A DNA stretch of 30,739 bases from Melioribacter sp. (GTDB lineage Bacteria > Bacteroidota > Ignavibacteria > Ignavibacteriales > Melioribacteraceae), in the NCBI GenBank assembly GCA_016841125.1, contig JAENZU010000001.1, positions 1 to 30,739 of the forward strand, read 5' to 3'. Made by a program: the position numbers and the translations under genes. Of the stretch, positions 1-30,739 are shown one piece after another (position 1 is the stretch's first letter; each line of letters starts with the position of its first letter). The notes below the pieces were generated by a model, which made no database searches, was not told the origin of the DNA, and saw only the letters and a list, made by a program, of their open reading frames with translations.

Positions 1-1
1 T

Positions 2-169
2 AAAAATAATCTAAATGTTATTGTTACGAATACGATGAAAGGATTGCACAGAATTTATAATATTGAGGAATTTAAACAGTATTCTTTAAAGAGAGCAAGC
101 CGGCTACTGAATAGACTAAATAAATATTTTGAAATTTCTAAAGAAGCCAAATACTTCAAGTATAACTGA
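2..169 (+). CDS. 3' end of a gene entering from the left edge (hypothetical protein, partial)
   Basis: Frame 2 is open from base 2 to TGA at 167-169 (KNNLNVIVTNTMKGLHRIYNIEEFKQYSLKRASRLLNRLNKYFEISKEAKYFKYN). It stops 4 nt from the convergent ATP-grasp stop. No family recognised. Confidence 0.45.
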   Translation, partial: KNNLNVIVTNTMKGLHRIYNIEEFKQYSLKRASRLLNRLNKYFEISKEAKYFKYN

Positions 170-173
170 CGAT

Positions 174-1388
174 TTAGTCGGTCGGTCTATCAGGCATTGG
201 CTGAGTAGCGAAATAATCTTTATAAAATCTGTTAATATATTTATCGGTTAATTCTTGCACCCTTTCGTGGGAACCCGATCTTACAATAAGTCCAGCATGA
301 AATTTCTTTTTTAATTTCCAGCAAATTTCTTCATCATTATATGTTGAAAGATCGGGCCATTTTTCTTTAGCAAGGGATAAAATCAATCCGGCATAATCGT
401 TTCTGAAATTCGGCAGTTTGTATTCTTCTCCTTTGTTGAGAGTCTCAAGTTTTGCCCACTCTTCCCACAAGTTCAATCCAGCAGCTTCTTTAACTAATTC
501 GGAAATATTGGCGCCTCCAACACGAGCTGATGTTTCGAGAAAATAAAACTTTCCGTCTTCGTGAGCTTTAATAAACTCTGTATGTGAAATTCCTTTTACT
601 AGACCCATAGCTTTCAGCACTTTGGAATTCATAGCTTTCAAAGATTTGTCTTCCTTATTTCCTCTTGGAATTGTAATAGTGGAAAACACTCTTCCCTCAT
701 GAGCAACTTCCATTGGGGGTTTGCCGTATTTGCTTACCAAAGCAAATATTATTTCTTTCTCAAATACAATTGAATCAACGTGATAAATATCTCCGGGTAC
801 GAATTTTTCCATCAGGTAATATGAGCGCTGATCACCAAATCCGTCAACTATTTTCCAAAGCTCTTCAGAGGTATGAATTTTCTTTACACCGATAGCGCCG
901 GCGTGCAGACGCGGTTTGATAATGTAGGGCGCCTTAAGATTCTGCATAAATTGGTTTATATCATCATTATTTAGAATATGAACAAAATCGGGAACAAGAA
1001 TTTCTTCCTCTTTTGCTCTCAATCTCATTGCCAACTTGTCTCTAAAATATCTTGCGGTTGTCTCACCCATTCCCGGAATTCTTAAATGCTCTCTTAAAGT
1101 GGCAGCCTTTTCAACATCGTAATCATCCATTGCAACTATTCTGTCCAGCTTCCGTTCACGTGCAAGATAACTTACTGCATTGATCAACTCGGTCATATTC
1201 CATTCTTTGTTGTGATCAGGAAAGTAAAATATATCATCCAAACTTTCATGAGCCCAGGGGGCATTTTCCAAACTCTTTGAAGTAAGAAGAAAAACACGGC
1301 AGCCCTGCTTTTTACATTCCCTAATAAAATCATTCCCTTTTTCGTAACTTGCAATAACTAAAATTGTTAGTGGTCTTTCAAACGACAT
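174..1388 (-). CDS. ATP-grasp domain protein (amide/peptide ligase-like, substrate unknown)
   Basis: 404 aa; RDKLAMR, IIKPR..AG, LMEKFV, HTEFI and FLETSARVGG are typical ATP-grasp motifs. Confidence 0.85.
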   Translation of the reverse strand: MSFERPLTILVIASYEKGNDFIRECKKQGCRVFLLTSKSLENAPWAHESLDDIFYFPDHNKEWNMTELINAVSYLARERKLDRIVAMDDYDVEKAATLREHLRIPGMGETTARYFRDKLAMRLRAKEEEILVPDFVHILNNDDINQFMQNLKAPYIIKPRLHAGAIGVKKIHTSEELWKIVDGFGDQRSYYLMEKFVPGDIYHVDSIVFEKEIIFALVSKYGKPPMEVAHEGRVFSTITIPRGNKEDKSLKAMNSKVLKAMGLVKGISHTEFIKAHEDGKFYFLETSARVGGANISELVKEAAGLNLWEEWAKLETLNKGEEYKLPNFRNDYAGLILSLAKEKWPDLSTYNDEEICWKLKKKFHAGLIVRSGSHERVQELTDKYINRFYKDYFATQPMPDRPTD

Positions 1389-1601
1389 TAAAGCCTCCGG
1401 TTCAGAAGTGATTAATTTTAATCATTCTTTATGTGATAATTTTTAACCTTAAATTTTTCCGCAAAATATAAATTAGCTTTGTATTTTGTAATACTAATTT
1501 TTTAATATATAATTTTTTTCTTAAAACACTAAAACTAATTTAACTCTGCAGTTCCCTAATAATAAAGAGATATTCAAGAGTTAAAATCTGAAGAGAAGAG
1601 A

Positions 1602-2975
1602 ATGGAAAAAAAATCAGCAGCAATTCAATACAATAGGTTAATCTCCAAAGAAAGAGTTGAAAACTATTCAAGAATTTTTGACGAAAAAATAGACAAGCTT
1701 CATTTGCCCCCAGTATTTAAAAGGAAATGGTTCAGCGCAAGTTTATTATTAATTGTACTGCTGTTGATATATTTCAGTTTACGCGAAATTGAAGGTACTG
1801 TTGAGGGAATTCCAACTTTCAAAGTATCTACCGGTGACTTTATAGTTTCGGTAACCGAGAGTGGCGAGATAAGGGCTAAGAATAGCGTATCAATTTCAGC
1901 CCCTAGAATAAGAGGCAATTTAAAGATCATCTACCTGATTCCGGAAGGGACGTATGTAAAACCCGGTGATGTGGTTGCCCGTTTCGATCCGACCGAAGCT
2001 CAGACAAAATTAAAAGAAGCCGAAGCAGAGCAGGAAATTTCTTTATCGAAAAAAGAAAAACTTCTTGCTAATCATAAATCGGCAATGGCACAAATGGAAA
2101 CGCAGCTTAAGTCTGCCGAACTCAGTTTTGAGTTATCCAAATTAAATTTAGAACAAATGCGTTTTGAGGCAGAAGCTAAACAGCAGGAAGCGCTGCTGCA
2201 GCATAAAAAAAATGAATTAAGTTTTGAACAGACAAAGCAGGAATACGAATCGAAAAAAATTATTCAGCAGTCGGAATTAAACGAAATGGAAATTGAAATA
2301 AAACAGAAGCAGAATGAATTAGACCGCGCAAAACGGGATATGGAATTAATGGCGCTCTCAACTTCGGCAGAGGGACTTGTGGTCTATTCCGAAAACTGGA
2401 GTAACGACGGTAGAAAATTTGGAGTCGGCGATCAGCCGTGGCCCGGTGCCACAATAATGAATCTGCCCGACCTCTCGGCTATGGAAAGTGTTACTAATGT
2501 TAATGAGGTAGATGTAAGTAAAATCAAAAAAGGTCAAAGTGTTGTTGTAAAATTGGATGCGTTTCAGGACAGTTCATTCGGCGGGACAATCACTTCGGTT
2601 GCTTCGCTCGGAAGAAAGAAGGATAATAATTCCAATATTAAAGTGTTTGAAATTTTAGTTGAAGTTGTTGGTAAATCCGATATTCTGCGGCCCGGTATGA
2701 CTACAAGCAATAAAATAATTATCGATGAAATTCCCGGTGTAATATCTGTTCCGCTCGAAGCGGTATTTGAAAAAAATAATCAAACATTTACATATGTAAT
2801 GAATGGTTCATCATTTGATGAAAGGGAAGTTGAGTTAGGTACCAGGGGTGAGGATTTTGTTGTTATTACAAACGGATTGGAAGATAGTGATATAATAGCT
2901 CTGAGAGATCCGACAAATGAAAACGATAGAAAGAAAAATGTATCCAAAGAAAATATTAATCTTCCGAATTCCTGA
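1602..2975 (+). CDS. Efflux periplasmic adaptor / membrane fusion protein (MacA/HlyD-like)
   Basis: N-terminal TM anchor, lipoyl-like VKPGDVVARFD, long coiled-coil hairpin, LRPGMT, C-terminal VPLEAV...VELG...GL. Confidence 0.9.
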   Translation: MEKKSAAIQYNRLISKERVENYSRIFDEKIDKLHLPPVFKRKWFSASLLLIVLLLIYFSLREIEGTVEGIPTFKVSTGDFIVSVTESGEIRAKNSVSISAPRIRGNLKIIYLIPEGTYVKPGDVVARFDPTEAQTKLKEAEAEQEISLSKKEKLLANHKSAMAQMETQLKSAELSFELSKLNLEQMRFEAEAKQQEALLQHKKNELSFEQTKQEYESKKIIQQSELNEMEIEIKQKQNELDRAKRDMELMALSTSAEGLVVYSENWSNDGRKFGVGDQPWPGATIMNLPDLSAMESVTNVNEVDVSKIKKGQSVVVKLDAFQDSSFGGTITSVASLGRKKDNNSNIKVFEILVEVVGKSDILRPGMTTSNKIIIDEIPGVISVPLEAVFEKNNQTFTYVMNGSSFDEREVELGTRGEDFVVITNGLEDSDIIALRDPTNENDRKKNVSKENINLPNS

Positions 2976-2981
2976 TAAGCT

Positions 2982-4286
2982 ATGAAAAAGTTAGATAACT
3001 TCAAAATTGGAATTGCAGCTTTAACTTCGAATAAACTGAGAACATTTCTTACAATGCTTGGAATAATATTCGGCGTGGGTGCTGTAATTGCAATGCTCTC
3101 TATTGGTGAAGGCGCGCGTCAGGAAACTTTGGAACAAATTAGTCTGCTTGGAACGAATAACATAATTGTTAAATCAGTTCAGATTTCCGAAGATGCCGCA
3201 AAATCTGAAACATCCTTTTCACCCGGACTAAATATTAAAGATGCCGCATCAATAAAAGAGATAAATCCTTTTGTTGAATATGTAACACCCGAGCGGGAAT
3301 TAATGGCAAATGTTTCTTATAAGTCACATATAATTGATGCCAAAATTGTCGGCACTACGGTTGAGTATCCCAACACATTTAATTCAAATGTAACCGAAGG
3401 AAGTTTTTTTACTAAGGATCATTATCAAAAATATTCGAATGTATGTGTGCTCGGCTCCGGCATAAAAGAAAAATTGTTTAAATATGAAGACCCGACATAT
3501 CGGCAGATCAAAATTAATGATCAGTGGTTTAGGGTTATTGGTGTAGTTGCATCAAAAAATGTAAACTCTTCTGCTGTGGATAATCTTGGCGTAAGCGATT
3601 TCAACAACGAAATTTATATTCCGTTTTCTACAGCGGTAAGCAAGTTTGAGGCTGGCTCCAATGATAACAACACGCTGTCATTCGGCGGAATGGTAATAGT
3701 CTTCGGCGGTTCGCAGGCTGCAAATATTGTTGATAAATCTTCAGTCAATCAATTAACCATTAAAGTAAAGGATGATTCACAGATTAGAGAGGCCGCAAAT
3801 TTAATTGAACGGATAATGAAGCGGCGGCACTACGGTATAAAGGATTACGAGATTGTGATTCCGGAGCAACTGTTGGAACAGAAGCAGAAAACGCAAGTAA
3901 TATTCAATGTGGTAATGGGCGCAATTGCGGGTATCTCATTGCTGGTAGGCGGAATTGGGATAATGAATATAATGCTTGCAAATATTTTGGAGAGGACACG
4001 CGAAATCGGGATACGCCGCGCTGTCGGGGCTTCCCAATCAGATGTGCTGAATCAATTTATGTATGAAGCCGTAACCATCAGTATTCTGGGGGGTATAATC
4101 GGGGTTGTTGTTGGGTTTATTCTAACATCACTAATTACAGGCTATGCCGAGTGGCGTACAATCATCACTCCATTTTCGGTAATACTAGCTTTTTTTGTTT
4201 CGGTTTTGGTTGGAATAGTTTTCGGAATTTACCCGGCTAAAAAAGCAGCCTCAAAAGATCCTATTGAAGCTTTGCGTTATGAATAG
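2982..4286 (+). CDS. MacB/FtsX-like ABC transporter permease (no nucleotide-binding domain)
   Basis: NKLRTFLTMLGIIFGVGAVIAM, large periplasmic domain, GGIGIMNIMLANILERTREIGIRRAVGA, C-terminal PAKKAASKDPIEALRYE. No Walker motifs. Confidence 0.92.
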   Translation: MKKLDNFKIGIAALTSNKLRTFLTMLGIIFGVGAVIAMLSIGEGARQETLEQISLLGTNNIIVKSVQISEDAAKSETSFSPGLNIKDAASIKEINPFVEYVTPERELMANVSYKSHIIDAKIVGTTVEYPNTFNSNVTEGSFFTKDHYQKYSNVCVLGSGIKEKLFKYEDPTYRQIKINDQWFRVIGVVASKNVNSSAVDNLGVSDFNNEIYIPFSTAVSKFEAGSNDNNTLSFGGMVIVFGGSQAANIVDKSSVNQLTIKVKDDSQIREAANLIERIMKRRHYGIKDYEIVIPEQLLEQKQKTQVIFNVVMGAIAGISLLVGGIGIMNIMLANILERTREIGIRRAVGASQSDVLNQFMYEAVTISILGGIIGVVVGFILTSLITGYAEWRTIITPFSVILAFFVSVLVGIVFGIYPAKKAASKDPIEALRYE

Positions 4287-4341
4287 TTATTGTCTTGCCA
4301 ATAAAAAATCAACGTTAGGAATGATAGAAGGAAAAATATTA

Positions 4342-5772
4342 ATGCGTTATGCATTGCTTGCTTTATTGCTTTTTGTATGTACTTCAAATATTAAAGCACA
4401 AAACGTGTTGTCTTTAGAAGAATCTATTTCACTTGCGCTGCGCCAAAGTTACAGTATTCAGGAAGCCGAATATAGTTTAACAAGTTCGCGCAAAAATCTT
4501 GAAGCAGCAAAATTAGGATTGATGTCTTCAGTCCGGTTTGAATTTGATGTTCCGAGGTACTCACTCCAATTGTCGAGTCAATTCAACCCTTCAACAGGAA
4601 GTGAAGAATTCTTTAAAACCGGCAATACTACTGTTGAAGGTAGGTTGTTAATAAGTCAGCCTTTGTTATTCAGTAACGGAACTATTTCATTGATTGGTTC
4701 GCTATTCGGAAGAGACCAGTACAGCGATTTTGCCGGAACAAACCGGGACTACTTTTCGAATCTCAGCATTCGTTTAAACCAGCCCTTATTCGTTTTCAAC
4801 TCACAAAAGGCAAGTCTCGAAAAAGCTGAAATAAATTTAGATCGTGCAGAACGGAATTACTCCAAAGCAGAAAGAGGTATAATCTATAATGTAACCGCTT
4901 CATTTTTAAGATTATATCAATCGAAAAAACGGATGGAAATAACGCGGGAAAGAGTTAAGCAAAACGAGGAGTCTTTTGAAACCGCTTCAAATAAATTTAA
5001 AGCAGGATTAATTGCCGAAGTTGAAGCTATGCAGTTAGAAGTTGATTTAGCTTCCAGTCGTAATGAATTGCTTGATGCCGAAAGAAATTTTGAAAAATTG
5101 AAAAATGAATTTAAACTTTTAATAGGAATTGACCTTGGTGAAAATATTGATGTAACAGCAGAACTGAAGTTCAATCCTATTGATGTAAATTTAGAAGAAG
5201 CTATTAATACTGCTATTGCTAATCAGCCCGATTTGCAGAATGCGAAAGATGAAATACGGCTCAGTGAAATTTCGGTTGAAGAAGTTGACGCACAAAGCAC
5301 TTTCAGAGCGGACCTTTCGGCAAATTACGGCATCAATAAAAACGATGATAGATTTAAAGATGTGTTCAGCAATTTTCTTGATAACCGCAGTGTTGTTATG
5401 ACTTTATCTATTCCTGTGTGGGATTGGGGTAAAAACAGGACAGAGGTTCAGGCTGCCGAAGCCGGTTATAAAAGCTCAAAATTGAATTTCAGAAATTTAA
5501 AAGAATCGATCCGCAACGAAATTATTTCTTCGGTTAACCGTATAAACACTGCAATATCCAGGGTTGATGTTTTAAGTAAATCAGTTGAAGTCGCAGAAAA
5601 AAGTTATAATATCAGTCTCGAAAGATTCAAATCCGGTACGATCACCAGCTTTGATCTTTCCCAAATTCAGTTAAGATTGGTAGAAGCCAAACAGAGCAGC
5701 CTAAATGCTCTAATTGACTATGAACTTGCAATTGCAGAACTTGAGCGTAAAACGATGAGAGATTATCATTAA
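4342..5772 (+). CDS. TolC-family outer membrane efflux protein
   Basis: Signal peptide MRYALLALLLFVCTSNIKAQ, two OEP-like repeats, LSIPVWDWG, RFKSG. Start moved from track TTG 4264 to ATG 4342, which has AAGGA upstream. Confidence 0.9.
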   Translation: MRYALLALLLFVCTSNIKAQNVLSLEESISLALRQSYSIQEAEYSLTSSRKNLEAAKLGLMSSVRFEFDVPRYSLQLSSQFNPSTGSEEFFKTGNTTVEGRLLISQPLLFSNGTISLIGSLFGRDQYSDFAGTNRDYFSNLSIRLNQPLFVFNSQKASLEKAEINLDRAERNYSKAERGIIYNVTASFLRLYQSKKRMEITRERVKQNEESFETASNKFKAGLIAEVEAMQLEVDLASSRNELLDAERNFEKLKNEFKLLIGIDLGENIDVTAELKFNPIDVNLEEAINTAIANQPDLQNAKDEIRLSEISVEEVDAQSTFRADLSANYGINKNDDRFKDVFSNFLDNRSVVMTLSIPVWDWGKNRTEVQAAEAGYKSSKLNFRNLKESIRNEIISSVNRINTAISRVDVLSKSVEVAEKSYNISLERFKSGTITSFDLSQIQLRLVEAKQSSLNALIDYELAIAELERKTMRDYH

Positions 5773-5804
5773 ATTATTATTTAAATAATTGAGCAAACTA
5801 ATAA

Positions 5805-6509
5805 ATGAAAAATACATTTTTACCCGGCAGTAATAATCAATTAAAATTTCTCTTGGATAATATTGATGTTACAGGGAATAAAATATTAGTGGTTGGTTCT
5901 GCATCCGAAAATATTGCCGTTGAGCTTGCTGAAAAATCCGGGGTGCCCGTTACCATTATTGTTGAAGACCTTAATTCTTTCATGAATTCAAATATGATAC
6001 TCGAAGAGGCAGCTAATGTTGAAGTGAAGATGATGGATTTTGACGCCACGGATTTTGGAGCAAATACTTTCGATCTGATTTATGCGCAGGCTTCTGTTTC
6101 TTTAGATAAGCGAAATAAAATAATTAAAGAATTTAAGAGAATACTTAATCCGGGCGGCGTTTTCTGCACCGGCGAGATTGTTACTGTTGGGAAAAACATT
6201 CCGGCGTTTGTAAACGATATTATGATTAGCTCGGCAATGGAACCATTAAATAGTGATGAATTTCAAAATTACTATGAACAGCGGGGTTTTGAAATTTTAA
6301 ACTTGGAAGATTTGACTTCTACTTTGGGTGTATTTTATTCCGGCAGCCTGGTTAAGCTTAGTGATGCAATCAAAGATTTTTCTGAAAGAGAAAGTTCATA
6401 CTATAAAAAACTGGTCAATAAAATCAAGCATGAATCGGAAGCATATTTGAAACACGGTGCCGATAAGTATATTGGCTTTAAAGTAATTTTAATGAGAAAG
6501 GATAAATGA
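5805..6509 (+). CDS. Class I SAM-dependent methyltransferase-fold protein with degenerate motif I
   Basis: FGANTFDLIYAQ and EFKRILNPGGVF match Methyltransf_11-type motifs. Motif I reads ILVVGSASE instead of VLD(V/I)GCGxG. Stop overlaps the rlmD start (ATGA). Confidence 0.7.
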   Translation: MKNTFLPGSNNQLKFLLDNIDVTGNKILVVGSASENIAVELAEKSGVPVTIIVEDLNSFMNSNMILEEAANVEVKMMDFDATDFGANTFDLIYAQASVSLDKRNKIIKEFKRILNPGGVFCTGEIVTVGKNIPAFVNDIMISSAMEPLNSDEFQNYYEQRGFEILNLEDLTSTLGVFYSGSLVKLSDAIKDFSERESSYYKKLVNKIKHESEAYLKHGADKYIGFKVILMRKDK

Positions 6510-7936
6510 TGAAAAGAGGAGATGTAACAGTACTTGATATTGAAGGTTATGCTTATGAAGGCAAGGGAATTGCCAAGATTGACAGCGGTAATGGTGACGG
6601 TAAAAAGTTTGTGATATTTGTTAACGGAGCCTACCCGGGCGACAAAGTAGAAGTTTTGATTAGGAAAGCAAAAAGAAATTTTGCCGAAGCAATTGTTCAG
6701 AGGATAATTAAGCCTTCCGAACTAAGGATAGAACCCAAGTGCAAATATTTCGGTGTCTGCGGAGGATGTAAACAGCAGAACATGAATTACCAAGCCCAAT
6801 TAAAATTTAAGCAGATGCAGGTAAGTGAAATTTTTGATAAGATGGGTGGGTTTACAGATTTTGAATTTGAAGATATAGTTCCTTCTGAAAATATTTTTCA
6901 TTACCGGAATAAAATGGAATTTTCCTTCTCCGATAAAAGATGGATCACTCCTGCAGAGATTAAAAACTCAGATGAGATAACCGACAGAAATTTTGCACTC
7001 GGTCTACACGTGCCGCGTGTTTATGATAAAGTATTAGATATTGACGAATGTTTTCTGCATTCCGAAACCGGCAACCGGATAATTAATTTTACAAGGGAAT
7101 TTTTTAAACAGCGGAATACGTCAGTATATACCACGCATACACATGAGGGTTTTCTGAGAAATCTTGTGATTAAAAATTCTTATAAAACAAACGATCTGAT
7201 GGTTAACCTCGTAACTTCAGAAGAAGATGAAAAATTAGTTGGGCAGTACAGTGAAGAAATTGTGAAAGAAATTCCCGAAATATCTACTGTTGTAAATAAT
7301 GTGAATTTAAAAAAAGCACAAGTTGCAGTTGGGGATTATGAAAAAGTATTTTTCGGGAAAGGCTTTATTCATGATATGATTGGAGACTTCAAATTTAGAA
7401 TCAGTCCGAACTCTTTCTTTCAAACCAACACGCTGCAGGCGCAAAAATTATACGATACAATTTTGGATTTTGCACAGTTCACGGGAGATGAAGTAGTTTA
7501 TGATCTTTACAGCGGTGCAGGAACAATTTCAATTTATTTATCACCGAAGGTTAAAAAGGTTTATGCATTCGAAAGTGTTGATGATGCGGTAAAAGATGCT
7601 AAAGCTAATTCTGTGTTTAATGAAATTGATAATATTTCGTTTCATACAGCAGATTTGAATAGATCATTTCTCCCAATCCAGCAGCACAAAAAACTTGATC
7701 TGCCCGATGTCATTGTTGCCGATCCGCCGAGAAATGGAATGAATCCTAAAACTATTAAAGACATCATTACTCTCTCACCTAAAAAAATTGTTTATGTGAG
7801 CTGCAACCCCACAACTCAAGTTAGGGATATTAAATTGCTGACCGAAGCCGGCTATAAATTAATTAAGATAAGACCTGTTGATATGTTTCCGCACACATAT
7901 CATATTGAAAATGTAGCTTTATTGACTAAAGATTAG
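6506..7936 (+). CDS. rlmD: 23S rRNA (uracil-C5)-methyltransferase RlmD
   Basis: TRAM domain, Fe-S motif CKYFGVCGGCKQQ, YRNKMEF, SFFQTN, DLYSGAG, DPPRNG, catalytic YVSCNP, DMFPHTYHIE. Confidence 0.93.
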   Translation: MMKRGDVTVLDIEGYAYEGKGIAKIDSGNGDGKKFVIFVNGAYPGDKVEVLIRKAKRNFAEAIVQRIIKPSELRIEPKCKYFGVCGGCKQQNMNYQAQLKFKQMQVSEIFDKMGGFTDFEFEDIVPSENIFHYRNKMEFSFSDKRWITPAEIKNSDEITDRNFALGLHVPRVYDKVLDIDECFLHSETGNRIINFTREFFKQRNTSVYTTHTHEGFLRNLVIKNSYKTNDLMVNLVTSEEDEKLVGQYSEEIVKEIPEISTVVNNVNLKKAQVAVGDYEKVFFGKGFIHDMIGDFKFRISPNSFFQTNTLQAQKLYDTILDFAQFTGDEVVYDLYSGAGTISIYLSPKVKKVYAFESVDDAVKDAKANSVFNEIDNISFHTADLNRSFLPIQQHKKLDLPDVIVADPPRNGMNPKTIKDIITLSPKKIVYVSCNPTTQVRDIKLLTEAGYKLIKIRPVDMFPHTYHIENVALLTKD

Positions 7937-7944
7937 AAGCAACA

Positions 7945-8392
7945 CTATTCCCCAAATTGGCTAAGATGATAATCGGTATGCTGGTAAACTAATCTGCCCC
8001 ATTGATGTTTTGTCATCCTGCCGAAAGCCGGATGTTTATAAGTTGGATTTTGATTTATAGATGTGTCAAAGTTTTCAATTAATGAAATCAATCTTTGTTT
8101 ATCTTCCTCAAATATATTGGGTTTAGTTCCGCCTTTCCCCTGTTTCAATTCTTTTACAGTCTCTATTTTCCCTTTTGGAATCGGCATACCGAATAAAACC
8201 AAATGTTTTAAAATAGTTTCCTGCATCTTGCTGCCGATAAATTTTGTTTCAATTTGCCCCAAAGACATTCTAATCTGATCGTAGCAATGACATATAATTC
8301 ATTTTGCCCCACAGTCCTTTTGAATCAGGAGAAAGTGAATTGATCCGTTCGATCAACTTATCTCGATCTATTTTGTTCAATACATTTTTCAT
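7945..8392 (-). pseudogene. DUF1569/DinB-like protein, frameshifted near codon 32-33
   Basis: ATG 8392 frame gives MKNVLNKIDRDKLIERINSLSPDSKGLWGKMN and stops at 8272-8270. The adjacent frame carries ICHCYDQIRMSLG... to HPAFG..W....HTDYHLSQFG. Both halves fit the family. Confidence 0.75.
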
Positions 8393-8495
8393 GTTTTAGC
8401 CATTTGTCGGTTTAATAGATGATTGATTTGGTATATGTTCAAATTAAAAATTTTCAGTAAAACTAATTAAGAATACGTTTGTAGAAATATTTCTT

Positions 8496-9272
8496 CTAAT
8501 TTAATTTTGAGTTCATAATATTCGTAAACCGTGTATTGCTTATGGGGTGATAAGAGATTACTTCACCTTTATATATTATGCAGAAAGTTCCGAATGCACA
8601 CGGAGTATTCTGCGCCTCTTTATGACTTTTCAGCTCAATGATCTTTGGCTCAATTCCAAAATATTTCTGCGCCGTCTCTTTTATTTCATTTACATTTTTA
8701 ACAGTATACGGGCATTGATCAGCTCTAATAATCGTTAAACCTTCTTTAAATTCATCTAATTTTTTTCCCCAATCACCTTTAAATTTTGGAAGCGCCGCAT
8801 TTCTCTTAAATTTTAATACCATTAATTCAAAATCGGGTTGGGTATTATCGCATTGCACAAAACCTTTATTCGAAAAAATTTTACTTCCTACCATGAAGGA
8901 ACTTTCCCGGGTTACCACTGCAACACCATCTTTCTTTTGACGCTTTGCATCTCTAATGCATTCGTCAATTAGCATTGAGGCGTAGCCTTTATCTTTAAAT
9001 TGTTTTTTGTAACCGACAAAAAGGCAATGAATAAAAGTATAATTTTTTGCATCAACCGGGCGCCAGCAAAATTCTCCAGGAATATATTCGATGAATCCCT
9101 GCATTCCCTTTTCCTGCGTGATTACAGCTTTTATTTTAAGTCCATTATTAAAATTATCGGTAATCCAGGAAACTCTTTCATTAAATCCTGGAGTTTTGGA
9201 ATTTTTATAACTGCAAATTCCATAATCCAAAATATTATTTTCGGTGATATCTATTATCTCAATTGGCGGCAT
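8496..9272 (-). CDS. YoaP-type GNAT N-acetyltransferase
   Basis: GFIEYIPGE, FIHCLFV, KGYASMLI acetyl-CoA motif, C-terminal QCPY...AQNTPCAFGTF YoaP-like domain. Confidence 0.8.
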   Translation of the reverse strand: MPPIEIIDITENNILDYGICSYKNSKTPGFNERVSWITDNFNNGLKIKAVITQEKGMQGFIEYIPGEFCWRPVDAKNYTFIHCLFVGYKKQFKDKGYASMLIDECIRDAKRQKKDGVAVVTRESSFMVGSKIFSNKGFVQCDNTQPDFELMVLKFKRNAALPKFKGDWGKKLDEFKEGLTIIRADQCPYTVKNVNEIKETAQKYFGIEPKIIELKSHKEAQNTPCAFGTFCIIYKGEVISYHPISNTRFTNIMNSKLN

Positions 9273-9456
9273 AAATAATCAGATTAGGTATATTCTGAAA
9301 TAAGTTTACTAATTTCATTTTATGATTTTAATTTAATAGAAATGATTTGTTTATTCTACCTTCCTTCTAAAATCATTTTCACATTAAAATTTGGAATTAA
9401 TTTAAGTGATGTCAGGTTATTTTCCACACAAAAAAGTGTAAATCTTTGATATTCTT

Positions 9457-9462
9457 TAAAAA
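9457..9462. repeat. Target site duplication, left copy (TAAAAA)
   Basis: Identical to 11088-11093. Alternative reading: 18-bp TIR (9462/11088) with a 4-bp AAAA duplication. Confidence 0.7.
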
Positions 9463-9479
9463 TCTCAAATCCGATATAG
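9463..9479. repeat. IS terminal inverted repeat (downstream of tnp)
   Basis: TCTCAAATCCGATATAG; the reverse complement of 11071-11087 is TCTCAAACCCGATATAG. Confidence 0.88.
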
Positions 9480-9669
9480 GTGACCAAAAGCGGTAGAAAA
9501 AGATAATAATAATAAGATTTAATTCTGGGGAGTATTTTTTTTACTACTGGGCAGTGATTAAATAATATTTTCGGTGAAGTTTTTATTTTTTTTGCTAAAG
9601 TAGATAGAGTACTTCAAGTAAGATAAAATTCTCAAAAAAATCAGTTTATTTTTTTTCGATTATTCTAAA

Positions 9670-10962
9670 TTAACAACTCGGCAGTGGTCCGTTTCTGAGA
9701 CGGTAATAAGTTGAAGTATATAGTTCGATATTTTTTAACGGTGCCGCTATTTGAACTATCATATATCTAGCGTGGAAAACAACTTTGCCGGCTAACTTAA
9801 GCAATTGATATCTCAACGTTCTTACAGACTTTGTGTGATATTGTTCTTCTAATCCAGCAAGCTTGAGCATTTGAAGTAAATTGTATGCCAATAAACCTAT
9901 TGTAAAGTATAAACAGTTGGCATTAAACTGCCCGCAAGGTAATCTGTCTAAATTTATTTGATGCTTTAGTTCGCCTATTATTCTCTCCATCTTTCCACGT
10001 CTCTGATGAAGTTTTATTACAGCTTTTGCTTCATATTCATCTTCCGGTAGATTTGTAGCTACTATCCAATATCGATATTCTAAAAATAAATCCCCTTGTT
10101 TTTGCAACGGTGTTCTCTTTACTGCTAACCTCACTGTGCGCTTCTTTGCTCCAAAGCTATAATAGGTAGATGCTGTTTCGTAATTCTCTTTTATTCCATC
10201 CTCATCTATTTCTCGTTCCCATTGATCCTCCGGTATTGTTTTTACTGCTGCTAGTATCCCTTCGGTTTGATCTGTCGTTACCGTAAAACCTATTCCTTCT
10301 TGATTGCAATAATCAACCAACCCTTTCTGCCATCCGGCTGAATCACTGCGGACTATCTTTATTGGTTGAGGATAATTTTTTCGGCAGCTTTCTATAAATT
10401 CTACCAGTCCGCTCTGCGGTGATGCATTGCCTTCTCTAAAATCACTTCCAACAACAATTGAGTTCTCTGATATTATTCCTAATAAAGGGTGGTATCCATA
10501 ATTGCCTTTGTAGGTCTTCTTCGAATCTCCTTTCTCCGACTCTATTATCGTTGCATCTATATCTAGTATCTTGCCTTCTTTCGGCAATCCATATAATAGT
10601 TGTTTGTTTACTTTTAATATCTTCGACTCCGATAACTTTCCCCCATACCTTCTTAACCAGTCTCCTATTGCATCGCCTGTTGGCAGTTTCATATCCTTGA
10701 GAAATTCTTGGAATGCTTCGTCTTCTAATAAATGGCGTACATCTTCTAAGTGTAAGGCTCCGTCTATAAACATATATACTAATGTCATTACATAATCACT
10801 GGCTTTTATGCCCCGGTTGCTGCCCGGTTTGCCGAATAACTCGTCTAGCTTTTCTCTTAAACCCATTCTTTCTATTATTTCTTCTACTAAGGGTACTCCT
10901 ATTCGATTACTTATTCTTTCTTTACTTCGGGTTACTTTTATTGGTTTGCTTCTTTTTAACAT
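9670..10962 (-). CDS. IS1380-family DDE transposase
   Basis: 430 aa uninterrupted. LDIDAT, YHPLLG, FREGNASP, VRSDSAG and RGKMERIIGELK give the D-D-E triad; LRYQLLKLAGKVVFHARY C-terminus. Confidence 0.92.
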   Translation of the reverse strand: MLKRSKPIKVTRSKERISNRIGVPLVEEIIERMGLREKLDELFGKPGSNRGIKASDYVMTLVYMFIDGALHLEDVRHLLEDEAFQEFLKDMKLPTGDAIGDWLRRYGGKLSESKILKVNKQLLYGLPKEGKILDIDATIIESEKGDSKKTYKGNYGYHPLLGIISENSIVVGSDFREGNASPQSGLVEFIESCRKNYPQPIKIVRSDSAGWQKGLVDYCNQEGIGFTVTTDQTEGILAAVKTIPEDQWEREIDEDGIKENYETASTYYSFGAKKRTVRLAVKRTPLQKQGDLFLEYRYWIVATNLPEDEYEAKAVIKLHQRRGKMERIIGELKHQINLDRLPCGQFNANCLYFTIGLLAYNLLQMLKLAGLEEQYHTKSVRTLRYQLLKLAGKVVFHARYMIVQIAAPLKNIELYTSTYYRLRNGPLPSC

Positions 10963-11070
10963 TGAAACTCTCGAGCTTTTCTTAATTGTTTTTCGTTTTC
11001 ACCTTTTCGGTGATTTTTTATTTTCAAAGATAAGCTCTATTTCTCTATTTTCCTGAGACTTTTTTATTTT

Positions 11071-11087
11071 CTATATCGGGTTTGAGA
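11071..11087. repeat. IS terminal inverted repeat (upstream of tnp)
   Basis: CTATATCGGGTTTGAGA, 16/17 match to the inverted copy at 9463-9479. Confidence 0.88.
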
Positions 11088-11093
11088 TAAAAA
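11088..11093. repeat. Target site duplication, right copy (TAAAAA)
   Basis: Identical to 9457-9462. Confidence 0.7.
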
Positions 11094-11165
11094 GAAAAAT
11101 GATTGTTTATTAAAGTCTATTTTATTAAATTTAAATTCTTTGCAAAATTATACAGAGACGAAATA

Positions 11166-11312
11166 ATGAAACGTACATTTCAACCTAGTGTTAGAAAAAG
11201 AAAAAATAAACACGGTTTCCGAGCTAGAATGGCTGATAAAAACGGTAGAAAAATATTAGCTAGAAGACGCGCGAAGGGAAGAAAAAAATTAACAGTTAGC
11301 GACGAACGATAG
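11166..11312 (+). CDS. rpmH: 50S ribosomal protein L34
   Basis: [22 protein letters not shown]...[10 protein letters not shown]. The true start is ATG 11166, not the track TTG 11103. Confidence 0.98.
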
Positions 11313-11314
11313 AT

Positions 11315-11713
11315 TTGAAAAAATTTGGTCTTTTAAAAGAAGAAAGGATCAAATCTAAAAAACAATTCGATCATCTTTATTCTACCGGAAAAAAGATTAT
11401 CTCTAAAAATAAAAGACTTAAAGCTGTTTACAATTTGACGGATTCACCCGGAATGGGGGAAGTAAAAATTGCGGTGGCTATTCATAAAAAAGCCGGAACC
11501 GCTGTCTGGCGTAATCGCTTTAAAAGAATTATTAGAGAAGCTTACCGGTTGAATAAACATGGAATTCTTGATGATGCGAAAAGTAAGAGTAAATTGCTTT
11601 TAATTGCTTTCTCTTCTAATAGCCTCAATCAGAAAAGTTTTAAAAAGATCAAATTAGACGATGTGATGCCGGATGTTATTGATTTGATCGGACAAATTAA
11701 AAGTGCTTTTTAG
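11315..11713 (+). CDS. rnpA: Ribonuclease P protein component
   Basis: [21 protein letters not shown] (RNR motif); canonical position after rpmH; TTG start. Confidence 0.95.
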
Positions 11714-11715
11714 AA

Positions 11716-11925
11716 ATGCGCAAAGTTTTTATCGTCATAATTAGAGGTTATCAAAAGATTATCTCTCCGCTTTTTCCCCCTTCGTGCCGTTTTTACCCGA
11801 CATGTTCAGAATATGCAGTTCAGTCATTTGAAAAGTTCGGTGTTTTTAAGGGAGGGTTCAAAGCAGTTTGGCGAATACTTCGGTGCAACCCATTCAATAA
11901 AGGCGGGTTTGATCCCGTTGAATAA
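11716..11925 (+). CDS. yidD: Membrane protein insertion efficiency factor YidD
   Basis: [21 protein letters not shown]...[13 protein letters not shown]. Confidence 0.96.
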
Positions 11926-11939
11926 ATTTGGAAAATTAA

Positions 11940-13802
11940 ATGGATAAGCAGACAACCCTAGCATTTGTACTAATAGGTATTATATTAGTTGTTTGGCTCT
12001 ACTTCAATGCCCCGGAACCCCAGCCCCAGCAGCCAGTACAATCCGATACGACGCTTGTTACTAAAGATGATACAATTAAAGTTGAAACTAAAATTCAGCA
12101 AGCTGCACCGACTTTAACGAAACCTGTTGAATCTGTTGTTGATACACAAAAATTCAAAGGTGAGGAAAGAATTATTACCGTTGAAACCGATCTTGTAAAA
12201 ATGGAGTTCTCAACTAGGGGCGGTGCAATTAGAAGATACTTCCTTAAAGATTATAAAACATGGTATTACAGAAGACTGCCGGATACGGCTAGTTTTTATC
12301 AAACACATGTTCAGATTATAAATTCTCAACTAGGTAACGACTTCAATTTAATATTTGTAACTCAGAACGGTCAGCTTGTTAATACAAAAGATTCGGAGTT
12401 TACAACGCCCACCTCTGATTATTATTACAGAGTTGAAACCGGCGATTCGTTAAAACTTACCTTTTCAGCCAAGTTTGGTAAAGATGCGGAAGTAAGAAAA
12501 CATTTTGTTATTCACTCGGACAAATATGCCTCTGATGTTGACGTCGAATTAGTGAATATGCAGAATGTGATAAGCGGATTGGCTTACGATGTCGTTTGGG
12601 AAAACGGAATAAATTTTACGGAAATGAATTCTGTTGATGAAGCTAATTATTCCAATGCAAGCGTTTATGCGGGTGAGGAAGAAGTTGTAATTGATGCAAG
12701 CTCAGTCGGAGAAATTGAGAAAAAAGAACTCAACGGTAAAATTGATTGGGTTGGTGTAAGGACAAAATATTTTGGCGTCATAATTGCGCCTAAAACTCCA
12801 TACTCAGACGGCGGTTCTTATGTTGAAGGTGAACAGGTGTTAAATCCTCAATATGGTACACGGGAGTATTATTCCGTCCGCTTAAAAGTACCTTTCTCAA
12901 ATCTTAATTATCAAAAGGATTCGTTTAAACTATTTCTTGGTCCTTTAGATTATCATCTTCTTAAATCATACGACGATAATTTTGAGGCGTTTTTTAATTT
13001 CGGAAGCTTCTTCGGTTTAAAAATTATAACTCGCCCGATTTCAGAATATATTCTTTTACCACTATTCACTTTTCTGCACAGGTTCATTCCGAACTATGGA
13101 TTTGTAATAATTGTATTTTCCCTCATTATCAAAATTGCATTGTATCCTCTAACCCGGCAAAGCTACAAATCGATGAGAAGGATGCAGCTTCTTCAGCCGA
13201 AAATAACAGAGATGAAGGAAAAGTATAAGGATGACCAGCAGCGTGTTCAAAAAGAAACAATGAAGTTATATTCTACCTACGGAATAAATCCGGCCGGCGG
13301 CTGTTTACCTATGGTGCTGCAGATGCCGATACTTTTTGCGCTCTTTACATTTTTTAATGTTGCTATTGAGATTAGGAACGAACCCTTTATTTTGTGGATG
13401 ACAAATTTATCTTCCCCCGATGTTATTCTAAAACTGCCATTTAAAATTCCTCTTTTCGGGATCGATCAAATTACCGGTCTTGCACCTCTGCTCGGAATAA
13501 CAATGTTTTTCCAGCAAAAAATGTCCGTTAAAGATCCAAGCCAAAAAGCCTTAGTTTATATAATGCCGGTGATGTTTACTCTTATGTTTATGGGCTTTTC
13601 ATCAGGATTGAATTTATATTATTTCATGTTTAATTTATTTTCAATTCTTCAGCAATATTATATAAATCACAAATCAGGCGGAGAAGAACTTGTGCCCGTT
13701 AAAAATCCTAAAAAGAAATCGGGATTTATGCAGAGAATGATGGAAGCCGCTGAAAAACAATCCCAAGCTCAGAAGCAGGGAGCTAAAAAGAAGAAAAGAT
13801 AA
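11940..13802 (+). CDS. yidC: Membrane protein insertase YidC
   Basis: N-terminal TM, large periplasmic domain, NYGFVIIVFSLIIK, GINPAGGCLPMVLQMPI, GLNLYYFMFN; canonical operon position. Confidence 0.97.
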   Translation: MDKQTTLAFVLIGIILVVWLYFNAPEPQPQQPVQSDTTLVTKDDTIKVETKIQQAAPTLTKPVESVVDTQKFKGEERIITVETDLVKMEFSTRGGAIRRYFLKDYKTWYYRRLPDTASFYQTHVQIINSQLGNDFNLIFVTQNGQLVNTKDSEFTTPTSDYYYRVETGDSLKLTFSAKFGKDAEVRKHFVIHSDKYASDVDVELVNMQNVISGLAYDVVWENGINFTEMNSVDEANYSNASVYAGEEEVVIDASSVGEIEKKELNGKIDWVGVRTKYFGVIIAPKTPYSDGGSYVEGEQVLNPQYGTREYYSVRLKVPFSNLNYQKDSFKLFLGPLDYHLLKSYDDNFEAFFNFGSFFGLKIITRPISEYILLPLFTFLHRFIPNYGFVIIVFSLIIKIALYPLTRQSYKSMRRMQLLQPKITEMKEKYKDDQQRVQKETMKLYSTYGINPAGGCLPMVLQMPILFALFTFFNVAIEIRNEPFILWMTNLSSPDVILKLPFKIPLFGIDQITGLAPLLGITMFFQQKMSVKDPSQKALVYIMPVMFTLMFMGFSSGLNLYYFMFNLFSILQQYYINHKSGGEELVPVKNPKKKSGFMQRMMEAAEKQSQAQKQGAKKKKR

Positions 13803-13833
13803 TCAACTTCTAATAATTTTATTTTATAAATTT

Positions 13834-13863
13834 AAACCCAATTTCAAAAGAAATTGGGTTTTT
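13834..13863 (+). terminator. Probable intrinsic terminator after yidC
   Basis: 12-bp perfect stem AAACCCAATTTC-AAAA-GAAATTGGGTTT followed by T-rich sequence. Confidence 0.75.
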
Positions 13864-13877
13864 GGTTTTGTCAAAGT

Positions 13878-16580
13878 ATGCTCTCTAAAAGTATAAATAT
13901 TTTTTTCTTTTTATTTTTATCCTATTCTATTATTGCCCAGAATATCGACAATATTAGATTTGATACTGTCGATCATTCTTTGCCGTTCGGGCTATCCGAA
14001 AAACGAGTAAAAGACCTTCCTAAAGTGGCGGTAGTTTTAAGCGGCGGCGGTTCAAGAGGGCTGGCTCAATTAGGTGTACTTAGAGCATTTGAAGAAAAGG
14101 GTATTCCCATCGATATAATTATCGGCACCAGTATGGGGAGCATAGTTGGTGGGCTGTATTCTGCCGGATATTCATTAGATCAAATGGATTCAATTGTACT
14201 CAATACTTCTTGGGATGATTTTTTTTCAGCCTCGGAAACTTCCAGAAGAGAATTGTTCATCGATCAAAAAATTACCGAGGACCGGGCTCTTTTTGATTTC
14301 CGTTTGGACGGGTTTTCAATTGTTTTGCCCACTTCGTTAAACACCGGTCAAAAAGTATCCAACTTCTTAAGTCTGCTGGCGATTAATGCGCCAATTCATG
14401 TTAAAAATAATTTTGATGAATTACTTTATTCCTTTAAAGCTATTTCTACCGATCTGATTAGCGGTAAACCGGTGATACTGCAAAAGGGCTCTCTAAGCAG
14501 AGCCATGCGTGCAAGTTCCAGTGTAACATTTTTATTGGCTCCGGTTAAAGAAGATTCTCTCCTTTTGGTTGACGGTGGATTAGTAGCAAATGTGCCGGTG
14601 GGAAAAGCAAAAGAATTGGGCGCCGACTATGTTATCGCAGTTAGTACTACAAGTCCGTTGAATAATGTAGAAGAATTAAAACTGCCGTGGAATATAGCTG
14701 ACCAGATTGTTAGTATTCCAATGAAACTATTAGAAAAAGAACAATTGGAACAAGCCGATGGGGTTGTAATACCTGAAATTGGTGCAATAAAAAATACAGA
14801 CTTTTCTTCAATTTCAAATTTAATTGAAGAAGGTTACAAAGCAGGATTAAAGGCTGCGGATTCGATAAAGGCGGAGATTGATTTACTCTACAAAAAGTCA
14901 ATTTGTAAAGAGGAAGGGGAGTTGAAAAACTTAACTCCCTACAACACTAATTCGGAATTAGAAAACAAAATTGTTGAAGATCTCAATCACATTAAGAGTT
15001 TGAATAAAAGTGATGTTTGCTTTGAGATACTAAAGATTTTTAACGAGGGCGATTATAAAAATATAACATGTGACATTATTGGTGAAGCAGACAAAAGCAG
15101 ATTGAAAGTTGACTATGAAACGAATCCTAAAATTGAAGAAATAAAAATTGAAGGTAATACGATTTTCTCAGATTCCCTTTTACTGAGTTTTTTTGAGCGG
15201 GCAATTAATTCACCGTACAATTCGCAAAAATTGCTGAACTCTTTTTTGAAATTATTGACATTGTACAGAGATGCCGGTTTCTCACTCGCTTCAATCGATA
15301 ATCATTTTTTTGATGAAGACAAGAATACGCTGACAATTTTTATATCCGAAGGTTTAATTTCGGAGATAAACTTTTCGGGCAATATAATTACTAATGATGA
15401 TGTTATTTCTCGCGAATTGCCTCTCGAGGAGCAGGAGATATTCACCATTAGCAAATTGGAAGAGGGACTTGCAAATTTGCGTGCGACTAACTTATTTAAT
15501 GAATTAGAGGTAACAGTCAGTGCGAATGGAGTAGATAACAAAATTGATTTGAGGGTTGTTGAAAAAACGCCAACTCTATTTCGTTTCGGGCTGCGGATTG
15601 ATAACGAAAACCTAACACAAATATTGTTAGACCTAAGAGATGAAAATCTTGCCGGTACCGGAACCGAAGTTGGAGGAATTTTTCTAGGCGGACTTCGGAA
15701 CCGGGCATTTATTCTTGAACATAAAGCGAATAGAATTTTTGATACATATCTCACCTACAAATTTAGATTGTTTTATGAATTTATGGATATCAATGTTTAT
15801 AGGGATGATTCGACCGGAACGGATACCAGATTTTCACGATCCAAAACTGGGGAGTACCGACAAATTGACGCAGGCGCATCACTGGGTGTGGGAACTCAAA
15901 TTGAAAAAGTTGCAAATTTGATTTTAGAGGGAAAGTATCAAAGAGCTGAAGTTAAAAATAAATATGATTACACAAGCGAAACCTATAATCAAATAATAGC
16001 GAGTCTCCGTTTAAGTTTATCCATAGATTCACAAGACAAATACCCATTTTCAAACCACGGGTTTTTAATTAATACTTATTATGAATCTGCACAAAAGGTT
16101 TTCGGCGGTGAGCTCGGATATACAAAATTTGCAATGGAATATACCAGTTTCTTCAAATTAGACGAAATTCAAAATATCAGTCCTCGTTTTATAATTGGAT
16201 TTGGAGACCACACTTTACCACTCGATAAGCAGTTTTCACTTGGCGGGCAAAATTCATTTTTCGGCTACAGGGAAAATGAATTTAGAGGAAGACAAGTTTT
16301 TATTTCTTCACTTCAGTATAGAATCTTTCTTCCGATCGATTTTTTCTTTGATACTTACTTTAAAATTCGTTACGATTTGGGGTCAATCTGGGCGGAGCAG
16401 GAACAGATAAGATTTAAGGATTTAAAACATGGCATTGGGGCTTCCATTTCTTTCAACACACCAATTGGACCTGCTGATTTTTCGGTAGGGCGAAGTTTTG
16501 TTTTTAGGCGAACATTGCCCGAAAAGACAATAAGCTGGGGACCCGTATTTTTCTATTTCACAATCGGTTACTATTATTGA
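13878..16580 (+). CDS. Patatin-like phospholipase fused to POTRA domains and an Omp85/BamA-type barrel (PlpD/type Vd-like)
   Basis: Signal peptide; GGGSRG, GTSMG (catalytic Ser), DGG; POTRA-like segments; barrel with FSLGG, FFGYRENEFRG, DLKHGIGASISFNTPIGP and C-terminal FTIGYYY. Start moved to ATG 13878. Confidence 0.88.
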   Translation: MLSKSINIFFFLFLSYSIIAQNIDNIRFDTVDHSLPFGLSEKRVKDLPKVAVVLSGGGSRGLAQLGVLRAFEEKGIPIDIIIGTSMGSIVGGLYSAGYSLDQMDSIVLNTSWDDFFSASETSRRELFIDQKITEDRALFDFRLDGFSIVLPTSLNTGQKVSNFLSLLAINAPIHVKNNFDELLYSFKAISTDLISGKPVILQKGSLSRAMRASSSVTFLLAPVKEDSLLLVDGGLVANVPVGKAKELGADYVIAVSTTSPLNNVEELKLPWNIADQIVSIPMKLLEKEQLEQADGVVIPEIGAIKNTDFSSISNLIEEGYKAGLKAADSIKAEIDLLYKKSICKEEGELKNLTPYNTNSELENKIVEDLNHIKSLNKSDVCFEILKIFNEGDYKNITCDIIGEADKSRLKVDYETNPKIEEIKIEGNTIFSDSLLLSFFERAINSPYNSQKLLNSFLKLLTLYRDAGFSLASIDNHFFDEDKNTLTIFISEGLISEINFSGNIITNDDVISRELPLEEQEIFTISKLEEGLANLRATNLFNELEVTVSANGVDNKIDLRVVEKTPTLFRFGLRIDNENLTQILLDLRDENLAGTGTEVGGIFLGGLRNRAFILEHKANRIFDTYLTYKFRLFYEFMDINVYRDDSTGTDTRFSRSKTGEYRQIDAGASLGVGTQIEKVANLILEGKYQRAEVKNKYDYTSETYNQIIASLRLSLSIDSQDKYPFSNHGFLINTYYESAQKVFGGELGYTKFAMEYTSFFKLDEIQNISPRFIIGFGDHTLPLDKQFSLGGQNSFFGYRENEFRGRQVFISSLQYRIFLPIDFFFDTYFKIRYDLGSIWAEQEQIRFKDLKHGIGASISFNTPIGPADFSVGRSFVFRRTLPEKTISWGPVFFYFTIGYYY

Positions 16581-17110
16581 TGTCTGTATTTTTCTGCGAG
16601 TGACCTGTATTTCCGTTTTAAGCTAACGTCACCAATTCTTTCATAATGATCCGCAAGTGTAGAGTAAATAATAGTCTTATCCTTCACACTATCAGAATTA
16701 TGATTCATCATCTCAATTACTTTTTCATTAGTGGGAAGTTCAAGATCGTAATTGTAAAGTTTTAAAGCAGCGAGGTATGGTTCACATTGTGCCGGTTCTT
16801 TTTCCGAAGCCTTTTTGAGATAGTGAAGCGATTTTTCGAGGTTGTTGTGATCTAAATAACTGCTGCCGAAAATTTTTGCCGTCCACATATATAAGTCGTA
16901 GCAGCACTCCGGAAACTCTCTGCTAAGTTTTTCAGTGAATAAAATTATTTCATCTTTTGATAATGCAGCATTACCGAGTAAAATTTTGTAAAGATCGGTG
17001 TCACTAATTTTTTCGTGAACGGCAGCATCAACCGCATCAAAAATTTCATCGGAATTATTGGAAAATCTGAAAACTGTTTCAATTTTTTGTTTGATATCTT
17101 TAAGGGGCAT
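16574..17110 (-). CDS. Hypothetical helical (TPR-like) protein
   Basis: About 178 aa, mostly amphipathic helices (LEKSLHYLKKASEKEPAQCEPY). ATG 17110 preferred over track TTG 17116. Overlaps the upstream gene. Confidence 0.65.
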   Translation of the reverse strand: MPLKDIKQKIETVFRFSNNSDEIFDAVDAAVHEKISDTDLYKILLGNAALSKDEIILFTEKLSREFPECCYDLYMWTAKIFGSSYLDHNNLEKSLHYLKKASEKEPAQCEPYLAALKLYNYDLELPTNEKVIEMMNHNSDSVKDKTIIYSTLADHYERIGDVSLKRKYRSLAEKYRHQ

Positions 17111-17621
17111 CGTCAAAAAACTTTCTCAAATAATCTAAAATGTTTACTTTATTTAACTCGGGTAATACTGAAGTAAATTCAACTGTTTTGTTTTTATCCC
17201 ACTGACGGCTTGGAGAAAAAATGTAATTATGAATATTTAAAAAAGCAAATTTTCTGTCGGTCAAATCTTTTGATTCATCGAAAACTAAAAATGCAATGAT
17301 AACCGGAATATTATATTTTTTGCTCCATTGTTGATAGGAATTTATTGCCCTTTCATTAACCAGCCATTTGCTTTTATGTTTACCTTTCCAGTCTAAAAAC
17401 GCCCTATGATTTTTGAATTTTAGAACAAGATCCGGTTTATCTTCACCTTTTTCCCAAACCCGTTCGTACCTTTTATCTTTGCCGAATTCAACAAACTCAA
17501 TTCCCCATTGAGTTAATAAATTCTTTCCATGAAATTCGGCAAGATCATGCAGTCTGTAGTTATTTCTAAAATCATCCTTCGATTTTGAAGGTCTGAATTC
17601 CAGTTTTTTCAATTTAACCAA
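17100..17621 (-). CDS. Hypothetical protein with a PD-(D/E)xK nuclease-like signature
   Basis: Helix with DLAE, then KPDLVL, then FLDWKGK, followed by alternating helix/strand segments. Fold assigned by motif only. Confidence 0.6.
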   Translation of the reverse strand: MVKLKKLEFRPSKSKDDFRNNYRLHDLAEFHGKNLLTQWGIEFVEFGKDKRYERVWEKGEDKPDLVLKFKNHRAFLDWKGKHKSKWLVNERAINSYQQWSKKYNIPVIIAFLVFDESKDLTDRKFAFLNIHNYIFSPSRQWDKNKTVEFTSVLPELNKVNILDYLRKFFDDAP

Positions 17622-17626
17622 TCGCT

Positions 17627-18433
17627 TTATTTTACTTTTAAAAAACCGTGCCTAACGGCAGCTTCACAAAAATTAACGAAATTGTCAACACTTGCCTCCA
17701 ATCCATCACCAAGGGGTTCAAGCATATAAAACCATATACCGTTTAAACCTAATCTTTCCGCCGCGGCAAACAATTCTTCATATTCATCAAAATCTTCGTG
17801 AGAGCCAACCCATGTCATCGAAAATTGGTTGCCTAAATTAGCCTTCCATTCTTCCCAAGTTTCAATTTGGTCTTTTCCATTTAATCCTTGCCTGCCGTAA
17901 CCGCTGTACATTAGCTTATCTGAAATTCGCCGCAGCCTCATTCCTTTTTCAATTGTAAGCTCAGTAAAAACCAATTTTGCTTTAGGGTAATACCCGTATT
18001 CGCTGAGTATTTTCACAATTTCAAGTGCACTTGTAAATCCGTGTTCGCGACTAATGGGTTCATCAAAATAATAATATGCAACGGGATGAATTTCGCGCAG
18101 CATTCTCTTTTTTGTAGAAATTTCATTATGGAAGCTTGGTGTAACTATTTGATACATAATTACACTGCTGTCGAAACCTGCTTTCACAACCATTTCATAA
18201 GTTTCTCTATCATAGATTTCTGGAATTAGAATATTGTTGAATCCCCATTTATCTTTTAGCTCTTTCAACTTTTCAACACTTTTGAAACGATCATTATGAG
18301 GCCATATTCCCATTATTTTTCCTTTTACGGGCTCGTAAGATTTTTCGCCCACCTGTGCTGTTAGTTGAATTGAAATAATTAGAATCAGTAGTAATCCATT
18401 TAATGATAGACGGGAGGAAAATTTCTTATTCAT
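17627..18433 (-). CDS. Exported hypothetical protein, possible glycoside-hydrolase-like TIM barrel
   Basis: Signal peptide ending LTAQ; alternating beta/alpha pattern (MGIWP, NILI, YYYFDEP, VFTE, MTWVG, GIWFY). Confidence 0.6.
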   Translation of the reverse strand: MNKKFSSRLSLNGLLLILIISIQLTAQVGEKSYEPVKGKIMGIWPHNDRFKSVEKLKELKDKWGFNNILIPEIYDRETYEMVVKAGFDSSVIMYQIVTPSFHNEISTKKRMLREIHPVAYYYFDEPISREHGFTSALEIVKILSEYGYYPKAKLVFTELTIEKGMRLRRISDKLMYSGYGRQGLNGKDQIETWEEWKANLGNQFSMTWVGSHEDFDEYEELFAAAERLGLNGIWFYMLEPLGDGLEASVDNFVNFCEAAVRHGFLKVK

Positions 18434-19064
18434 ATTTAATTCCTTTAATTTTGAAATCGTTTAATAAATTTTGGAATCCGGCATATTGCACAGCATCCCA
18501 TCCTACTTTCTTTGCACCTTCAACATATTCTGCAATATCATCAATAAAGAAATGTTCTTCGGGCCTGCGTTTAGTGTAATCCATTACAGCCTGGTATATT
18601 TGGGCTTCGGGTTTTACTGCTCCAACTTCGTGTGAAAGAATGAGCTTTTCAAAATTTTGAAGAAAACCATATTTTCCCCAACCATATTTTCTGTGAATGT
18701 CATTGGTGTTTGAAAGCAATACCAACCTGTAATTCTCTTTTAATTTGGGCAGAAGGCCAGAAAGCTGACTGTTCTCTTCAAAAATATTTGAGTATATATT
18801 GCAAAACTCCTCTTTTGTAACTTTGTGTTCAAGCCAATCGAGTATGATATCCAGAAACTCGTCATTAGTCAATTCCCATTTTTCGTATTTCCGGTGGATA
18901 TCATAATTATCTTTATATTTTTTATAGAATTTCTTGCCGAGACCTTCTTCAACATTTTGAAGTTTGTCAATTATTATATCATAGTCAAACGGTATTAGTA
19001 CATTGCCCAGATCAAAAACAATTACAACCGGGGGTAAACTCATCAGCACTCCAAATTTATTCAA
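18426..19064 (-). CDS. HAD-superfamily (subfamily IA, YihX-like) phosphatase
   Basis: VFDLGNVL, LLSNTN, VKPEAQIY, FIDD motifs. Confidence 0.9.
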   Translation of the reverse strand: MNKFGVLMSLPPVVIVFDLGNVLIPFDYDIIIDKLQNVEEGLGKKFYKKYKDNYDIHRKYEKWELTNDEFLDIILDWLEHKVTKEEFCNIYSNIFEENSQLSGLLPKLKENYRLVLLSNTNDIHRKYGWGKYGFLQNFEKLILSHEVGAVKPEAQIYQAVMDYTKRRPEEHFFIDDIAEYVEGAKKVGWDAVQYAGFQNLLNDFKIKGIKYE

Positions 19065-20361
19065 TGATTTCGTAAATCAATTTATTACGTTTCACTTTTT
19101 TAGAGGTAATCTTAAATGCATTACATAACTTAGTGGAAATCTCGTTTATTTTATTTTTTCTATCTGTAAATATTGAAGCAACTTTATCTCCCTTATTTAC
19201 ATTATCGCCAATTTTTTTGTGAACTACTATTCCGGCTTTTGGATCTATCTTATCTTCCATAGTTAATCTGCCGGCACCTAATTCGGAAGCACAGACTCCG
19301 ACACGATATGTATCAACTTCAGAAAGGAATCCTGTTTCTTCGGCAATTATATCATTACTAAATTTACTCTTGGGGTAAGCTTCGGGATTTTTAATAAATG
19401 CAACATCTCCGCCGTGTGCTTTAACCAGTTTTACAAATATATCGAATGCCTTTCCAGACTTAATTAACTCTTTCGATTTTTCAATTCCTTCATCAAGTGA
19501 GTCAGCCTTTCCACCCATAAAAATCATTGCCCCTGATAAATTCAAACTAAGTTCCAAAAGATCATGTACATTTTCACCTTGCAGAATTTTTATGGATTCA
19601 TAAACTTCGAACCAGTTGCCTACAAAATTACCTAACGGCTGATTCATATCGGTAATAAAAGTAATGACTTTTTTATTGAATGATTTGGCTGTGTTGTTTA
19701 ATGAGAGTGCTAATTCCCGTGATCTTTTTAATGTCTGCATAAATGCGCCATTTCCGGTTTTCACATCGAATACAAGAGCATCTGTACCCTCGGCTAATTT
19801 CTTGCTCATGATGCTGCCGGTAATAAAGGGGATTGACTCAACTGTTGCGGTTACATCTCTGAGTGCATAAATTATTTTATCGGCTGGAGCGATCTCTTTT
19901 GTTTGTCCAATTAAGGATACCCCATGTTTTTGTAAAACAGTTTTAAATCTTTGTATATTTAAATCCGTTCGGAAACCGGGTATTGACTCTAATTTATCAA
20001 GCGTGCCTCCGGTATGTCCGAGTCCTCTTCCGGAAATCATCGGAACTACCACGCCCGCTGCAGCAGCAATGGGCGCAATTATTAAAGATGTTTTATCGCC
20101 AACTCCGCCTGTTGAATGTTTATCTACTTTAATACCTATTATTTGAGAAAGGTCCAATACTTTTCCGCTGTGGAGCATTTCAAATGTTAATGCTGCAGTC
20201 TCATCTTTATCAAAACCATTTAAATATCCGGCCATTAAAAAAGCTGAAAACTGGTAATTTGGTATTTTGTTTTTTGTAACTGATTTGATCAGAAAAGAAA
20301 TTTCATCTCTCGTAAGTTTTTCTTTATCGCGCTTTTTACGAATAATTTCTACTGTGTTCAT
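19057..20361 (-). CDS. pdp: Pyrimidine-nucleoside / thymidine phosphorylase
   Basis: DKHSTGGVGDK, SGRGLGHTGGTLDKLESIPG, LRDVTATV, SIMSKKLAEG, DVKTGNGAFM. Confidence 0.95.
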   Translation of the reverse strand: MNTVEIIRKKRDKEKLTRDEISFLIKSVTKNKIPNYQFSAFLMAGYLNGFDKDETAALTFEMLHSGKVLDLSQIIGIKVDKHSTGGVGDKTSLIIAPIAAAAGVVVPMISGRGLGHTGGTLDKLESIPGFRTDLNIQRFKTVLQKHGVSLIGQTKEIAPADKIIYALRDVTATVESIPFITGSIMSKKLAEGTDALVFDVKTGNGAFMQTLKRSRELALSLNNTAKSFNKKVITFITDMNQPLGNFVGNWFEVYESIKILQGENVHDLLELSLNLSGAMIFMGGKADSLDEGIEKSKELIKSGKAFDIFVKLVKAHGGDVAFIKNPEAYPKSKFSNDIIAEETGFLSEVDTYRVGVCASELGAGRLTMEDKIDPKAGIVVHKKIGDNVNKGDKVASIFTDRKNKINEISTKLCNAFKITSKKVKRNKLIYEIIE

Positions 20362-20505
20362 ATAGAAGGGTTTTATTGGATAATTATTTTTTTAAAATAT
20401 ACATAAATGAAAATAATAAAACTTCAAATTTATTGAAATTCAAAGGGTAATTGGATATTATTAAAAATTGAAAAATTTCATTTTACAGTAATTATGAGGC
20501 TAAAT

Positions 20506-21750
20506 ATGTTCGATCCCAAATATCAATTTACTTGTGTTGACAGATTTTTAAAATATGTTAAATACGATACACAATCAGATGAAGAGTCAGAAACATTTCC
20601 GAGTGATCCTAAACAGTTGGAACTTTCTAAAGATCTTGTGAAAGAATTAAAAGAAATTGGTTTGAAAGATGCATATTTAAATGACGATGGATATGTAATC
20701 GCAACACTTCCATCTAATTCGGAAAAAAAAGTTCCTGTAATTGGATTCATCTCGCACGTGGATACCTCACCGGCAGTTACCGGTAAAAATGTTAATCCGG
20801 TCATTCATAAAAATTATCAGGGCGGCGATATTGTATTGCCGAATGGTATAGTGATAGAAGCGAGAAATAATCCTGAATTGGAAGCAATGAATGGATTTGA
20901 CATCATCACTACAGACGGAACTACTTTGCTTGGTGCCGATGACAAAGCAGGTATTGCCGAAATTGTGGATGCAATGAATTATCTAGTTGCTCATCCTGAA
21001 GTTAAACATGGCGATATTAAAATTTGCTTTACCCCCGATGAAGAAGTAGGACGCGGCGCCGAAAAATTTAATGTTGAAGAATTCGGAGCTAAGTATGCCT
21101 ACACTATTGACGGCGGAACACGAGGCGAAGTTGAAACAGAAACATTTAGTGCCGATGCTGTTGTGATCAAGTTTCACGGTATCAACGTTCATCCCGGATA
21201 CGCTAAAGGTAAAATGGTTAACTCGATGAAAGTTGCTGCGAATTTTATTGAATCACTTCCGAAAGATTCTCTTTCTCCCGAAACTACAGAAGGCAGGGAA
21301 GGTTACGTTCACATTGTCTCAATCAATGGAAACGAAGAACTTACAATTTGCAAATTTATCATTCGCGATTTTATCAACGACAAGTTGAAAGAATACGAAC
21401 AGACTCTAAAAGATTTAGTTGATAAAGCAGTTGCCAGATTCCCCGGCGCCAAAGCAGATTTTGAAGTTATTGAGCAATACCGAAATATGAAAAATATTTT
21501 GGACGAGCATCCTCAGGTTGAAGAATTCGCGCTAGAAGCTTTGAGCAGATTAAATATCACCCCAATCCAGTCTGCCATTAGAGGCGGCACGGATGGTTCC
21601 CGTTTAAGTTTTATGGGGCTGCCGACACCTAATCTATTCGCAGGCGGTCATAATTTCCATTCAAATACGGAATATGTTGCTGTACAGGATATGGAAACGG
21701 CAACTAAAATGATTGTAACAATCTGCCAGGTTTGGGAAGAAAAATCTTAA
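20506..21750 (+). CDS. pepT: Peptidase T (M20B tripeptide aminopeptidase)
   Basis: SHVDTS, LLGADDKAG, FTPDEEVG, YTIDGG, RGGTDG, PNLFAGGHNFH. Start placed at ATG 20506 (GAGG upstream); track start is 20494. Confidence 0.96.
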   Translation: MFDPKYQFTCVDRFLKYVKYDTQSDEESETFPSDPKQLELSKDLVKELKEIGLKDAYLNDDGYVIATLPSNSEKKVPVIGFISHVDTSPAVTGKNVNPVIHKNYQGGDIVLPNGIVIEARNNPELEAMNGFDIITTDGTTLLGADDKAGIAEIVDAMNYLVAHPEVKHGDIKICFTPDEEVGRGAEKFNVEEFGAKYAYTIDGGTRGEVETETFSADAVVIKFHGINVHPGYAKGKMVNSMKVAANFIESLPKDSLSPETTEGREGYVHIVSINGNEELTICKFIIRDFINDKLKEYEQTLKDLVDKAVARFPGAKADFEVIEQYRNMKNILDEHPQVEEFALEALSRLNITPIQSAIRGGTDGSRLSFMGLPTPNLFAGGHNFHSNTEYVAVQDMETATKMIVTICQVWEEKS

Positions 21751-21783
21751 TAAGTAAAAATAATTAACACACGTTTAAAATGG

Positions 21784-21818
21784 GAAAAGCCGCAAATCGC
21801 GGCTTTTCTTTTTTTTTT
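21784..21818 (+). terminator. Intrinsic terminator after pepT, possibly bidirectional
   Basis: GAAAAGCCGC-AAATC-GCGGCTTTTC followed by 10 T; lies between two convergent genes. Confidence 0.88.
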
Positions 21819-21830
21819 GGCAATGAAAAA

Positions 21831-22256
21831 TTATTGACCTGCAAATGTTCCTGCTTTTTCAAGAGCATATTGGTTTACTATCGCTTCAGCTAATCTTCTC
21901 ACTTTCGGGTTTGTATCTGTTTCCGATAACTCTTTTACTTTATAGATCCCATTTTCTTTCCCTATTTTGTAAAGTGTAACAGATATCAAATATTTCATTT
22001 CGGCATTGTCTTCATTTTCTAACTCTTTCATTAAGGTTTCAACAAGAGCTTCCAATTGATATTTGCCGGCAAAGTAGATAGCACTTTTTCTTAATCCGGG
22101 ATTTTCTGATTCTATTGCCATCCTTAAATTCGCTACTCCGTTTTTACCGAAGCTCAATTCTGCATTTCTGTTCTGCGCGAATATTGCTGTGCTCATTAAT
22201 ACTAAAACTGTTAATGTTGTAAAAACTTTTTTCATGTTGGTAACTGCTGCTTTCAT
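21831..22256 (-). CDS. Small exported HEAT-repeat-like protein (paralog A)
   Basis: GGAGG SD, signal peptide ending AIFAQ, helical repeats ENPGLRKSAIYFAGKY, LYKIG, DTNPKVRRLA. Confidence 0.8.
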   Translation of the reverse strand: MKAAVTNMKKVFTTLTVLVLMSTAIFAQNRNAELSFGKNGVANLRMAIESENPGLRKSAIYFAGKYQLEALVETLMKELENEDNAEMKYLISVTLYKIGKENGIYKVKELSETDTNPKVRRLAEAIVNQYALEKAGTFAGQ

Positions 22257-22324
22257 TGTATCCTCCGTGTTAAATAATTTTTTGCTTTTTCTGTATCTTA
22301 AGACGGAAAGGTTCGCAGCAGAGT

Positions 22325-22360
22325 TGTCAAAGTAAGGTAATCAATTGTCACGGATTGTCA
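22325..22360 (-). promoter_or_regulatory. Four-half-site direct-repeat operator, copy A
   Basis: + strand TGTCA 22325, GGTAA 22336, TGTCA 22346, TGTCA 22356 (spacing 11/10/10). Confidence 0.7.
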
Positions 22361-22568
22361 TTTAAACTTTTAGGGAACAAACTAATGTTTAGTAATTTAT
22401 ACATTCTATCAAATTAACTATACAATTTGTATTTTTTGTTGAGTCTAAAACACCTAAATCAAAGTGAATCCGCAGTATTATCTGTGGCATGTTATTGGTA
22501 TTATTTCAGCAATTAAATAAAAATGATTAAATTTGAATATTCAATAAACTTCAATTTAGGAGAACAAA

Positions 22569-23183
22569 ATGAGGTATTTACAGTTATTAAAAGTATTTTC
22601 AGCATTGATAATAGCAGCTCTATTGGCAGCAGGGTGCAGTTCGGGAAGACAGGTAAGCAGAATAGATACAAAAGAAATAGTTGATCTAAGCGGCAAGTGG
22701 AATGATACTGATGCACGCCTGGTTGCCGAAGAAATGGTGAACGATGTTCTCACACGCCCCTGGTTAACCGAATATTTAACAACCGAAGGAAAGAAGCCGG
22801 TTGTAATTGTAGGTAAGATAAGAAATAAAAGTAGCGAACATATTGCGGTTGACGTATTTGCAAATGATATTGAGAGAGAATTACTCAATTCCGGTAAAGT
22901 TACATTTGTAGCATCTCAAGATGCGCGGGAAGAAGTTAGAGAAGAAAGAAAAGATCAGCAGGATTTTGCATCTGCCGAAACTTTCAAAAAATTCTACCGG
23001 GAAATTGGAGCAGATTTTTTGATGACCGGTGTAATTAACAGTGTGCAGGATACTTACGAAGGTGAACAGGTTACCTATTATCAAGTCGATCTAGAACTTA
23101 TTAATATTGAAGATAATACTAAAGCGTGGATCGGAACTAAGAAGATCAAAAAATATATTGGGCAGGATGGTTATAAATTATAA
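22569..23183 (+). CDS. LpoB-like / CsgG-fold lipoprotein
   Basis: GGAG SD, lipobox LAAG-C, DLSGKWNDTD, IRNKSSEHI, GADFLMTGVI, YYQVDLELI. Confidence 0.8.
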   Translation: MRYLQLLKVFSALIIAALLAAGCSSGRQVSRIDTKEIVDLSGKWNDTDARLVAEEMVNDVLTRPWLTEYLTTEGKKPVVIVGKIRNKSSEHIAVDVFANDIERELLNSGKVTFVASQDAREEVREERKDQQDFASAETFKKFYREIGADFLMTGVINSVQDTYEGEQVTYYQVDLELINIEDNTKAWIGTKKIKKYIGQDGYKL

Positions 23184-23231
23184 TTAATTTTTGATTTAGT
23201 GCATTTTTATTTGATAGGATAAATACGATCT

Positions 23232-24605
23232 ATGCGCCGGCTTAAATTTTCAATAACGGTAACTTTATTAATATTATTCGGTTTTGGGTGTTCGTCAATC
23301 AGGACAAACACCCAATTTTACGAACCGATTTTAACCGATCTTAAAAAGGGGGATTTTCAGAAAGCTGCCGCCGAAATTAATGAAGCTGAAGTTGATGGAG
23401 AATATGCTGATAAAGATAGAGTTCTGCTGCATCTCGACAAAGGCATCATCCACTACTACAACGGGAATTACAGGCTGGCAATTGATGAATTGACCGCCGC
23501 TGAAAATACGATTGATGAACTCTACACTAAAAGCATTTCCAAAGCCGCCGCTTCAATTTTGCTTAACGATAATGCATTAGCATACGATGGCAATGTTTAT
23601 GAAGATCTGTACATAAATGTTTTCAAAGCCATTTGTTTTCTAAGATTAAATAATTTTGATGACGCCTACGTTGAGATTAAAAAGATTACAGACAAGCTTA
23701 AAGAGTTTGATGTTTATTATGAAGAATATGTGCAGAGCCTGAATGTTGCTGAAGACGCAAAGTTTAAAATTGATCCTAAAAAATTAGATTACTACAATAA
23801 TGTTCTCGCTAATTATATTTCACATTTAATATTTAGAGCAGAAGGAGATTACGACGACAGCCGAATTTCTTTGGAACAATTAAACGATGCTTGGGATACT
23901 TACTCTGATGTTTACGATTATTCCAAACCTTCTGCAGTAACAGAGACCGGATCTGAGCGCGGAACATTCTTGAATGTATTGGCATTTGCGGGTCCGGCGC
24001 CAATTAAAAAATCAATTGGTGCAAGAATTACAACTTTCAATGATTTTATTGTTATCTCCGATCCAACTGAGTATCACATTCAGCCTATTCCGATTCCGGG
24101 TATAAAATCGGGATGGAATTTTAAATTCGCTTTCCCCGAAATAGTTGAAGAGGGAACTGAAGTCTACGATATTGAAGTTTGGGTTGACAGCACACACATC
24201 GGTAATTTAGAACTGCTGGAAAATATGTGCAACGTTGCCGAGAAAACTTTTCAATCTGAAAAAAATGTAATTTTCTTTAAAACGATAATGCGCGCATTGG
24301 CAAAGGGCATTGCATCATCGGCTCTGGGAAGGACAGTTAAAAAAGAAGCAGGCGGAGGATTTCTCGGTGATCTCGCGGCACTAGCAACAAATATCGCCGT
24401 TGATTTAACAGAAAATGCAGACCTTCGTTCGTGGCGGACAATGCCGGGTTACAGTTTTACCGCTGAATTCGAAATTGAGCCAGGAGTTCATGATATCGAA
24501 ATTAGATTTGTTGATATGAACAGAAAGTTATTGGCTAAACGTAAATACGATAATTATAAAGTGAATAAAAAGCTTAATCTGCTGGATGCCGTTTATTTGA
24601 ATTGA
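23232..24605 (+). CDS. COG3014-family lipoprotein (TPR-like N-terminus)
   Basis: Lipoprotein-like signal (FGFG-C), LLHLDKG, YDGNVYE, ADLRSWRTMP family-type motif. Confidence 0.75.
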   Translation: MRRLKFSITVTLLILFGFGCSSIRTNTQFYEPILTDLKKGDFQKAAAEINEAEVDGEYADKDRVLLHLDKGIIHYYNGNYRLAIDELTAAENTIDELYTKSISKAAASILLNDNALAYDGNVYEDLYINVFKAICFLRLNNFDDAYVEIKKITDKLKEFDVYYEEYVQSLNVAEDAKFKIDPKKLDYYNNVLANYISHLIFRAEGDYDDSRISLEQLNDAWDTYSDVYDYSKPSAVTETGSERGTFLNVLAFAGPAPIKKSIGARITTFNDFIVISDPTEYHIQPIPIPGIKSGWNFKFAFPEIVEEGTEVYDIEVWVDSTHIGNLELLENMCNVAEKTFQSEKNVIFFKTIMRALAKGIASSALGRTVKKEAGGGFLGDLAALATNIAVDLTENADLRSWRTMPGYSFTAEFEIEPGVHDIEIRFVDMNRKLLAKRKYDNYKVNKKLNLLDAVYLN

Positions 24606-25408
24606 CTTCTCAACGCAATTATTTTCTTCATAAAATTTTGAATTTTTGTTTTGTCCAACTCATTGCTCCACATACCTTTTTTCTTAAAATAGGAACCTAT
24701 AATAAATGCATCGGCGCTGAGAATATATTTTTCGATGTTGTCTATTGTAATTCCAGAACCGATTAAAACAGGTACCTTCACTTTTTCTTTTACCCGATTA
24801 ACCTCTTCGGGATCAGCGGCGCTGCCGGTTTTGGACCCGGTAATAATTAAACCATCGCTTAAAAAAAACTCTGCAGCCTCGGCGGTTTCAACAAGTGTAA
24901 CATCAGCGGTTAGCTGATGAGAGCTATGTTTCTTTTTAATATCCGTAAAAATCATAATGTTTTCGGCATCAATCTGTTTTCTGTAGCGGAGCAGTTCGCC
25001 TGCATCGGAGTTCATTAAACCTTCATCTGCAATGTGAGAAAAAACAAAACCTTCCGCGCGAATAAAATTGAGACCCGCAGCATTAGAGGCAGCAAGAGCC
25101 TCCTTGTTAGCTCCGGCTAAGATCTGCATTCCGCAAGGCAGTCCGGTTTTCATTCTCAACTCATAACCGATAATGCCCATTGCTGCTGTAATTTCTGGAC
25201 CTGCAGTTCTATTCAAATAGGGGACATCGTGCATATTCTCTAAAATAATTGCATCTACTCCTCCACTCCTGTATATCAAAGCTTCCTCAATCGCTTTATC
25301 AATCACATCTCCAAACTTTCCTCTATATTTTGGTGTGCCGGGAAGGGCATGAACGTGGATCATTCCGATGACTGCTTTTGGGGGAAATATTTTTTTGAAT
25401 TTTTTCAT
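24593..25408 (-). CDS. BtpA/SgcQ-family protein
   Basis: IGMIHVHALPGTP, ENMHDVPY, FIRAEGFVF, DIKKKHS, GLIITGSKTG, VLIGSGIT, IIGSYFK. Confidence 0.92.
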   Translation of the reverse strand: MKKFKKIFPPKAVIGMIHVHALPGTPKYRGKFGDVIDKAIEEALIYRSGGVDAIILENMHDVPYLNRTAGPEITAAMGIIGYELRMKTGLPCGMQILAGANKEALAASNAAGLNFIRAEGFVFSHIADEGLMNSDAGELLRYRKQIDAENIMIFTDIKKKHSSHQLTADVTLVETAEAAEFFLSDGLIITGSKTGSAADPEEVNRVKEKVKVPVLIGSGITIDNIEKYILSADAFIIGSYFKKKGMWSNELDKTKIQNFMKKIIALRSQFK

Positions 25409-25461
25409 ATTCTATTACTCAATTAAATATATTGATGAAGTGAAAAATAACAATTTCGGTT

Positions 25462-26271
25462 TTGCAATTGAAATCAATTTATAAATTTCTTGTTGTAATA
25501 AGTATATTTATCTGCAATACTCCGGCGCAGGATACTCTGATCTTCAAACAAAATTATATCCCATATCCTGATACGACTTTAATTTTTTCGCCCACCTCAA
25601 CCGGGGAAGAAATGCCGTTGATGATACTTCTTCATGGATGGAGCGGAACCTATGCGCAATGGAATTCGATAATAGATCTTAATAGTGCTGCAGAGGAGTA
25701 TGGATTTTTAATTGTTTGTCCGGATGGATTTTACGACTCCTATTATGTTGATAGTCCCGTAAACCCAAATGTGCAATTCGAAAAGTTTTTTTGGAGTGAT
25801 CTGATTCCTAAATTACTTGAAGATTTTAATGTTGATAGAGAAAATATTTTTATCAGCGGCTTGAGTATGGGCGGGCATGGTGCAATTTCTTTATTTTTGA
25901 AACAACCCGATTTCTTTAAAGCTGCAGGCAGTACAAGCGGTGTATTAAATTTATCGGACTTTCCGAACCGCCCTTCAATAAAGGTTTCGCATGGTGATTT
26001 TAATAAGTATTATGTTTCGTGGCGGAAGAATTCATCCTATTACCTTTTGGATAATTTTACAGAGAAAAGTAAGTGGATGATTATCGATTGCGGAACCGAT
26101 GATTTTTTCTATAAGTGCAATATCGAATTTTATGAGAAATGTAAAAAATTAAATTTAAATGTGAAGTTTATTTCTCAGGCGGGAAATCATAGTAGAGGGT
26201 ACTGGAGTAATTCTATCTGGAATCATTTTAATTTCTTTAAAACATTAATCGAAGAAAATATCCCAAATTGA
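25462..26271 (+). CDS. Exported alpha/beta-hydrolase esterase (tributyrin-esterase/FrmB-like)
   Basis: Signal peptide, LLHGWSG, nucleophile elbow GLSMGG, DCGTDD, GNHSRGYW; TTG start. Confidence 0.85.
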   Translation: MQLKSIYKFLVVISIFICNTPAQDTLIFKQNYIPYPDTTLIFSPTSTGEEMPLMILLHGWSGTYAQWNSIIDLNSAAEEYGFLIVCPDGFYDSYYVDSPVNPNVQFEKFFWSDLIPKLLEDFNVDRENIFISGLSMGGHGAISLFLKQPDFFKAAGSTSGVLNLSDFPNRPSIKVSHGDFNKYYVSWRKNSSYYLLDNFTEKSKWMIIDCGTDDFFYKCNIEFYEKCKKLNLNVKFISQAGNHSRGYWSNSIWNHFNFFKTLIEENIPN

Positions 26272-27315
26272 TTTTTTTGCCGGGTTCTTTTTTTGTTCCT
26301 TCCAAAACTCAATGTATTTGTCTTTTGTTGTAATCCCGATAGGACCTTCGTAAATACCGCCGTCGAGATAGTCGTCATAAACCCGCACAGCTAATACGTT
26401 ATTTCCGTTTTTATTGATAAGATTTGAAGGAATGTAATAACCGCGAAACTGGAAATATTCATCCGTAACATTGTGGATAGTTGGTGTAATTAGAAAATCT
26501 CCGGTGGATCCGATTAAGTGTCCATTAAAATAAACTTGATCAATGTCGTCTATTTTCCCCAGCACAAGAACTAAATTTTTTGATGCAAGGTTTTGGGGAA
26601 GATTGAAACTTTTCCGGTACCACGCGAAGCCGTCATAATTTTCAAATCCCTGATATTCCCATTTCATAGGAACACCAATATCTTGCCAGCCGCTGTCGGT
26701 CAAATCAGGCTTTGCCCAATCTAAATTATCTCCGGTTTTGAATCTCCATATACCCTCAAGGTGAAGAGCAATATCAATTGTGGTTTTCGGATCGGGAGTG
26801 TAGAGACCAATTCCTCCGGATATAATACCGCCGCTTAATTCTGCATCGTAAATTCTAACCGCAATTACATTCCAGCCATTTGAATTGAAATAATCTTTCG
26901 GTACAAAATAACGGCGGTAGGCATTGTAGGCTGTTTTGTAATCCGGCGGGAAAGTTCCGGAGCCGCCAATCATTTTCCCGTTGAAATAAACCTGATCAAC
27001 ATCATCAATGTAACCAAGATCCAAATAAATGTTTTCGTATTTGTTCTGATCGCGGAATTCAAATTTTTTGCGGTACCATGCGAAACCGTTATAACCGTGA
27101 AAACCTTCATCCTCCCATGCGGAGGGGACTCTAACTTTTTCCCAGCTGGAATCGTTGTAATAAGTCTCAGACCATTGTTTATCGTCGCCGATGGTGAATT
27201 TCCACGCACCCTTTAAACTCTCTATTTTTCTCCAATCTTGAGCATTATTTACAGAAATAAAGAGGAGTGGAACTACCGAAAAGTATAACAATAATTTATT
27301 TGAGAAGATTTTCAT
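26245..27315 (-). CDS. Exported protein with two tandem beta-galactosidase-type jelly-roll sugar-binding domains
   Basis: Signal peptide ending NNAQ. Internal repeat L.G.W.F..GD...W...VP..WE..G...Y.GFAWYRK.F...LG.IDD.DQVYFNG..IG..G...N..AVR.YD....GGI..G occurs twice. No catalytic barrel. Confidence 0.85.
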   Translation of the reverse strand: MKIFSNKLLLYFSVVPLLFISVNNAQDWRKIESLKGAWKFTIGDDKQWSETYYNDSSWEKVRVPSAWEDEGFHGYNGFAWYRKKFEFRDQNKYENIYLDLGYIDDVDQVYFNGKMIGGSGTFPPDYKTAYNAYRRYFVPKDYFNSNGWNVIAVRIYDAELSGGIISGGIGLYTPDPKTTIDIALHLEGIWRFKTGDNLDWAKPDLTDSGWQDIGVPMKWEYQGFENYDGFAWYRKSFNLPQNLASKNLVLVLGKIDDIDQVYFNGHLIGSTGDFLITPTIHNVTDEYFQFRGYYIPSNLINKNGNNVLAVRVYDDYLDGGIYEGPIGITTKDKYIEFWKEQKKNPAKKSIWDIFFD

Positions 27316-27369
27316 GTTTTTAAGATTACTTTTAGAAGATTAAATAATAATAAATCGTCAATATTTTTT

Positions 27370-27405
27370 AGTCAGTTTGGTGTAAATAATTGTCATTAAT
27401 TGTCA
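27370..27405 (-). promoter_or_regulatory. Four-half-site direct-repeat operator, copy C
   Basis: AGTCA 27370, TGTAA 27381, TGTCA 27391, TGTCA 27401 (11/10/10); includes a perfect tandem AATTGTCATT x2. Confidence 0.7.
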
Positions 27406-27426
27406 TTAAATAGGACATGACGGTTA

Positions 27427-27840
27427 TTATTTCAAGTCAGCTACTTGTGAATTGCTCGCTTCAAATTCTTCAATAATTGCCGTAAACATATTCTTTACTT
27501 TTGGATTAGTTTCACTGAAAGTTAGATTTTCGACAAAGTCCATGCTTTTTGCGTCACCAATCTTAAACAATGAGAGTGCTATCAGTATTTTAATATTAGG
27601 ATCATCTTCAATCTTTAATTGATTTTCTAAAACTTCCTTTATTTCCTCAACCTGATACTTGCCGGCAAAATAGATTGAACTTTTCTTAAGTCCGGGATTA
27701 TCAGAAGTTATCCCCATTTTTAGATTTCCGATTGCTCTCTCATTAAAATTAAGTTTTTCAACTGAATTCGTTTGAGCGCTTATTGAGATCAGCAAAAGAG
27801 CAAATACTGCAACTGTAAAAATTTTATTTATATGTTTCAT
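27427..27840 (-). CDS. Small exported HEAT-repeat-like protein (paralog B)
   Basis: Start moved to ATG 27840 (GGAG SD), 137 aa, signal peptide ending ISAQ. SDNPGLKKSSIYFAGKYQ, LFKIG and ETNPKV are shared with paralog A. Confidence 0.8.
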   Translation of the reverse strand: MKHINKIFTVAVFALLLISISAQTNSVEKLNFNERAIGNLKMGITSDNPGLKKSSIYFAGKYQVEEIKEVLENQLKIEDDPNIKILIALSLFKIGDAKSMDFVENLTFSETNPKVKNMFTAIIEEFEASNSQVADLK

Positions 27841-27903
27841 TTTTAACTCCGTTTGATTTATTAAAATTTCTGAAGTAAATCTACACCTATGAAATGTTAT
27901 CGT

Positions 27904-27939
27904 TGTCAAGCGGAAGTTAAAAGATGTCACAAGTTGTCA
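27904..27939 (-). promoter_or_regulatory. Four-half-site direct-repeat operator, copy B
   Basis: TGTCA 27904, AGTTA 27915, TGTCA 27925, TGTCA 27935 (11/10/10). Confidence 0.7.
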
Positions 27940-27940
27940 T

Positions 27941-27970
27941 AAAAAAAGGGATACCGGCAAGTATCCCTTT
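27941..27970 (-). terminator. Intrinsic terminator on the minus strand
   Basis: Minus strand reads AAAGGGATAC-TTGCCG-GTATCCCTTT then TTTT (7-T run in total). Confidence 0.75.
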
Positions 27971-28158
27971 GGAAGCGTAAATGAAAAATATTCAAAATTT
28001 AATAGTCGATGCTATAAATACTTAAAATATTGTGCCAATGTATATAGTTAAAAACTACCGGAAATAATGAAAATTGAATACACAGGTTGAAGATAAGAGT
28101 AAAAATTACATCTTTCCGCGGATAAGCGGTAAAACTAAACTGATTTCCTTTATCCCAA

Positions 28159-28189
28159 ATTTGTCATTAGAAAAACACTAATGACAAAT
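28159..28189. repeat. Perfect 12-bp inverted repeat containing TGTCA/TGACA
   Basis: ATTTGTCATTAG-AAAAACA-CTAATGACAAAT. Confidence 0.7.
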
Positions 28190-28369
28190 CGACTAATATT
28201 TTCTAAGGGCTTAACTACAATTTAACTGTAAGAAAATCTTTCAAGCCCAAGAAAATCTAAGTCGGGATTAAATACTTATCATTTAACAAGTTATGTTACT
28301 ATTACGTTATTGATAAATTTCCCTAATAAACAATCTGTGTTTATAATTAGAGTAAGTTTTTTGGATGTT

Positions 28370-29899
28370 TTATTTCAAAAACATCCCCGCACCGGGACCT
28401 ATCGGTAAACCGAGAAGTATCCAAACAATTAGCATGCAGCTCCAGAACAATAAAAACGCGAAGGAATAGGGAAGCATTGTAGCAATGATAGTTCCTATTC
28501 CGGCATTTTTATCATACCTCTGGAAAAATGCAACAATGAGTGCAAAATATGACATCATCGGAGAGATGATATTTGTAACGCTATCTCCGACTCGGTAAGC
28601 AACTTGCGTGAACTCGGGACTGTATCCTAAAAGCATAAACATCGGGATGAAAACCGGAGCCATAATTGCCCATTTTGCCGAGGCGCTTCCCATCACCAAA
28701 TTCACGACCGCACTCACAATTATAAAACTCAGCATTAACGGAATATCTCCCAAACCTGATGATTCCAAAAGCTGCGCTCCTTCAATTGCGAAGATCAAAC
28801 CTAAATTTGTCCAATTAAAATATGCAACAAACTGGGCGGCGAAAAATGTGAGAACAATGTAGATGCCTAAAGTCTCCATCGATTTTGCCATCCCCTTAAT
28901 TACATCTTTATCAGTTTTGATGGTTCTTGCACCAATTCCATATGCAATTCCTGTAACTGCACCGCCCAAAAAGATAAATGCCACAATTCCGGACATAAAT
29001 GGTGAACGAAGCAGACTGCCCGTTTCGGGGTCTCTCAAAAATCCATCTGCGGGAACCGTTCCCCAAAGTATAAGTGCTGTAAAAACCAGTGATGCAACTA
29101 AAGTAAATTTCAAACCTCTTTTCTCTTCCTTTGTTAATTTGTCGAGGCTTTCGTTTCCTGTTTCGCCTTCATAAACTCCTAATCTGGGGATTACCACTTT
29201 TTCCGTTATCCACGTACCGATCCCTGCTAAAAAAAATGTGGATACAAACATAAAATAATAGTTTGCTGCAGGGTTCACTTGGTAAGTAGGATCGATGATA
29301 CGTGCCGCTTCCTCAGAAAGTCCTGCTAATAGCGGGTCAATTGTTCCCAATAATAAATTTGCGCTGTAACCTGCGGAGACCGCCGCAAAAGCTGCAGCCA
29401 TGCCCGCAATTGGGTGTCTGCCCACTGACATAAAAATGATTGCTGCCAAAGGTATTAATAAAACATATCCGACTTCACTTGCAGTATTTGATAAAATTCC
29501 GGCAAACACAATTACAAATGTGAGAAGTTTTTTTGGTGCAGAAAGAACAAGCAGCCTTAATGCTGCTCCAATCAATCCGGTTCCCTCGGCAATCCCAATT
29601 CCAAGTAATGAAACCAGAACTGTTCCGAGCGGTGCAAAGGATGTAAAGTTATCCACCATTTCAGTTAGTATTTTATGAAGCCCTTCAACTGACAGCAGGT
29701 TTACCGGTTTTATTAGTTCACCTGTGCCAGGATGTGTAACCGCGATATCAAAACTGCTTGTAATTCCGCTAATCACTACTACGGCTAGAGCCATAAGTGC
29801 AAATAGTGAAACAGGATCCGGAAGGGCATTTCCCACTTTTTCAATTATTGAAAGAAATTTTGAAATGAAATTTTTATTCTCGGCAGAAGAATTCGTCAT
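28370..29899 (-). CDS. AbgT-family transporter (p-aminobenzoyl-glutamate transporter-like)
   Basis: [68 protein letters not shown]....MLPY. Confidence 0.93.
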
Positions 29900-30146
29900 C
29901 TAAGATCCTCGTTTTTCTTATAAAATAATTAAACCGAATTTTTTCAATTAAAGTTTAATTTATAAAAATACTAATTATCCTAATATTAAAAAATTTGTTT
30001 CCATTTAATATTGTATGATTTTGTAATAAGCGGGAAGCGGAATAAACTAATTTTCCAGAAATTGATATAAAGAATGGTGCGGAAAGTTAACGTCTAAGTA
30101 TTCAGGCCAATTCATATTAACTCAATTTTCAAATGAGTTGAATTTT

Positions 30147-30739
30147 TTAAGTCCGCAGAAAAATTTTGTATTTGGTAAAGACTTTTACAATGTAGGCTAA
30201 AAATATTGTGATAAGTAAACCTCTCAAAAACCCAAGCCAGGGGGACTGAGTCAAGGATCTAAGCAACTCGCCAATGTAAGTGAGTGCTAAAATTGGAGGC
30301 ACCAAATTAGAAATTCCTGCATAAGCTATCATCGGGTTCTGCCCGTTCACTATAAGAAGATTGCACCAGTTTTTCTTTTTTAGAAGATCAATCACAATTG
30401 TGAAAAATATTAAAGTGAAAATTGCGAGTCCGGTTGTAACAAAATAATAGCTCACTGTTGGATGATCTTTTTTAATTCCCCCCTCATAAGGCTCAAAAAA
30501 TAATCCTAAAATTAAAAAATATGTCCCCCAGTAAAATACTGTCTTCAATAAAGCGGAATTACTTCCGGTGGAATTTTTTATCAGGTACCAGATTGCAGAT
30601 AGAATTAGTATCGACGCAAGCAATGTTAGTTCTACCCATCTTCCGTGCAGACCAATTAGATTTACTATTAGCAATAAGATCATTCCTATTGAAATTAATA
30701 CCAAATATTTTGACGAAAGCTCACTATCGGCATCAGTTT
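30147..30739 (-). CDS. DUF5009-like membrane protein (HGSNAT-related acyltransferase-like), 3' part
   Basis: Frame stays open to the right window edge (…TDADSELSSKYLVLISIG). GGIKKDHPTVSYYFVTTG and GQNPMIAY motifs; multiple TM segments. Confidence 0.7.
   Translation of the reverse strand, partial: TDADSELSSKYLVLISIGMILLLIVNLIGLHGRWVELTLLASILILSAIWYLIKNSTGSNSALLKTVFYWGTYFLILGLFFEPYEGGIKKDHPTVSYYFVTTGLAIFTLIFFTIVIDLLKKKNWCNLLIVNGQNPMIAYAGISNLVPPILALTYIGELLRSLTQSPWLGFLRGLLITIFLAYIVKVFTKYKIFLRT

Follow-up and report, generated by a model that had tools for sequence, protein, structure and literature searches.

This locus raises the question of what reads the arrays of short direct repeats that stand before three exported-protein genes in the window (the whole stretch of DNA that was analysed, 30,739 nucleotides long), and with what effect on transcription. 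We consider it probable that the three arrays serve a single OmpR-family two-component system, encoded on contig C14, as its operator, and that this system would co-activate HEAT1, HEAT2 and the jelly-roll gene. This reading is drawn from comparative sequence analysis, and the binding of the regulator to the arrays, activation rather than repression, and the nature of the signal are the parts of it that we infer. The genes, the arrays (half-sites written in gene direction) and a terminator beside array B are as follows.

21831..22256, minus strand: HEAT1, a small exported HEAT-like protein of 141 aa with a signal peptide (HEAT_2 match of 25 bits, under the 27.7 cut-off)
22325..22360, minus strand: array A, TGACA (22360-22356), TGACA (22350-22346), TTACC (22340-22336) and TGACA (22329-22325), an exact match to the order-wide pattern
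26245..27315, minus strand: exported tandem jelly-roll protein of 356 aa with two galactose-binding-like domains
27370..27405, minus strand: array C, TGACA, TGACA, TTTAC and TGACT, inside the 111 nt that separate HEAT2 from the jelly-roll gene
27427..27840, minus strand: HEAT2, a HEAT1 paralog of 137 aa with a signal peptide (ATG at 27840, GGAG before the start)
27904..27939, minus strand: array B, TGACA, TGACA, TTAAC and TGACA with 10/10/11 spacing, one mismatch from the order-wide pattern
27945..27970, minus strand: intrinsic terminator, immediately upstream of array B, with a stem of 11 pairs and then a run of T

All 12 half-sites that the earlier note had placed on the plus strand were found at their coordinates with 11/10/10 spacing, and the distance from the proximal site to the start codon (69 nt for A, 64 nt for B and 55 nt for C) falls in the 55-70 nt that it gave. 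Read in gene direction, the half-sites are direct repeats with a 10/10/11 period, the same in 53 related arrays and in other orders, and each of A, B and C has the form T(G/T)ACA-N5-T(G/T)ACA-N5-TTAC-N7-TGAC(A/T), a 36-bp operator. The site that comes second in plus-strand order had been described as degenerate; its place is as described, but it is not decayed: a conserved TTAC variant occupies it in 53 of 53 related arrays, a count obtained with a collecting pattern that permitted only A or C at two of the four TTAC positions. Across these 53 arrays the three upstream half-sites are as well conserved as the proximal one, and the proximal TGACT of array C is also seen before jelly-roll orthologs in relatives.

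The pair TGTCA-N5-TGTCA occurs three times in the window, against 0.05 expected from 100 shuffles, and five times on both strands of the 4.07-Mb genome (the same three included), where the TGTCA count predicts about 2; of the four sites of an array, the remaining two pairs (C82 and C197) have no third or fourth. When the genome was scanned by matrix, as the earlier note had proposed, 43-nt matrices derived from each pair of arrays put the remaining array first genome-wide (20-24 bits, with the next-best site at 16-19). Neither the matrix nor looser patterns found a further convincing copy in the 4.07-Mb draft assembly, which is 82.7% complete, and A, B and C are the sole full copies in this draft genome. 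The proposed co-control of a set of exported proteins is supported by comparative genomics; in this genome it covers these three promoters and not a wide set.

The companion scan of relatives showed that the array is conserved upstream of HEAT and jelly-roll orthologs, with 57 matches at up to one mismatch, in 33 of 61 relatives, and a single match for the reversed control. The exact pattern matched 17 genomes in a class-wide sample of 301, all of them from the window's order, and the control matched none. The common layout in relatives runs from a histidine kinase to an OmpR-family regulator, an array, a small exported HEAT-like gene and then, often behind a second array, the jelly-roll gene; about 25 of the 40 loci that were fetched have the regulator ortholog (62-71% identity) terminating just before the array. 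The array persists before HEAT and jelly-roll orthologs despite protein identities of 35-55% and unconserved flanks. Genomes of other orders, with 41-62% GC, show the same layout: the fetched regulator orthologs (54-65% identity) are directly followed by an array that has nGACA as its proximal site and keeps the four sites without AAC or CGTC. The small ORFs between regulator and jelly-roll gene in those orders gave no Pfam match, and we do not label them HEAT-like. As identical geometry precedes unrelated genes across a class, duplication alone is insufficient to explain the arrays, as had been argued for copy C.

A regulator ortholog is present in 37 of the 61 relatives, and the array, by the strict pattern, in 33 of those 37 and in none of the 24 without the ortholog, relatives not being independent samples; looser patterns bring in three more of the 37 (G019, G038 and G034). 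The jelly-roll ortholog follows the same division (36 of 37 against 0 of 24). Across several orders the array starts right after the regulator stop codon, and no second conserved regulator gene was found in the neighbourhoods of the relatives' loci. Because of this class-wide conservation beside one system, the array is very probably the binding site of that two-component system.

A search of the 30,739-nt window found no regulator or kinase of the OmpR two-component kind. Both are encoded elsewhere in the genome.

Contig C14, 4551-5240, minus strand: OmpR-family response regulator (Response_reg 5e-31, Trans_reg_C 7e-26)
Contig C14, 5255-6808, minus strand: histidine kinase

The earlier note had postulated one OmpR/PhoB-family regulator outside the window, and the Response_reg and Trans_reg_C regulator directly upstream of the array in most relatives, its ortholog on C14 and the strict co-occurrence of the two support it. 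The C14 regulator is 66-69% identical to the array-linked regulators of relatives, with the next paralogs at about 44%, and on these identities it is a clear ortholog of them. Because it lies on another contig, it would act on the arrays in trans; it is also unlinked from them in G016, G020, G025 and G036. A search for autoregulation found no array before the C14 kinase-regulator operon, and the relative G034 has one there. In the kinase, two membrane helices flank a periplasmic double-PDC (dCache-like) domain, and the model of this sensor (pLDDT 88.5) has its best fold matches in the ligand-binding domains of KinD, CqsR and the Pct chemoreceptor. Given the two helices around such a domain, the kinase would probably sense a small extracellular molecule through it.

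The operators of several known regulators invite comparison. The Pho boxes of B. subtilis PhoP-PhoR carry four directly repeated half-sites of the TT(A/T/C)ACA type on the coding strand, bound by two dimers with an 11 bp period. The arrays resemble them in having four half-sites with a near-identical core (TTACA/TGACA) that reach the -35 of promoters without a -35 element; unlike them, the arrays have a 10/10/11 period, HEAT-like and jelly-roll targets rather than phosphate genes, and a regulator that is no PhoP/PhoB equivalog. The E. coli PhoB pho box, CTGTCAT-N4-CTGTCAT, has two sites and an 11-bp period. Its regulator belongs to the OmpR/PhoB family, as does the proposed regulator of the arrays, and in both cases direct repeats containing the letters TGTCA stand in for the -35 element. 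In the arrays, however, TGTCA is found on the non-coding strand, so that the orientation would be reversed, and there is a 10-bp period and four sites instead of two. Membership of the Pho regulon was rejected on three grounds: the C14 regulator scores below the PhoB cut-offs (210.8 bits against 270 for Bacteroidetes PhoB, and 207.7 against 296.2 for TIGR02154), the period is 10/10/11 and not 11, and TGTCA is opposite the gene strand. The OmpR sites F1-F3 of ompF and C1-C3 of ompC are six half-sites of 10 bp, built on an ACA core, that adjoin one another and are occupied by several dimers. They too are head-to-tail and end beside the -35; there are six of them against four here, EnvZ has no dCache sensor, and the C14 regulator reaches 200.5 bits where the OmpR cut-off is 331. 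Cyanobacterial RpaB recognises HLR1, two (G/T)TTACA(T/A)(T/A) direct repeats 2 nt apart with a 10-bp period (PMC6525291). The middle units of the arrays (tTTACAAt) are closely similar and share the 10-bp period, whereas the arrays have four units with a fixed 11-nt last step instead of two, and differ in lineage, sensor and targets. In relatives the second unit agrees with HLR1 (TTACA in 35 of 53 arrays) and the third agrees in part; in the window these two units read TGACA and TTAC. Identity with the RpaB equivalog was rejected (198.7 bits against a cut-off of 330).

Predicted core promoter elements lie downstream of all three arrays.

22298..22305, minus strand: ECF-like -10 element, CGTCTTAA, beginning 17 nt past the AAC that overlaps the proximal half-site of array A (TGACAAC)
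27342..27352, minus strand: -7/-10-like box, TATTATTATTT, with TATTAT both 17 nt and 20 nt past the proximal half-site of array C
27876..27883, minus strand: Bacteroidetes-type -7 box, TAGATTTA, beginning 20 nt past the proximal half-site of array B

The Bacteroidetes/Chlorobi-type -7 box reads TAnnTTTG, or TA[ATC][ATC][AT]T in Chlorobaculum (bioRxiv 10.1101/172254). In this genome TA..TTT[GA] is about twofold enriched between -60 and -20 of start codons, and in the class of arrays followed by a -7 box the predicted element TAnnTT[TG] starts exactly 20 nt from the proximal site in 21 of 21. No -33 TTG element is recognisable in promoters B and C or in the array promoters of other orders; the proximal half-site takes the -33/-35 place, adjoining the -35 element of the predicted promoters or standing in for it. 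The CTGACT of array C followed 17 nt on by TATTAT is as the earlier note had seen it, although TATTAT also stands at 20 nt. Its reading of the proximal TTGACA at A and B as a sigma-70 -35 is one that we do not retain, as the lineage has Bacteroidetes-type -7 boxes and TGACA/nGACA is conserved as a regulator half-site. A sigma-70 promoter is also not supported by frequency, since TTGACA and TATAAT are not concentrated at any position ahead of the genes of this genome and sigma-70-like sites are no commoner in the region than in shuffles.

Promoter A is the one unusual feature of the system in that its core is ECF-sigma-like (AAC-N17-CGTC): the predicted promoter, TGACAAC-N17-CGTCTTAA, fits the ECF layout of AAC and CGTC 16-17 nt apart. 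HEAT arrays in relatives carry AAC and a GTC-type element at a fixed distance in 25 of 39 cases, and the two are coupled, with both in 25, AAC only in 5 and GTC only in 0; in 21 of these 25 the GTC-type element begins 19 nt beyond the proximal half-site. The genome holds about 40 ECF-like sites resembling the core of promoter A, and four other HEAT paralogs have an ECF-like core without an array or upstream repeats. A tentative and rather doubtful extension of these observations is that the same operator geometry drives two holoenzymes, one containing the primary sigma factor at the -7-box promoters of HEAT2 and the jelly-roll gene, and one containing an ECF sigma factor at HEAT1 and most HEAT orthologs. 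If this were true, ECF-core promoters would need both the two-component signal and an envelope-stress signal. It would be unusual for an activator of this family to act with an ECF holoenzyme, and OmpR-family activators are not usually described as acting with ECF sigma factors. The overlap of array and ECF-type promoter is a natural case in which to ask how one promoter is shared between an alternative sigma factor and a two-component activator.

In the activation that we favour, the phosphorylated regulator would bind as two head-to-tail dimers on the four phased half-sites and, placed at -33/-35, would bring in RNA polymerase in the way known for PhoB, B. subtilis PhoP and OmpR, since the array promoters have no -33/-35 element of their own; HEAT1, HEAT2 and the jelly-roll gene would then switch on together. 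The same regulator might instead bind there as a repressor, excluding polymerase from the -33/-35 region and, at A, from the ECF AAC. The proximal site does overlap an ECF-like AAC at A and in the 25 related HEAT promoters, and the shared core of the four array-free HEAT paralogs suggests that such a core may fire alone. Repression is nevertheless unlikely, because a -7 box without a recognisable -33 TTG, as at B, C and in other orders, is the usual mark of activator dependence, and four phased direct repeats ending at -35 resemble activated PhoB, B. subtilis PhoP and OmpR promoters. At HEAT promoters with an ECF-type core (A and most of those in relatives), binding of the regulator might tune transcription or even block it.

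The two remaining alternatives take the regulator away from the arrays. That some other DNA-binding protein recognises them, the OmpR-family regulator being linked to them by shared function only, is improbable: linkage and co-occurrence are no proof of binding, and the two are unlinked here and in several genomes, but no array was found in any of the 24 relatives without a regulator ortholog, arrays directly follow the regulator stop codon in several orders with no other regulator gene conserved nearby, and direct repeats phased at 10-11 bp are a hallmark of the OmpR/PhoB family. Still less credible, and in our view very improbable, is that the arrays are merely promoter, an ECF sigma factor reading TGACAAC as its -35 and the upstream copies being decoys or leftovers of duplication. 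This would suit the typical ECF layout of A and the abundance of the ECF-like motif in the genome; against it, B, C and all other-order arrays keep four sites without AAC or CGTC, the ECF-driven HEAT paralogs manage without upstream repeats, the upstream sites match the proximal one in conservation, and duplication does not account for one and the same geometry in front of genes that are unrelated, throughout a class.

With the two-component system as the reader of the arrays, this is very probably a tidy new regulon with a putative operator and a textbook mode of action; literature searches returned no paper on this system. It specifies a regulatory module for an uncultured, little-studied lineage (probably Ignavibacteriota, a lead given by cluster labels), made up of a dCache-like sensor kinase, a regulator, a 36-bp operator and exported non-catalytic targets, with an operator sharp enough for regulon prediction in any genome of the class. 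The sequencing runs that contain the sequence are DNA runs, and in the single RNA run from one of their samples the sampled words of the sequence occurred 0 times. The operator also brings the role of the HEAT and jelly-roll pair within reach of experiment. HEAT1 and HEAT2 are paralogs, as had been proposed, with 42% identity, and no catalytic domain was found in the 356-aa jelly-roll protein. GTG at 27930 was rejected as the HEAT2 start in favour of the ATG at 27840 with its GGAG. The terminator at 27945..27970 shields promoter B from an AbgT-family transporter gene (28370-29899). In relatives, array targets also include CBM9, TonB-C and TPR proteins.

The twelve half-sites described in the earlier note are all present, in arrays A (22325-22360), B (27904-27939) and C (27370-27405), which lie upstream of the minus-strand genes HEAT1 (21831..22256), HEAT2 (27427..27840) and a jelly-roll gene (26245..27315), respectively. 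In the gene direction (minus strand) all three read TGACA-N5-TGACA-N5-TTAC-N7-TGAC(A/T). The window contains three copies of TGTCA-N5-TGTCA, where 0.05 would be expected; the draft genome (4.07 Mb, 740 contigs) has five in all, these three included. In a genome-wide matrix check, any two arrays as input returned the remaining one as the top-scoring genomic site. Looser patterns gave no additional convincing copies in this draft, which is 82.7% complete, so unassembled DNA may hold further arrays. HEAT2 starts at ATG 27840 (minus strand), with GGAG ahead of it. As HEAT1 and HEAT2 are only 42% identical, a neutral upstream region would not have kept the array.

The array is widely conserved. In a HEAT1 homolog search covering 60 relatives, the four sites were seen upstream of nearly all best homologs with no pattern search used. 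The pattern TKACA-N5-TKACA-N5-TTAC-N7-TGACA, with at most one mismatch, gave 57 matches in 33 of 61 genomes (reversed control, 1), and the exact pattern was found in 17 of the 301 genomes of a class-wide sample, every one in the window's order (control, 0). Positions left open by the pattern are conserved too: ACT following site 4, a T-rich spacer, R ahead of site 1 and A/T following every ACA. The array flanks show no conservation. The TGACT that ends array C is also frequent before relatives' jelly-roll genes.

The array in relatives closely follows an ORF whose last residues, G(I/V)GYK(L/M), are those of an OmpR-family regulator. Across 40 mapped loci the usual order is kinase (~515 aa), regulator (~227 aa), array, HEAT gene (~145 aa) and jelly-roll gene (~350 aa), often with a second array between the last two. 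A search of the window found no such regulator or kinase, in line with the suggestion that the regulator is encoded elsewhere, and one clear ortholog is present in the window's genome:

Contig C14, 4551-5240, minus strand: regulator ortholog
Contig C14, 5255-6808: kinase, directly upstream of the regulator
Contig C14, downstream of the regulator: CPA2-type antiporter gene

The C14 regulator (Response_reg plus Trans_reg_C) shares 66-69% identity with the array-linked regulators; the next paralogs reach ~44%. It falls below all NCBIfam equivalog cut-offs (YycF 234 of 340, PhoB 211 of 270, OmpR 200 of 331, RpaB 199 of 330), and its closest solved relatives are M. tuberculosis RegX3, MtrA, RpaA and PhoP. 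Orthologs (≥63% identity) occur in 37 of the 61 relatives; all 33 array-bearing genomes are among these, and none of the 24 regulator-negative genomes has the array. Of the other four genomes with the regulator, three (G019, G038, G034) carry slight variants of the array. In G038 (loci L100/L008) the spacer separating sites two and three is longer by one nucleotide, giving 10/11/11 spacing, so a small change in spacing is tolerated. In G035, which has the regulator, neither the array nor the jelly-roll gene was found. The jelly-roll ortholog is present in 36/37 regulator-positive and 0/24 regulator-negative genomes; Fisher's test of co-occurrence (p ~1e-13) is descriptive only, as the relatives are not independent.

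Regulator orthologs of 58-65% identity extend to other families of the class, where the array directly follows the regulator in 11/11 fetched loci (41-62% GC; one ortholog at 54% identity), has nGACA as its proximal site (site 4, nearest the gene), and precedes a jelly-roll gene or small ORF. Judged by these loci, the jelly-roll gene is targeted throughout and the HEAT gene frequently. Further candidate targets in relatives, each preceded by a single array, share a theme of cell envelope and carbohydrate binding:

L075 (G008), 3138-5375: 745-aa exported protein with a CBM9-like domain
L091 (G057), 9776-10231: TonB-C (TonB C-terminal domain) protein
L062 (G058), 5577-6158: TPR protein

The earlier reading of the proximal TTGACA as a sigma-70-type -35 is not supported: neither TTGACA nor TATAAT is positionally enriched before genes in the window's genome, and the lineage appears, from its upstream sequences, not to use such elements. 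TA..TTT[GA] is instead enriched about twofold at -60 to -20, in agreement with a Bacteroidetes-like RpoD motif described in Chlorobaculum (10.1101/172254). Core promoters of two predicted kinds lie downstream of the proximal half-site. The first, at arrays B and C, the jelly-roll genes and one family's HEAT genes, has a predicted -7 box (B, TAGATTTA; C, TATTAT) starting exactly 20 nt past the half-site in 21/21 cases, so that the half-site occupies the place of the -33 element. The second, TGACAAC-N17-CGTCT(T/A)A, is found at 25 HEAT arrays, array A among them. Its AAC and GTC-type elements are coupled (both in 25 arrays, AAC alone in 5, GTC alone in 0), which reads as an ECF sigma promoter signature; AAC is a hallmark of such promoters in the literature, and the B. 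subtilis sigma-X/M/W consensus is the reference for the AAC/CGTC layout.

ECF-like sites extend beyond the arrays. AAC-N16/17-CGTCT occurs ~40 times in the window's genome, many copies 20-60 nt before start codons, suggesting that a sizeable ECF regulon exists and takes in the small HEAT family. Four of these sites, of the form (G/T)nAAC-N16/17-CGTCT, precede the four array-less HEAT paralogs, one of which lies directly downstream of an ECF sigma gene carrying a DUF6596 extension:

C639:3719, C226:4691 and C133:1700-1740: ECF-like promoters of array-less HEAT paralogs
C618, 1812-2273, minus strand: array-less HEAT paralog, ECF-like promoter upstream
C133 (L125), 334-1599: ECF-type sigma, 421 aa, DUF6596/TPR C-terminal extension; HEAT paralog at 1779-2162

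HEAT genes thus seem to be general ECF targets, with the array overlaid on the promoter in a two-component-linked subset.

Most likely, the phosphorylated regulator would occupy the four sites as two head-to-tail dimers and, from the -33/-35 position, recruit polymerase to turn on HEAT1, HEAT2 and the jelly-roll gene together. We infer activation rather than repression because the -33 element is missing, least certainly at the ECF-type promoter A. A terminator (27945-27970) insulates promoter B from the upstream transporter gene; none lies between HEAT2 and array C, so C may be an internal promoter. In architecture the arrays match the PhoP boxes of B. subtilis, in which four TTHACA repeats run up to -35, and the contiguous 10-bp units of OmpR sites. 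They resemble the RpaB HLR1 (TTACA units, 10-bp period; PMC6525291) in part: TTACA forms the second unit in 35 of 53 arrays from relatives, with a partial fit at the third, whereas the window has TGACA and TTAC there. A pho box was rejected because the arrays differ from it in both period and orientation, and because the C14 regulator is no PhoB equivalog. A literature search found no paper on this array or two-component system.

Membrane helices of the kinase span residues 8-28 and 261-281, and its HisKA domain begins at 292. The predicted periplasmic fold (pLDDT 88.5) consists of a long helix and, after it, two alpha/beta modules, and the best solved matches (KinD, CqsR, PctA-D and Mlp24; E down to 2e-6, TM ~0.47-0.5) are all double-PDC/dCache ligand-binding domains, making a small extracellular ligand the likely signal.

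Among the loci examined, only in G034 does an array-like site precede the kinase-regulator operon (L117, 6445-6480, minus strand), which could reflect autoregulation. G025 has two module copies, one linked and one unlinked (C2:116063, regulator; C19:443870, array; C1:147616-149874, second regulator and jelly-roll gene), a naturally occurring setting in which to study cross-talk or specificity divergence. An LpoB-like lipoprotein and TPR gene pair adjoins the HEAT/array locus in at least three genera (window 22569-24605; L071 in G025; L101 in G019), and is divergent from the array promoter in the window's genome and G025.
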